Assembly: GCA_964637135.1 (NCBI GenBank)
Contig: CAZWTX010000003.1
Span: 62,001-126,000, forward strand
Source: an uncultured Methanospirillum sp.
GTDB taxonomy: Archaea > Halobacteriota > Methanomicrobia > Methanomicrobiales > Methanospirillaceae
Length of the DNA: 64,000 nucleotides
Direction: 5' to 3'
In this document: piece by piece, positions 1 through 64,000 of the stretch
Layout: every line of letters starts with the position of its first letter
How positions within the stretch are numbered: the stretch's first letter is position 1
Translations under genes and position numbers: made by a program
Notes under the pieces: generated by a model
The model's database searches: none
Seen by the model: only the letters and a program-made list of their open reading frames with translations
What the model was told of the DNA's origin: nothing

Positions 1-1
1 G

Positions 2-454
2 ACACAGGCACCATCTGCAGCGATTGAAAATCCGGCATCCCTTAAGACTGCGGTCTCACGCGATTCTCCGGCGTACCTCAGGATTGTTGTTTCTGGAACA
101 CCGGTCCAGGTCAGGTCTTCTGAGAACGAAGACTGGGTTCTCGAATATAAAACCAGCCCTGATGAGGCAGCATTAAAGGTCAATGACGAAATCGGAACTG
201 CAGCTGAGTCATTTTCTATCGATGAGAATATTTCAGAGATATATGTCAAGGTGTATCCATACAGTTACTCGAAGTCAGCAGATGTGGAGATAACAGCCGG
301 ACCTGCCTCGGCAGTTGAACTCTCTGATGATGCAGCAAAGGCATTCAATGCTCCTCCACGGTATAATTCAGGTACGGGAACCTCCAGCACCCCGCTTCCT
401 TTCTGGCTTGTCCTGGCAGGGCTGATATGCGCTCTCTGGGTAATCAGGAGATAA
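2..454 (+). CDS. 3' part of a cell-surface protein with a C-terminal sorting/anchor signal (5' end outside the window)
   Basis: Frame open from base 2 to TAA at 454. Ends in a Gly/Ser/Thr linker, TPLP, a hydrophobic stretch and RR, like archaeosortase-type CTERM signals. Confidence 0.7.
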   Translation, partial: TQAPSAAIENPASLKTAVSRDSPAYLRIVVSGTPVQVRSSENEDWVLEYKTSPDEAALKVNDEIGTAAESFSIDENISEIYVKVYPYSYSKSADVEITAGPASAVELSDDAAKAFNAPPRYNSGTGTSSTPLPFWLVLAGLICALWVIRR

Positions 455-570
455 TCACCACTCTCCGTACGTTCTGATGAACTTCACCTGCATGGCAACC
501 ACGTTTCGGTAAGAAACGAAAAAGAGACAACAGAATCTTTTTTATCACCAAGATCCCACTAAATAGAGGA

Positions 571-654
571 GCCGAGATAGTCTAGTCCGGTAAGGCGGTG
601 GTCTTGAAAACCACTGGTGCTTGCACCTCGGGAGTTCAAATCTCCCTTTCGGCG
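571..654 (+). tRNA. tRNA-Ser (anticodon TGA), long variable arm, CCA not encoded
   Basis: Acceptor GCCGAGA/TTTCGGC; anticodon stem GTGGT/ACCAC with loop CTTGAAA (TGA at 605-607); variable arm GGTGCTTGCACC; T-arm GGGAG-TTCAAAT-CTCCC; T-rich tract follows. Confidence 0.96.
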
Positions 655-703
655 CTATTCTTTTTTGTTATCTTTTTATCCTATTAGTTCATATACAAAA
701 CAC

Positions 704-3700
704 ATGGGACAAAAGGGGAGAGTGGGTCCATCATTTTTCCATAGAACGGGAGTATTGCTTGCCGTTCTCATCATATGTATTTCCGGGGTGATTGCAGAAG
801 AAACACCGGTTATTGCATTACAAAACAGCCATGAATCACTTGTAGCCGATTTTTCGGCAGACATCAGATCAGGAAATGTACCCCTGACTGTTACGTTTAC
901 CGATATCACACAGGGCGTGGTAACTGAAAGGAGCTGGGATTTCGGAGATGGGGCCGGGGATAGTGTACAAAATCCCGTTCACATCTATTCCGCTCCAGGG
1001 GTGTATTCGGTGACACTCTCGGTAACGAGTTCTTCAGGATCAGATCAGAAGACCAGGATCGGGTATATTTCAGTCCAGCCAAGGGTTGCTTCTGAACCGG
1101 AACCATCAATAAGCCCCGAACCTCCGGCTATCCCTGAATCTCCTGCAATTGCCGAGGGAATGCAAACCAACCCGGAACCTGACACCCCGGTTCCAGTAAT
1201 AACCGCAAGTGATACGCCTGAAGCCGTCAATACCCCTGAATCTCCCGCTACACCAGTGCCCGTACCAGGTATCCCGGCTCCCGATTTTACCAGTACCCCC
1301 GCTGCCCCCCATTCATCTGAATCCGTGATCTTTACCGGCTCTTCACCCGGAGAAGTAACTGCCTGGATATGGGACTTCGGAGACGGGACAACAGGAGATG
1401 GACAGGAAGCAAACCATACGTACCAGGATCCAGGAACATACCTGGTAACCCTGAAAACCGGAACACCAGCAGGTGAGGCAGCAAGCGGGAAAGAGATCAC
1501 GGTTTCCATGCCCCAGGCCGCTCCGGCAGCAGCCTTTACCTCAACACCCGGAGCCACCCCCCTTGAGGTTATATTCAATGATTCGTCCCGTGGACCGGTA
1601 ACTGGCTGGTCGTGGGATTTTGGAGATGGAGCATCTTCATCAGAGCAAAATCCGGCCCACTCCTTCTCCCGTGAGGGGACATATCTGGTCAGCCTGACAG
1701 TAACCGGGGATGGCGGTATGAATACAACTACCGAACCGGTCGTCCTCACGAAGCCTGCTGAACCGGTCAGGGCCTCCTTCTCTTCCTCCGTTATCCAGGG
1801 ATATGCCCCGCTTGAGGTTTCCTTCACTGACACTTCATCAGGCGCCGCACAGACATATGCCTGGGATTTCGGGGATGGGAATACTTCCCCGGAACAACAC
1901 CCGGTTCATATCTATGACCATGCAGGCGCCTATACCGTCACCCTCACGGTAACCGGTGAGACCGGGGAATCCGGATCTACCAGGGAAATCCTTGTAAAAC
2001 AACCGGCTGTACCCATTCAGGCAGGGTACTCCCTGTCACCACAGGAAGGACAGGTACCGCTTGAGGTCTCCTTCACCGATGCGTCTCAGGGTGAGATCAT
2101 GACCCGTACCTGGGATTTCGGGGATGGGACCTCATCTGAAGAGAAAAACCCGGTGCATACCTACCAGGAACCGGGAACCTATACGGTGACCCTGAGTGTC
2201 ATCGGTCCGACCGGTTCACATAAGTATGCCCGTGAACATGCGGTTGTGGCCGTATCTATACCTGAAGCCGTGTCGATTCCGGTTCAGGAAGAAACACTTG
2301 AGGCTGGAATCCTGACCTCCGCACCGGTATCACCGGATGAAACACAAACCCTCAATGAGCCCGTTGTTACGATCCCGGCCAGGGCAGGGTACCGGACCTC
2401 TGCAACAACCGGAGCAGCTCCGCTGCTCGTCTCGTTCACCCCTGATCTCATTGTCGACGGGATGCAGTACCTCTGGGACTTTGGTGATGGAGAGACCTCA
2501 TACGAACGACAACCCAACCATACCTACCAGGAACCGGGAACCTATACAACCAGGCTTTCGGTATTCGGTTCAGACGGATCATCAGACACCCGGGTGAAAG
2601 AGAACAGTATCCAGGTATCCGAACCGGTCCCGGCACCTGAAGCAGGGTTTTCGGCATCACCACAGTCAGGAAATTCCCCATGCAATGTCAGTTTTACCGA
2701 TCTCTCCATCGGGAAGATCACCACTCGCCAATGGATCTTTGGTGACGGGACATCTTCTCGTGAGAAAAATCCGGTGCATGCCTACACATCACCGGGTACC
2801 TATGATGTATCCCTCCAGGTCAGCGGTATGGGAGGGAGTGACGAGGAGAGAAAGATCGGATATATCCGGATTCTGGAGCCGGGACCCGGTCCGGTTGCTG
2901 ATTACACTCCTGATGTCACGTCCGGAGCCGCCCCGCTCCGTGTTTCCTTTACCGATACTTCAGCCGGGCAGGTACAGTCCTGGAAATGGGACTTTGGCGA
3001 TGGAACCGAATCCGAAGAACAGCACCCGATTCATCTTTACAACAACACCGGGAAGTATTCAGTTACATTAACCGTCACCGGAAACGGTATCCAGGACAGT
3101 AAAACAGAATACGAGAACATTGAAGTCAGTACCCCTGAATCTGCACCGGTTGTCATGATCACGGGAGAGAACAGCACCGGGTATGCCCCTCTTGACGTAT
3201 GGCTCAGTGCCAATGTCACCGGAGAAGTATCCCACTATCTCTGGGATCTCGGGGACGGGTCCACATCATATGATCCTGAGGTACACCATACCTACACCAG
3301 GCCCGGGCTGTACAGTGTCCGGCTGTTTGTGAGCGGAGCACACGGTTCAGATGAAGATATCAGGGAGCAGTTCATCCTTGTGAATGAAACCCCTCAAACA
3401 CCGGTTGCCGAATTTGTGGCAGAACCCCTGTCAGGAACAAATCCGCTTGAGGTATCATTCATGAGTACATCAACCGGAAGTATCACCTCCAGTACCTGGG
3501 AGTTTGGAGACGGACAATCAGCAGAAGGAATCCGGGTGGTTCATGAGTATGAACAACCGGGTACCTACCCGGTCAGGCTGACCGTCTCCGGCCCTTCCGG
3601 CTCTTCAACCATCATCAGGGAACAGTTCATCCCGGTAACCGGGGGGAATGAATCCACGCCTGCAGCGACCGGTATCTCGACATCTGCACAGGCGGTATAT

Positions 3701-4336
3701 CAGTATAATGAGGAAAAACCCCATGGATCTCCTCTGAGCGGGAAAACCGTGACCAAACCGGAAACCTCTGATGAACAGGCAGAACCGCCGGTCACACCTA
3801 TCGTTAATGATACGCCCGAAATCGTACTCCCGGCAGATAATCAGACCCCTGCTGATGAAGTATCCGGTCTGAACGGGACGGAGGAAGACCTAGTTTCTGC
3901 CCCGGTGATCATATCCATTGGGTTAATCAAGGATCTCGTGGATGTCCAGCCGGGATCGGCTGTTGCCGGTGAAGAAAAGAACTACTCACCAGATAACACG
4001 TCATCCGTTATTTCCGGAAACGAAACGGTACCAGCCATGATAACCGGCATCAGTCTCCCAACAGTGAGAGACGACAGGATGCCGAGTGGAAAACCCAAAG
4101 CCGATTTCTTCCTGACCCGCCAGAAGGGCCATGCACCACTCATGGTTACCGGGAAGGATCGATCAACCGGTGAAATCACCTCCTGGCTCTGGGATTTCGG
4201 AGACGGTGAGGTCTCAACAGCCCCGGATCCGGTACATATTTACCTCCTCCCGGGAACCTACACCGTCTCACTCCAGGTAACCGGGCCGGACGGAGTATCC
4301 AAGAAACGGGTCAAGGACGCAATAGAAGTCTACTAA
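704..4336 (+). CDS. Large secreted multi-PKD-domain surface protein (11 PKD repeats)
   Basis: Eleven W[D/E/I][F/L]GDG motifs with HxY...G.Y.V.LTV-type strands, an N-terminal hydrophobic signal and Pro/Glu/Thr-rich linkers. Start moved to ATG 704 because the 617 start lies inside the tRNA. Confidence 0.9.
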   Translation: MGQKGRVGPSFFHRTGVLLAVLIICISGVIAEETPVIALQNSHESLVADFSADIRSGNVPLTVTFTDITQGVVTERSWDFGDGAGDSVQNPVHIYSAPGVYSVTLSVTSSSGSDQKTRIGYISVQPRVASEPEPSISPEPPAIPESPAIAEGMQTNPEPDTPVPVITASDTPEAVNTPESPATPVPVPGIPAPDFTSTPAAPHSSESVIFTGSSPGEVTAWIWDFGDGTTGDGQEANHTYQDPGTYLVTLKTGTPAGEAASGKEITVSMPQAAPAAAFTSTPGATPLEVIFNDSSRGPVTGWSWDFGDGASSSEQNPAHSFSREGTYLVSLTVTGDGGMNTTTEPVVLTKPAEPVRASFSSSVIQGYAPLEVSFTDTSSGAAQTYAWDFGDGNTSPEQHPVHIYDHAGAYTVTLTVTGETGESGSTREILVKQPAVPIQAGYSLSPQEGQVPLEVSFTDASQGEIMTRTWDFGDGTSSEEKNPVHTYQEPGTYTVTLSVIGPTGSHKYAREHAVVAVSIPEAVSIPVQEETLEAGILTSAPVSPDETQTLNEPVVTIPARAGYRTSATTGAAPLLVSFTPDLIVDGMQYLWDFGDGETSYERQPNHTYQEPGTYTTRLSVFGSDGSSDTRVKENSIQVSEPVPAPEAGFSASPQSGNSPCNVSFTDLSIGKITTRQWIFGDGTSSREKNPVHAYTSPGTYDVSLQVSGMGGSDEERKIGYIRILEPGPGPVADYTPDVTSGAAPLRVSFTDTSAGQVQSWKWDFGDGTESEEQHPIHLYNNTGKYSVTLTVTGNGIQDSKTEYENIEVSTPESAPVVMITGENSTGYAPLDVWLSANVTGEVSHYLWDLGDGSTSYDPEVHHTYTRPGLYSVRLFVSGAHGSDEDIREQFILVNETPQTPVAEFVAEPLSGTNPLEVSFMSTSTGSITSSTWEFGDGQSAEGIRVVHEYEQPGTYPVRLTVSGPSGSSTIIREQFIPVTGGNESTPAATGISTSAQAVYQYNEEKPHGSPLSGKTVTKPETSDEQAEPPVTPIVNDTPEIVLPADNQTPADEVSGLNGTEEDLVSAPVIISIGLIKDLVDVQPGSAVAGEEKNYSPDNTSSVISGNETVPAMITGISLPTVRDDRMPSGKPKADFFLTRQKGHAPLMVTGKDRSTGEITSWLWDFGDGEVSTAPDPVHIYLLPGTYTVSLQVTGPDGVSKKRVKDAIEVY
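2156..2547 (+). repeat. 29-bp perfect direct repeat between PKD modules (2156-2184 and 2519-2547)
   Basis: CATACCTACCAGGAACCGGGAACCTATAC occurs twice. Confidence 0.85.
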
Positions 4337-4348
4337 TCAATCCAGCTA

Positions 4349-5398
4349 TCATATCCACCCTTTTTTCCGGAAGAACCAGATCTCAAGGAGGGCTATTATC
4401 AGCATTCCCATGAGAACACCCCAGTATCCGTACGGGTGTTTCAGCTCTGCCATATATTCAAAATTCATACCATACAGGCTGGTGATAAACGTGAGCGGAA
4501 TAAAGACAGTCGCAATCAGCGTTAATACCTTCATCACCTGGTTCATGTTGTTCGAGATGGTGGTAAGGTAAATCTCCATGAGTCCCTCTGATATCTCGCG
4601 ATTCATATCCATATCTTCAGATATCTTGATCACATGGTCATAGATATCACGGAAATAAATCCTGACCGGTTTCGTAATCTTCGGCGAATCAGACCGCTCG
4701 AGCCGCGTGATCACGTCCCTGGCCGCCCATACACGCCGGCGGAACCAGATCAGGTCATGACGTATCTCCTGGAGAACTGTCATGGTACCTCTTCCCGGTG
4801 TCGAGAGAATCTCATCCTCAAGCTGTTCAAGCCGTTCATCAAGGTTTTCAAGCATCAAAAAGAACGAATCCACGAGGGAATCAAGCAGGGCGTAGGCGAG
4901 GTAATCTGGTCCGCACTGGTGAAACCTGCTCCCCGGAATCCTGATCCTGTTCTCCAGGAATGTATAATCAACCCGGTGTTCTGTTACAGAAAGAAGGATG
5001 CGGTCTTTCATCACGATACTCAACTGCTGGTCGGTGAACTGGTCGTCATGAATGGAGAGCTGATCGAGTGTGAGGAACAGGTACTCACCAGACTCCTCGT
5101 ATTTTGTCCTGCTCTTGGTATTCAGGATATCCTCGATAGTCAGCGGATGTAGTAAGAGATGTTCACCGATCTGCTGGATAAGAGAAATGTCCTTTAGTCC
5201 GGCGATACGCAACCAGAGAACAGGGGAAGAAAGCAGCGGATCTATCTCATCAGGACTGGAGATGGACCCCCCGGCCACCGCATCTCCGCCATACACCAGA
5301 TACGAAACATGCGTCGGTTCAGGCTCAATGTCCCCGATATACACCGCGGAACCCGGTGGCAATCCGCTCTTTACCGACAGGCTCTGCTGATATGACAT
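4349..5398 (-). CDS. corA: Magnesium/cobalt transporter CorA
   Basis: GLPPGS N-terminus, LHPLTIEDI, C-terminal YGMNFEYM signature and two TM helices. Confidence 0.95.
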   Translation of the reverse strand: MSYQQSLSVKSGLPPGSAVYIGDIEPEPTHVSYLVYGGDAVAGGSISSPDEIDPLLSSPVLWLRIAGLKDISLIQQIGEHLLLHPLTIEDILNTKSRTKYEESGEYLFLTLDQLSIHDDQFTDQQLSIVMKDRILLSVTEHRVDYTFLENRIRIPGSRFHQCGPDYLAYALLDSLVDSFFLMLENLDERLEQLEDEILSTPGRGTMTVLQEIRHDLIWFRRRVWAARDVITRLERSDSPKITKPVRIYFRDIYDHVIKISEDMDMNREISEGLMEIYLTTISNNMNQVMKVLTLIATVFIPLTFITSLYGMNFEYMAELKHPYGYWGVLMGMLIIALLEIWFFRKKGWI

Positions 5399-5427
5399 AA
5401 CCGACAGAAAATAGGATAAGAGAGATG

Positions 5428-5500
5428 AAAAACACCGTGATCTTCAGGTCGGGTAAACCTGAAAACCCGGGACCTGAATGATCCCGGTCCAGGATCACGG
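5428..5500 (-). terminator. Structured inverted repeat followed by a U-tract, between the permease gene and corA
   Basis: CCGTGATC (5435-5442)/GATCACGG (5493-5500) encloses TTCAGGTC/GACCTGAA; on the minus strand it is followed by UGUUUUU. Confidence 0.45.
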
Positions 5501-5503
5501 AGA

Positions 5504-7015
5504 TCAGGATTTATCCGGAAAGAGTTCGTCGAAACTCTTCTCTTCGTGCTGGATGACCTTGATGCTCTTTATCCTCCCGGTCCGGGTTCCGATATAGTAG
5601 ATGATCATCGGAAGACCAAGAGCAGGGATTGAGAGGAAGAGAGAACCACGAAGGTCCTCGTTAAAGGCCAGGATACCGAGTGCAAAGACCTCAAGGACTA
5701 CTCCGATAATCAGTGGGAACCACGGGGAGAGCGGGGCAGGTGCCTTGATCTCCCGGAGGGTGTACCCTCGTGAAAAGACCTTCCGTCTGAACACTACCTG
5801 GCACCAACAGATCGAAATCCAGCAGATAGCACCGGTAAATGCCGATACCGATAGCAGCCAGAGGTACAGTTCACCCTCGCCATTTGAAAACCACCACATG
5901 CCAAGAACCGCCCAGCAAATGAGGAGGGTGAACAGCGTTGCATACATCGGGGTGCACTGCTTGTTGAGTTTTGAGAAGAGGGAAGGCGCCATTCCTTCCA
6001 GCGATAACCCATACATTGCCCTGACTGCCCCGTAAAATCCAGAATTTGCACAGGAGAACGCTGCAGTCAGAACAATAAACGAGAGAACTCCGGCAACCTC
6101 GGTAAACCCGTACTTCTCCAGCGCCAGAGAGAAGACGCTGTCAGAGAGATTTGCCTCCGAATACGGGAGTATCAGGATCAGCAGTAAGACAGGGATGATA
6201 TCGACCCGGAGAATCCGGTAAACAACCTGACGGCATGCCTTTGGTACGATCCGGTCCGGATTCTCGGTTTCTGCAGCTGCCAGGCCGACAATCTCGGAAC
6301 CCTGGAAATTGACCAGGATCAGGGCCAGATTGGCAAGGAGAATGAAAACACCGGCCGGGAAAAGGGCATGAAAGATTTCCTCGCCTGGGGGTAGAACGAC
6401 ACTGAGACCGATAAAACCTGCCGTGCCGATAAGGCCGAAGACAATGAGGGTCGCAACGACAATAAAAATGCCGTTATGAACGATCTTGATGAGCGAGAGG
6501 AAACTTTCCACAAAACCAAACCCCCCGACATGGATCAGGTTCAGGATGGTGATCAGAAGCAGGAAAATGACCGCCCATATGACAACATCGACCATCGGGA
6601 AGAAGACATGCATGATGATTCCTCCCGCAACAGCTTCTGACGGAATGTAAGCACACCAGTTAAACCAGTAACTCCATCCGGTTCCAACGGCCCAGGTCGG
6701 CGAGATAAATTCTGCCGAGTAACTGATGAAATTTCCCTGCCTCGGAACATTCACAAGCAATTCAGCAAAAGACTGCATCACGGTCCAGATAACAAGACCA
6801 CCGATCATGTAGAGGATGAGAACAGAAGGTCCCATCTCTGCGATGAGGTACCCGGTACCGAGATAATAGATTGAACCGATAATACCCCCGATGGCAATAA
6901 GACTTGCCATCCAGGGCTTAATCCCCCGCTGAAGCCGTTCCATTCCCTGTTCGGGAACCAGCGGATCTACACTCGAATGGGTACAGGAGCAACTGTCCGG
7001 ATTACCTGAAGACAT
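5504..7015 (-). CDS. APC-superfamily amino acid permease
   Basis: IAIGGIIG motif in TM1, FQGSEIVGLAAAETENP motif, about 12 TM segments. Confidence 0.9.
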   Translation of the reverse strand: MSSGNPDSCSCTHSSVDPLVPEQGMERLQRGIKPWMASLIAIGGIIGSIYYLGTGYLIAEMGPSVLILYMIGGLVIWTVMQSFAELLVNVPRQGNFISYSAEFISPTWAVGTGWSYWFNWCAYIPSEAVAGGIIMHVFFPMVDVVIWAVIFLLLITILNLIHVGGFGFVESFLSLIKIVHNGIFIVVATLIVFGLIGTAGFIGLSVVLPPGEEIFHALFPAGVFILLANLALILVNFQGSEIVGLAAAETENPDRIVPKACRQVVYRILRVDIIPVLLLILILPYSEANLSDSVFSLALEKYGFTEVAGVLSFIVLTAAFSCANSGFYGAVRAMYGLSLEGMAPSLFSKLNKQCTPMYATLFTLLICWAVLGMWWFSNGEGELYLWLLSVSAFTGAICWISICWCQVVFRRKVFSRGYTLREIKAPAPLSPWFPLIIGVVLEVFALGILAFNEDLRGSLFLSIPALGLPMIIYYIGTRTGRIKSIKVIQHEEKSFDELFPDKS

Positions 7016-7313
7016 GGTTATCGCCCCCAGGGGTTTTTTCCGGCCGTTAATCTCATCCAGGCAAGAATTTTATCCATTACGCTACCTCAATTTCGTTCAC
7101 ACGGGTATATTATGCCGCAAAAGGTCTGCATCTCTATAAAAAACAATTACTATTAAAAAAAGAGGCACGGATTCTTTTTATTACCACATTCAAACCAATA
7201 GTGCCTAAAAAAAGAGAGAAAAAGGCATAAATGAGAATATTTTTTACCGAGAAAAAAAAGCAGAACAGGGAGGAATCAACCAGTCATCCGGATCAGTAAG
7301 ATGGCGCGCAGAA

Positions 7314-9524
7314 TTATCCCATGTCATTCCCGGACTGCATCGTCTCGAAGAGGAAAACAACATCGGCGAGATTCAACCGGCTGTCACGGTTATAATCAAG
7401 TATCGGATCCTGGTCTCCGGCAGAGATACGGTTCATACAGAGGACGATATCCTGGAAGTCCCCATGTCCGTTATCGTTGAGATCATACGATAAAACGGTC
7501 ATGTTTCCATAGCGACTGGCTGAAAGCGGATAATAATCGTTGTTTCCTACGGCAATCAGGTATGGAGTGCAGATTCCATCCTCATCAGGCGTACAGGTGT
7601 CAGAATACCCGGTTCCATCCGGATCAGACCAGACATTTCCGATTCCATGAATATCCCCGTCTTCACCACCCGCAGTAGTATTCCACCTGAGTTGTTCTCC
7701 TCCTGCAATCTGGACGTTTTTCGAATTCGACAACCGGTTATTCGTGATCACTGCCGAAGTTGCCGAACTGATCCCAATCCCGTAGATATTGGAACTGATC
7801 TCGTTTCCTGATACCAGTGTACCGGTGGAAGAGATCAAAAGGCCGGTCTTTTTGTTTGATATGATCTCATTACCGATGATCTCCGTTCCGGGTGACCGGA
7901 CGATAATGCCGGCAACGGTATTCTTCCCGGCTGTGGTATCACGGACCCTGATAGACGATCCATTTACCAATGCAATCCCGGCATACCCGGCATTCAGGCT
8001 TGTACATCCCGATATCTCGCAATCCTCACAATCGGTCAGGGAAAACCCGGAGGGCGCTTTGCGTGCCGGCCCTACAATGCGATCTGCCGACGAGTCCTGG
8101 ATCGTGACATTCCTGGCCTGGATGGCAGCATACCCGGCCGGACTCTCCTGGACATGACAACCTGCGATGGTTATCTGTTCTGAAGAACTGACGAGGTACC
8201 CGGCAATAAGGTTCTCTTCAGCACTGCACTGCGAGAAGGTGATCATACTGGAGTTGTACCCGGTTCGAAATCCGATCCCGTTCGTCAGGGACATGACCTG
8301 CTGAACTGAGACATTCCGACACCCGACAAGGAAGATACCATTTCCGTTTTTTGAGAGAACCAGATCAGAAACAGAGATATCTGAACAGTTTACCGCTACA
8401 ATAAATGCCGGATTATCTGCCCCGGTAATCACCTGTCCGGAAACGCCATCAAGATACAATCCTTTCCGACCGTCAAAAGAGGTTGAGGAATCGATCTGGT
8501 GATGAAGGTATGCCGGTGAAGAAGCACTGATATCAAAGTTGATCCGGTTCCGGAGGATTCGCCCTCCGGAAATATGCAGGTTTTCAGACTCACTGATACT
8601 GATACCGATAAGGTTTGAATCAGCGATCAGATCAATCAGGGAGCAGCCTGAACATTGTTCAAGGCTAATCCCTGAGTATTTATTTTTCACCAGGGATACC
8701 CCGGAGATGGTAAGCCCGTCTGAACCAAAACAGACTATCCCGGACCCTGCATTCCCTTCGATACTACTCTCCTGGATCAGCGAGTTCCCGGTATCAGAAT
8801 CAATAACGATTCCGTCACCACTATTCTTTTCCACGGTAAGATCCATTGCCGATATTGTATGGCAATTTTTTACAGCCATACCCGGTACAAGAGACGCGGT
8901 TCCTCCGTTTGACAGTATTGAGCCGTTCTGCAACACGACCGTGGAAGAATCCGTCAGCATGAGAGCCGCCGGCGCAACATCTCCATATCCGGTCTCCCGG
9001 ATGGAAAAGTCCTGAAGAGAAACCGTTCCGCAGTCACCGATCTCTATCCCCCCTGCGCTACAATTCAGGACAGACATCGTTGAAATACGAACCAAATCTG
9101 AATTTATAACTCTGATTCCACGCTCAAATCCGGTGATGGTGCAGTTGAAAAGGGTAATATTCCGGCACCGCGAGGGTTCATCAACAACAATCCCAGAGGT
9201 ACCTGTTCCCATGCCGGAGAGCGTGCAGCCGTTTCCGTTGATGACAACATCACTAGTACGGATGATTATCGCTGCTCCGTTGATGTCAGAGTGAATGGAT
9301 GGTTGGAGAGAGTATACACCCGGACGGGATATTTCGCACGGCATACTGGTTATCAGGAAAGAATCCCCTCCATCCCCGGACCCTGCTGGTTGATCAGAAC
9401 CTGATCCCGGTATCCCGGCTGTAGCAGAGACCGGAAGAGCGAACAGAATAACCAGGATCCCCCAGGACAGGGCTCTTGACAGTATTTTCTCCCTGATCCC
9501 TCCATCCAGACGCATAGTAGTCAT
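7314..9524 (-). CDS. Secreted right-handed beta-helix (NosD/CASH-like) protein with a C-terminal dockerin-like domain
   Basis: Signal peptide, repeated GI.L....N.I..N units, GNVWSDPDGTGYSDTC motif, and twin DxNxxGxxD-like loops (DLNDNGHGDFQD, DYNRDSRLNLAD). Start placed at ATG 9524. Confidence 0.85.
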   Translation of the reverse strand: MTTMRLDGGIREKILSRALSWGILVILFALPVSATAGIPGSGSDQPAGSGDGGDSFLITSMPCEISRPGVYSLQPSIHSDINGAAIIIRTSDVVINGNGCTLSGMGTGTSGIVVDEPSRCRNITLFNCTITGFERGIRVINSDLVRISTMSVLNCSAGGIEIGDCGTVSLQDFSIRETGYGDVAPAALMLTDSSTVVLQNGSILSNGGTASLVPGMAVKNCHTISAMDLTVEKNSGDGIVIDSDTGNSLIQESSIEGNAGSGIVCFGSDGLTISGVSLVKNKYSGISLEQCSGCSLIDLIADSNLIGISISESENLHISGGRILRNRINFDISASSPAYLHHQIDSSTSFDGRKGLYLDGVSGQVITGADNPAFIVAVNCSDISVSDLVLSKNGNGIFLVGCRNVSVQQVMSLTNGIGFRTGYNSSMITFSQCSAEENLIAGYLVSSSEQITIAGCHVQESPAGYAAIQARNVTIQDSSADRIVGPARKAPSGFSLTDCEDCEISGCTSLNAGYAGIALVNGSSIRVRDTTAGKNTVAGIIVRSPGTEIIGNEIISNKKTGLLISSTGTLVSGNEISSNIYGIGISSATSAVITNNRLSNSKNVQIAGGEQLRWNTTAGGEDGDIHGIGNVWSDPDGTGYSDTCTPDEDGICTPYLIAVGNNDYYPLSASRYGNMTVLSYDLNDNGHGDFQDIVLCMNRISAGDQDPILDYNRDSRLNLADVVFLFETMQSGNDMG

Positions 9525-9618
9525 ATGTAATGATGAATAAAAAAACCGGCCTTCACAGGGGGATAGAACAGAGGTAGTGATGCAAACATTTATTCGTATC
9601 ATTACGAAAGATATTCAT

Positions 9619-10026
9619 ATGCCTCTAATGACCTGGTCAGATGACCTCTCTGTCGGAGTACATGAGATAGACGGACAGCACCAGAAACTGATCGAACTGA
9701 TTAACACGCTCCATGACGCAATGCTTGCACGAAAAGGAAAAGAAACCGTATCGACAATCATTGACGAACTAGCCGCATACACGGTCTATCACTTTTCCAC
9801 AGAGGAAAAATACATGGGACAGTACAAATACGCCGGCATAGTTACCCACAAACGGGAACACGAAGGATTTGTCAGAAAAGTCGAAGAATTCCAGGACAAC
9901 TATAAGAATAACAAGATCGGCCTTTCGATCGAGATCATGACATTTCTCAAGGAATGGGTGACGGGTCATATCAGGGGTACAGACCAGCAATACACCGCCC
10001 ACTTTAACAAAAACGGCTTGTCCTGA
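9619..10026 (+). CDS. Bacteriohemerythrin (single domain)
   Basis: W...LSVGV.EID.QH, HFSTEE, HKREH and WVTGHI...D di-iron ligand motifs. Confidence 0.93.
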   Translation: MPLMTWSDDLSVGVHEIDGQHQKLIELINTLHDAMLARKGKETVSTIIDELAAYTVYHFSTEEKYMGQYKYAGIVTHKREHEGFVRKVEEFQDNYKNNKIGLSIEIMTFLKEWVTGHIRGTDQQYTAHFNKNGLS

Positions 10027-10071
10027 ACGCTACCCACATACATAAGTCAGTACAGCACCCACCTTTTTCCA

Positions 10072-12084
10072 ATGAACCTGTTAGACCAGTGGTTTCCGTA
10101 TCAGTCTTATCGTCCGGGTCAGGAAGAGATGCTCAGGGTTTCCGCAGAATATGCAGCATCCGGAGGCCTTCTCCTGATTGATGCGCCCACTGGTTCAGGG
10201 AAATCTAGCGTGGTATCTGCCCTCCTGAACGAACGAAACGGCCGTCTGATCATCGTGGCCGTAAGAACGATTTCACAACTAACCACCTATGTACGAGAAC
10301 TCGACCTGATCAGGAAAAAACAGTCGTCACTGAAGTACTCGTATCTTATCGGAAAATCAGCGATGTGCCCTCTCGGGGGAATGGGTGACGTGTACCACAA
10401 ATGCGAAACAGTGAAAATGTTCTCCACAGCCCTGATCAAAGAACGGGCAGAACGGGGATCACTGAATCCTTTCCGTGATCCGGTCATTATCCAGCAAATT
10501 AAGAAAAATGATCCTGATCACCCGATACTCTGCCCTTTTTTCATCAGGAGCAAGACAGCCGTTACAAGCGAGAAAGGAGGGGGAATCCGGATTATTCCTT
10601 CAGAAGAATGCCGGAGATTAGCCGATAAAATTGCCGGGACCAGAACCGACCCCCAGGGAATCGACACAACATGCGACGGGATTTGTCCGTACGAGGTGAT
10701 GGTGCAGGCATCCCAGCATGTCGATGTGCTCATCTGTAATTACCACCATCTCTTCGATGACCAGATCCGTGAACAACTCTACCTGAACCTGCAGAAAGAA
10801 CCAGGAGACATTATCCTCCTTCTCGATGAGGCACATAACTGCGGTGATGTCATGCAGGACATTCATTCGGTCTCCCTTGATCAGCAGGCACTTGAACAGG
10901 CTGATCGCGATATTACCACCCTCAGGAGGGAGGTAAAGGATCTCGAGGCTGTCAGGAGACTGTTTCCCCAGATATCACGGTTCATGGACGGCCTGAAACG
11001 ATCACCTGAGATAGAGGACTGGTTTGATCCCACCCTCTTCTCACGGATGATCCTGAAGGAATCCTTTTACACGAGCCTTGAAGAGGTCGTTGATAACCTG
11101 ATGAAACTGAACGAGGCTATCACCGAAGCAAACTCGAAACGCGGGGATTACCGGACGACAGGGATAGAACGGTTATGTAACTTCCTGTACCGGATGAATC
11201 TCGCCCTCCAGGGCCCGTCGTACCTCACCATCTATCACAAGGATCAGGAGAAGATATCCCTTGAAGTAAGAAGCATCGACTCGGCCCCAGCCCTGTCTGC
11301 TCTGGTAAAAGAGCACCATGCAACCGTCCTCATATCAGGAACCCTCTCCCCTCTCGAAAGTTACGAGATGCTCTTCTTCAGAACCCTTACCGGGGTAAGA
11401 ACCGGAAGATTCTCCCTCCCGAATGCATTCCCACGGGAAAACCGGCAGGTTCTGGCCGCTTCGGACATCACCTCGGCTTTTTCTATGAGACAGGATGCGG
11501 ACAACGCACAGAGAATTACCCGTTACATCCAGGAATTCTCCCGGTATCCGGGAAACCTTGCGGTTTATTTCCCATCATACCAGACATTGGAAACTGCGGT
11601 GAGGGATACGGAGCAGTTCCTTGACAGGCATGAACTCTTCGTTGAACCCAAGGATAGCGGGGAGGCACAGGAACTTCTCTCCCGGTTCATGAATCTCCCG
11701 AAAAAAGGAAAAGCGGGCATACTGTTCGCCGTCTGTGGTGGCAAATGTTCTGAGGGGCTCGATTACCGCGGTGATATGCTCACCGGTGCCATGGTTTTCG
11801 GGCTGCCGCTTGCCCCTTGGAACCGGGTCAGGCAGATGATCATAGATTATTATGTTCAGAAATACGGCCAGGAAGGAAGATTCCTCGGGTATACCCTCCC
11901 TGCCCTTAATAAGGTCCAGCAGGCATTGGGGAGGGTCCTGCGGACCCCGCAGGATAAGGGAATCCTGATATTCGGGGAAAAGCGGTTTCTTGACGAGCAG
12001 ATCAGAAAGCGGCTTCCCTCTTGGATCCAGGAAGAACTTACTCCGGTAACGATAGAGACGTTTCCCGGGTTTTTCAAACCATGA
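10072..12084 (+). CDS. XPD/Rad3/DinG-family Fe-S DNA helicase
   Basis: Q motif YRPGQ, Walker A APTGSGKS, Cys cluster ending CPYE, DEAHN, SGTLSP, SEGLDY and QALGRVLR. Confidence 0.92.
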   Translation: MNLLDQWFPYQSYRPGQEEMLRVSAEYAASGGLLLIDAPTGSGKSSVVSALLNERNGRLIIVAVRTISQLTTYVRELDLIRKKQSSLKYSYLIGKSAMCPLGGMGDVYHKCETVKMFSTALIKERAERGSLNPFRDPVIIQQIKKNDPDHPILCPFFIRSKTAVTSEKGGGIRIIPSEECRRLADKIAGTRTDPQGIDTTCDGICPYEVMVQASQHVDVLICNYHHLFDDQIREQLYLNLQKEPGDIILLLDEAHNCGDVMQDIHSVSLDQQALEQADRDITTLRREVKDLEAVRRLFPQISRFMDGLKRSPEIEDWFDPTLFSRMILKESFYTSLEEVVDNLMKLNEAITEANSKRGDYRTTGIERLCNFLYRMNLALQGPSYLTIYHKDQEKISLEVRSIDSAPALSALVKEHHATVLISGTLSPLESYEMLFFRTLTGVRTGRFSLPNAFPRENRQVLAASDITSAFSMRQDADNAQRITRYIQEFSRYPGNLAVYFPSYQTLETAVRDTEQFLDRHELFVEPKDSGEAQELLSRFMNLPKKGKAGILFAVCGGKCSEGLDYRGDMLTGAMVFGLPLAPWNRVRQMIIDYYVQKYGQEGRFLGYTLPALNKVQQALGRVLRTPQDKGILIFGEKRFLDEQIRKRLPSWIQEELTPVTIETFPGFFKP

Positions 12085-12575
12085 CAATCAGGGAGGGAAC
12101 GGTTCCGTTCGGACTCTGGCATGTGTATGTGAGATGGGACGGGGACCTGGTATACCAGGTCAGGTTTGTAAGAAAACCGGTCCCGGGACCGGTTCCCGGT
12201 GAGATCTCTCGGTTTCTTGCCGGGAAGGAGACCCGCCTTGAACCGCTCAGGAGTGTTCTCCTTGAGGAGAAGGGCAATTATTCAGATATTTATCAGGCAG
12301 TCTCCGCAATCCCCTACGGTACGACCTGTTCCTACGGAGAAATTGCAAACCGGGTAAACACCCATGCCCGGGTTGTCGGTATGGCAATGAAACGTAATAC
12401 GACTCCCCTCTGCATCCCCTGTCACCGGGTGGTGTCAGCATCCGGGGGGCCGGGCGGGTTCACCCCGGATCCCCAAATAAAAACAGATCTGCTCTCCCTG
12501 GAGAAGGGAGTCATGTTGAAAGAAAAAAAGAGGACATCAGCCCCCTCCTCTTCATGTAGGCTGGATGAACCATGA
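12081..12575 (+). CDS. ogt: Methylated-DNA--protein-cysteine methyltransferase
   Basis: IPYG...SYGEIA HTH and active site IPCHRVV; ATGA overlap with the helicase stop. Confidence 0.92.
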   Translation: MTIREGTVPFGLWHVYVRWDGDLVYQVRFVRKPVPGPVPGEISRFLAGKETRLEPLRSVLLEEKGNYSDIYQAVSAIPYGTTCSYGEIANRVNTHARVVGMAMKRNTTPLCIPCHRVVSASGGPGGFTPDPQIKTDLLSLEKGVMLKEKKRTSAPSSSCRLDEP

Positions 12576-13201
12576 CCACCACCAAAGACGGTCCCCTGCG
12601 TTCGGCACTCATACTCATCGGCGGAAAAGCAACACGTGCAGAAGGGAGAGAAAAATTCCTCTTCGCGTTCCACGGGAGGCCATTTATTGAACATCAGGCA
12701 GCAATAATCCGGACCATCTGCCAGGAGATCGTTCTCGTTGCACGGGACAGGGAACAGTGCAGAACAGTTCACCAGTACCTCCCGCTTCCCTGTATCGCAG
12801 ATATCAGAAGAGAGAAAGGCCCCATGGGGGCCCTCCATGCCGGGGTAAAAAAGGTCAGTAGCGAAGTCGTTTTCGTTACCGCATGTGATATGCCACTGCT
12901 TTCAGGAGATATTATCAGGTACCTCTTTGAAAAGATCGGGGATGCAGATGCAGCGGTTCCGGTATGGGAAGACGGGACCATTGAACCCTTGCATGCGGTA
13001 TACCGAAGACGAACCGTGCAGGATTACCTGGATACGAATGATGAACAACGGGCGTTCAAAATGATCAGGGATATCAACTCTGTCCTTGTTCCGGTCGGGG
13101 AGTTACAGAAATTTGATCCCAATCTGTATACTTTTTTAAATATAAATGATATAGAGGCTCTGAACCAGTTCAGAGATTATCACGAATCCGACCGGAAATG
13201 A
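12572..13201 (+). CDS. mobA: Molybdenum cofactor guanylyltransferase
   Basis: ILIGGKATR, GPMGAL, ACDMP, EPLHAVY and FLNIN motifs. Confidence 0.9.
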   Translation: MTTTKDGPLRSALILIGGKATRAEGREKFLFAFHGRPFIEHQAAIIRTICQEIVLVARDREQCRTVHQYLPLPCIADIRREKGPMGALHAGVKKVSSEVVFVTACDMPLLSGDIIRYLFEKIGDADAAVPVWEDGTIEPLHAVYRRRTVQDYLDTNDEQRAFKMIRDINSVLVPVGELQKFDPNLYTFLNINDIEALNQFRDYHESDRK

Positions 13202-14378
13202 TCGTTCCATACCCCTTGAGATCATCAAGCATGACCAGCGGATATGAATAACTAGTGACTTGGACGAGGTATGGACCCTGGAGATACACAATACCGCTCT
13301 TCACATTGGTCTCATAACCGTACCCGTCGTCACCGATCACGAGGGGTGACGGGGTATCCGCAGATGCACCTGATTGTATCTCCTGGAATTTCGTTTTTGC
13401 CTCTTCAGGAGTCTGGTACCTGCTGACATCCTGCTGGAACCGGTACCCGGCATCGGGGATAATGAAGGCAGAAGAATAAGAATTCACGGTCTGAACCGGA
13501 TCACCGGCAATTATCCAGGCAGGAGGGAGATCTGCATCGACGAGAAAAACGGGGGGAATGCCGCCTGACCCGGATTTCTGTGCCTCGATTGCGTCACGTG
13601 TCTCAACATACCGCTGCAGTGTCGCTTCGTTGATAGCAAGTTTCATCGTGACATTTGCGTGTATTTTGTCACCCAGCATGTCAAACTGATAGGATCCTCC
13701 CCGCTGAAGCCGTACTGATTTATTTTCAAGGCTGTGGCTTCTTCCAAATCCTTCATTCAGCACTTCTTCACCAGTTTCACGGTTATAGACCCGTATCTCA
13801 AACCAGGCATCCTGTGAAGGCCTGTTCACCTGGTGCTCAATCATCCCTTCCTTGTCCCCGGTTCGCTTCTCGTGGGCAATGATATCAGTTGTCATATTCG
13901 GGGCAAAAGTCAGATCGATGAACAGGGGCGGGGTCGTGAGGTTATATGCAAAGGCAACCGCTTCATTGTTAAAGGTTTTATTAAATGAATATATCGGGAG
14001 GTATTGCTGATCCGGGGCAAGTCCGCTGCGTTCGTAGAGCTTTGAATACTGCTGGTTCCGGGAAGTCAGGCCCTGGGTGGATACCGGCTGGACCGGAATG
14101 ACTGAATCACCAGGTACATCAGGTAGTGCAGGGTTAATTGAGGCATCACTCCCCTGATCCTGAGAAGATGATCCGGGTTGCGTCGATTCAGGGGATTGCT
14201 GACCCTCTCCTCTCTCTCCCGCGGAGAGACCGTCACCGTTCTCTCCTGCCGGACCGTAGGAAGATGCGTCACCTGATCCGGCAGAAGGAGTCACCTCAAT
14301 GCACCCAGGAATAAGAATCAGCCCGATGATTAGTATAAAAATAAGAAACCGATTCTGCAGGATTATTTTCCGGTCCAT
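13170..14378 (-). CDS. Hypothetical lipoprotein/secreted protein
   Basis: Hydrophobic leader ending in lipobox LIPGC, then a Ser/Gly/Gln-rich linker and globular regions; no family recognised. Confidence 0.7.
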   Translation of the reverse strand: MDRKIILQNRFLIFILIIGLILIPGCIEVTPSAGSGDASSYGPAGENGDGLSAGERGEGQQSPESTQPGSSSQDQGSDASINPALPDVPGDSVIPVQPVSTQGLTSRNQQYSKLYERSGLAPDQQYLPIYSFNKTFNNEAVAFAYNLTTPPLFIDLTFAPNMTTDIIAHEKRTGDKEGMIEHQVNRPSQDAWFEIRVYNRETGEEVLNEGFGRSHSLENKSVRLQRGGSYQFDMLGDKIHANVTMKLAINEATLQRYVETRDAIEAQKSGSGGIPPVFLVDADLPPAWIIAGDPVQTVNSYSSAFIIPDAGYRFQQDVSRYQTPEEAKTKFQEIQSGASADTPSPLVIGDDGYGYETNVKSGIVYLQGPYLVQVTSYSYPLVMLDDLKGYGTIISGRIRDNL

Positions 14379-14479
14379 AGTTACAGATCTGGAACAGAAG
14401 ATTATGTACTTACTCCTCACCAGGGATGCTGAAATGAGAGGTACGTTTAAATATTCCCGTATATAATGGGAGATAGCGG

Positions 14480-14761
14480 ATGAAGTATCTCAATTTCAGG
14501 TTATGGGGTCCGTTTTATGTGATCGGCCTGGCCATCGTCATGCTCACGATGTGGATGGTCGATGAGGTACGTCCGGGTGGTATTGCTCTCTGGCTGGGAA
14601 GTGTTCTCATCTGCATTCTTGTCGGATTTAACCTGTTCATGATGCGAAACGAGATCAAGGCACATGAAAAGAAGGAAGATAAGGATCGTATCCTCTCAGG
14701 GCTGGAGCCGATTGATCGGAACAGGAAAGGATTCCTTTCCCGGAAAGAGAAAAAATCGTAA
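14480..14761 (+). CDS. Small 2-TM hypothetical membrane protein
   Basis: Two hydrophobic segments and a charged tail; fills the gap; GGGAG upstream. Confidence 0.7.
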   Translation: MKYLNFRLWGPFYVIGLAIVMLTMWMVDEVRPGGIALWLGSVLICILVGFNLFMMRNEIKAHEKKEDKDRILSGLEPIDRNRKGFLSRKEKKS

Positions 14762-14764
14762 TAT

Positions 14765-15622
14765 TCAGGATGCCTGTTCCTTCCTCTGGAATACCTTCAG
14801 CATCGGTTTGTATGGTTTGAAGAGATGTTCCACGTCTTTGGCCATGTATTCTGACATCCCCATGATATAGAATCCGTCTTTTCCAAGACTTTCATATACC
14901 AGTTTCACGAGGTCTTTCTTCTGTTGTTCATTAAAATAAATGGTGACGTTACGGCAGGAGACCATATCGAAGGATTTCCCGATTTGAACCGCCTTCATCA
15001 GGTCATGTGGCTTGAACTGAACCATCTGCCTGAGATGATCCTTTACCGAGTATTTTCCATCCTCTAATTTGTCAAAATGACGGGATATCTGCACCTCAGA
15101 GAGGTTTTCAAGCGCATTTTTCTCATAAATCCCCTGCTTTGCCTTCTTTATCATCTCTTCATCGATATCAGTGGCAATTATTGCATTATTAAAGGTTATT
15201 CCTGACTTTCCGAGTTCATGCAGGATCAGGGCATACGTATACGGTTCTTCGCCAGATGAACATCCGGCACTCCAGATCTTGATCGTTCGTTTATCCCTGA
15301 GAACCGCAGGGAAGATCTCCTTTTTCACAAGATCAAAGACGTCAGGATCCCGGTAAAATTTCGTGACATTGATCGTGAGGGCATTGCGGAGTTTCTCCTC
15401 TTCCTCGGGATGGGTTTTAAGATACTGGAGGTACTCGACAAAATTCTTTGACCGGGTCGAATTCATCCTGGAGAGGAGCCTGCGTTTCACGTAATCCGGT
15501 TTATAATTAGATAAATGAATATTCAGCCGTTTTTCAACATCAAGAATGAGTTCGGGGAGACCTTTCTCACTTATCTGTGGTACATTAATGACAGGAAAGA
15601 CGGGGGGGAGTTTTTTATCCAT
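14765..15622 (-). CDS. cheR: Chemotaxis methyltransferase CheR
   Basis: TINVTKFYRD, IWSAGCSSGEEPYT, ATDID and CRNVTIYF motifs. Confidence 0.96.
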   Translation of the reverse strand: MDKKLPPVFPVINVPQISEKGLPELILDVEKRLNIHLSNYKPDYVKRRLLSRMNSTRSKNFVEYLQYLKTHPEEEEKLRNALTINVTKFYRDPDVFDLVKKEIFPAVLRDKRTIKIWSAGCSSGEEPYTYALILHELGKSGITFNNAIIATDIDEEMIKKAKQGIYEKNALENLSEVQISRHFDKLEDGKYSVKDHLRQMVQFKPHDLMKAVQIGKSFDMVSCRNVTIYFNEQQKKDLVKLVYESLGKDGFYIMGMSEYMAKDVEHLFKPYKPMLKVFQRKEQAS

Positions 15623-15649
15623 GGCTGGTGTTCCTTTCGGCGGGGATAT

Positions 15650-18418
15650 TCAGGAAGAACCCTGTATTCCGGACAATATCTCTCCCATATCCAGCCAGAT
15701 GACAAGCTGTGCCTTGTCCGTCTCGCCGCTACGCTTATCGAGGATATCATCCTGTGATATCTTAATTATCCCTTTGATATGAGTATGTATCTGAGCATTT
15801 ATATCCTCCCCAAGAGACGTGACCTGACGCACCGGTACCTCGGTTACACTTCTGACGGTATCCACGATGATGCCGACATGCTCACCCTGGGTGACATCTG
15901 ACGGGATGATGATGATCTTCTGACCGCTCCGATCCTTCCTGACACCTTCTCCCAGGAGAACAGCCAGATCGACAATATGGGTCACCTCGCCACGCAGGTT
16001 GATGATGCCTACCACGTACGGGGGCGTCTTGGGAAGCGGTGTAATCGGCAACATCTCAACTACTTCCCTGACCATCGAGATATCCATCGCATACCGCTCA
16101 CCGGTTAATTCAAACTCAACGATATCCACCTCACCGGTATGTGCTTCCTGTAGGGCGAACATTGACGACGTCTCTTCGGCATGCCTGCTTTTCAGAAGTT
16201 CAATCTCAGAACCCCGGGTTGTTAATTCGGTCTGAAGGGAAGAGATCCTCGTCACCGGGGCAGAGATGTCCACAAACTGGTGGAGTATCCGATCACCGGA
16301 TGGATCCATCCGGGCCGGGGTATGGAGGTAGATGTTCTGCCGGATCCTGACCGGCGGGTACAGGGATGAAAACCCATCAGGTGTCTGGACCGGTCTGATA
16401 CACTCACCAAGAGTCATCCCGGTTCCGGATGATGTATCAAGCCCCGCAGCCTCCCTGAAGGCATCATTACACAGGAGGATCCGTTCATCTGAATCGGTGA
16501 TTACCCCCGGACCGATGAGGCCGGAAAGATCCGGATTACAGGGAGCGATAGCCGTACCCAGGGAAGCGGGGGGAGACATTTCAGATTTTTTACCTTTGTC
16601 CGCTGTGGTCGCCGGATCTTCAGCCGTTGACTGGAGAATAAGGACTGATAGCCCGCCAGGAGAGGGTGCAGGGATGATCAGAACGGAGTATTCACCACGG
16701 CCCCACGGGGAATCAATCGTAATGGCTTTCTCAAGAAGAACAGGATCTGATGAGGATACATCGGTCGAGATACCGAGTTCAGCAAGATCTGAACCGGCGA
16801 GATCGGCAGATGAAAGACCCATTATTTCCGCGAATGACTCATTAACCGCGTATATCCGATGACCTGACGAGAATAATGCAGTCGGAGCCGGGCTCATATC
16901 GAGGAGAACCCGGGCAACATGGGAATCTCCGACCATATCCGTGCCCGGTACCTGCCGTTCCGCCCGATATTCTTCATTACGGGGGTTTACGGCCGGAGCG
17001 GGCGGGATATTGAGAGGAATCCGGGATTCGCCGGGCTGACCGGAGGAGGTGTCCTGGAGGATGAGAACTGAAAGATCGTCGTCGCTGCCCCCGGGAATGA
17101 TGAGAACGGAATATTCACCGCGGCCCCACGGGGAATCAAACGTGATCGTCCTGTCGAGGAGGATCGGTCCGCTTGCGGATATGTCAGCAGGGATTCCCAG
17201 TTCGACAAGATCTGACCCCGTCAGATCGGAAGATGAGAGACCCATGATCTCGGCGAACGATTCGTTGGATGCGAAGATCTTCAGGTCTCGTGAATACAGG
17301 GCTGCCGGGGCAGGATTCATATCAAGGAGAACCCGGGCAAGCTGGTGATCACCGGTCTGACCGGCATCAGATCCGTCCGGAGATTCAATTTGGCCATCCG
17401 GGGCGTCTGAGTCCGTTTCCACGCACACGAGGAGAAAATACGGATTATCTGATGCGGATCCCAGGGAATTTACCTCAAGCCAGACCTTTCCGGTAGCCCC
17501 GTCGTATCTCATAATCTCGGTTTCCATCGAAAGGGGCATGTCTGCTTCCTCCAGGGATCCAAGAGAGCGGACTTCAGGACCAAATCCACAACTCCCGATG
17601 TCCCGGAGATGCACCGTGCTCCGGTCCCTCCCGGTAAGGGACACAAATGCAAGATTTTCCATCCGGATGGTACCATGAGCGTCCAGGACCGCGGATGCAA
17701 CCGGAAAGAGATCAAACGCAACTGCTGCCGGATCACCACGGGGAAAGCCAGGTCGTTCCGGTTCTCCACCCTGCCCTGATAAACCATAGCCACGACCACT
17801 GGCGGACAGGGACTGTTCGACCAGTACCAGGAGCGTCGAGACATCATGATCAAACGGCAGGATCGGTGGCCTGATCGAAATGACCGAATATATCCTTCCG
17901 TCTGGACCCCGTGCCGGTTCATCATATGGAAGATACTGGGAGGCCGGGGGATGACTGGTGGTTATCTCGCTTCTCGAAACACCGAAAAGATCACAGAACG
18001 CTTCGTTTGCGTCATGAATCGCTCCATCAGTATCAGTAAGAACCATCGCCAGTTCATGGTACTGGAAGATCTCAAGTGCCCGGTCAAATTCCGTATGGGC
18101 AGTAATGAGGTCGTTGAGATACGAATCGTGCGTGGAGCGAAGCGTGTTCAGATCAGTCTCAAGGGTGGTGTAGAGTTCGTTGAGGCGGAGAATCTCCTCA
18201 TTCTGATCCTTAATCGTTCCGAGCAGTCTTTTAAGACGAAAAACCACAGGTTCAAAGATCGACGGGAGATCCGGTTCCTCCTCTTCAAGGGTAGCCAGGA
18301 CAGATACAGACTGCTCCAGTACATCCTCCGGGATTATTCCTTTCTTCTCTGGTTTCTTACCTGTGACTGCAAAAAGACCCTTCCTTCCGGAACCCTCCAT
18401 TTCATCCCCCTCAAACAT
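15650..18418 (-). CDS. 922-aa protein: coiled coil, several PAS-like domains, C-terminal CheW domain
   Basis: C-terminal IVEFEL..ERYAMDISMVREVV...ITPLPKTPPYVVGIINLRGEV is CheW. PAS-like segments include DGAIHDANEAFCDLFG, NESFAEIMG twice, and RILLCNDAFREAAG. Confidence 0.85.
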   Translation of the reverse strand: MFEGDEMEGSGRKGLFAVTGKKPEKKGIIPEDVLEQSVSVLATLEEEEPDLPSIFEPVVFRLKRLLGTIKDQNEEILRLNELYTTLETDLNTLRSTHDSYLNDLITAHTEFDRALEIFQYHELAMVLTDTDGAIHDANEAFCDLFGVSRSEITTSHPPASQYLPYDEPARGPDGRIYSVISIRPPILPFDHDVSTLLVLVEQSLSASGRGYGLSGQGGEPERPGFPRGDPAAVAFDLFPVASAVLDAHGTIRMENLAFVSLTGRDRSTVHLRDIGSCGFGPEVRSLGSLEEADMPLSMETEIMRYDGATGKVWLEVNSLGSASDNPYFLLVCVETDSDAPDGQIESPDGSDAGQTGDHQLARVLLDMNPAPAALYSRDLKIFASNESFAEIMGLSSSDLTGSDLVELGIPADISASGPILLDRTITFDSPWGRGEYSVLIIPGGSDDDLSVLILQDTSSGQPGESRIPLNIPPAPAVNPRNEEYRAERQVPGTDMVGDSHVARVLLDMSPAPTALFSSGHRIYAVNESFAEIMGLSSADLAGSDLAELGISTDVSSSDPVLLEKAITIDSPWGRGEYSVLIIPAPSPGGLSVLILQSTAEDPATTADKGKKSEMSPPASLGTAIAPCNPDLSGLIGPGVITDSDERILLCNDAFREAAGLDTSSGTGMTLGECIRPVQTPDGFSSLYPPVRIRQNIYLHTPARMDPSGDRILHQFVDISAPVTRISSLQTELTTRGSEIELLKSRHAEETSSMFALQEAHTGEVDIVEFELTGERYAMDISMVREVVEMLPITPLPKTPPYVVGIINLRGEVTHIVDLAVLLGEGVRKDRSGQKIIIIPSDVTQGEHVGIIVDTVRSVTEVPVRQVTSLGEDINAQIHTHIKGIIKISQDDILDKRSGETDKAQLVIWLDMGEILSGIQGSS
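16631..17338 (-). repeat. Intragenic duplication of a 285-bp PAS-like module (16631-16915 and 17054-17338)
   Basis: Two colinear 95-aa copies, about 70% identical by manual alignment, sharing NESFAEIMGLSS and DSPWGRGEYSVLIIP. Confidence 0.9.
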
Positions 18419-18427
18419 GGTATCCCC

Positions 18428-19276
18428 TTATCCCCACGTATCAATGATTTCTGCTGCCTGAACAAAAAAATCTGCTGCTGAATCTGAAACACCCGCGATC
18501 GTAAGGGGGATCCCCTGCTGGAGAGACCGGGCCAGGAGTTTGCTTTCAGGTATCCGGATTATCGCCGGAAAATGGTCATGAATCTCGTTTTCAACCATGA
18601 TCCTGATATCCATTGAATTCTGTTCAGGAACCGCAGGCGGAGACGAGAGATGGCGCCCGAGCCATCCGATAACCCCTCCGGGGGATGGTTTTTCAGGTTC
18701 AGACCACCGGTTCAGTATTGCCATCCCGGGAGGGACGCTCTTCCCGATAATGTCAGAGATGTCCTGCATGATTATCCGGATATTGCGGTATCCTGCCAGG
18801 GCAAAATTATCTGGTGAAAAGACAAAAACCAGTTTATCTGCAGCCATAATGCCGTTGATAACAAACTGGCCGAGAAACGGGGGGGTATCGATAAGGATGT
18901 GATCATACCGGTCATTGATCTTTGCGATCTCATCACCGAGGATCTGGTACCGGTGTTCATTCTGGTAGAGGTAGACCTCAACACCAGCGAGATCAAGATG
19001 GGACGGGACGAGATCAATCCCGGAGAGCGTGTGAACTATGCAGGAATCAATAGATATCCGGGGTTCATCATCCTGGCACCGGCTTATATAGAGGTGGTAG
19101 ATATTACGGGCAGGAGTATCGGGATGAACACCAAGACCGATCGTGGCATTCGCCTGTGGATCAGTGTCGATAACGAGTACCCGTCTTCCCTTCCGTACCA
19201 GGGCTCCGGCAATCTGAAGACACGAAGTAGTCTTGCCCGTTCCCCCCTTATGGTGCACAAAAGCAACTGTTGTCAA
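18428..19276 (-). CDS. parA: ParA/MinD-family ATPase (chemotaxis-associated)
   Basis: Deviant Walker A KGGTGKTT, VIDTDPQANAT and IDTPP. Start uncertain: TTG 19276 fits the TATA box at ~19311-19318 and a purine-rich RBS; the ORF extends to 19309. Confidence 0.9.
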   Translation of the reverse strand: MTTVAFVHHKGGTGKTTSCLQIAGALVRKGRRVLVIDTDPQANATIGLGVHPDTPARNIYHLYISRCQDDEPRISIDSCIVHTLSGIDLVPSHLDLAGVEVYLYQNEHRYQILGDEIAKINDRYDHILIDTPPFLGQFVINGIMAADKLVFVFSPDNFALAGYRNIRIIMQDISDIIGKSVPPGMAILNRWSEPEKPSPGGVIGWLGRHLSSPPAVPEQNSMDIRIMVENEIHDHFPAIIRIPESKLLARSLQQGIPLTIAGVSDSAADFFVQAAEIIDTWG

Positions 19277-19449
19277 AACACCCCTCTTACCGTACATGCG
19301 TGAATACACCTATATATAATTATTGAAATCTATCCCTGTCGGCAGTATCCTGCTCCGTGCTAATAAAAGAGTCTCCGTGTTTTACAGGATTTTTTTTTGA
19401 GAACCGGGTCATGAATACCTTTATCCATTACAGGACAGAATTCATCAAT

Positions 19450-20616
19450 ATGACCCTGAACAGGGACATCTTTGAACTTAGAAAGTTTGTAGCTCCGGAA
19501 TTGGTTTTCGGGGTCGGAGCCAGGCATCTTGCCGGCCAGTATGTAAAAAACTTTCAGACGGGAAAAATCCTCCTTGTTACTGATTCCGGGGTTCTCAGGA
19601 CGTCATCATTTGAAGATGTCAGGAAAAGCCTTGATGATTCAGGGATAGCTTATACCATATTTTCTGATATACAGCCAAACCCCCGTGCCGATTCGGTCAT
19701 GAAGGGGGCTGAACAATATGTATCCGGCGGATGCATGGGCATCCTTGTGATCGGAGGAGGATCAGCCATAGATTGTGCAAAAGGGATAGGGATAGTGAGT
19801 TCGAATAAGAAACATATTCTCGAATTTGAAGGGGTTGACCAGATACGCATCCCGGCTCCTCCCCTCATTTGTATCCCGACGACCTCGGGGAGCAGTGCTG
19901 ATGTATCCCAGTTTGCTATCATTACCGATCCGAAACGAAAAATAAAGATCGCGATCATCTCAAAAGCCCTTGTTCCCGATATTGCCCTCATTGATCCGGA
20001 AACCCTCCTTTCACTACCTTCTGATCTGACCCTCCACACCGTCCTTGATACTCTGACCCATGCGATTGAAGCATACGTCTCAAACGCCCATTCTTCAATG
20101 ACCGATATCCACGCCCTTGAGGCAGTCCGCCTGGTCACCAGGTACCTCCCCTATACCATCAAATACCCGGATAACCTGGAATACCGGGTATACACAATGC
20201 TCGCGAGTATGCACGCCGGATTAGCCTTTTCAAACGCGAGCCTCGGGGCAGTACACGCAATGGCCCACAGTCTTGGCGGCCTGTTGGATCTTCCCCACGG
20301 AATGTGCAATGGTCTGCTACTTCCGGCGGTGATCTCATTTAATTATGATGCCGTTCCTGACCGGTACGATCAGATCGGGGGTGCCATGGGAATAAGGATG
20401 GATGATATCAGGAAAGAAAACCGGAAAACCGCAATCCTGGATCATTTAAAGGCGTTTTACCAGGAACTCGGATTTAGTGTTTCCCTGAAAGACATGGGTG
20501 TGGATCCTGCCATGATACATGAACTGGCAATACATGCACTGGCCGATCCCTGCATGGTGACAAATCCACAACAACCAGGATTAGACGATATTGAATCCAT
20601 CTATGAATCTGCATAA
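19450..20616 (+). CDS. ercA: Iron-containing alcohol dehydrogenase-like protein, ErcA type
   Basis: LRKFVAPELVFG N-terminus typical of the ErcA subfamily, GGGSAIDCAK, and metal ligands DTLTH and HAMAH...PHG. Confidence 0.8.
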   Translation: MTLNRDIFELRKFVAPELVFGVGARHLAGQYVKNFQTGKILLVTDSGVLRTSSFEDVRKSLDDSGIAYTIFSDIQPNPRADSVMKGAEQYVSGGCMGILVIGGGSAIDCAKGIGIVSSNKKHILEFEGVDQIRIPAPPLICIPTTSGSSADVSQFAIITDPKRKIKIAIISKALVPDIALIDPETLLSLPSDLTLHTVLDTLTHAIEAYVSNAHSSMTDIHALEAVRLVTRYLPYTIKYPDNLEYRVYTMLASMHAGLAFSNASLGAVHAMAHSLGGLLDLPHGMCNGLLLPAVISFNYDAVPDRYDQIGGAMGIRMDDIRKENRKTAILDHLKAFYQELGFSVSLKDMGVDPAMIHELAIHALADPCMVTNPQQPGLDDIESIYESA

Positions 20617-22708
20617 TGACGAGAATGGTTCAGGAGACAACCTGAGAAACCGTATTATCGGGCTTGGATCTTCATCGCATCATAAGAGTTACTATCCTGA
20701 ACTGATGACGCGAATCTCCGAGCTTGAGCGGTTTCGAGCCCTTCTGCAGGAGACATCGGATGCGATCTTTCTGGTTAACCGTGATACCTGGCGGTTTACC
20801 GATATCAACCGATCCGGAATTGAGTTACTCGGGTCTACGCGGGAAAGACTTCTAGAAATGGATGTGAAAAAGGCTCTCGGGCCTGATTTCACGGAGATAT
20901 TCACCGAGCAGCAGGAATCCGGACCACACCAGTCACTTCAGGCAGAGATCGTGTTCCGGAAGAATGTTGAAAAAGATCGCTGTCTCGATGTAACCTCCCG
21001 GATTGTACAAACACCAGACGGAATTCACCAAGTTATCATCGCCAGGGACGTTACGGAACGGAAACTGGTTGAGGAGGAACTTGAGCAGTATCAGACCCAC
21101 CTCGAAGAACTGGTAGCCGAACGGAACGAAGAACTGATCGTCACCAACCAGGAACTGACCGGGGAGATAAAGCAGCGTATCAGAACCGAACAAGTCCTCA
21201 ATTTCGAGAAAGAACGCCTTGAACTTATTCTGAAAACAATCGACGATGCCGTCATTCTGACTACTCCGGGGGGAGCGATAACCTACCTCAACCGGGCAGC
21301 ACGGGACCTGCTCGGGTACTCTGCTCCCCTCGCCGGAGATAAAAACCTTGATGATCTTGTCGGGATGGGGAGTGACAAGACAATGATCCTTTTTTCCCGG
21401 GTTATCTCCGAAGCCGTGAAGAAAAATCACCCGGTTGATCTCGCAGACCAGAAACTCCACCTCCGGAAGACCGGTGCCCACCGGATAATTACCGGTTCAG
21501 TTTCCCCGGTGCTTGGTACGGAAAAGACGGAAGGGGTCGTCATCATCATCCGTGACATCACAGAACGACTCAGGATAGAACAGGAACTCGAGAAAGCAGA
21601 ACGTATCGAGTCCATAGGGCTTCTTGCCGGAGGAATCGCACATGATTTCAACAATGTCCTGACCTCTGTCATTGCGAATCTCGGACTCTGCGGTGAGCTG
21701 ATCAGACCGGAATCTCCGGCATTTTGCCACCTGGAAAAAGCAGAAGAAGCGATCTATCAGGCACGGAGACTGACCCAGCAGCTTCTTACCTTCTCAAAGG
21801 GTGGAGAACCCATAAAGGAATGCATCCATATTGAACCGTTAATCCGTGAGACCGCCGGTTTTGCATTGAGCGGGTCACGATCGATTGTTGAATACTCCTT
21901 TCAACCCGGTCTCTTCCCGGTTGATATCGACAGGACACAGATCAGCCAGGTAATTCAGAACCTGGTGCTGAATGCTGACCAGGCCATGGAAAACGGGGGA
22001 ACCATCAGGATTCATACAGAGAACATCACGGTCACACCTGAAAACGGCATTTTCCAGTTAAAAGACGGCGATTACATCAGAATATCAATCCAGGATGAAG
22101 GTTCCGGTATACCTGCCGATATCCTCACCCATATCTTCGATCCCTATTACTCTACGAAGGATACGGGTACCGGACTCGGACTTACCACGGTCCTGTTTAT
22201 CCTGAAAAAACACCATGGGACGATCGAAGTAGATTCAGCTGAGAAGAGAGGAACCCGATTCACCCTGTATCTTCCTGCATGTGCCGAAGAGGTAATTGTC
22301 TCCGATGAGCCGGAAAAACCCGTGGAAAAGCCATCGGCCACCGGTTCAGTGCTCCTGATGGATGATGAAGAAGGTATTCTGGACGTGATCTCAATCCTGC
22401 TCAGACGACACGGGTGGGAAGTGACTCCGGTAACCGATGGCCAGCAGGCAGTTGCAGCATATCAGGAATCTATGGAGAGAGGAAAACCGTACGATGTCAT
22501 AATCATGGATCTCGTTATCCCGGGGAGGATGGGTGGTAAGGATGCCATTGCAGAGATCCTGAAGATCAACCCAGATGTATTTGCGATTGTATCAAGCGGT
22601 TATTCCAAGGATCCTGTCATGGCCGAACCGGAGAAATATGGCTTTTCCCGCGTTCTTCCAAAACCATACAAAATTCAGGATCTTCTCAATCTCATGAAAC
22701 CGACATGA
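20603..22708 (+). CDS. Cytoplasmic hybrid histidine kinase (PAS-PAS-HisKA-HATPase-REC), ErcS-like
   Basis: N-terminal IIGLG...KSYYPEL, H-box AGGIAHDFNN, N-box NLVLNA, G-boxes DEGSGI and GTGLGL, receiver MDDE...IMDL...KPY; overlaps ercA by 14 nt. Confidence 0.9.
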   Translation: MNLHNDENGSGDNLRNRIIGLGSSSHHKSYYPELMTRISELERFRALLQETSDAIFLVNRDTWRFTDINRSGIELLGSTRERLLEMDVKKALGPDFTEIFTEQQESGPHQSLQAEIVFRKNVEKDRCLDVTSRIVQTPDGIHQVIIARDVTERKLVEEELEQYQTHLEELVAERNEELIVTNQELTGEIKQRIRTEQVLNFEKERLELILKTIDDAVILTTPGGAITYLNRAARDLLGYSAPLAGDKNLDDLVGMGSDKTMILFSRVISEAVKKNHPVDLADQKLHLRKTGAHRIITGSVSPVLGTEKTEGVVIIIRDITERLRIEQELEKAERIESIGLLAGGIAHDFNNVLTSVIANLGLCGELIRPESPAFCHLEKAEEAIYQARRLTQQLLTFSKGGEPIKECIHIEPLIRETAGFALSGSRSIVEYSFQPGLFPVDIDRTQISQVIQNLVLNADQAMENGGTIRIHTENITVTPENGIFQLKDGDYIRISIQDEGSGIPADILTHIFDPYYSTKDTGTGLGLTTVLFILKKHHGTIEVDSAEKRGTRFTLYLPACAEEVIVSDEPEKPVEKPSATGSVLLMDDEEGILDVISILLRRHGWEVTPVTDGQQAVAAYQESMERGKPYDVIIMDLVIPGRMGGKDAIAEILKINPDVFAIVSSGYSKDPVMAEPEKYGFSRVLPKPYKIQDLLNLMKPT

Positions 22709-23301
22709 AAGGAAGCAGTATCAGGGATCATTATGCCCATAAACCTGACTGTCCTGATACATCCCGGGAGTCAGTGGATGACACCTACATGGTTGTGGGT
22801 CTGAATCCTGTTATCTCCCCTGAATCTCGCATCCTTATCCTTGGAAGTTTTCCATCGGTAATCTCGCTGCGTGCCGGGGAATACTATGCCAATCCGAGAA
22901 ACCAGTTCTGGAAGATCATGAGCAGCATTGTGGGATTCTCCCCCATGGAGTCATACCAGGTACGGACAGCTGCCCTGTTAAAACATGGTATCGGCCTGTG
23001 GGATATATATCAATCCTGTATCAGGAAAGGAAGCCTTGATACTATGATTCAAAGCCCGGTCCATACCGATCTCGAAGGGGTGATCCAAACCCTGCCGGCG
23101 ATACGTGTTGTTGTTCTGAATGGAAGGAAGGCTGAACAGGGCTGGATACACTGGACAAAAACAGTCCCATCGGCACGGTGTCCGTCTGTCAGGGCGATTT
23201 ATCTTCCTTCGACAAGTCCGGCCAATACCCTCCCGTTTGTAGAAAAACAGAAAAGATGGGAAGTACTGATTCGTGGTCTCCTGTCAGAAATGCCGAAGTG
23301 A
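22705..23301 (+). CDS. DNA-deoxyinosine (hypoxanthine) glycosylase, UDG superfamily
   Basis: LILGSFPS, YYANPRNQFW, GLWD and LPSTSPAN motifs; real start may be ATG 22789. Confidence 0.88.
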   Translation: MKGSSIRDHYAHKPDCPDTSRESVDDTYMVVGLNPVISPESRILILGSFPSVISLRAGEYYANPRNQFWKIMSSIVGFSPMESYQVRTAALLKHGIGLWDIYQSCIRKGSLDTMIQSPVHTDLEGVIQTLPAIRVVVLNGRKAEQGWIHWTKTVPSARCPSVRAIYLPSTSPANTLPFVEKQKRWEVLIRGLLSEMPK

Positions 23302-23466
23302 GGAGATATTCTCCGGTGCCACCAGATCTCATCTCCGCTAGGAAAAGGACATGAACAATGAAATCAGGGTATTTTTTTAGCGGTCACTGAGACGATCTGA
23401 TACCAGGCCCGGTTTGTCCGAAAGGTACAAGCATGCAGGGATAATGAATGATATCAGGGAGCAGAT

Positions 23467-24204
23467 ATGCAGGATGAACAGGAACATGAGATTGTAACCG
23501 ACCGACTGGTGAAGAAATACGGTGATCTGACGGCTGTCAGGGAGGTCAGTCTTTCAATTCGAAAAGGAGCCCTCTTCGGCCTTCTCGGACCAAACGGATC
23601 TGGTAAAACCACCATGATCAGGATCCTGACCGGACAGATACGGCCAACATCCGGAACTGCTGCCGTCAGGGGAATCAACGTGATTGACGACCCCATCGGA
23701 GTCAGGAGAGAAGTTGGCATTATTCCGGAGCAGGAGTCACCCCCTAGTTTTTTGACGACGCTTGAATACCTCGAATTTATCGGAGACATCAGAAAGATTC
23801 CGGATATCAACGCAAAAGCAGACTGGTGGTTTGAATTCCTGGAATACGGAGAGAAACGAAACGTCCTCTGTAAGGATCTCTCACGCGGAACCAGGCAGAA
23901 ACTCATGCTTACCCAGGCATTCATCCATCATCCCCGGCTTGCCCTTATCGATGAACCCCTGATCAATTTTGATCCGGTTATGCAACAGAAAGTGAAGGAT
24001 TTCTTCATCTCATATGTCAGAGAGGGTAACACCCTCTTTATATCAACCCATCTCCTGGAGACCACTGAGGAGATATGTTCTGATATTGCCATTCTCCATG
24101 CAGGTGAACTCCTGTATACCGGAACAATCAGGGAGATCCTTGAAGAAGGCCGTCACCTGTCGGATTTCTTCCTTACACTGGTGCGGAGCGGCAATCATGG
24201 CTAA
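23467..24204 (+). CDS. ABC transporter ATP-binding subunit (exporter type)
   Basis: GPNGSGKTT, signature LSRGTRQK, LIDEP and STH. Confidence 0.93.
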   Translation: MQDEQEHEIVTDRLVKKYGDLTAVREVSLSIRKGALFGLLGPNGSGKTTMIRILTGQIRPTSGTAAVRGINVIDDPIGVRREVGIIPEQESPPSFLTTLEYLEFIGDIRKIPDINAKADWWFEFLEYGEKRNVLCKDLSRGTRQKLMLTQAFIHHPRLALIDEPLINFDPVMQQKVKDFFISYVREGNTLFISTHLLETTEEICSDIAILHAGELLYTGTIREILEEGRHLSDFFLTLVRSGNHG

Positions 24205-25603
24205 GCTCTTCCTGAACATGATGATAGAGGAGTGGCGGGTTCACTCAACCATGTTCGGGAGCCTGAACTTTGCTCTCTTTCCGGTCATGATCCTCGGAAT
24301 CGCGTTCATGGGTACGTTTCTGCTACCGCTCATCAGTGCAGCCATACCGATACGGGATCTCGTCATCATCGTGCATGCCAATTACCTGATGCTCGGAATT
24401 ATGGTTGGCGGATTCGGCCTGCTGGGCAACGAAGTGATGAACCGGCGGTTTGGACAGGCAAGTCTTCTTGCATTTTCCGCACGGATTCTCCCCCTCTCCC
24501 AAAAGTACATCTTCACCATTTTTGTTCTGAAAGACACCCTATACTACTTTTTTCTCTGGGTTTTCCCGCTTGCGGCTGGTTTTTTCATCGGATCGGTGTT
24601 TACCGGAATTCCGACAGAGATTCCGGTCAGACTGATGATCACCCTGACGCTCTCCTTTATGAGCGGATTGTCTCTGGTTTTTTTGCTCACTTCCGGATAC
24701 AGTAGATCACCATGGCTCCTCTCCCTCATGCTCATCGCCATCGTCGGTTTTGTGCTTCTGACAGTGCAGTATACCGGGTTGAACCCGGCCCTTGTCTTTC
24801 CGCCACTGCTCCTCTTCTACCGGTTTACCATAGAGACCGGGCTGGTTGCCTTCCTCGCAGTACTCATCCCGTTCAGTATTGCACTCATCATCTCCTCTCC
24901 TGATGAACCGTCACGAGTCAGGGAATACCGGAGCCGGATGCATCCCCTGATCAGTCACCTGTTCTTTCTGCCGACTCCTCCGTTGGCAGCGAAAGATCTC
25001 ATCGATCTCTGGAGGAGCGGAAGTATCCTTGGACAGACCATCTTCTCATTCCTGGTCCCCCTCATCGTCATCTGGTTCTTCCTTTCACTGCTCGAAGAAT
25101 ATGTCTCCGTTGTTCAACTGCTCTTGACGTATGCCATGATCACCGGGATCATCGCCTCGACGATGTATACATGGCTGACGATGTTTGATACCTATGGGAC
25201 CTATGCAATACTCCCGGTAAGTATCCGGACACTCATAACCAGCAAAATTATGAGTTTTACCCTGATGCAGGCCATCCCGGTAGTATTTATAGGTACGATC
25301 ACCCATCTTTCAGGAGAGGGATCCTCTATTCTCCCGGTTCTGGTTCTGATGATCTCTATCTCTTATTATACCCTCTCGGTGACCATATGGCTGACCGGGC
25401 TCTCCCCGAGTGTGCTTGTGTATAGTGCCCGGGTCATGGTCATATACTTCCTCCTGATCGGGATCGTCCTGACACTTTTTAGTTCAGTTACGTCAGTCAG
25501 CCCGTGGTATGCGATCTCTGCAGTGTTCCTTTTCATTCCCTCGTATCTCTTCATCAGGCAGGGATTCAGGAGATGGGACCGGGTTGACCAGCCCCTCTTC
25601 TGA
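24197..25603 (+). CDS. Polytopic membrane protein, probable ABC permease partner
   Basis: About 12 TM segments; start ATG 24197 overlaps the ATPase stop. Confidence 0.75.
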   Translation: MAKLFLNMMIEEWRVHSTMFGSLNFALFPVMILGIAFMGTFLLPLISAAIPIRDLVIIVHANYLMLGIMVGGFGLLGNEVMNRRFGQASLLAFSARILPLSQKYIFTIFVLKDTLYYFFLWVFPLAAGFFIGSVFTGIPTEIPVRLMITLTLSFMSGLSLVFLLTSGYSRSPWLLSLMLIAIVGFVLLTVQYTGLNPALVFPPLLLFYRFTIETGLVAFLAVLIPFSIALIISSPDEPSRVREYRSRMHPLISHLFFLPTPPLAAKDLIDLWRSGSILGQTIFSFLVPLIVIWFFLSLLEEYVSVVQLLLTYAMITGIIASTMYTWLTMFDTYGTYAILPVSIRTLITSKIMSFTLMQAIPVVFIGTITHLSGEGSSILPVLVLMISISYYTLSVTIWLTGLSPSVLVYSARVMVIYFLLIGIVLTLFSSVTSVSPWYAISAVFLFIPSYLFIRQGFRRWDRVDQPLF

Positions 25604-25725
25604 TGGGATTCATTCTTAGTATCGATCCCAATGCCGGGTTTTCTCCTGCTGAAAGCCCGGATACAGGATATTGCCAGAAAAGATACCATCACCGGGGATG
25701 AACGCCCGCCGGGAAATGGGAGAGA

Positions 25726-25810
25726 TATAAATAGAAGCAGACCGATTCTCTCCTGATAATCGGAAGGAGAAGAACCCGTCGTATTGTGGGTCGCTTTTTC
25801 TTCCGGAGGT
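25726..25810 (+). promoter_or_regulatory. TATA box, hairpin-forming 5' leader and RBS of satP
   Basis: TATAAATA 25726-25733; stem 25761-25772/25794-25805; GGAGGT 25805-25810. Confidence 0.6.
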
Positions 25811-25815
25811 AGATT

Positions 25816-26412
25816 ATGAACCACCCTGAATCACAGAGCACGACGTTCATTTCAGAGATTACCGCGAATCCTGCACCACTCGGGCTGCTTGGATTTGGTA
25901 TGACCACCGTCCTCCTTAACCTGCATAATGCAGGACTGTTCACTCTTGGATCGATGATCCTTGCCATGGGGATTTTTTATGGAGGGATTGCACAGATCAT
26001 CGCAGGAATTATGGAATGGAAGAAGAACAACACCTTCGGTGCCACGGCGTTCACTTCCTACGGACTCTTCTGGATGACGCTGGTGGCCCTGCTCATTCTC
26101 CCCCAGCTTGGTCTTGCAGAAGGAACCGGCGGTGACCTGGCAATGGCATCCTACTTCATCATGTGGGGGCTTTTTACCGGAGTTATGTTCTTTGGAACCC
26201 TGAAAGCAAACCGTGCCCTGCAGTTTGTCTTCGGATCACTGACGATTCTCTTCTTCCTGCTTGCTATCGGGGATATCACCGGAATAGAATCGGTAACCTT
26301 CCTTGCCGGGATCGTCGGGATCATTTGTGGATTCTCCGCGGTATACACCGGTCTGGCCCAGGTCATCAACGAGGCTCATAACCGGGTAATCCTTCCGATC
26401 TGGCCGGTATAA
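25816..26412 (+). CDS. satP: Acetate uptake channel, GPR1/FUN34/YaaH (SatP) family
   Basis: [12 protein letters not shown] signature, [16 protein letters not shown], six TM helices. Confidence 0.93.
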
Positions 26413-26692
26413 CTATTTTTGTGGGGATCCCGGGATCCGGGATCCTTTTCTTCACCTGATCGGACAGAGCCGTCCGGTGACAGACCCGCTGGCCCGTGCC
26501 ACAGAGTCTCTGTGGTGTCCTCCCGTTCCGGTCAGACCGTATCCACGATCAACCACGGGTGAGTCTCGTCTCCATTCCCCGATTCATCATGGGGAACACC
26601 GGATATGGGATACCGGGAAAAAACAGGATATCTCTCAGGAAAAAAGAGAACCCAGGATCCACCCCGGTCTGATATTATAAAAAAAAGGGAAT

Positions 26693-27376
26693 TCAGGCAG
26701 ATACTTTCTGTTCTGCTTCTTCAAGAGCCTGTTTGGCGAAGGAATCTTCAGGGGCCATCTCCTGTGCCTGTTTGAAGGCCTCTACTGCCTCCGGATATTT
26801 CCCCTGGGCCGTGAGCGCCTGGCCCTTGTTATACACAGACAGGAAATTCGGCATCAGTTCGAATGCATGGTCATATGCCTCGATAGCTTCATCATACCGC
26901 CCGGATGCATTCAGGAACGACCCTTTTTCATTCCAGTTCCCGACATTATCCGGACTTGCCTTGATGAGCTGATCGTTTAATGCCAGTGCTTCCTCAATGT
27001 TGTCCATATGGAACAGGGTACGACTTTTTAACGCAATTGCACGTTTATCAGTTGAATCCATGACCAGTGCCCGATCCAGTATGACGATTGCCTCATCGTA
27101 TTTTCCGGCATTATACAAATCCTGGCCTTTCAGAACGAGGACATCGACCGTTTCTTCAGTGGGTTCGGCGACCGGTTCAGTTGTGGTTTCAGGGGTGACT
27201 TCAGGCTCTGATTCAGAGGTTTTTTCCAGGGCCGGAGTTTCTTCAGGAGTCACTGCAGATGACTCAAGCGGGGCTGAGGAAGGAGGTGCCGCTTTTTCCT
27301 CCGGTGATGACGTGCATCCCGCGAGGAGCACGCTGACTGCCATGACGAGAAGAAGGATGACAATAAACCGTTTCAT
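26693..27376 (-). CDS. TPR-repeat lipoprotein
   Basis: MKRF...LLAGC lipobox, Pro/Glu/Thr linker, about four TPR units (e.g. WNEKGSFL...GRYDEAIEAYDHA); the ORF extends to 27403. Confidence 0.85.
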   Translation of the reverse strand: MKRFIVILLLVMAVSVLLAGCTSSPEEKAAPPSSAPLESSAVTPEETPALEKTSESEPEVTPETTTEPVAEPTEETVDVLVLKGQDLYNAGKYDEAIVILDRALVMDSTDKRAIALKSRTLFHMDNIEEALALNDQLIKASPDNVGNWNEKGSFLNASGRYDEAIEAYDHAFELMPNFLSVYNKGQALTAQGKYPEAVEAFKQAQEMAPEDSFAKQALEEAEQKVSA

Positions 27377-27591
27377 AAAAAGCGTTGTCAGGTATTTCAT
27401 CATATACCTGTCGGATGGTCTTATAAATTACCGGTTTCCTTGATTTTCAGAAACCCGCGCCTTCAGGAACCGTTTACATCGGTGGATACGAAAAAACCAT
27501 CCGGGTCGCAAAGGGCTGCCCTATGCCAGATGGTGGAACAGCGCATCAGATCTTACAGGATACAATGTAATCAAGAAAATCCGGAAAAAAG

Positions 27592-27666
<75 letters not shown>

Positions 27667-27740
27667 AATGTGCCTCTAAATGTCTCTTTGAGAACATAAA
27701 AAGATTATGCCAGGGTAATCTCCGAAGAATGTTCTGGCAT

Positions 27741-28607
27741 TCAGACGACGGGAGTTCCTTCCTTCTGCACGACAACCTTGAACTGTTCCATCAGCTGCTT
27801 TGTCACAGGCCCGGGTTTTCCCGACCCTATGGAACGTCCGTCGATCAGGGTAATCGGTGCCACCTCAGCAGCAGTGCCGGTGACAAACACCTCGTCAGCA
27901 GTGTAGAGATCAAAATACCCGAGGTTTCGCTCTGTTGCCTGGATGCCAAGGGCTGATGCAATCTCAAGAGCTACCATGCGGGTTATGCCACGAAGGTTAT
28001 TGAGAGTGGGCGGGGTATAGATCACCCCGTTCTTTATGACAAAGATGTTGTCTCCTGAACCCTCGGCAAGATACCCGTTGGTATCAAAGAAGATTGCCTC
28101 ATCGCCACCCTTGTAATTCGCTTCGATCTTGGCAAGGATATTATTAAGGTAATTCAGGCTTTTCACATTCGGCGGAAGTGATTCTGCCGGATTGCGACGA
28201 ACCGAGACAGTGACGGCCGTTAGTCCTTTCTCATACAGATCCCCGTACATGGCTCCCCATTCAACTGCAATGACAACCACCGTTGGTTTGGGGCATTTCC
28301 TCGGATCAAGACCGAGATCGCCGAACCCTCTGCTTACGATCGGGCGGATATATGCTTCTTTGAGGTTATTTTTTTTGCAGGTCTCGACGATGGCAGCAGC
28401 CATATCAGCCTTATCAATCGGTATCTGCAGATCGATCGTCCGTGCCGAATCATACATTCGGTCCAGATGTTCATCAAGCCTGAACACTTTTCCATTATAT
28501 GCACGGATCCCCTCGAAAACACCGTCTCCATAGAGAAAACCGTGATCAAAAACCGAAATTTTCGCATCTTCTTTCGGATAGAACTTCCCGTCGATATAGA
28601 TCTGCAT
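27741..28607 (-). CDS. ilvE: Branched-chain amino acid aminotransferase
   Basis: [20 protein letters not shown] lysine in [17 protein letters not shown] and GTAAEV. Confidence 0.96.
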
Positions 28608-28682
28608 ACGTGGATATCTGCACGTCCTCTCGTTAATACCTAGCGAAACCGAACGGATTTCCCAGTCAGCAGAGAGAAGGGA

Positions 28683-30056
28683 TCACCGGTTTTTACACCG
28701 GTGGCAAAATGAACGTAACATGAACCGGGCCTGAACAGGATGGAGATGGGCATAGGAACCGATGGTGTTCCTGTACAGAACTCCGTCAGACAATCCGTCG
28801 ATCCCGACCCCGCGACTGAGGGAGAACCCGAATGGTACGTCCCTGAAAAACCGCACGTCGGAATAATGAAATGCATGACCCCTGAACACGGCCTTTCCGA
28901 AGGGAGTTTCGGCGCTGCTTTCTCCGACTACATACCTGACAACCCGTCGGGCTGGAATCACCGACTCAGCCGGGAAGACCCCGCACATCCGGAATGACGA
29001 ACCACCGGGGAGACCCTGCCATTCTTCGGCAAACCGGATCTGTTCGCAGAGATACATCAGTCCGCCGCACTCGGCATAAATGGGTGTTCCCGATTCAGCT
29101 GCCTTCCGGATATCATACCGCATCGTTTCATTTTCTTCGAGTTTTCCGGCGAAATATTCAGGATATCCACCACCGATGATGTACCCGTCAGCATCGGGAA
29201 GATCATCACTGATCGGTGAGAAGAAATCGACCGTTGCGCCAACGGAAGTGAGAATCGGAAAGAGATCAGCATAATAAAAATTAAACGCCTCATCCCGGGC
29301 CACCCCGATCGTGACTCCCGCGCTGTCCGCAGGGGCAAATAGTTCTCCGGAATACGGAGGAATCACCATCTCTTTGGCTAATGACAGGAGGAGATCGGAA
29401 TCAAGACAGGATCCGATCTTCTGTACCATGGTCTCAATACGATCCCGGAAAGCGGAATCAGGTGACCCTTCTGCATACGGGACAAGTCCGAGATGACGCA
29501 TTGTCAGGTCAATGCCACCAAGCCGGGGAACCGCTCCAACCACCGGGATATTACAGAAATGACGGATCGCCCCGGTGAGTTTTTTTACATGTTCCTCGCC
29601 CTTCACGTTGTTCAGGATGATTCCAGATATCCGGACAGCGGGATCAAATGCCCTGAATCCCTGTATTATCGCGGCGGCACTCCGGGTGATACTCCGTGCA
29701 TCGATAACCAGGATTACGGGCAGGTCCAGTATTTTTGCCACGGAGGCAGTTGAGCCGATGTCATCAACCGGCTCCGCCCCTTCGTACAGGCCGCGTACCC
29801 CCTCGATCAGGGCAAAATCAGCACCCTGGCAGGCATATTCATAGGTCTCCCTGATCTCCCCGGCAGAAAGGACAAATGAATCCAGGTTACGGCAGGGACG
29901 GCCCGTCACCCCGGTTAGGTAGGACGGATCGATATAATCCATCCCAACCTTAAAGGTCTGCACCTTCATTCTTTTCGAGAGCAGTGCTGCAATCGCAACC
30001 GATATGCTGGTTTTTCCGCTTCCTGACCGGTCCCCGCTAATAAGCAGGGCTTTCAT
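28683..30056 (-). CDS. cfbB: Ni-sirohydrochlorin a,c-diamide synthase (F430 biosynthesis)
   Basis: CbiA/CobB-like: GDRSGSGKT, FKVGMDYIDP, EGVRGLYEG and YAECGG; lies in the cfb cluster. Confidence 0.9.
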   Translation of the reverse strand: MKALLISGDRSGSGKTSISVAIAALLSKRMKVQTFKVGMDYIDPSYLTGVTGRPCRNLDSFVLSAGEIRETYEYACQGADFALIEGVRGLYEGAEPVDDIGSTASVAKILDLPVILVIDARSITRSAAAIIQGFRAFDPAVRISGIILNNVKGEEHVKKLTGAIRHFCNIPVVGAVPRLGGIDLTMRHLGLVPYAEGSPDSAFRDRIETMVQKIGSCLDSDLLLSLAKEMVIPPYSGELFAPADSAGVTIGVARDEAFNFYYADLFPILTSVGATVDFFSPISDDLPDADGYIIGGGYPEYFAGKLEENETMRYDIRKAAESGTPIYAECGGLMYLCEQIRFAEEWQGLPGGSSFRMCGVFPAESVIPARRVVRYVVGESSAETPFGKAVFRGHAFHYSDVRFFRDVPFGFSLSRGVGIDGLSDGVLYRNTIGSYAHLHPVQARFMLRSFCHRCKNR

Positions 30057-31117
30057 GCAAGACTCCGGAGCACTGACCCGAACTCACTCTCAACGATGGC
30101 TCTCACCCCGATGGTATTTGGATGGAGATCGATCTCAACCATCACATGGGCATGACCCTGTTCCTTGAGCGGGGCCACCTGACGGGGGCCGTTTGTTATC
30201 GAGAAACACTCAATGCCTTCAAGATAGGATTCAGGAATGGCATGGGGAACACCGGCGATGACCGCAAAATCAGGATCCTGTTCCCGGATCCAGGAGCCGA
30301 GGGTATCACCGAGAGCCCCGTACTCATCAAGGGCCCCCCGTACCTGGAATGGAACCCCCCGGTCAGTCAGGCCGGCAGTGATCCGTTCGGCATCCCGTAT
30401 TACCTTTGGAAGACCGCGACGTTCGAGGTTAGCCGAATAGGTAATGTCGGCATCAGGAACCGCATCATGGAGTCCGGCCAGGATGTCGCCGAACATGTAT
30501 GCAGTCTCCTTTTTGGCGTTCAGAACGGCAACCCCCTTCCTGCCGCTACGGGCAAGTTCGAGCAGCCGTGCACCCGCAATATGCTTAATATCACCCCGGG
30601 AAGGTTCAATATAGGCCTTCACCGCTGCTCCCCTGAGCCGTTCCACCTCGTTTGCTTTCTGAAGAAGGAATTTCTGGCGTTCAAGCTCATCTTCAGAGAT
30701 CCAACCGGCACCGGCGGCAGCGACGAGGGTTGCAATGACACCGTCAATGTTCTCAGGGTATCCGGCATGAATATCAACAGTAATAGTCGGGATGTCAATC
30801 CCTGCATTATCCACAGCTGCCTGGAGATCCTCCCCGATGATCATCGAGACGCAGGTACCGATCACTGCCATCCGGTGCGGATGAAAGGTCTCTGCACCAT
30901 ACCAGAGCACTTCCTCAAGCCGTTCCTGGCCACCGAATACAAACTCGTTGTCAGAGAGCGACGTTGTCAGTACCCGCATACCGTCTTCCTCAAGCAGCCG
31001 GGCGTGCTTAAAGGAACAACCGGATGGTCCGTGCAGGATAGATACCCCGACCTCCAGGTCACGGGCAGTATAGAGTGCTGCAACAATTGAACTTGGGCGT
31101 GGTTGCATGTATTTCAT
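30053..31117 (-). CDS. cfbD: Ni-sirohydrochlorin a,c-diamide reductive cyclase catalytic subunit (NflD)
   Basis: PRPSSIVAALYT, LHGPSGCSFKHARLLEEDG, GTCVSMIIGEDL and EIDLHP. Confidence 0.95.
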   Translation of the reverse strand: MKYMQPRPSSIVAALYTARDLEVGVSILHGPSGCSFKHARLLEEDGMRVLTTSLSDNEFVFGGQERLEEVLWYGAETFHPHRMAVIGTCVSMIIGEDLQAAVDNAGIDIPTITVDIHAGYPENIDGVIATLVAAAGAGWISEDELERQKFLLQKANEVERLRGAAVKAYIEPSRGDIKHIAGARLLELARSGRKGVAVLNAKKETAYMFGDILAGLHDAVPDADITYSANLERRGLPKVIRDAERITAGLTDRGVPFQVRGALDEYGALGDTLGSWIREQDPDFAVIAGVPHAIPESYLEGIECFSITNGPRQVAPLKEQGHAHVMVEIDLHPNTIGVRAIVESEFGSVLRSLA

Positions 31118-31120
31118 GAA

Positions 31121-32326
31121 TTATCTCCAGGTTTTAACGGAAATGACAATGAGGGGATACCTGCCTGATGCAGATGCCCGTGCGTCTGAGAGCGTGGCCT
31201 CCTGCCGGAAATCAATACCCTGCTTCCCGCACCATGCCGCCACCGCCCCGGCATCAATGTGATCATCACCCGCAATCAGGATAACACCGGCAGGCTGTGC
31301 ACCGGCAAGGGACGAGAGGATCTCCCCGGTTTCAAAATTTTCACAGACTGATGCGGCCTCCTGGCCGATAATCAGGCAGAGATCACCGGCGGGGACGAGT
31401 TCTCTGCCCACATCAACCGCATTCAGGGTAGTGTTGGCACAGGACCCAGAATTTGCATTATCAACGCAGACAGAGCTGTCCTCCCTGATGATCTCCATCC
31501 TTCCGGGGACTGACGTAAAGTCAGCAAGTCCGTCCGGACGATGACCAAGCAGAAGGGCAGCCGCAGCAGCCAGTTGCATGGCAGTCCCATACCCGGGGAG
31601 ACCGATCAGTGGATTGTCCACAACGCCTTCCATCCCGTTCCAGTTATAATGAAGCCGGTTCCCGGTTACTGATACCAGATCCTCCGCAGGTATACCGGCA
31701 TCATGTCGAACATCCATTCCGGGTGGGACAAGCAGCCGCCCTGCCAGAAAGGAAGTATCCTCTTTCACCCTGAACGCTGATTTCCTTCCCCCGGCTACCC
31801 GGTAATCTTCACCAGATGTAAGGATCGCAAGATCACCAATCCCTGTAAAACCCAGGGATATCTCGCTGACAAGCCAGTCTCCGGGTTGCATCATCTCCTT
31901 CGCACGAATCAGGGATGCAGGAGTAATACTCAGCCGCGTCATCTGCTCCCTGCCGGGGTACCGGAAGAGACCTCCAGAACACTGTAATACACCTCTTCCA
32001 GGCAGAATTGATGCCAGTGCGGCTGCGGTGGTGGTTTTACCCCGCATTCCGCTGATCTCAATCCATCCCTCCTGGCGTCCGAGTATCCATCTCACTGCTT
32101 CGTGATGCGTGATACAGGGGGCAGTCAGTTCCCGGAGGAGAAAATAGGACGGATCAAGGTGTACCGGGGCAATCACCAGGTCATAGCGGCTACCCGCAGC
32201 TTCCCGGGGGGAAATCCCCGTCCTGCCTCGGTACACATCAACCAGATCGACTTCGTGCCCGGACCGGGCAAGCCGGTCCCCGATCACCGCACCGCCATGG
32301 ATGGAATCGAGGACTAAAATATGCAT
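31121..32326 (-). CDS. cfbE: Coenzyme F430 synthase (Mur-ligase-like)
   Basis: LVLDSIHGG, APVHLDP, GMRGKTTT, EISLGFTG and DNANSG; lies in the cfb cluster. Confidence 0.9.
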   Translation of the reverse strand: MHILVLDSIHGGAVIGDRLARSGHEVDLVDVYRGRTGISPREAAGSRYDLVIAPVHLDPSYFLLRELTAPCITHHEAVRWILGRQEGWIEISGMRGKTTTAAALASILPGRGVLQCSGGLFRYPGREQMTRLSITPASLIRAKEMMQPGDWLVSEISLGFTGIGDLAILTSGEDYRVAGGRKSAFRVKEDTSFLAGRLLVPPGMDVRHDAGIPAEDLVSVTGNRLHYNWNGMEGVVDNPLIGLPGYGTAMQLAAAAALLLGHRPDGLADFTSVPGRMEIIREDSSVCVDNANSGSCANTTLNAVDVGRELVPAGDLCLIIGQEAASVCENFETGEILSSLAGAQPAGVILIAGDDHIDAGAVAAWCGKQGIDFRQEATLSDARASASGRYPLIVISVKTWR

Positions 32327-32331
32327 TATGA

Positions 32332-32733
32332 TTAAATCTGACGCAGCGCCGTCTCGGCGTTTTTACTCATCAGTTCGGCAAGGAGTGGGTTCGGTCCAAT
32401 GGGATCGGCGTACACAAGAGGAATCGTCTTTCCATTTGCAACATAGGAACCCTTCTTCGTACCATCTTTCAGGTTCAGGATGGAGGGGATGTCCTCATCG
32501 ATATGAACACCACGGGCAAGGAAAAGGGGAACAACCGCAATTGCCTCGAGATCCTCAGAGCTGAATGAGTCGAGAGCATCAGGAATGGATGGCTCATTGA
32601 ATTCCATGAATCCGCATTTTACCAGGTAATTCTGGTTTGCTGCAGCCATCAATTCGGCTGTCCGGATGATCAGGTTCTTATTATATTCCTTCTTGCTCCC
32701 ATGACCAACCAGAAGAATGCCAATCTTTGCCAT
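32332..32733 (-). CDS. cfbA: Sirohydrochlorin nickelochelatase
   Basis: CbiX-short fold: LVGHGSK, GFMEFNEP and PLFLARGVHIDEDIP; first gene of the cfb cluster. Confidence 0.92.
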   Translation of the reverse strand: MAKIGILLVGHGSKKEYNKNLIIRTAELMAAANQNYLVKCGFMEFNEPSIPDALDSFSSEDLEAIAVVPLFLARGVHIDEDIPSILNLKDGTKKGSYVANGKTIPLVYADPIGPNPLLAELMSKNAETALRQI

Positions 32734-32943
32734 TCAATACACGTAACACTACAATTCATAAAAGAGTTATCAAATGTGTAAAACAGACCCCCCTATGGAT
32801 ACCTGTACAGAATACTGAATGCATCGGGAATCGGGATCCCGTATCCTGAAACGAACAATAATCCCGGGGCGGGTATCTGCCAACACGGTGTCGGGCATTC
32901 ATTATAAGCCCATGCACACCGATGAATATACCCACTGAAAATT

Positions 32944-34047
32944 ATGGAATCAGTATACGATCTTTCAATCGGGGGTTTTCCTGTGAGAACCCCGGTTGCC
33001 GTCTCATCCATGGCCGGGATCACAGACGGGGCATATATACGGGATCGGGCTCCTCATATCGGGATCGGATTTATCGGAGGCTATGCCATCGATGAAAAGA
33101 CGATCGCAGCCGCTAATACCCTCATGAAAAAGGGAAGAAAGGAATTCCTGCCACACGATCCCTATGACGAGATTGAAGCGCAGGTATCGCTCATAGAGAC
33201 AGCAGGCGTGGTTCCCGCCGTGAATATTCGTGCATCTGAGGTACCATCCCTTGTTTCCCTTGCACAGCGATTAAAAAACCGTATTATTTACGAGATCGAT
33301 GCACATTGCCGCCAGCAGGAGATGATCGATGCCGGATGTGGTGAGGCCCTGCTTCAGAACACCTCCCGCCTCGTTTCGTATATTCAGGCCCTGAAGATAG
33401 CCGGCGTGGTGGTCTCGGTAAAAATCCGTGCAGGCGTCGCCGGGAATGATCCTGAACTGGCACACCTCATCTGGAAAGCCGGGGCGGACATCCTGCATGT
33501 TGATTTGATGGATTTTGGTCATGATAGGCTTCGCGAGATCAGGAATGCATCACCCATTTTTCTCATTGCCAATAACGGAATAACCTGTTTTGAACAGGCA
33601 AAAGAGATGTTCTCGCATGGTGCAGACATGGTATCGGTTGCACGCCGGTCTGATCCTGACACGCTCAGCGAGATAGAATCAGGTCTCAACCGGTTTGTCC
33701 ATGAACACGGATGGTACAATGCACCAAAACAACTCTGTCGTGGCGGTGACATCAGGTCTCTTGCATTCTGTTGCATGCCGGTAAAACCCTGTCCCCTGCT
33801 TCCAGCCCTGAAACGGTACAACCTCTCCCCGCAGGAGTATGTAAAACTCAAGACCGACGCGGTCTCCGGAACCATCCTTGAGGGAGGAAGCGGCACCTGC
33901 TTTGGAAGCCTCGTATACTGCTGCAAGGACACGACTCCCTGCATGTTCCGGGATTCAACGCTTGGACAGGCTGGAATCAGGAAACCACAGTACATGGATG
34001 AGAAGAGATCCATCGCCAGAAAAATCATGGAACGACTCTTTTCATGA
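32944..34047 (+). CDS. Dus-like TIM-barrel protein fused to a Cys-rich methanogenesis marker 9 domain
   Basis: SMAGITD, EIDAHCRQ and SVKIRAG in the barrel; C-terminal LCRGGDIRSLAFCCMPVKPCP and TCFGSLVYCCK...CMFRD. Confidence 0.85.
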   Translation: MESVYDLSIGGFPVRTPVAVSSMAGITDGAYIRDRAPHIGIGFIGGYAIDEKTIAAANTLMKKGRKEFLPHDPYDEIEAQVSLIETAGVVPAVNIRASEVPSLVSLAQRLKNRIIYEIDAHCRQQEMIDAGCGEALLQNTSRLVSYIQALKIAGVVVSVKIRAGVAGNDPELAHLIWKAGADILHVDLMDFGHDRLREIRNASPIFLIANNGITCFEQAKEMFSHGADMVSVARRSDPDTLSEIESGLNRFVHEHGWYNAPKQLCRGGDIRSLAFCCMPVKPCPLLPALKRYNLSPQEYVKLKTDAVSGTILEGGSGTCFGSLVYCCKDTTPCMFRDSTLGQAGIRKPQYMDEKRSIARKIMERLFS

Positions 34048-34865
34048 TCTCCCCCCATCTCTCACCCGCGGACTGTGCCCAGCTGGCCATGATGCTCGAA
34101 GTCTGTGCCCGGGGAAAGCCGGGAAATGTTGACCGGTGCCATGATTACCCTGACACCCGTCTTGAACATTTCCTGGCATCCATGATATACTGCCGGCCGG
34201 TACTGGACCGGGCAGAAGAACAGGGTGGAACAGTGGGAGACCTGATCCGGGAGGCAACGATCCTGACCACCCGGCACCGGGGTGGAAACACCCATTTCGG
34301 AGCCTTTATCCTTCTCATCCCCCTCCTTATAGGACAGGGAATTCCCGGGGCTCTATCGATCATCAGGCAGACATCGGTCGACGATGCAATCCTTTTCTAC
34401 GACGCTTTCTCCCATTGTGCCGTCCGGGTAAGGGATTCTGACGAACTTGACGTGAATGATCCTGGTATCGCAGACAAACTCAGGGACCAGGGGATGACTC
34501 TTTATGATGTCATGGCCCATTCAGCACCGCATGATATGGTAGCACGCGAGTGGACTGACGGATTCAGGCTGACAAGACAGACCGCAGACGCCCTGCTCAG
34601 CCATCAAGGAATCGCTGATATCATTCCGGTGCTCTTTCTTAACCTTCTCTCAACCGAGACTGACACCTTTATCGAAAAAAAGTTCGGCACGAAGGTTGCC
34701 AGGGAAATCAGGGATGAGGCACTCCGTGTCAAAAGAGGAGAACTGAGTCTTGAAGCGCTGGATGACCGGTGTATCAGGGAGAGGATTAATCCGGGGTCCC
34801 TTGCAGACATCATGATTGCCGGGATCTATCTCGCACTCACCGAAGGATGGGAATGGGACCGATAA
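34044..34865 (+). CDS. Triphosphoribosyl-dephospho-CoA synthase (CitG)-like protein, archaeal type
   Basis: LEVCA..KPGNVDR, GNTHFG and INPGSLAD. Confidence 0.85.
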   Translation: MISPHLSPADCAQLAMMLEVCARGKPGNVDRCHDYPDTRLEHFLASMIYCRPVLDRAEEQGGTVGDLIREATILTTRHRGGNTHFGAFILLIPLLIGQGIPGALSIIRQTSVDDAILFYDAFSHCAVRVRDSDELDVNDPGIADKLRDQGMTLYDVMAHSAPHDMVAREWTDGFRLTRQTADALLSHQGIADIIPVLFLNLLSTETDTFIEKKFGTKVAREIRDEALRVKRGELSLEALDDRCIRERINPGSLADIMIAGIYLALTEGWEWDR

Positions 34866-35410
34866 AGGAAGGCATCAACGAAGTTATCGCGACGACTACC
34901 GGTAATGCCGCCCCGATGGGGATCATATCACGGGGGTCTGTCCTGCAGATAGGTATCTACCTGACCAGCCATACAGCCCGGAATATCGAACGGGATGGCT
35001 GGTTAATCGCCCACATCACAACCGATCCTCTCATTTTCGTCACAACAGCGTTCTCGGATCTCCCGGATGATGCATATACTGACGAGATCATCAATGGGAT
35101 CAGAATGCAGCGTCTTGCCGGCGTGGATGACTGGATTGCATACTCAACAACCATTGTGAACCGGACTTCACGGAAGATCCTCGTCTCCCTCACCCCGCTC
35201 CACGAACATATTACCCGGACAATGCCCTCAGCACATAACCGGGGGTTTGCAAACCTGATCGAGGCAACCGTGCACGGCACCCGCTACCAGTACACCGGTT
35301 CTGAAGACCTGAAAAAACTGATTCTCCATCACATCGCACTGGTTGAACGATGCGGGGGAGAAAGGGAACAGCAGGCACTCTATCTGCTCAGAAATTTCCT
35401 GAACCTCTGA
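34847..35410 (+). CDS. DUF447 family protein
   Basis: EGINEVIATT..NAAPMGI, SHTARNI and NRG...LIEATVHGTR. Confidence 0.8.
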   Translation: MGMGPIKEGINEVIATTTGNAAPMGIISRGSVLQIGIYLTSHTARNIERDGWLIAHITTDPLIFVTTAFSDLPDDAYTDEIINGIRMQRLAGVDDWIAYSTTIVNRTSRKILVSLTPLHEHITRTMPSAHNRGFANLIEATVHGTRYQYTGSEDLKKLILHHIALVERCGGEREQQALYLLRNFLNL

Positions 35411-35417
35411 CCGGGGA

Positions 35418-36413
35418 TTAACAGACACGGGGTACCGGATCCCCGAGTGGGGTCTCGATAAACCGCTCCCCGCCTGCGGCCGTCTCCATAATAACCCCTT
35501 TTCCCGCGGTTACCCGCCCGATAATTGCCGCGTCCCGGCCATACCGGTGAGACCGCAGGGCTGCAAGGATGGCATCCGCTTCTGTGGCCGGCACTCCCAT
35601 GACCACCTTTCCTTCGTTTGCAACCTCAAGGGGATCGATTCCAAGCATCTGAGAAGCACTCCTCACGGATGCCCGGATCGGGATTGTTTCTTCCTCAATT
35701 CTCACCTGCACACCGGCCTTTCGGGCCATCTCGTTGATGGCACTGGCAAAACCGCCACGGGTCGGATCCTTCATCGCATGGATCGTTCCGGCTTTCATAA
35801 CCTCATGAACCATTCCGGCAAGCGGCGCTACATCGGAGACGATCTGGTCGGCGAAATCAAACTCCTCCCGGCTTGCCAGCACCGAAAACCCGTGATCCCC
35901 GAGAGTTCCGGAAACAAGGATGGCATCTCCTTCCTTCAGTCCGTTATCCCTCACCACCGTGGTTGCCACCCCGATTCCAGCGGTATTGATCACGATATTA
36001 TCAATTGCGCCCCGTTCCATTACCTTCGTATCACCGGTGACCAGGGCTACTCCCGCTTCAGTGAGGGCCGCATCCATGGAGTCGATGATTCGGGTCAGGG
36101 TATCAAATTCAAGCCCTTCCTCAAGGACAAGACCACAGGAGAGGGCAATCGGCACTCCCCCCATCATGGCCACGTCATTGATCGTGCCACATACCGATAT
36201 CCGGCCGATATCTCCCCCCGGGAAAAAGAGCGGCCTGACCAGGTGTGAATCGGTAGTAAAGACGATCTGGGAGTTACCGATCGGGATAACCGCACCATCA
36301 TCCAGCGATTCAAGTCCGATACCTCCGGCATTCTTGTTCGTGATCCGGGAGACGAGATCGATGACCTCTCCCATCACCTCGCCCCCCGCCCCGTGCATCA
36401 TCGTAACTTTCAT
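35418..36413 (-). CDS. hypE: Hydrogenase maturation carbamoyl dehydratase HypE
   Basis: HGAGG, TTDSH...PLFFPGGDIG, GDTKV, KDPTRGG, ANEGK and terminal PRVC. Confidence 0.96.
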   Translation of the reverse strand: MKVTMMHGAGGEVMGEVIDLVSRITNKNAGGIGLESLDDGAVIPIGNSQIVFTTDSHLVRPLFFPGGDIGRISVCGTINDVAMMGGVPIALSCGLVLEEGLEFDTLTRIIDSMDAALTEAGVALVTGDTKVMERGAIDNIVINTAGIGVATTVVRDNGLKEGDAILVSGTLGDHGFSVLASREEFDFADQIVSDVAPLAGMVHEVMKAGTIHAMKDPTRGGFASAINEMARKAGVQVRIEEETIPIRASVRSASQMLGIDPLEVANEGKVVMGVPATEADAILAALRSHRYGRDAAIIGRVTAGKGVIMETAAGGERFIETPLGDPVPRVC

Positions 36414-36749
36414 TTAATCGGCCTCAATCTCGATATTTGTCACCAGGATCTCCCTTCCCCGCTCGATTGTCGGTAATGCCCCGCACTCCGGGCAGATGTA
36501 TATCTCGCTCCCCGAATACCCGCAGGTGCAGGTCGTCTCTGGTGAGATGATATTGCATGCCAGCCGGACTCCTGAAAAGAGCGGATCCTCTTCAACAAGA
36601 GCATGAAACAGGAACTCCACCTGTTCGGGATTAACCATGGATAATTCCCCTATTTCAACATGGACGACCAGAATCCTGGCAGCATTATTCTCTTTCGCCA
36701 CATGACGTGCGGTCTGTACGATATCATAAGCAATTGCATATTCATGCAT
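36414..36749 (-). CDS. hypA: Hydrogenase nickel metallochaperone HypA
   Basis: MHEYAIA N-terminus, IGELS, CxC...CPECG and GREI. Confidence 0.93.
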   Translation of the reverse strand: MHEYAIAYDIVQTARHVAKENNAARILVVHVEIGELSMVNPEQVEFLFHALVEEDPLFSGVRLACNIISPETTCTCGYSGSEIYICPECGALPTIERGREILVTNIEIEAD

Positions 36750-36861
36750 CAGGGACAATCTCCAGGGGTAGGGATCTGCAGGATCCAAGGTAGACGGGAA
36801 ACTGGTTAAATAGTGCGGATCAGAACATGTCATTGAAAAAGGGACAGATTTGTTCGGCAGA

Positions 36862-37518
36862 ATGACAGACGTTTACCTGCTAACCAGCCAGGATCTTCTC
36901 AACCTGGGATTATCAGCCGGTGACATGCATGAACCGGCAGTGTACATACTCCTCTTTCTCATCATCCTCCTGGAATGCGGATTTCCCCCCATGGTCTGGC
37001 TCCCGGGAGACTCCCTTCTCTTCCTCTCCGGATTGTATGCCGCGGCAGGAGCCCTCGATATCGGTATCGTCATGGGTATCTTCGTTTTCGCCGGTACAGC
37101 AGGATACCTCGTGAATTACACCTGCGGCAGGTATGCCGGCCTGCCATTCACAAGGAGATGGTTTCCGGGGATGATCCCTGAAGAGAAAATGGACCAGGCA
37201 TTCCGGTTCTTTGACCGGTGGGGCACCCATGCCGTGTTCTTCGGCCGCTTCATACCCGTGGTGAGGACCTTTGTTCCATTTATAGCAGGAATTGCACGAA
37301 TGGATCTGATCCGGTTCACAATCCTTGCCATTATCAGCGGCAGTGTCTGGGGACCGGTGATCTGCGGGGCAGGGTATCTCTGTGGTTCAGTACCCTGGCT
37401 GACAGCGTACCGGGACATCATCCTCCTGGCAGCCCCGGCAGGGATCATCCTCACCATGATCCTCTCCCTTGCCGCACTGGCCATGAACAAGGGCAGGGTG
37501 GATCATCCTGACCGGTGA
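36862..37518 (+). CDS. DedA/VTT-domain membrane protein
   Basis: LECG...LPGDSLLF and FFGRFIPVVRTFVPFIAG. Confidence 0.9.
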   Translation: MTDVYLLTSQDLLNLGLSAGDMHEPAVYILLFLIILLECGFPPMVWLPGDSLLFLSGLYAAAGALDIGIVMGIFVFAGTAGYLVNYTCGRYAGLPFTRRWFPGMIPEEKMDQAFRFFDRWGTHAVFFGRFIPVVRTFVPFIAGIARMDLIRFTILAIISGSVWGPVICGAGYLCGSVPWLTAYRDIILLAAPAGIILTMILSLAALAMNKGRVDHPDR

Positions 37519-38207
37519 TTCCGATTTTTCAGCAGAATAACGAGGTAGGAGACGATAGAGACAAGGACGATTATGCCAAGGATGATCGCCACCAGGTACC
37601 AGAGATTCACGGAAAAGTACTGGTTAAGGGCATAGGCAGAAAACCCGATCAGGAAACTGCTCAACGTGGACCCGGCCAGGATGGCAAAAAATACCTCAAC
37701 CTGCCTCATTCCGGATATCTTCCCCAGGATCGTCCCGGATACTGATCCGGTTCCCTGGAACGGGATAAAGATGAAGATGACAAGACCAATCACTGCCAGG
37801 CGTTCAAGCCAGGCATGTTTCTGAAGCAGCTCCTCTCCTTTCCGGATAAACGCACGGATCCATGAACCAAGTACCGGCAGACGGCAGACCAGTTCAAAAT
37901 TCCAGAGCATAAAGAGACAACAGCCAATATCAATTACAACTATAGAAACTGCAACGATCCACCATTCAAACCCAAGTTCCACCGCTGCAGGGATGATAGT
38001 CTCCCTCCCGGCAGGAGGGATAAAATACAGGAGGAGGAGACCGCCAATCTGGAGAAAACGGTCATAAGGATAGAACGATGCAAGGAATAACAGGTAGAGA
38101 ATAACCACGAGGAAGGGGACCGATATCTTCAGTAACCGGTCGATAAGCGGTGAAAAATAGATGAAACCTCCATACAAGGAGCAGGCTTTCTCCTGAAGTC
38201 TTCTCAT
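37503..38207 (-). CDS. Putative small multidrug export family membrane protein
   Basis: PPAGRE..IP and FIFIPFQGTG motifs; multiple TM segments. Confidence 0.65.
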   Translation of the reverse strand: MRRLQEKACSLYGGFIYFSPLIDRLLKISVPFLVVILYLLFLASFYPYDRFLQIGGLLLLYFIPPAGRETIIPAAVELGFEWWIVAVSIVVIDIGCCLFMLWNFELVCRLPVLGSWIRAFIRKGEELLQKHAWLERLAVIGLVIFIFIPFQGTGSVSGTILGKISGMRQVEVFFAILAGSTLSSFLIGFSAYALNQYFSVNLWYLVAIILGIIVLVSIVSYLVILLKNRNHRSG

Positions 38208-38269
38208 TATGAATCCCGGAATATCTGATTAACTTCTGATGTATTGTGACTGGAAACCTGAAAAAGAGA

Positions 38270-39337
38270 TCAGAGGAAGAGTATGCCCGTGTTATCGATA
38301 GACGTGGAAATGGCAACCTCAAGTCCGAGGGACCGGAGGAGCGGCCGTATCTCATCCGCGGATTTTTCCGTAATTACCGCGATAGAAGGGCCGACCGAAC
38401 TCATCCCGACAAATTCGAGATCTGCTTTCCTGAGCCGGTGCATGTATTGGTAGAGTTCAAATGAATGATGCTCCACTTCTGCACGTTTCGACCCCCTGAA
38501 CTCGATCTCCCACATGATATCTCCCATGCGACGGATGTTTTTCTGCTGGAGAGCCGGGATGAAATCCATTAGAACACAGTACGCCTTTTGTTCCCGATCC
38601 CGATAGTCAAGAGTCCGTGCCTTGGTCATAAGGAGCGAGAACTCCTCCTCCCCTGCAGAAGAGATTCCTGACGGAGGGATAACAATATGGACGTGGTACC
38701 TCTCTCCAAAGGGCTGCTGGTAGATAACCGAAAGATCATCACCCATAATAGCCATGCCACCGTGGCAGCTGACCGCCGGACCGACCCCGGTCTCAAACCC
38801 ATACGCGATCATACCCCCTTCCATTTCTTCAACGTAGTTGTGGCCGATCAGCATGCGGAGCTGATCGGTCGTGAGGGGATCGCCCAGGCAACGGTTTACT
38901 GCCATGGCAAGGGCAATCATGATCGTACTCGTGGAACCAAGCCCGACATGCTTGTAATCATGATCGGTTGCAGTGACCGAGAATCCGCCCATATACCCGA
39001 CGGTTTCTGAAAATATCCGCAGGAAATGCTCAACAATGGCAGAACGGGAATACCGGATCTCATACCCGGAGGGAATACACCTGACTTCTGCTTCGGCGTA
39101 CACGCTGATCGCAAACCCGATGCCACCGCCACCCGGATGTCCGGGGGCAAACCGGTTCATGTCAAGGACCGTCAGGTGAATCCTGCCCGGAGCCCTGACC
39201 CTGACCGGTGAAGAAGAAATGGTAAGCGGGTATTTTCCAGAGAGACCGCAGGTAACCATGTGCTCTCCCGGCCTGAAGGAAGAAAACTCGTATTCAACGA
39301 GATCAAGATCCCCTCCCCTGATCTTCATCGTGGTCAT
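38270..39337 (-). CDS. GHMP-superfamily protein related to beta-ribofuranosylaminobenzene 5'-phosphate synthase
   Basis: APGRIHLTVLD, GGIG, HVGLGSTS and GMSSVGP resemble beta-RFA-P synthase motifs, with an extra N-terminal extension. Confidence 0.7.
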   Translation of the reverse strand: MTTMKIRGGDLDLVEYEFSSFRPGEHMVTCGLSGKYPLTISSSPVRVRAPGRIHLTVLDMNRFAPGHPGGGGIGFAISVYAEAEVRCIPSGYEIRYSRSAIVEHFLRIFSETVGYMGGFSVTATDHDYKHVGLGSTSTIMIALAMAVNRCLGDPLTTDQLRMLIGHNYVEEMEGGMIAYGFETGVGPAVSCHGGMAIMGDDLSVIYQQPFGERYHVHIVIPPSGISSAGEEEFSLLMTKARTLDYRDREQKAYCVLMDFIPALQQKNIRRMGDIMWEIEFRGSKRAEVEHHSFELYQYMHRLRKADLEFVGMSSVGPSIAVITEKSADEIRPLLRSLGLEVAISTSIDNTGILFL

Positions 39338-39903
39338 CAGGCACTCCGGTCAAAGAAGATATTCTTCCCTGAAATGCTCAGGGGAATGCCATATGCCGTC
39401 GTGCATCCCGGGAGAAGCCCGGCCTGGAGAGCTGCAACTCCTGCAGAGAAGAACACCCGGTTGTCGACATTATGAATCTGGGCTGTTTTCACCGCTGAAC
39501 CGATTGCGATACCGAGATCCGCCATCCGGATGACACAGACCGGCCCCTGGAAACACCGGTCCTGATCCTGGCTCGAAAACCGCTCAACCATCTCCTTACA
39601 TTTGCCAAATCCGCATCCCCCGCAGTTGAGCCCGAGATGTTCTGTTCCCCGGCAGCCCACAAGCACAACCGCATCGGATGCCTCAACATTACCAGCATCC
39701 CTAAGAAAAAATTTCAGCCCTCTCTTCGCTTCGGCAAGTCTCATCTCCCTGGCAAGCTGGATGCATTCAGCTTTCCCAAGCACCCGTGTCTCTATCGTGT
39801 CCAGTCCCTTTCCTTTCGGTGCAGTTCTGGCGGCAGCTGCCATGAGCGAGGCAACCATCATCACTGCATCCTGCTCAGGATCCATACCAGAAGTAAGGTG
39901 CAT
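39337..39903 (-). CDS. DUF2148 ferredoxin-domain protein (nitroreductase-like)
   Basis: AARTAPKGKG, RDAGNV, NCGGCGFGKC, DLGIAIGSA, VDNR and KNIFFDR. Confidence 0.85.
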   Translation of the reverse strand: MHLTSGMDPEQDAVMMVASLMAAAARTAPKGKGLDTIETRVLGKAECIQLAREMRLAEAKRGLKFFLRDAGNVEASDAVVLVGCRGTEHLGLNCGGCGFGKCKEMVERFSSQDQDRCFQGPVCVIRMADLGIAIGSAVKTAQIHNVDNRVFFSAGVAALQAGLLPGCTTAYGIPLSISGKNIFFDRSA

Positions 39904-40007
39904 CTGACTTATATCTACTGAAACGCCCTTATCATCAGCAGACGGAGAACATCAGGTATCATGAACGGTGCTCCCCGAAGACCGGTTCTGCCAGGAGCCG
40001 GAATGAA

Positions 40008-41156
40008 TTACCGCATCTTCGTATGCTGGTTGATATAGGCAAGGATAGAGTTGTACGCCATCTCTGAACCAAGGTAGGCATCCTGTCGTGCCGGATCCGG
40101 TTCAGCAAGCGCACGGTTTTTCATGTCTTCATATTCCTGGAGAAGGAAGTTCATATACAGGTAGAGGTCATCCCCCTGCCTGCCGAACCGATCCAATGCA
40201 AGGCCGCAGGCCCGGTCCCATCCCTGTTTCCCATACGTCGAGAGGTTGTACTTCGTCGGGCTGTGTTTCATCTCAACGAGCATCTCGAGCATCTCGTCAT
40301 GGCTGATGGCCCCTTTATGTTTGCGGAACAGAGAGGTGATCTGGGCGAAGAACTCCTCCCATTCTTCAAACCACCGCTCTTCCATCTTGGCCGGGTACTC
40401 TTCTCCTCCCGGAGGAATCCGCTGAAGCGACAGCCGGGAGATTTCAGCCTCAAATCCTTCAACAAGCTGGGGAAAGGAGAAGGTAATGGTCAGCCGTTTC
40501 TTCCGGTCCCGTTCATACGTGTATATCACCGAGTACGGGATGACAAGGTAATCGGACGATCTGACCTTGATGAGAAGACGGTTATTCGTAGCGTAGATGA
40601 CACAGTTTGAAAGGGATTCATCGTCAAGCCATACCTGCATCTTCTCCTTTGCCTTGACAATCTCAAACGGGTCTAGACCGGCCGTCGTCCGCTGAATCCC
40701 TTCGATGAGCAGGAGATCGTCATCCGCACTCTGCATCTCGTGTTTTCTCCGGGTGACCTCCTGCTGGTAGGCTTTTACCTGTCCGTTCAGGTATTTTGCC
40801 CATGCCTTTGCCCATTTCGGATCTTCCAGGGGAACGATGACCCCCCCTTCCTTCCGTTTCAGTCCATGGAAATAGAGCCGCAGGTACTCTTCTTTCTCCC
40901 CGAAGAACCGATGAGGCGTATTACACCGGATACAGACGCGATATCCGTCAGTAACGGTTATTTCATGAACATGCTCATACGATACCTTCAGGATTTCCTT
41001 TTTCTGGTTTTTTGCTATAATACGGGTATTCGTTACGTATAACCGGGAGATATATCGTTTTCTCGGAGTGAAAAGGATGGATACCACCGTCTTTTTCTTT
41101 AACTCCTCCCCGTCCTCGCAGATAACTGACATGATGTGAGAACCCGGCCTGATCAT
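40008..41156 (-). CDS. Hypothetical protein with two PH/GRAM-like segments
   Basis: Only long ORF in the gap; repeated LYVTNTRII / IYATNNRLL followed by VSY/IPY and a Trp-containing helix. Confidence 0.65.
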   Translation of the reverse strand: MIRPGSHIMSVICEDGEELKKKTVVSILFTPRKRYISRLYVTNTRIIAKNQKKEILKVSYEHVHEITVTDGYRVCIRCNTPHRFFGEKEEYLRLYFHGLKRKEGGVIVPLEDPKWAKAWAKYLNGQVKAYQQEVTRRKHEMQSADDDLLLIEGIQRTTAGLDPFEIVKAKEKMQVWLDDESLSNCVIYATNNRLLIKVRSSDYLVIPYSVIYTYERDRKKRLTITFSFPQLVEGFEAEISRLSLQRIPPGGEEYPAKMEERWFEEWEEFFAQITSLFRKHKGAISHDEMLEMLVEMKHSPTKYNLSTYGKQGWDRACGLALDRFGRQGDDLYLYMNFLLQEYEDMKNRALAEPDPARQDAYLGSEMAYNSILAYINQHTKMR

Positions 41157-41205
41157 TTAAGCTATTACACCGATCGTCTGATATATATTAGGCATAAAGG
41201 GATGA

Positions 41206-42660
41206 ATGCGTATGTTCACCGGGATTGATATCGGCGGGACCAATACTGATATTGCGGTCATTGACGACGGAATTTCTACGGTGAAGATTTCAAATGAGAA
41301 AGGCATCATCCCGGCCCTCCGGATGGTCAAAAGCGGCAGCCGCCTATCCGTGAGCACTTCTCAGGCCCTGAACGAGATCATGGTAAATCCATCCATGCGA
41401 ATCAGAACCATCACGATTCCAGGACCGGGTCTGATATATGGGGGAACCGTCAGGGGGGCGGTCTCACATCGGGGTGAGATCGTTGAACCAATTGACCCGG
41501 ATGAGATCCATGCTCTTCTCAAGAACTGTCACGCAGACGGAATTGCTATCGCGGGAAAATTCTCCGTACGAAATCCAGCCCTGGAAGAACAAGTCTATGA
41601 GATCGTGTCAGGGTATTTTCCAGCTGACCGGATTGCAACAAGCGCGGTATTAGGCTGCCTTCATTACCCGGCACGAATCGAGACGACGCGGATCAATGCA
41701 CGCATAATGAAGCCGGTTGTACACCTTACCCGCCAGATCCTCTCCGGATTCAGTGGTTTTTTCTACGTCACCTCGCGGGGGGGCCTTGTGAGTCCTGACC
41801 GCGCAATGAACAATCCCTCCCTCCTCTACCATTCAAGCCCTGCCACCGTGGCCCATGGTGCATATTACCTCTCCGGGGAACGGGACTGCCTGGTAGTCGA
41901 TATTGGGGGCACGACAACCGACCTGATTCCTCTCCGGGACGGAGCACCGGAGTTGTTCCAGGTACTGGTCAACGGGAGGAGAACCCTGATTGAATCGGTG
42001 TACGTCCGATCGCTTCCACTCGGGGGTGATTCATGCATCCGTGAAAACCTCTGCAGATTCAGAGCGGGAAACGCCCGGGCATTCGGAGGAGGAGAGCCGA
42101 CGCTCACCGATGCCCTGAACGTGCTTGGTGCCCGTATCGGAGACCATGATCGGTCCTCATCCGGTCTATCCCGTGAAGATGCCAAGACAGCCCTAGAAAC
42201 CTACTATGAACAGGTTGCTGCCATGATACGGGATCTAAACCCGGCCAGGATTATCGGAACCGGGTTTCTCTCCCATTATCTCATCCCGGAACTGGCAGAA
42301 CGGGTTCATATCCCCTGTATCATACCGGAACATGCGGATTGCGCCAATGCAGTCGGGGCTGCTGTATCCCGGATCAGTATCGAAGCGGTGATTCATGCAG
42401 ATACCGCCCGGAAAAAGCTCCTGGTAAACGGGAAGGAGTATCCGGTCACCTCATCAGCTTCTGAAACAGAGATCCTGGACCAGTCGAAGGTGATTCTCAG
42501 AGAGATTGCACGAAACGAGGGTGCACCGGTAGAAGATATTGCCGATATCAGGGTCAGCCAGGTAACCTCATACCCGGTGATTCGCAATGGCCTGCGGGAA
42601 GGAGTGATCCTTGATGCAGTCATCGGCATCCGCCCGGGTATCACCACGGAGGCACCATGA
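41206..42660 (+). CDS. Hydantoinase/oxoprolinase A family (ASKHA) protein
   Basis: GIDIGGTNTD, VDIGGTTTD, GGDS, PTLTDALNV and ANAVGAA. Confidence 0.88.
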   Translation: MRMFTGIDIGGTNTDIAVIDDGISTVKISNEKGIIPALRMVKSGSRLSVSTSQALNEIMVNPSMRIRTITIPGPGLIYGGTVRGAVSHRGEIVEPIDPDEIHALLKNCHADGIAIAGKFSVRNPALEEQVYEIVSGYFPADRIATSAVLGCLHYPARIETTRINARIMKPVVHLTRQILSGFSGFFYVTSRGGLVSPDRAMNNPSLLYHSSPATVAHGAYYLSGERDCLVVDIGGTTTDLIPLRDGAPELFQVLVNGRRTLIESVYVRSLPLGGDSCIRENLCRFRAGNARAFGGGEPTLTDALNVLGARIGDHDRSSSGLSREDAKTALETYYEQVAAMIRDLNPARIIGTGFLSHYLIPELAERVHIPCIIPEHADCANAVGAAVSRISIEAVIHADTARKKLLVNGKEYPVTSSASETEILDQSKVILREIARNEGAPVEDIADIRVSQVTSYPVIRNGLREGVILDAVIGIRPGITTEAP

Positions 42661-43736
42661 AGACCGGACTCATCTTCGACCGGGCATACCTCACCCATGA
42701 ACAGTATGAAACCCATCCTGAACGAAGAGAGCGCCTGTCATACACGATGGATATGCTCGAAGAGGAAGGGATCCTCGACCATGATGACATCATCCTCATC
42801 AGGCCCCGCCCGGCAACGCGACAGGAGGTGCTTGCGGTTCATTCAGAAGAATACCTCCGGTTTCTTGAAGATGCCTCGATTCACGGGGGGGGCATCGATC
42901 CCGATACCACAGTGCCTCCCGGATTGATCACCGGTGCCCTCCTTGCAGCCGGCGGTGGCCTCGCCGGGGCGGATGCTGTCCTGGATGATACCTGCAGAAA
43001 TGCATTTGTCCTCTGCCGCCCGCCAGGACACCATGCAACCATCGAAAACGGCGGCGGGTTCTGTTACCTGAACAATGCCGCCATTCTTGCCAGGTACCTG
43101 CAGAGACGCGGCCTGAGAAGAGTGATGATCCTTGACTGGGATGCACACCACGGGAACGGCACTCAGGCAATTTTCCAGTCAGATCCATCAATCCTGTTCT
43201 GTTCCATCCACCAGTCTCCGCTCTATCCAGGGACCGGCAGGGAACATGAGATCGGAACGGAAACGGGGGCGGGTTTCACGGTAAACATGCCCATCCCTCC
43301 CGGCAGTTCGGATCAGGTATACCAGTACCTCCTCCGCGAGATCATCATTCCCCTTGCAGAAGAGTTTGTGCCGGATGCCTTTGTCATCTCTGCGGGACAG
43401 GATAACCATTTTACAGACCCGATTACCGGTCTTGCCCTGACCGCAGCAGGGTATGCCTCTCTTATGCGTGAAATCTGCATTCTCGCAGATACCATCTGTT
43501 ACGGACGGGTAATCGGGGTCCTTGAAGGCGGATACAGTGTTGAGGGAGGGCTTCCGTACATCAACCTTGGGATTATCGCAGCAATGACCAATATGGACCT
43601 CTCTGCCATCCGGGAACCGGGATCATACCAGGAAGCGTATGAAATTGCATACTCGCCGTTTGCGATGAGCCAGGTGATTACAATGGTGACCCGGTTGAAA
43701 CAGTACTTACACCCGCACTGGACCTGTTTTGGGTAA
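42657..43736 (+). CDS. Histone deacetylase/AcuC-family Zn amidohydrolase
   Basis: HPER..RL, RPPGHHA, GFCYLNN, DWDAHHGNGTQ, SAGQD and LEGGY. Confidence 0.94.
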   Translation: MKTGLIFDRAYLTHEQYETHPERRERLSYTMDMLEEEGILDHDDIILIRPRPATRQEVLAVHSEEYLRFLEDASIHGGGIDPDTTVPPGLITGALLAAGGGLAGADAVLDDTCRNAFVLCRPPGHHATIENGGGFCYLNNAAILARYLQRRGLRRVMILDWDAHHGNGTQAIFQSDPSILFCSIHQSPLYPGTGREHEIGTETGAGFTVNMPIPPGSSDQVYQYLLREIIIPLAEEFVPDAFVISAGQDNHFTDPITGLALTAAGYASLMREICILADTICYGRVIGVLEGGYSVEGGLPYINLGIIAAMTNMDLSAIREPGSYQEAYEIAYSPFAMSQVITMVTRLKQYLHPHWTCFG

Positions 43737-43812
43737 GATCAGTACCTTTTTCTAATGTATCCCCGCATATCATTCATAGAATACCCGGCATCCGGGACAG
43801 GTTGTGAAGCAT

Positions 43813-45003
43813 ATGGTCTTTAGAAAAATATCCGATCATGTGATATCAGTCGGCGCCATTGACTGGGATCGCAGATTGTTTGACGAACTCATCCCTCTTC
43901 CTGAGGGAACAACATACAACTCGTTCCTGGTTACGGGATCAGAGAAGACAGCCCTCATCGATACCGTGGATCCGGTCAAGGAAGAGGAAATCATTGGAAA
44001 CCTCATCAGGTTCAATATAAACCAGCTTGATTACATCGTTATCAATCATGCCGAGCAGGATCATGCCGGCTGTCTTCCCATCCTTCTTGAAGTGTTCCCC
44101 GGAGCAAAGGTCTTTTGTACGGCAAAGTGCATGGAACTCCTCATAAAACTTCTCGATATCCCTAAAGAGCGGTTTAAGATCGTATCTTCCGGAGAGACGC
44201 TTTCCCTTGGGGACCGGACACTCGAGTTCATAGAGACCCCGTGGGTGCACTGGCCTGAAACCATGGTGACATACTGTCCTGAAGAGGAGATCCTCTTCTC
44301 CTGTGATTTCTTCGGGTCACATTATGCAACGAGCGATCTCTTTGTAACCGACATGGGAAAGGAAGAGATCCTTGCAAAACGGTATTATGCCGAGATCATG
44401 ATGCCCTTCAGGAAAAGTATCATCCAGCACCTTCAGAAACTGGATGAAAAGAAGATCTCGATCATCGCCCCAAGTCACGGCCCCCTGATAAAGCCGGCTT
44501 CCTGGATCATGGACCGGTACCGGCAATGGACCGGAGATACGGTGAAAAACACCGTGCTTATCCCGTACGTTTCCATGCACGGAAGTACCGACAGGATGGT
44601 AAAAATCCTCACCGATCTTCTTATGGAACGCGGAATCGGGGTCAGGCCGTTCCGGGTAACGAGCGGTGATACCGGGCTGCTTGCGACAGAACTTGTTGAT
44701 TCGGCAACCGTGATCTTTGCGACGCCGACAGTGCTCTTCGGGCCCCATCCGGAAATGGTCTCCGTGGCCTATCTTGCGAACCTGATCAAACCGAAAACCC
44801 GGTATGTATCGGTAATCGGTTCCTATGGCTGGGGCGGAAAAGCCGTGGAGACAATCCAGTCCCTCACCCCCCATGTCAAGGCGGAACTTCTCCCCCCCGT
44901 ATACCAGGAGGGGATGCCTGGCGAGAAGACCAGGATCGATCTCGTGGCTCTTGCTGATCTGATCGCAGAAAAACACCGGCAGGATCCCCTCGTAATCACG
45001 TAA
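43813..45003 (+). CDS. fprA: Flavodiiron protein (FprA/A-type flavoprotein)
   Basis: GTTYNSF, NHAEQDH, VHWPE, SCDFFG, APSHG, and flavodoxin motifs SMHGST and GSYGWGG. Confidence 0.93.
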   Translation: MVFRKISDHVISVGAIDWDRRLFDELIPLPEGTTYNSFLVTGSEKTALIDTVDPVKEEEIIGNLIRFNINQLDYIVINHAEQDHAGCLPILLEVFPGAKVFCTAKCMELLIKLLDIPKERFKIVSSGETLSLGDRTLEFIETPWVHWPETMVTYCPEEEILFSCDFFGSHYATSDLFVTDMGKEEILAKRYYAEIMMPFRKSIIQHLQKLDEKKISIIAPSHGPLIKPASWIMDRYRQWTGDTVKNTVLIPYVSMHGSTDRMVKILTDLLMERGIGVRPFRVTSGDTGLLATELVDSATVIFATPTVLFGPHPEMVSVAYLANLIKPKTRYVSVIGSYGWGGKAVETIQSLTPHVKAELLPPVYQEGMPGEKTRIDLVALADLIAEKHRQDPLVIT

Positions 45004-45041
45004 CACCTCAGTATCAGGAATAGTGGATATATCGGATTGTG

Positions 45042-46019
45042 ATGAATAACCAGTCCTTTACGAAAGCAATACGCTCTTCCCCATACGTGTATACCATCGG
45101 GGTTGCCGGCGATTCAGGATCCGGAAAAAGTACCTTTTCCGGTGCGATTTCAACCATATTCGGGGAAGAACTGGTCAGCAGCATAACCGTTGATGATTAC
45201 CATATCCTTGACCGGAACGAGCGGGCAGAACGGGGAATCACCCCCCTCGATCCGCGGGCAACCGACCTGAAACGGCTCGCAATAGACATCAGGGATCTCA
45301 GGAACGGCAAACCAATCCAAAAACCTGTTTATTCCCATGTAAACGGAACCATCGAGCCGGTGGAGACGTTCGTACCGACGAAATTCATCATTATCGAAGG
45401 CTTGCATCCTTTCCTGACCGAGGAACTTCGGAATGTTCTTGACTTTACGATCTTTGTGGATCCTGACCGGGAAGTAAAGCATGAATGGAAGATCAGGCGG
45501 GATGTCAGGAAGAGGAATTATCTGCCGGAAGAAGTGTTTAAAGAGATAAAAAAGCGGGAGCCTGACTTCAGGAAATATGTGCTCCCGCAGCGTGCGGTTG
45601 CCGATGCCATCATCTCTATCAGATTCTCCACATTCGGACGGGCCCTCGGTATGTCGAGGAACGTATATTCTGTTTCCCTTTCCATGAACCATACCAGGAT
45701 ATGCCTGGAAGACATCGAACTAAATATCGATCTCTGCGGGTTGTTCACCCGGTCCTCCCACAGTTTCTCGATCTCATGTACATCATCCACGATCGATCAG
45801 CGGCAGATGCGGACCCTTGCCGTTGACGGAATCCTCACCCCAGATACCATCCTCAAAATTGAGAAAAACATCGAATACCAGACAAAGGTCCGGCCGATTG
45901 ATATTTTTTCCGGAACTACCGACGTTACCGCTTCAGACCTGGTCCGGCTCATCATATCATGGCTTATCATTAACCACCGGATCATCATCTCAACCGAATC
46001 AGCTGCCCGTTCCAACTAG
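45042..46019 (+). CDS. prk: Archaeal phosphoribulokinase
   Basis: IGVAGDSGSGKSTF, DDYH, GITPL, IIEGLHP and WKIRRD; the C-terminal domain (RNVY...EDIELNIDLC) matches my recollection of the Methanospirillum PRK. Confidence 0.9.
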   Translation: MNNQSFTKAIRSSPYVYTIGVAGDSGSGKSTFSGAISTIFGEELVSSITVDDYHILDRNERAERGITPLDPRATDLKRLAIDIRDLRNGKPIQKPVYSHVNGTIEPVETFVPTKFIIIEGLHPFLTEELRNVLDFTIFVDPDREVKHEWKIRRDVRKRNYLPEEVFKEIKKREPDFRKYVLPQRAVADAIISIRFSTFGRALGMSRNVYSVSLSMNHTRICLEDIELNIDLCGLFTRSSHSFSISCTSSTIDQRQMRTLAVDGILTPDTILKIEKNIEYQTKVRPIDIFSGTTDVTASDLVRLIISWLIINHRIIISTESAARSN

Positions 46020-46166
46020 TCCTCTCCCTTTTTCTCTACATCTTCATCATTGACCAGCCTGACATCTACCGGGAAAACAGGCAATTTTCATCCTGAACGG
46101 CTCTGAACCGGCCTTCACGGATCATAAACCATGAGCAGATATGGGGGCATCGCAAACCATTATTGG

Positions 46167-46991
46167 ATGAAACAGATCGCGATCTATGGAAAAGGGGGTA
46201 TTGGAAAATCCACTACCTCTTCCAACCTATCTGCATCCCTTGCCGAACGTGGCCTTTCAGTGATGCAAATCGGATGCGATCCAAAACGTGACAGTACCCG
46301 GATGCTCATGAACGGAAAACTCATCCCGACCGTTCTTGATCTCATTCGTGAACGTGGGGAGGCAGCCTTGACCGCCGGAGATGTAATCTTTTCAGGTGAG
46401 GGAGGGGTGCGGTGCGTAGAAGCCGGAGGTCCTGAACCTGGTGTCGGATGTGCCGGAAGGGGAATTATTGCCACCTTCCAGGTACTTGAAAAACTCCAGG
46501 CATTGTATGGCGATGTTATCGTGTACGATGTCCTCGGGGATGTGGTATGCGGCGGGTTTGCAATGCCCATGCGGAAAGGGTATGCACAGGAGATCTATCT
46601 GGTCACATCTGGAGAACTGATGGCCCTGTATGCAGCAAATAACATATGCAAGGCTATTTCCCGGATATCACAGAATTCAAAGCAGGTTTGCAGGCTTGGG
46701 GGAGTTATTTGCAACGCACGCGGTCTTTTCAGGGAGGAAGAACTGGTGCGGGCATTTGCTGAAAAAGTCGGATCACAGTTGATTGCCTATATCCCCCGTG
46801 ATGAGATCGTCCAGCATGCAGAATTGCACACACGGACGGTGATTTCATATGCTCCCGAATCAGAACAGGCAGCACAGTACCGGAACCTTGCCAGGTCCAT
46901 CCTTGAAAACGAGAGTTTCATCATCCCGTCCGCCATGGAGATAGATGATCTTGAAGACCTTGCAAGGGCCTTTCTGCCGGTCAGAACCTGA
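46167..46991 (+). CDS. cfbC: Ni-sirohydrochlorin a,c-diamide reductive cyclase reductase subunit (NifH-like NflH)
   Basis: [35 protein letters not shown] and [14 protein letters not shown]; no nifDK nearby, and the cfb cluster lacks cfbC. Confidence 0.85.
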
Positions 46992-47119
46992 AACCCCCGA
47001 AAGTGTCTACGAGGATAAATACGGGCACAGTTGCGACCAGGCATAATAATACAACCAAATTAGTTTTATTGTAATTCTTGCATAATACTATTTTTCACTT
47101 TCACCCTGCTTTTTTTGAC

Positions 47120-47127
47120 TTTATATA
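47120..47127 (+). promoter_or_regulatory. TATA box for ORF 47169
   Basis: TTTATATA about 40-50 nt upstream of ATG 47169. Confidence 0.55.
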
Positions 47128-47168
47128 CCCTTCAGTCAGATGCTGATCCATCCAAGGAAGTGACATAA

Positions 47169-47591
47169 ATGCTCGAGAAAGCAGGATTCATGCAGATGAA
47201 CAGGGCAGTGACGATCGATGAGAACGGGTATCCGACCAGAAGCGTGGAAGTCGTGATTGAGGGACGAAGATATGGTATCATCATTGATGAATTGCGGGAA
47301 GCAATCAGGGGAATGGTTTCAGCCCGGATTTTCAGGTTACGGGTAAACTGGAAACAATACGTCAGTACCACAGCAGGGATTATCTACCTGTCGAGGTCTG
47401 GAAAAGCCCTGAATTTTGAATTCACCGATGGAAGTCGGTACACAGTATCCCTTGATTCATTAAAATCACTCATAACAAAACGATCTTCCTATGCTCCGAT
47501 CGGGAGACTACCGTTAAGCAGTGCCCCCGCAATGCATCCCCCGGTAGTATCTCCGCTTCGGTCTGCTTTCCAGGCTGTGGCACAGGTATGA
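47169..47591 (+). CDS. Hypothetical protein
   Basis: 140-aa ORF with its own TATA box and an AAGGAAGTGA RBS-like sequence; no family recognised. Confidence 0.7.
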   Translation: MLEKAGFMQMNRAVTIDENGYPTRSVEVVIEGRRYGIIIDELREAIRGMVSARIFRLRVNWKQYVSTTAGIIYLSRSGKALNFEFTDGSRYTVSLDSLKSLITKRSSYAPIGRLPLSSAPAMHPPVVSPLRSAFQAVAQV

Positions 47592-47780
47592 ATCGGCCGG
47601 GAACCATAATTCTTAACTTCTTTTACAGGTAATATAACAGCGGTTTTCCAATAGCAGTATCTACTAATCCGCGTCCATTTCATTCCCAAATCATCCACCC
47701 ATAGAAATGACCACATTTGACGAATCTGCAGGAAATCCATCGTATATCTCAATTATCAGAATACGGAGACTGACACCCAT

Positions 47781-48224
47781 ATGGAACGAACACTCGGATT
47801 TAAAGAACGTCGATATATCGAAGAATTGCGCATCCTGACAAAATCAACCGCTCTTGACTGTATCATTGATGATAAATTTGATCGCATCATCTACGTTATA
47901 AAAACCGGAGATATGGGTTACGCCATCGGAAAAAAGGGAGAAAATATCCGGCGTCTTCAGAATGTCCTCGGCAAAAAAGTCGAAATGGTGGAATACGCAG
48001 AAAAGGTAGAGGTTTTTCTCTCGAACATTTTTAAACCTGCACAGATCATCCGTGTTAACGCGGATACTGAAAATAAAAGACTTGACACGATAGTAGCCTC
48101 AAAATCAGATGTCGGTATTGCCATCGGGAAGGGCGGATGCACGATTGAAAAGGCACGAACCCTTATCAGGCGGTTTTTCGGATACGAGATAGGAGAGGTT
48201 CAGGTTGACGGGGAGACTGAATGA
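47781..48224 (+). CDS. nusA: Archaeal NusA-like KH-domain protein
   Basis: DCII, MGYAIGKKGENI, VEMVEY and GIAIGKGG (two KH GxxG loops). Confidence 0.88.
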   Translation: MERTLGFKERRYIEELRILTKSTALDCIIDDKFDRIIYVIKTGDMGYAIGKKGENIRRLQNVLGKKVEMVEYAEKVEVFLSNIFKPAQIIRVNADTENKRLDTIVASKSDVGIAIGKGGCTIEKARTLIRRFFGYEIGEVQVDGETE

Positions 48225-48517
48225 GCGGTTCTGCCATTCTTGATGAACTCTGGAATGTCATCTCAGACCGGGCGACAAAGACTCCTGACAACTCATACAC
48301 CGCTAAAATACTTACCCATCGGAAGGGAATTGACAAATCGCTTGAAAAAGTCGGCGAGGAAGCAACTGAATACATTATTGCCGTGAAGAACGGCAACCAC
48401 GATGCTATTACATCCGAAGCTGCGGATCTTCTGTTCCATTTTCTTATCTCATTAAAAGCGGCAGGGGTTGAGGTTTCCCAGGTATACCGGGAACTTGAAG
48501 AGAGAAGAAAACCCTGA
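48221..48517 (+). CDS. hisE: Phosphoribosyl-ATP pyrophosphatase
   Basis: SYTAKI, KVGEEATE and EAADLLFH...ELEER. Confidence 0.95.
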   Translation: MSGSAILDELWNVISDRATKTPDNSYTAKILTHRKGIDKSLEKVGEEATEYIIAVKNGNHDAITSEAADLLFHFLISLKAAGVEVSQVYRELEERRKP

Positions 48518-48521
48518 ATCA

Positions 48522-49094
48522 TCATATTTCAGTAGTAAAGAGATCCCCCCTCCCCTGTATCCTGAGAATGCCACATCTCACTCCCGTATCGAGCCATCCG
48601 TACCAGTAACTGAAAAGGCCGAGCGCAGAGACCGGCCGATCGTCCAAACGAACGGTCACCCCATTTTTCCAGCCTGACTCTACCTGATCCTGTATCCTTT
48701 GTGCAACCGGAAATGCAGGTGAACCTGACGATGCCGAAGGAATCACCGATATTGCGGCCTTCCCAAGCATCTGTTCATATCGGTTCATCTTTTCCGATAA
48801 TGCCTCGTATGCAGACCGGGGAATCATCCCTTCATCGCAAAAATCTGCCTGAAGGGGGATTCCCTCAAGGTATCCGAGGAAGATGCCGGCATCCAACCAT
48901 CCATGGGCATACGTCAATGATGCATACCGGTTCACCGGGTCATTCCTCGTAGAAAAGACATCCGCATCGTCAAGATAGGAAGAGATCATCAGGGCTATTT
49001 CGTCTGCAAGCAGGGAACAGAGCGACCCGTCATGAACCAGCCGGTCCTGAAGGAGGGATGTCCTGATAAACCGTGCGTACGCGTCAGGATTCAT
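48522..49094 (-). CDS. Tandem DUF357 domain protein
   Basis: Two copies of Y..GWLD.G...G; follows dph5. Confidence 0.8.
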
Positions 49095-49839
49095 AGCCCG
49101 CAAACAAGGAAAGATACTCTTCCTCCACCGGATGGAGATCTGCCGGAACAATGAGGATATGGAGGGGCGGTCCGAACGGCGTGGAAAGAAGCATTCCGGC
49201 ACTGCCGGCCTTCACAACGGGGTCAGGCGATCCTGCCCGGGCAATTCCCACGTACAGCGGGATAATTACCCCTTTCCGGCGACAGAGTTCTTCCAAAATA
49301 CTGATAGCTTCCTGGACCGTCATGTACCGGTCAGGCTGGATATCCAGGTACACGAGGGTATGGAGGTGTTGTCCCAGGTTCGCGGTGATGGTCTCAAGTG
49401 GTGTTTCTGGAAACCAGTTCTTCGTGGGATACGGGACCGAACAGGATTTTCCAAACCGGTAATTCTGAAGACCGGAAAGACCGCATGCCGCACTGACGAT
49501 CGAGGAACCATGAATCATCCGTGTCTGTATTCCTGCTGTTTCGGCACGGATCCTTAGATCCATATGGGTCGTCGAGATCATTGGATCGCCGCCGGTCAGA
49601 AAAACCACATTCCGATCCTTTGCCTCATCGATGAAGGATTCAGGATGCTGCTCCACATCCTCACGGGTCAGCAGACGGATCTTTTTCTGATACCGCTCTT
49701 CCATCTCCCGGAGAGATGTTCCCATCAACCGGGAGGTATACCCCTCCAGAACCACCAGATCGGCATGGTGTATGGCCTGCATTCCTTTCAGGGATATATC
49801 ATCGAGATCAAACAGGCCCAGCCCGACAAAGAATAACAT
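49084..49839 (-). CDS. dph5: Diphthine synthase
   Basis: [41 protein letters not shown] and [10 protein letters not shown]. Confidence 0.96.
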
Positions 49840-49844
49840 AATAC

Positions 49845-50549
49845 CTAATAAAAGACGATTCGGCCTTCTTCTATACCAAACAGCCGCCAGTTCATCGAGA
49901 GGCCAAGGGAACCCTGCAGACGCATTCTTTTTCCCTGCTCATCGGCCCTGATCTCAATTACAACGTTCATGAGCTGCTTGAGAATGGCAACCGTCTTGGC
50001 ATCGAACGATTCGCTATTCAGAAGAAATACTCCGATTGAACCCATTTTTTTCAGTTTTGAGGTGACCACGTGGACAAACTGGTAGATGACGTCCACCTTG
50101 CGGAACATAAGGAGGGACGTCAATGAAAGAACACAGTACCGTATCGGTGTCGGGAAGAGTTGGTTTGGATCATCGGTAAACTCACCTTTCATGATATCTT
50201 CAGTCAGTTGGGAGAATCGGATATCCATCCCGGTAAGGTCATTCGGACTTCCCACGTATTTTATCCGGGTGGTGTCAGATACCCCGGATGCAGAACTTTT
50301 GCTGATGGCATCAATGATACCGGTATATTCCATCGGGAACCGAAGTGTCTCAAAAAAAGGGATCAGTTCATCGGCCTGATTCTCCGTGGAGAGGACTATC
50401 ATATACTCTCCCTTCTGTGGTTTTGATAGAAGAGAAGAGATTTGCTCCCCATCGGAGAACGCAGGTGCCAGTACCAGGATATTTGTTCCTGGATTGAGAC
50501 CACCGGTCTTCGAGTCAATTACATCTATTCCGGTGAGATATTTGTACAT
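49845..50549 (-). CDS. KaiC/RAD55-like protein with a degenerate P-loop
   Basis: [19 protein letters not shown] is a RecA/KaiC-type start, but the Walker A position reads APAFSDGEQ. Confidence 0.75.
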
Positions 50550-50752
50550 CTGTCGTGTAAGAATCAACCTTCCATCATATTAACCTCATGATGACCGAAG
50601 GCCGATCGAATCTTTTTATACCTGGTGCTTAAGAAATATAAGACCGGCTTTCACCGCCTGGATTGATAAAATTTAAAATCCCACACTATTCCGGGAGATT
50701 TCATCCGGGATAGCAGGATATATGAGCGGGTGCAGACCATCGGAGGAAGAAG

Positions 50753-51379
50753 ATGATATACCAGTTGTATGAATGGAGACTGTTGCATCAGCTCAGCCGC
50801 ATTCCTTCCTCCCTCTGTTTCATGATCTCAGAAGATGAGATGTGTTCTTCTCCGGATCAACTCTTCCAGGTTATCTCATGGTGCCTTGATATCTCTTCCG
50901 AAATCATCTCCCGTCACCCGGAGTCAGCCGGACTACAGGGAATTACCATTCATATCTCGCGGAAAGGAGAACAGGAAACTCCCGGATACCTTCCCGACAT
51001 TCGGAGGGTGGGATCCATCGCCCGGCTGTACCTGCATTACGGAACCATCACTGAAAAATGTGGTACCGGCCTTCCTGTTGCTGTTGCCATTGGAAAATCA
51101 GGACGGGAAGAGATCGTCGATGCCATCAGGCGAATGGCAGATGAGGGACTTGCTCCGGAAGAAATCACCGGAGAGATCATCGAACAGCACCTGCTCTTCA
51201 AACATACCCCTGACTTTGTCATCAAGACCGGTGGCGATCATCTCGTGGACTTCCTGATCTGGCAGTCAGTCTATTCTGAACTCTTCTTCTCTGACCTGAA
51301 CTGGAATGCCATCAGGAAAGTTGATCTCATCAGGGCATTCAGAGATTACCTGTCAAGAATCAGAAGATTCGGGACCTGA
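50753..51379 (+). CDS. Non-catalytic cis-prenyltransferase-like subunit (Nus1/NgBR-like)
   Basis: GREEIVDA, PDFVIKTGG..LVDFLIWQSVYSEL and terminal RRFG; lacks the IxDGNRR catalytic motif. Confidence 0.8.
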   Translation: MIYQLYEWRLLHQLSRIPSSLCFMISEDEMCSSPDQLFQVISWCLDISSEIISRHPESAGLQGITIHISRKGEQETPGYLPDIRRVGSIARLYLHYGTITEKCGTGLPVAVAIGKSGREEIVDAIRRMADEGLAPEEITGEIIEQHLLFKHTPDFVIKTGGDHLVDFLIWQSVYSELFFSDLNWNAIRKVDLIRAFRDYLSRIRRFGT

Positions 51380-51380
51380 A

Positions 51381-52151
51381 TCAGGAGCGCATGGCCAGTT
51401 CTTTACGCTGAGAATAAACCCGTACTGCCCTGAGCAGATCGATCTTCCTGAACATCGGCCAGTAGGGGGCACAGAAGTACACTGCCGATTCATGTCCGTT
51501 TGCGAGCCAGGGAAGGAAGTTTGACGTCCGGTAATCGTTCCCGGTGCGGATAATCAGATCCACAGGAGGTATCGAGATGTCTTTTCCGTAGAGATAGGAC
51601 TCCAGCAATTCAGGGGTGATATCCCCCGTTCCAATCCTCTTATCCCTGACATCCCCGAGGATCCGTCGGCTGGCCTGGACGATCTCGTTCCGGCCGCCAT
51701 ATGCAAGCGCCATGTTCAGGTAAAAATTATCATAATGTGCAGTCGCTGCTTCTGCTTTCTCGACAGCCTCAAGAAGATCTGCGGGAAGGAGATCCCGATC
51801 CCCGATCATCTGGATCCGTATCCCGTACCGGTGAACCCGTTCGTCAGAGATGATGGCGGCCAGTTTCTCCCTGAACAGGGTGAACAGTTTTTCCACCTCG
51901 TCATCTGTCCGGTTGAAATTCTCCGTAGAGAAGATATAGAGGGTGATATACCGGATCCCGAGTTCACGGGCCCAGTCAAGAACCTGTTCAGTCCGGTCAG
52001 CACCCAGCCGGTGACCGAAATGAACACTCTTCCCCTTCAGACGGGCAAATCTCCGGTTGCCATCCTGAATTATGGCGATATGCTTTGGGATATGGGTACA
52101 CTGCCGGGTGACAAAGAATTCATACACCGGATCTACCAATGCCCGTATCAC
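51381..52151 (-). CDS. uppS: cis-Polyprenyl diphosphate synthase, catalytic subunit
   Basis: PKHIAIIQDGNRRFA, FSTENFNR, YGGRNEI and DLIIRTG..RTSNFLPW. Confidence 0.95.
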   Translation of the reverse strand: MIRALVDPVYEFFVTRQCTHIPKHIAIIQDGNRRFARLKGKSVHFGHRLGADRTEQVLDWARELGIRYITLYIFSTENFNRTDDEVEKLFTLFREKLAAIISDERVHRYGIRIQMIGDRDLLPADLLEAVEKAEAATAHYDNFYLNMALAYGGRNEIVQASRRILGDVRDKRIGTGDITPELLESYLYGKDISIPPVDLIIRTGNDYRTSNFLPWLANGHESAVYFCAPYWPMFRKIDLLRAVRVYSQRKELAMRS

Positions 52152-53161
52152 AGGGGGGTCACCTCAATGAGGATTCCGTTATCCGGGTATCGTTCTAGAA
52201 TCTGCTTCTCCCCCGGGAACCGGGAGGCATATTCATCGAGAATCCACCACGCCATTTCGATATGATCATTGAAACGGGTATATAGGGCAGGATCGAGATC
52301 GTCCGGCATTTCAGCCGTAAGCCCGTTACATTTCCATACCCCGTATACGATCGTGCCATCACCGGTTATCTCGTCAAACTCGCGGGAGGTATTGGCAGCG
52401 ATACGGATCAGACGCTTACGGAGCTGGACACGATCCTTGAAATCAGACGAACACCAGTGGACCTTCTGATGTCCTGCAAATGATTCTACTGATTCGAAGG
52501 CACCTGCAACCGCATTGGAGACATCTCCCCTGAGGTCATACCCCCTCCTCCGCATCTCATCTGCGTTGGAATCTCCCCATTCGAGTTCATTGATATTGAA
52601 AAAATCAAGGTACTCAAGAAGCGGGGTGAAATGCTCAATCCCGGGGAGGGAAGGGACTTCAACACCGACATCAAATCCGGCATTCCTTGCATCCTGAACC
52701 GCCCTGAAAAACGGACCGGTCATGATGTCCGGCCAGGTCTCATGGGGGGGATGGAACCGTATCTCGTCCACAAGCCCGCGAATTTTCAGGATCTCTTCTT
52801 CCGTCGGGGCAATGCCGGTATAGAGATGGATATGATGCTCAGGGCCAAATGCATCTTTCAGTGCCCGGGCATATTCAGCGAGCCGCTCTAAAACGGCAAA
52901 CGGTTCGCCACCGGTTATCCCGGTTCCCTCCGCTGACATCCGCTCTGCTACGCGGATCATCTCGGCAGGAGAGGAGATCTCATGCTCATTGGCATAAATA
53001 CAATCGCGGTCTTTTCGTTCACGCGAGAGCGGACAGTACCAGCAATTACGATGACACAGGCCGGTGATAAATAAAACCATCTTCGCTCCTTCATAGCAGA
53101 GAATGCATCCTGCACTCAGTCGACTATGAGGAGGAAGATCTTCAGAAGTAGTATCTTCCAT
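52148..53161 (-). CDS. Radical SAM protein of unknown function (COG2108-like)
   Basis: GCILC..GAKMVLFITGLCHRNCWYCP (CxxxCxxC), TGGEP, DEIRFHP and NINELE. Confidence 0.85.
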   Translation of the reverse strand: MEDTTSEDLPPHSRLSAGCILCYEGAKMVLFITGLCHRNCWYCPLSRERKDRDCIYANEHEISSPAEMIRVAERMSAEGTGITGGEPFAVLERLAEYARALKDAFGPEHHIHLYTGIAPTEEEILKIRGLVDEIRFHPPHETWPDIMTGPFFRAVQDARNAGFDVGVEVPSLPGIEHFTPLLEYLDFFNINELEWGDSNADEMRRRGYDLRGDVSNAVAGAFESVESFAGHQKVHWCSSDFKDRVQLRKRLIRIAANTSREFDEITGDGTIVYGVWKCNGLTAEMPDDLDPALYTRFNDHIEMAWWILDEYASRFPGEKQILERYPDNGILIEVTPL

Positions 53162-53248
53162 TGGTATTCTGATTACTCATACTATCTCTCAGTAGCGATA
53201 TATATCTTGTCCATTCACGGGAAAAAAGGAACGGGGCTCAAATTAGAA

Positions 53249-54271
53249 TCAACGATATAATTTCGCCCGGGAGAGATTCTCGATCCGTGACCGGTCAACC
53301 GGTTCATCGATCGCAAGCATACCGACATGGATCGCCCGCTCTACAAATGATTCCCCTGCAGGAGTCCTGATAATAAGGGTTGTTACCTGATCAGGGGTAC
53401 CAACAGACCCGGCAGAGATATCCGCATCCAGCCCGGAGAAGTCACGACAGACACGACACCCGGAGCGGACTGCAGAATCCACGTCCTCCAGGGAGACTGT
53501 TGAGGAAGTTCCATCAAGAAGGGTGATTTCAAGCCTGCCTTTCACATTCAGACGGTCTATCTTTGTTAGATCATATCCTTTTCCGGAAAGGATCTCCTTC
53601 ATGAGAATGCCATAGTCAAATGTCTCGGTGCAGAACAGACCGATAATCAGACGAATGGCATTTCCAAACGGTTTCACGAGATCATTCTCTGAATTCTTCA
53701 TGATCCGTGCAGCGGAGGCAACACAAGGAGTTCCTATAACGGCAAGCCGGGAGAGTTTCTTATCGATTACGGCGGTTTTCAGGGACTGGAGAACGGGGAC
53801 ACTCCAGTTATACCGTGTTCCTGCATGAGAGACCAGATCTCCGGATACGGTTACAAGGAGAGAGAAGGGACGATGGGAAAACCGATCCTCCCCGACCGTG
53901 ATGACCCCGTCTATTATTCCCTCCTCAAGTGCGGACCGGAGAATGGCCGTAACAGCGCCACCGTTCTGTCGCCGGGGGACCGGTCCGGTGGCATGAGCCC
54001 CGGTTATCCGGAGACAGGTCCCCAGAAGATCTGTTGCTGCCTCATCTCCCCGCTCTTTTCCCCGCGGGCAGACGGCAAAACAGGCACCGCATGGAACGTT
54101 ATCACTCTCCTGTTTACAGTACCCGGAAGATACCGGGTGCAGTATACCCGGTTCAACACAAAAATACAGGGCATCGGCAGGACAAACCGCAGTACATGCC
54201 CCGCATCCGGAACATATGCCGGTATCCCAGACCATTTCCCTGAGATTTTGATAACTCGTCTTTTCAGCCAT
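53249..54271 (-). CDS. Ferredoxin plus FrhB/FdhB-family F420-interacting subunit, glutamate synthase-associated
   Basis: CSGCGACTAVCP, CGACFAVCP, QNGGAVT, IGTPC, IGLFC and CRVC..F...ADISAGSVG. Confidence 0.88.
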   Translation of the reverse strand: MAEKTSYQNLREMVWDTGICSGCGACTAVCPADALYFCVEPGILHPVSSGYCKQESDNVPCGACFAVCPRGKERGDEAATDLLGTCLRITGAHATGPVPRRQNGGAVTAILRSALEEGIIDGVITVGEDRFSHRPFSLLVTVSGDLVSHAGTRYNWSVPVLQSLKTAVIDKKLSRLAVIGTPCVASAARIMKNSENDLVKPFGNAIRLIIGLFCTETFDYGILMKEILSGKGYDLTKIDRLNVKGRLEITLLDGTSSTVSLEDVDSAVRSGCRVCRDFSGLDADISAGSVGTPDQVTTLIIRTPAGESFVERAIHVGMLAIDEPVDRSRIENLSRAKLYR

Positions 54272-54274
54272 ATC

Positions 54275-55015
54275 TCACTCCCACGTGTACTTCCCGGCAA
54301 ATGGCCGTGCGCTAACCGGTGCTATCCGGGTAAAGGGTTCTTCAAGAAGAGATTTCTCATCAATCCCAAACCACCTGCAGAAATCACCAATCAACGGTGT
54401 GATTGCCTCACGTTCACCTGGTTCTGCAGTCCGTGCAGCGCTGCCGATACCGAGGATCCAAGGAGCAACCGTTCCCCGTATATAGATCTCACCACCGTGG
54501 ATTCCACTTGCAAGGCCCATCTCGTCATACGGATCACTCTCCCCGATCCTGAGCATGATGATAAGCCCACCAGCCATGTATTCACCGAGGAACGATCGTG
54601 CATTCCCGCCGATAATAAGGACCGGGCGTTTGTCCTGGTACTGTTTCATGTGAATGCCCCCCCGGTACCCGATATCGCCCCTGACATACACACGGCCACC
54701 CCGCATGCTGTGTGCCGTAGCATCACCGCCTGATCCATATATGACGATCAGACCGTCATCCATCGTGTTGCCGGGAGCATGATCAGCGTTCCCGTTGACC
54801 ACCACGGTGGGTCCTTTCATGAACATCCCGAGATCGCCGCCGGGAACCCCGTTAACGGTGATCTTCACCGATCCGGTAAGGCCATCGGCAATAAACCGCT
54901 GTCCCATCACGTGATCGATGATAATTTCAGTGGCGCCATCCCTGACCGCCTGCCGGATCTTCTTGTTCAGGGGTGTGTAATGCATCCCGTTTGCATCAAT
55001 TGTTACCGGCTGCAT
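54275..55015 (-). CDS. gltB3: Glutamate synthase GXGXG beta-helix subunit
   Basis: GQRFIADG, NGVPGGDLGMFM, GYRGGIHMK and FLGEYMAGG. Confidence 0.9.
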   Translation of the reverse strand: MQPVTIDANGMHYTPLNKKIRQAVRDGATEIIIDHVMGQRFIADGLTGSVKITVNGVPGGDLGMFMKGPTVVVNGNADHAPGNTMDDGLIVIYGSGGDATAHSMRGGRVYVRGDIGYRGGIHMKQYQDKRPVLIIGGNARSFLGEYMAGGLIIMLRIGESDPYDEMGLASGIHGGEIYIRGTVAPWILGIGSAARTAEPGEREAITPLIGDFCRWFGIDEKSLLEEPFTRIAPVSARPFAGKYTWE

Positions 55016-56527
55016 TTATGCCCCCACCGGTTTGACATCAAGCACATCCATCATTGCCTGGTCGAGCAGGTATCCCCTGAGCCGATCTCGGTTCCCCCGC
55101 AGCGAGTCAATACTGTTCAGCCCGGCTGCTCCCATCAGTTCAGCAAGTTCGAGTGTCCAGGCATGAATCAGGTTTTCCACGTTTTTCGACGCCTCATCCG
55201 GATTCAGGCGGGACACGAGTTCAGGTTTCTGGGTTGCAATGCCCCAGGCACACTGGCCGCGGTAACAGGTCCCGCATACCCTGCATCCCATCGCCACAAG
55301 GGCAGAGGTTCCCAGGTATACTGCATCTGCCCCCAGGCAGATGATCTTCGCGATATCGGCACTCTGCCGGATCCCGCCGGAGGCTATGATCGATACCTCG
55401 TTTCGTATCCCCTGGTTCCGGAGCTTCTCATCAACGGCTGCTACAGCCGCCTCAACCGGGATACCAACATGATCACGGAAGACCGTCGGGGCAGCCCCGG
55501 TACCGCCCCGGAATCCGTCGATCACGACCGCATCTGCACTTGACCGGGCAACACCTGCTGCAATAGCTGCAACGTTATGTACCGCGGCAATCTTTACGAA
55601 TACCGGTTTTTTCCACTCGGTCGCTTCTTTCAGGCTTTTTACGAGCTGCTTGAGATCTTCTATCGAGTAGATGTCATGGTGCGGGGCCGGGCTTATGGCA
55701 TCGCTTCCCTCAGGAATCATCCGGGTACAGGAGACATCGGCACAAACCTTCTCCCCGGGAAGGTGTCCGCCGATACCGGGCTTGGCTCCCTGGCCAATCT
55801 TGATCTCAATGGCAGCCCCCCGTTCCAGGTAGTTCACGTCAACACCAAATCGTCCGGAGGCGACCTGAACGATCATATGATCCTGGTACGGGTACAGGGC
55901 TTCATGCAGCCCGCCTTCACCGGTTCCCATGAACGTCCCGGTACTTGATACCGCTTTTGCCATCGCCAGATGTGCATTGAGGGAGATCGCACCATAACTC
56001 ATGTGGCCGATCATGATGGGAGTCTCAAGCCGGAGATTTGGAACAAGATTCGTCTTCAGTTCCACATCCCCGTTCTCCTTCCGGACGAGATCCAGCTGAC
56101 GGGGTTTCTTCCCGATATGGGTCCGCAGCTCCATCGGTTCACGGAGGGGATCTATCGAGGGATTGGTGACCTGGCAGGCATCGAGAACCAGCCGGTCGAA
56201 GATGATCGGGTAATCAAGGGTGTTTCCCATCCCCCCAAGCAGGATCTTTCCGCTTTCAGCCTGCTTGAAAATGTTCTCCCTGACCTGTTCAGTCCAGACC
56301 GGGTGACTGCGGTAGTCACACGGACGTTCATGAATAGTGATTGCATCACGGGGACACTGGGAGATGCATCGGTGACAGGCGACACAATTCCGGTTGTTTG
56401 CGATGATCCGCCCCTGTTCCATCCGGTATACATTATAGGAACAGTTTTCGACACACCGGCCACAGAGCATGCATCGTCCGTGATCTACGAGAACCTGGAA
56501 TTTTACCGGACGGGAACCGATGATCAT
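55016..56527 (-). CDS. gltB2: Glutamate synthase FMN-binding subunit with N-terminal 2x[4Fe-4S] ferredoxin
   Basis: MSYGAIS, GTGEGG, QVASGRFGV, KIGQGAKPGIGGHLPG, SPAPHHDIYSIEDL and C..CG.C..G.C.WGIATQ. Confidence 0.95.
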   Translation of the reverse strand: MIIGSRPVKFQVLVDHGRCMLCGRCVENCSYNVYRMEQGRIIANNRNCVACHRCISQCPRDAITIHERPCDYRSHPVWTEQVRENIFKQAESGKILLGGMGNTLDYPIIFDRLVLDACQVTNPSIDPLREPMELRTHIGKKPRQLDLVRKENGDVELKTNLVPNLRLETPIMIGHMSYGAISLNAHLAMAKAVSSTGTFMGTGEGGLHEALYPYQDHMIVQVASGRFGVDVNYLERGAAIEIKIGQGAKPGIGGHLPGEKVCADVSCTRMIPEGSDAISPAPHHDIYSIEDLKQLVKSLKEATEWKKPVFVKIAAVHNVAAIAAGVARSSADAVVIDGFRGGTGAAPTVFRDHVGIPVEAAVAAVDEKLRNQGIRNEVSIIASGGIRQSADIAKIICLGADAVYLGTSALVAMGCRVCGTCYRGQCAWGIATQKPELVSRLNPDEASKNVENLIHAWTLELAELMGAAGLNSIDSLRGNRDRLRGYLLDQAMMDVLDVKPVGA

Positions 56528-57576
56528 GTCACCACCCGCCCGATGATCGGCTGGCCGGCCCGTGGCATGCTGATGGTTTTTACCCCGGGATCCATCGTCC
56601 TTATCGCCGCCTCTTCGCTGGATATATAAAGCCGGTTATCGTGTTCACCAACAACCAGCGGCCTCAACTTGATCCGGTCGGAAAATCCCACGATCGAATC
56701 CTGTGATGCAACCGCGATGGCAAATGGCCCGTTCATCATGGCCGAACTATACGTCAGCCTGACAGCGGTATTCAGCTCTCTTTCAGGTTCTTTCATCCGT
56801 TCGATCTCTTCCCAGAACGGAGGGGCAAGAGCCCTGACGGCAATATCCTGAGGAAGATGATGACGCCGGGCAAGGAGATCCATGAGATAGGCCACCACCT
56901 CGGTGTCGGTATACATGGTACAGCTGTACCCGAAAGACTCGATATATCGCCGGTTTGTTCCATAAGAGGTTATCTCACCGTTATGAATGACACTCCAGTC
57001 AAGGAGATTGAACGGGTGTGCCCCTCCCCACCAGCCGGGAGTGTTGGTCGGGTACCGGTTGTGGGCCAGCCAGAGATATCCTTCATACTCTTCGACCCGG
57101 TAAAAATCCGCAACGTCCTCAGGCCAGCCCGATGCCTTGAAAACACCGATGTTCTTTCCTGAGGAGAAGACCAGGGCACCGGGTACCGAGGTGTTCACCG
57201 TCATGACGATATGGGTAACGATATCGTCCTCCGGTGAATCGCTCCGTTGCATCAGTTTCCGGTTCGGCCTGAAGAAATACCGCCAGGGGGTGTGGATCTT
57301 TCGTATCTTTCCGGTATCATAGGTAGGGATCTCCTCGTCATGCTCGATCATCCCCCATGTCTCAAGGAGGGCCTCAACCTGTTCCCTGGGCTCAACCAGG
57401 TTATCATAAAAGACATGGATTGCATAGAGGTCTGCATAATCCGGATAAACCCCGTATGCAGCATATCCGGAGCCTTCCCCACTTCCCCGTTCATCCATTA
57501 CCGACAGGGCATCTCGGATGGCTGACCCGTCCATCAGGTCCCTCCCCCGGTCAATTACACTGATTATACCACACAT
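56524..57576 (-). CDS. gltB1: Glutamate synthase class-II glutamine amidotransferase subunit
   Basis: N-terminal MCGI, AHNRYPTNT...AHPF, HNGEI and DRIKLRPL. Confidence 0.93.
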   Translation of the reverse strand: MCGIISVIDRGRDLMDGSAIRDALSVMDERGSGEGSGYAAYGVYPDYADLYAIHVFYDNLVEPREQVEALLETWGMIEHDEEIPTYDTGKIRKIHTPWRYFFRPNRKLMQRSDSPEDDIVTHIVMTVNTSVPGALVFSSGKNIGVFKASGWPEDVADFYRVEEYEGYLWLAHNRYPTNTPGWWGGAHPFNLLDWSVIHNGEITSYGTNRRYIESFGYSCTMYTDTEVVAYLMDLLARRHHLPQDIAVRALAPPFWEEIERMKEPERELNTAVRLTYSSAMMNGPFAIAVASQDSIVGFSDRIKLRPLVVGEHDNRLYISSEEAAIRTMDPGVKTISMPRAGQPIIGRVVT

Positions 57577-57640
57577 ATTGAATTGAACCTCCCGATCTGA
57601 TCATCCATTCATGTCAGGCGTATGGGAATATCATTTTGAA

Positions 57641-57654
57641 GGAAGCTAATTTCG
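57641..57654. promoter_or_regulatory. NrpR-like operator upstream of the glt operon
   Basis: GGAA-GCTAAT-TTCG, one mismatch from GGAA-N6-TTCC. Confidence 0.5.
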
Positions 57655-57848
57655 TATGCCATTACTTATAGATATCCAACATCTTTTACCATAGCCTCGT
57701 ACACTCCCAAAGGCAGAACCCTGAACCGGGAGACCTGTCGCTAGTAATGAGGGACCGGTAATTGTTTCAAATCACAACACCCACGTATGTTGGCAGGAGA
57801 TAGCCAGGAAATACCCGGGAAATAACGGTTTCCGGGAAGTACAGATTT

Positions 57849-57888
57849 GAAGAAAATTTTAAATAAAGAAAGGTAGAAGCTTGTTTCA
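57849..57888 (+). promoter_or_regulatory. glnA BRE/TATA promoter with a degenerate NrpR-like box at the predicted start site
   Basis: GAAGAAAA + TTTTAAATA (57857-57865), then AGAA-GCTTGT-TTCA (57875-57888) abutting ATG 57889. Confidence 0.55.
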
Positions 57889-59220
57889 ATGTCTGATATG
57901 AAGGTGAGCGAGATGCTCGCTCGAATCAAGGCTGATAATGTAAAATTTATCAGACTCCAGTTCACGGATATCCTTGGAATTCCAAAAAACGTTGCAATTC
58001 CGGCTTTTCAGGCTGAAAAGGCTCTGACAGACGGCATCTGGATAGATGGATCATCCATCGAGGGATTTACCCGAATAGATGAGTCAGACATGCTGCTCAG
58101 GCCTGACATCTCCACATACCAGATCCTTCCCTGGAGACCGGCTGACAAGAAGGTCGCCAGGTTCATCTGTGATGTGTATACCTACAACGGCACCCCCTTC
58201 CAGGGCGACCCGCGTACTGTTCTCAAGCGGAACCTTGCAGAAGCGGAAAAACTGGGATATACCTTCAATACCGGCCCTGAACTAGAGTTCTTTGTCTTTA
58301 AGCGTGACGAGAACGGGCAGCCGACAACAGAATTCGTTGATTACGGGGGATACTTCGATCTCGCCCCGTCCGACTCGGCAGAAGATCTCAGGCGTGAGGT
58401 CGTTCTTGCACTCACCGATATGGGATTCGAGATCGAGGCGTCTCACCATGAAGTCGCCGAGTCACAGCACGAAATTGACTTCAAATACGGTGATGCCCTC
58501 TCTGTCGCAGATAAAGTGATCACCTTCAGGTTTGCAACCAAGACTCTTGCCCTCATGGCCGGGATGCATGCAACCTTCATGGCCAAGCCGATTGGCGGTA
58601 TTAACGGATCAGGCATGCATACCCATGGTTCTCTCTCCAAGGATGGAAAAAACGCATTCTTCGACCCGAATGCAGACAAGGGACTCTCCGAGACTGCCCT
58701 CTTTTACATTGGCGGCCTGATGAAGCATGCCAAGGCAATTGCCCGGCTTGGAAACCCGACGATCAACTCATACAGGCGGCTTGTTCCCGGGTACGAAGCA
58801 CCCGTCTATATCACCTGGAGTGCTGCCAACCGTTCGGCCATGATCCGTGTTCCGGCTGCCCGGGGCAACAGTACGCGGGCTGAACTGAGGAGCCCCGACC
58901 CGACATGCAACCCGTATCTCCTCTTCAGTGCCATGATCGCTGCCGGTCTTGACGGGATCAGGAATAAGATAATGCCACCACCATGCACTGATGTGAATAT
59001 CTACCACCTTTCAGAGGAAGAACGAAAGAACCGTGGTATCGAGATGCTACCGGGATCCCTGATGGAAGCAAACGATGAACTCCTCAAGGACACGGTTATC
59101 TGCGAGGCGCTCGGTCCGCATGTTGTCGGGTACCTCACGTCAATTGCCCAGGCTGAGACCGATGCCTTCAGGCTCACGGTTCACCCCTGGGAAGTTGACC
59201 GGTATATCCACAACTTCTGA
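57889..59220 (+). CDS. glnA: Glutamine synthetase type I
   Basis: LQFTDILG, DGSSIEGF, GPELEFF, HHEVA..QHEIDF, NGSGMH, RLVPGYEAP, NRSAMIRVP and ELRSPDP. Confidence 0.97.
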   Translation: MSDMKVSEMLARIKADNVKFIRLQFTDILGIPKNVAIPAFQAEKALTDGIWIDGSSIEGFTRIDESDMLLRPDISTYQILPWRPADKKVARFICDVYTYNGTPFQGDPRTVLKRNLAEAEKLGYTFNTGPELEFFVFKRDENGQPTTEFVDYGGYFDLAPSDSAEDLRREVVLALTDMGFEIEASHHEVAESQHEIDFKYGDALSVADKVITFRFATKTLALMAGMHATFMAKPIGGINGSGMHTHGSLSKDGKNAFFDPNADKGLSETALFYIGGLMKHAKAIARLGNPTINSYRRLVPGYEAPVYITWSAANRSAMIRVPAARGNSTRAELRSPDPTCNPYLLFSAMIAAGLDGIRNKIMPPPCTDVNIYHLSEEERKNRGIEMLPGSLMEANDELLKDTVICEALGPHVVGYLTSIAQAETDAFRLTVHPWEVDRYIHNF

Positions 59221-59410
59221 ACTTTTTTCCTGCCGGAATATCCCCGGGAGCCGGAACCGGTTTTTCCAATCAGACAGTCTCTCTCACCGTTCCGGCAGAA
59301 GAATACGTACGCCTCATGAGTTCCCGGTTTCTTCCGGATAAAGGAGGGTTTCCCCGGGAGATGCCCGCTGCCGGATTTAAAAACAGACTGTACCCGAAAA
59401 GATGGTGATA

Positions 59411-60214
59411 TCAGTACCCGGTTGCGTAATAATACCCACCGTCATGGTGAATCCTGACCGGGATATCAAACAGATCACTCATCTGGCGGTCAGTCAGGAC
59501 ATCCTCCTTTTTCCCGGATGCGACAATATTTCCATCCTTCATACAGATAACCCGGGTTATCTCCGGAATGATATCGGGAAGAGAATGAGTCACCAGGATG
59601 ACCATCTTCCTGCCTTGGGCAACAGTCCGCATGGATGACCGCAGAAGGTGTAATGCATGGAGATCCAGGCTAGTCGTCGGTTCATCGAGGATAAGGATCT
59701 CAGGGTCATGTACAAGTGCCCGGCCAATCAGGCAGCGCCGGGCCTCTCCGCTCGACATGTTCCTCATAGAGCGGCTGAGGAGATGGGATATACACAGAAA
59801 CTGTGCAATTCTTTCCGCCTGCTCCTCCATATGAGTGGTCACCGTGTGATGAAAGAGACCGATACTGCTGAAAAAACCAGAGAGGATCACATCCCTGCCG
59901 GTGATCTCCTGGTTAAACCGTGCCTGGAGATCGCCTGAAACAACTCCGAAAAGGGATCGCAGCTCAAAAACATTCCAGATCTCCCGTCCCCTGATGATAT
60001 TGGTGTACGACCTCCCGGTCACTACCGGGTACACTTCCCTGATGATCGCCCTGATGAGCGTTGATTTTCCCGACCCGTTCGGGCCTAGGATGGCAACATT
60101 CTCATCCTCCTTCAGCACAAGGGACAAATCCCTAAGAACCGGATGCCCGTCCAGGTGAAAGGATACATTTTCAAATTCAAGCAGATTAGAGGGGGGTTGT
60201 GATGATGAGTCCAT
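59411..60214 (-). CDS. Orphan ABC ATP-binding protein (ModF/YlmA-like)
   Basis: GPNGSGKST, MSSGEARR, ILDEP and VTH; no adjacent permease. Confidence 0.88.
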   Translation of the reverse strand: MDSSSQPPSNLLEFENVSFHLDGHPVLRDLSLVLKEDENVAILGPNGSGKSTLIRAIIREVYPVVTGRSYTNIIRGREIWNVFELRSLFGVVSGDLQARFNQEITGRDVILSGFFSSIGLFHHTVTTHMEEQAERIAQFLCISHLLSRSMRNMSSGEARRCLIGRALVHDPEILILDEPTTSLDLHALHLLRSSMRTVAQGRKMVILVTHSLPDIIPEITRVICMKDGNIVASGKKEDVLTDRQMSDLFDIPVRIHHDGGYYYATGY

Positions 60215-60337
60215 GATTCCACATACTGGCTGCCGGTACTTCTTATCATAGAGCATAATGAACCTGCATGAAGGTTTTTTTCAGCATCGCCCGGGTGACG
60301 GGGCCGGTCGGTGAATAACGCCAGGAGTCCGGCCGGA

Positions 60338-63019
60338 TCAGGGTGATTGCGGGATGCCAGGTCCATACTGAGCATCACCGGATACCTCCTGGATGATACC
60401 ATCAATACTCACCACATCACCGGCTTCACCCACCACCGGAAGACCGCGTTCGACCATGATCCTGATCCGGCCGGATTTATCAACGATCCGGTATCTAACC
60501 TCATACGGACTGATATTCGAGATGGCGTCCCGTTTCAGGTTGACGACATACTCTTTATCCTCTGGATAGATCAGCGGAATAAGAGACATAAAATGCCCGC
60601 TCGAGAGTTCCTGTACAGAATACCCGGTTACCGATTCAAGGTGATCGTTGTAGAATTCCATGACGGAATCAGCAAGTGACAACCTGAAGACGATCCCCGG
60701 AATGTTCTGGGCAAGTGTGCGGAACTGTTTCTCACTCCGGGTCAGTTCCTCGCTGGCCTGGAACCTTAAGAACGCACTTCCGATCAGTGATGACGCAATC
60801 TCAAGTGCATGGATCTCTCTCTGGCTCCATTTCCTCTCATAAATCTGCTCGAAAAACCCGACAGCCCCGTAGACCTGATCTGAGATGATGACCGGCACGA
60901 GCAGAAACGAGCACACCCCTTCCGATTCAAAAAAACCGCGTGCAGGTTGGCCAATCTCGCGGGTGAGATGAGACAGGGTTTTTCCATCCCTGAATACCTC
61001 CTGCAAGACCTGCGGCTCATAACATCCCCTGACCAGGCCGGGTGCCGTCAGAGGATGTACCGACGACTGGTTTGATCGGGAATACCAGCATGAAACAAGG
61101 TGCACCTGATCCCGGCCTGCCTCATCATGTCGGTTTTCAAAGAGGCAGACTTTGCTCACCAGTGCCGCTTTCCCGATAAGGCTCAACGTATGAGCGGCAC
61201 AATCGCCAAAGGAACCTGATTTCAGCATGTAGGAACCGGCAAGGCTGATAGATTCAAAAATTGATTTCTGTCGGCTGATCTCCAGTTCCATCCGCTTTCT
61301 GTCGCTGATATCCCTGATGATCTCGATGGAACCTGAAATCATGCCATCAAGGTCATAGAGGGGAGCCGCCTTTATCCAAAGCCATATCCGGTTCTTCGTA
61401 ACCGGGTGCTGGGTCTGGAGATCGAGGGTTACCAGGGTGTCATCGGTAACAGGGTTGTCATACTGGACAAGGATTTCCGGATCCCGGGAGAGGATATAAT
61501 CTGCGAGGATCGGCTGTCTTCTCCCGTAAAAGGCATAGGTATGTTCATACGAGCCCTTCCCGAGGATTTCCTCCTTACGCACCCCGGTCAGTTCCTCGAT
61601 AGCCCGGTTCCATATCGTCACCTCCCCTGCACGGTTCAACACAAAAATCGGATCCGGAAGAAATTCGAGGATGGAGGCCAGGTGCATGCGTGCTTCCCGG
61701 ATTTCCTTCTCAATCTTTTTTCGTTCGGTAATGTCACGCCATATGGCGAGTACATAGGGTTGATCCTGGAGATAGAAGAGATGGGCATTTACTTCCACCG
61801 GAAAGACCGAAGAATCACGTCTTTTTAGATCGATCTCAAAGAATGCCTGGTCATGTTTCCTGAACTCATAAATGATCTCACGGTAAGAAGGAAGGCTCTC
61901 CTCCGGGATAATCTCCCTGATATTGAGGGTTAAAAATTCCAAAGGAGTATACCCGAGCATTGAACACCCTGCCGGGTTTACTTCAACGAAACGGGGTTTT
62001 CCGAAGAGGTTGTCGAGTTGAAATAAAAAGATGGCATCATGAGCACTTTGGAAGAGTCTGCGGTATTTCTCTTCACTCCTGGCAAGACGTTCTTCTGCCT
62101 CAAGACGATCCGTGATGTCTCTCCACACCGAGATAAAATCCCTGATATCGCCGGATTCATCTTTCCGGGGAGTAGTCATCGTCTCAAACCAGATCCATTC
62201 ACCCCTGATATTCCTGAATCGGAACGAGGGGAGGTTTATCCGGTTAATCCGGTCTTTCAGGGAATCATCAAGGAACGCACGATCATCAGGATGAATGTAC
62301 TCCCCAATGTCATGATCGATCAGTTCTCCGGAGACATACCCGGTCAGGATCTCACATGCCGGTGAAACATACAGGATGGTCCCCGAGAGATTCCACCGGA
62401 TGATGATATCCCTGACACTTTCGGTGATCACGCGGAGATTTTTCTCACTTTCAAGGATCGCATCCTGCAATACCTTTTTCTCGGTGATATCCTCGCCGGT
62501 GATAACCACAGCAGGACGATCCTGGAGGAAGGAGACCGAGGAGATCGTAAAGAGGTAGACCAGTCGTTCGTCATCCCGGTTCAGGGACACCTCAAGCGTC
62601 CGGGTCTCTCCGGTGGTGATGCTTCTGATACCATGAATGAGATCGGTACCAAAAATTTTCTCCAGGTCAAGCGCCTCGATATGCATGTTTACAAGCGCTT
62701 CAAACGTGGAACCAACCGTCCGGATGAATGCATCGTTTGCCCAGCGGATCGTCAGGTTCGTATTCAGGATGAGAACCATGTGGGAGGAATAGTTCAGCAG
62801 GGACGACTCCGGCTGGAGATCAGAGAGAAAATACTTCTTCTTCTGACCATGCTGGCGCATCTCCACCTTTCCGGACAGGGCCAGGCTGTCCAGATACCGT
62901 GCCACCGTGTGCCGGTGATGACCGGAAAGGGAAGATATTTCCGAGATGCTCAGGGCTTTTTTGCCAAGGGTAAAGGTTCTGAGAATATCATCAAATATCG
63001 GATTGGTTCCTGAACTCAT
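60338..63019 (-). CDS. One-component regulator: N-terminal winged HTH, four PAS, GAF, PAS
   Basis: LSISEIS...HRHTVARYLDSL...GKVEMRQHGQKKKYFL; repeated PAS/PAC units ending DITE/DITD/DISD; a GAF-like segment (SFLLVPV...YGAVGF); no kinase core. Confidence 0.85.
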   Translation of the reverse strand: MSSGTNPIFDDILRTFTLGKKALSISEISSLSGHHRHTVARYLDSLALSGKVEMRQHGQKKKYFLSDLQPESSLLNYSSHMVLILNTNLTIRWANDAFIRTVGSTFEALVNMHIEALDLEKIFGTDLIHGIRSITTGETRTLEVSLNRDDERLVYLFTISSVSFLQDRPAVVITGEDITEKKVLQDAILESEKNLRVITESVRDIIIRWNLSGTILYVSPACEILTGYVSGELIDHDIGEYIHPDDRAFLDDSLKDRINRINLPSFRFRNIRGEWIWFETMTTPRKDESGDIRDFISVWRDITDRLEAEERLARSEEKYRRLFQSAHDAIFLFQLDNLFGKPRFVEVNPAGCSMLGYTPLEFLTLNIREIIPEESLPSYREIIYEFRKHDQAFFEIDLKRRDSSVFPVEVNAHLFYLQDQPYVLAIWRDITERKKIEKEIREARMHLASILEFLPDPIFVLNRAGEVTIWNRAIEELTGVRKEEILGKGSYEHTYAFYGRRQPILADYILSRDPEILVQYDNPVTDDTLVTLDLQTQHPVTKNRIWLWIKAAPLYDLDGMISGSIEIIRDISDRKRMELEISRQKSIFESISLAGSYMLKSGSFGDCAAHTLSLIGKAALVSKVCLFENRHDEAGRDQVHLVSCWYSRSNQSSVHPLTAPGLVRGCYEPQVLQEVFRDGKTLSHLTREIGQPARGFFESEGVCSFLLVPVIISDQVYGAVGFFEQIYERKWSQREIHALEIASSLIGSAFLRFQASEELTRSEKQFRTLAQNIPGIVFRLSLADSVMEFYNDHLESVTGYSVQELSSGHFMSLIPLIYPEDKEYVVNLKRDAISNISPYEVRYRIVDKSGRIRIMVERGLPVVGEAGDVVSIDGIIQEVSGDAQYGPGIPQSP

Positions 63020-63881
63020 GCGGATCCCGATGTCCTAAATATATTTTCTGTAATTGGACTACGAAAACTTTTCCTATATCTTTCGTGATTTGAAATATGG
63101 TGTGCTCATATGTACCCGGAAATACCGCAACATGTTGAGCATGAGACCCTCATACAATGATTCTCAGGGATTTCACAATAAAGGATGAAAACCACACAAC
63201 CTCAGATCTTTCTTTGAAAGCTCTCTGCACACCTTCCTTCCCCTGAGAATCTTTTCATTCTCATAAGACTGTTCCAGGCGTTTTCCCGCTGTTTTATCAC
63301 TCACTGCAGATATCAGGAAGCACGAAGGGCAAAAGATGCATGATGTCATTTCTTCCAGAGGAATCTAATCGTCGAGGCAGAGACAGTCCGCACCAGAACC
63401 CATCTCCTGCCCAGGGTGATATTCATGACCGATCATACGTATGGCTGGTTTTCCCTTGTTTTGGCCGTTATCCGATTTTGTAGCCAGGAGAAGGAGATAC
63501 CTGATTCCATGACTGACACCGGCTGTATATCCTGCAGAAGGATATCCCTGTAACGCTCACCATTGGATGATTATCTCATGGATTGAAGGATATCAGCAAC
63601 AGGATCGGAGATAGCGTCTTTCCCGGCATTCATACTTCAGGATGAAGGACATTGCCCCGGATCGTTATTCAGGGAAAGAACCTGAAGAGAACAGGGACAG
63701 GCTCAAAATCACCGGACAACCAGGTATACTGCCCGGAGGATACCGGGCCATACCGCTCAAAAAGGATGCCTGACTATACTATATAACGGGGTGAAGAATC
63801 GGAGAGATGATAGAGATCATCGCAGGGTATCCCCGACACTCCTGTCATGTACAGACCACGGATTCATCATAGAGGAGTTCC

Positions 63882-64000
63882 ATGAATGTAGAATACATCA
63901 TTGCCGGTGCCGCCATACTAATCCTTGTCTGTATCATTGCCAACAAGGTATCAGGAAAACTTGGATTCCCGGCCCTTTTAATCTTTATCCTGGTAGGTAT
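63882..64000 (+). CDS. 5' end of a K+/H+ antiporter (NhaP2/CvrA family), truncated by the window end
   Basis: MNVEYIIAGAAILILVCIIANKVSGKLGFPALLIFILVG matches the S.KLG.P.LL.F..VG TM1-2 pattern; GAGGAG RBS upstream. Confidence 0.75.
   Translation, partial: MNVEYIIAGAAILILVCIIANKVSGKLGFPALLIFILVG

Follow-up and report, generated by a model that had tools for sequence, protein, structure and literature searches.

Two gene pairs of Pseudomonas, YiaY-YiaZ of P. putida (PP_2682/PP_2683) and ErcA-ErcS of P. aeruginosa (PA1991/PA1992), provide the closest described systems, and in both an iron-containing alcohol dehydrogenase (Fe-ADH) of the ErcA family is encoded by a gene that overlaps a hybrid kinase gene. 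As described in the accessible part of PMC12551699, the yiaY (ercA) and yiaZ genes of P. putida overlap, the proteins co-elute when co-expressed, and the N-terminal 14 residues of YiaY and its H281 are needed for signalling by alcohols and diols. The pair responds to these compounds and not to acetate, glycerol or succinate, bulk substrate was not measurably degraded by YiaY in P. putida, and the model proposed there invokes an aldehyde product. The same part of the paper assigns low confidence to the authors' predicted YiaY-YiaZ interface and limits close homologs of the pair to 20 Pseudomonad genomes, with none in other genera; its data S4 may list weaker YiaY-YiaZ homologs. In the available portion of a review (PMC12997753), the mechanism of ErcA signalling is considered unresolved and a comparison is made with NosP-NahK, in which a separate sensing protein likewise modulates a hybrid kinase.

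A comparable gene pair was found in the 64-kb window, by which we mean the whole stretch of DNA that was analysed. The host is a methanogen with mcrA in its genome, and ORF calls placed an Fe-ADH gene and a kinase gene on the + strand with an overlap of 14 nt, within the following features.

14765..19309, - strand: divergent ParA-like, PAS-CheW and CheR genes (Pfam)
19310..19449, no strand: intergenic stretch between the ParA-like gene and ErcA, with TATATATAA at 19311-19319
19450..20616, + strand: ErcA-type iron-containing alcohol dehydrogenase, 388 aa, NCBIfam NF041833 match
19474..19500, + strand: ErcA-specific N-terminal segment ELRKFVAPE, residues 9-17 (alignment)
20603..22708, + strand: soluble hybrid histidine kinase, 701 aa, peptide-PAS-PAS-HisKA-HATPase-REC with a CckA/AtoS-like core
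20645..20734, + strand: conserved ErcA-associated peptide, residues 15-44 of the kinase (alignments A1 and A4)
21620..22279, + strand: HisKA (H347) and HATPase domains (Pfam; H-box)
22349..22693, + strand: receiver domain, D636 (Pfam)
22705..23301, + strand: DNA-deoxyinosine glycosylase, TIGR04274 161.8 bits, 4-nt overlap with the kinase gene

ORFs, Pfam matches and alignments thus confirmed what the initial annotation had read from the letters, an Fe-ADH with intact motifs whose gene overlaps by 14 nt that of a soluble PAS-PAS-HisKA-HATPase-REC kinase. Alternative in-frame starts for the ADH were present upstream at 19357 and 19411, and the start at 19450 was favoured because of the alignment to relatives. 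The TATATATAA stretch upstream of ErcA may play a promoter role. No response regulator adjoined the kinase at the locus, as had been stated before, the next gene being that of the deoxyinosine glycosylase. The GC content (49-50% compared to 52% genome-wide, like other nearby genes) did not clearly point to recent transfer.

The ADH belongs to the ErcA family as judged by profile scores, reaching 584.7 bits against the ErcA model NF041833 (cut-off 550), compared to 235.8 bits against the AdhE model (cut-off 951) and 84.2 bits against the YqhD model (cut-off 645); it is also a single-domain protein. The NAD loop GGGS (102-105) and the metal ligands D200, H204, H269 and H283 were intact and invariant in alignments A2 and A3. 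The AF2 model of the protein had a pLDDT of 96 and a TM score of 0.95 to methanol dehydrogenase 2 and to Z. mobilis ADH2, and a single blastp match identified it as the sole full-length Fe-ADH found in the assembly. A FastTree tree of 100 sequences, with four Fno-linked Fe-ADHs as the root and no AdhE or YqhD proteins in the set, placed it among ErcA proteins in a clade of nine (support 0.992). Its nearest named relatives are from Methanospirillum (65-66%). NCBI-named ErcA proteins already exist in Methanospirillum, Methanoregula, Methanofollis, Methanocella and Methanobacterium; the window ADH is a member of NF041833, a model that names the protein only, its partner peptide being without a Pfam family.

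Within the N-terminal segment ELRKFVAPE, residues R11, K12, P16 and E17 were invariant in 86 sequences, and R11, K12 and E17 were missing from four Fno-linked Fe-ADHs, making this segment a candidate for the kinase-facing surface. Further ErcA-specific changes clustered beside the active site (A150-Q154). The conserved ErcA N-terminus and the catalytic histidines are common to the window ADH and the Pseudomonas pairs, whereas the Fno-linked Fe-ADHs of Methanomicrobiales, which are likely catabolic, share the fold and metal site at 36-40% identity but lack both the ELRKFV N-terminus and a peptide-bearing neighbour.

The kinase was predicted to be soluble, with no hydrophobic segment and a hydropathy of at most 1.23 in every 19-residue window. 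Its phosphorylation and ATP sites were intact (H347, the N, G1, F and G2 boxes, and D587/D588/D636/K687), and the HisKA domain, despite a score under the Pfam cut-off (21.8 vs. 26.9 bits), kept its H-box. The order PAS-HisKA-HATPase-REC with intact phosphorylation sites is that of NahK/ErcS. The earlier description 'ErcS-like' can be kept only loosely, because the kinase body is of another class, scoring 65.2 bits against a cut-off of 400 on the NahK/ErcS model NF041832. The best NCBIfam scores were those of the CckA and AtoS models, both below their cut-offs, and the nearest relatives of the kinase core comprised five orthologs at 55-59% followed by proteins at 45-53% with mostly bacterial source names. 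On these scores the kinase lies outside the ErcS family, with a CckA/AtoS-like core.

Compared to the Pseudomonas pairs, the window pair has an archaeal host, two PAS domains and a CckA/AtoS-like instead of a NahK/ErcS core, and it lacks a PQQ or ped cluster and an adjacent regulator. Like the window kinase, YiaZ has some 40 residues ahead of its first PAS domain, which spans 40-164 according to PMC12551699. Searches of plasmids, viral contigs and the supplement text of that paper yielded no Pseudomonas ErcA/ErcS sequence. By analogy, the window pair likely works as YiaY-YiaZ does in P. putida.

The residues that precede the first PAS domain contain the GLG...KSYYPEL start pointed out in the initial annotation, at residues 18-34 (IIGLG at 18-22 and KSYYPEL at 28-34), as part of a pattern R..IIGLG...S..KSYYPEL followed by a helix. 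This peptide was found once in the host genome, and 28 seed sequences gave no convincing match to a Pfam family. A profile of the peptide matched 1284 protein clusters (50% identity), lying within the first 90 residues in all 150 among the matches listed; peptide matches in the ESM Atlas were all below 0.9. The residue after GLG was Glu in 81 and Asp in two of 86 paired peptides, with Ser, Thr or Ala confined to the three window-clade kinases, so the window carries a rare form without the usual Glu. No paper on the peptide or on an archaeal module was found in the literature covered, which excluded subscription journals, and ErcA was unmentioned in PMC13541210.

Co-occurrence of the KSYYPEL motif with ErcA-type ADHs, the check suggested with the initial annotation, revealed a tight association of the peptide with ErcA neighbours. 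In an order-level set of 61 Methanomicrobiales genomes, where the peptide was matched 48 times and ErcA-type ADHs numbered 45, copies and fragments taken together, a peptide gene lay directly downstream of 38 of the 45 ErcA-type copies and of none of eight other Fe-ADHs; six of these eight adjoined an F420:NADP oxidoreductase-type gene instead, two such neighbours being confirmed by Pfam. Of the 40 genomes with ErcA or the peptide, 37 had equal copy numbers of the two. In a phylum set of 301 genomes, which overlaps the order set and in which presence was matched by hand, the peptide occurred in 46, all with an ErcA-type gene or fragment: the ADH exceeded the ErcA cut-off in 32, fell just short of it in 12 and was present as fragments in two. 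All genomes with an ADH over the cut-off carried the peptide (32/32), and the 12 near-cut-off genomes had full-length ADHs of 454-550 bits that included the ErcA N-terminus. None of the 76 phylum genomes with only other Fe-ADHs (E 1e-60 or better) contained the peptide, although all these counts overstate independence because the genomes are kin. In the reverse direction, a strict DNA pattern of the peptide, which favours the canonical form, was located in at least 120 metagenome loci, and the ErcA C-terminus was directly upstream in 113 of 120 among the matches listed; of the seven misses, four had less than 450 bp available and three had more than 2 kb of unrelated upstream DNA.

What lies around the module varied. 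A census of 199 neighbouring ORFs revealed no recurring metabolic gene near peptide/ErcA loci, the largest cluster, of 15 ORFs from 12 loci, being signalling-like by eye, and the neighbours were not conserved. In relatives the ParA-like gene was linked to the window-clade ErcA, and the glycosylase gene followed it with or without the kinase; the latter is a synteny marker, with no sign of a functional link to ErcA or the kinase.

The enzymes behind the peptide varied as well. Among the 119 proteins closest to the kinase core, only six carried the peptide, and peptide-fronted outputs included HisKA, HisKA_2, BarA-like, CckA-like, GGDEF-EAL and HD-GYP proteins. Among 44 peptide matches that were domain-scanned, picked from 149 mainly for having no motif-detected kinase, there were two GGDEF-EAL, six HD-GYP-type and one GGDEF-HD protein, seven HisKA_2 kinases and one DUF835 protein, and c-di-GMP enzymes lay directly behind ErcA in L080, L118, L127 and L138 and also in Acetoanaerobium noterae. 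Scanning of 22 methanogen partners detected hybrid kinases, PAS-less kinases and PAS proteins without an ATPase domain; the partners in L003, L008 and L015, with no detectable PAS, consisted of peptide, coiled coil and kinase only. None of 34 scanned peptide-bearing partners reached the NahK/ErcS model at E 1e-62. By source name, the ErcA of this cassette occurred in Methanofollis, Methanocella, Methanobacterium, Rhodocyclaceae and Opitutaceae. The peptide can thus be read as a portable input tag, because it is present on unrelated output enzymes in other genomes. The module differs from NosP-NahK in having a redox enzyme for a sensor and a tag that is also found on c-di-GMP enzymes.

ErcA was also joined to its outputs in single chains. 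The nine best matches among proteins of 691-2000 residues were ErcA-output fusions, eight with kinases and one with GGDEF-EAL, of which seven looked genuine and four of these seven kept a clear peptide. Three related fusions (P0405-P0407) had an intact ADH, a linker of 35-40 residues and the peptide at E about 1e-9 to 6e-9, and P0410 retained it at E 2e-18, whereas in P0411-P0413 it was degenerate (E 0.0009 to 0.25). The single-chain AF2 model of P0405, from an alignment of only eight fusion rows, had a pLDDT below 50 for linker and peptide. P0408 and P0409, whose aberrant ADH C-terminus makes frameshift joins likely, were left out, and P0054 looks like an assembly duplication.

Relatives of the window locus revealed loss of the kinase itself. 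The order ParA, ErcA, kinase and glycosylase was preserved in G008 and G011. In six other genomes (G006, G007, G012, G018, G020 and G024) the kinase was absent and a full-length ErcA ran into the glycosylase gene, and the same join was present in G003 with ErcA cut by the contig end; all seven retained an ErcA gene, and each had one stand-alone peptide-bearing kinase elsewhere. In six of these seven kinases, that of G012 lying outside the pattern, GLG was followed by Ala or Ser, with His three residues on, as in the window kinase. Their bodies resembled the kinases of another clade (G003 being left out of the body comparison), and so did the whole peptide slightly, with 17-19 of 26 identities to that clade vs. 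14-18 to the window clade. G008 had a stand-alone peptide kinase although its own kinase was kept, and G010 had one with no ErcA found in a genome that is 73% complete. The pattern fits a partner switch with a matching peptide after kinase loss, although it involves two positions and may represent a single event.

Taken with the P. putida experiments in the accessible part of PMC12551699, which back the earlier proposal that the ADH acts as an enzyme-sensor, these data make it probable that the ErcA dehydrogenase is the sensing subunit of the soluble hybrid kinase, predicted to bind the N-terminal peptide of the latter. As the peptide accompanies the ErcA family across archaea and bacteria, ErcA is likely a plug-in sensor of alcohol or redox state, and the peptide, the best candidate for the ErcA-kinase link, is its predicted docking site. 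ErcA would bind Fe and NAD and bind or oxidise a short-chain alcohol; a cofactor-dependent change of shape would then be relayed through its ELRKFV segment to the peptide, whose helix would continue into the first PAS domain and set autophosphorylation of H347 and transfer to D636. The signal would be received by an unlinked regulator; the host genome has 64 receiver and two Hpt matches inside long ORFs. We also lean towards a wider reading, in which ErcA and the 30-residue peptide form a portable cross-domain input, used in cis, in trans or as a fusion by several kinase classes, diguanylate cyclases and phosphodiesterases, with a specificity code of one or two positions and an unrelated kinase that adopted the matching variant after the loss.

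As to the signal, the link of the module to alcohol catabolism was weak, and with it the tie to alcohol-using Methanomicrobiales drawn in the initial annotation. An Adf-like gene (E 1e-60 or better) was present in 11 of 40 peptide-bearing genomes and absent from 29. The host has an Fno homolog and a gene related to Adf (E 5e-68 to 1RHC) with only 41-44% identity to the main Adf-like group of its relatives, but neither a Zn-ADH nor an aldehyde:ferredoxin oxidoreductase was matched in its genome (97.7% complete). An ErcA of M. stamsii is named as such by NCBI, and Table 3 of PMC11346949 lists this species without adf and with no growth on 2-propanol. Thus, the distribution of the module does not follow that of known alcohol catabolism.

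This bears on an alternative that keeps the complex but has ErcA report the NADH/NAD ratio or an aldehyde instead of a usable alcohol, which we regard as unlikely. It would suit a module that is widespread among methanogens lacking known genes for alcohol oxidation, and the ErcA-specific changes A150-Q154 beside the active site; against it, methanogens meet alcohols from fermenting neighbours whether these are used or not. The P. putida model also invokes an aldehyde product, but the sole tested members answer to alcohols and diols, with no response to acetate, glycerol or succinate (PMC12551699).

That the peptide has a structural role in the output, as a cap or dimer element, and travels with ErcA merely as one cassette, appears still less probable. 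In most relatives the overlap between the ErcA and partner genes is close to constant at 17 nt, which favours joint inheritance, and a few lone peptide genes follow more than 2 kb of unrelated DNA (L094, L106, L142). However, the conserved residues begin about 10 codons beyond the gene overlap, the peptide is retained while all behind it is swapped and persists in stand-alone kinases and fusions, and 113 of 119 close kinase-core relatives do without it. Finally, an ordinary catabolic or detoxifying ADH that shares a transcript with a kinase whose own PAS domains do the sensing would explain the fully intact catalytic residues, the sole full-length Fe-ADH in the assembly and the two PAS domains, but is highly improbable given an ErcA score far above that of any catabolic model, a position in the tree apart from the Fno-linked ADHs, partners with no detectable PAS (L003, L008, L015) and the lack of measurable bulk substrate degradation by YiaY in P. 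putida (PMC12551699, accessible part).

Regarding the output of the ErcA-kinase complex in this host, linkage to the ParA-CheW cluster hints at motility, plain synteny being possible as well, and our guess is a general output (motility or physiology toward fermenting partners) more likely than a dedicated alcohol-oxidation operon. According to the 2025 paper (PMC12551699), the ADH-kinase complex is restricted to Pseudomonas and had not been described from other organisms. With the peptide, the module extends to more than 1000 protein clusters from methanogens and anaerobic bacteria, a likely docking site can be named, and the question of ErcA signalling becomes open to tests with a short peptide. 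If correct, this would constitute a new intracellular sensor input and a graftable alcohol-sensing tag for biosensors, and would suggest that methanogens monitor alcohols or redox signals of their fermenting partners.

Upstream of the ErcA-type Fe-ADH gene lies a three-gene cluster on the opposite strand, and another neighbour is found downstream of the soluble hybrid histidine kinase gene:

Window 14765-19309, minus strand: ParA-like ATPase, multi-PAS/CheW protein and CheR
Window 25816-26412, plus strand: acetate channel gene of the GPR1/FUN34/YaaH type, 3 kb beyond the kinase gene on its downstream side, with no sign of a link

In the cluster, the ParA-like ATPase gene is adjoined by that of a 922-aa multi-PAS protein with a CheW domain at its C-terminus, a couple which resembles a ParC/ParP-type chemoreceptor positioning pair, and CheR is the third member. 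Comparison of related loci revealed that the ParA linkage was kept across the genus.

Many of the ErcA partners in methanogens were proteins of 350-400 aa with PAS domains and without an ATPase domain (for example, at loci L020, L023, L026, L028, L030, L034-L037, L001 and L017), some of them with a weak HisKA match. Unusual arrangements were also detected. In L193 (4142-7905) and L035, genes bearing the conserved N-terminal peptide flank a single ErcA on both sides, the start of the upstream one in L193 being uncertain because the peptide precedes the first ATG picked by ORF calling. In L062 (G028 C1:1750393-1751368), a second ErcA copy is broken by frameshifts and its peptide kinase is intact. 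The Acetoanaerobium noterae record of L192 (NZ_CP154629.1) is filed as a plasmid, yet its 2.6 Mb are more like the size of a chromosome.

The host genome (G000) also carries an Adf-related gene:

G000 C47:9795-10763 (= L204:1240-2208, minus strand): Adf-related F420-dependent oxidoreductase

This gene belongs to a separate subfamily, with 71-79% identity to genes in genomes G009 and G032 versus 41-44% to the main Adf-like group.

Regarding Fe-ADHs more broadly, two kinds of fusion were observed among the longer homologs (P0420; P0443, P0466 and others), the partners being FIST domains or aldehyde:ferredoxin oxidoreductase. In loci L038-L043, F420:NADP oxidoreductase-type genes adjoin non-ErcA Fe-ADHs, some with an aldehyde oxidoreductase-like gene nearby; these non-ErcA loci are likely alcohol-oxidation loci.
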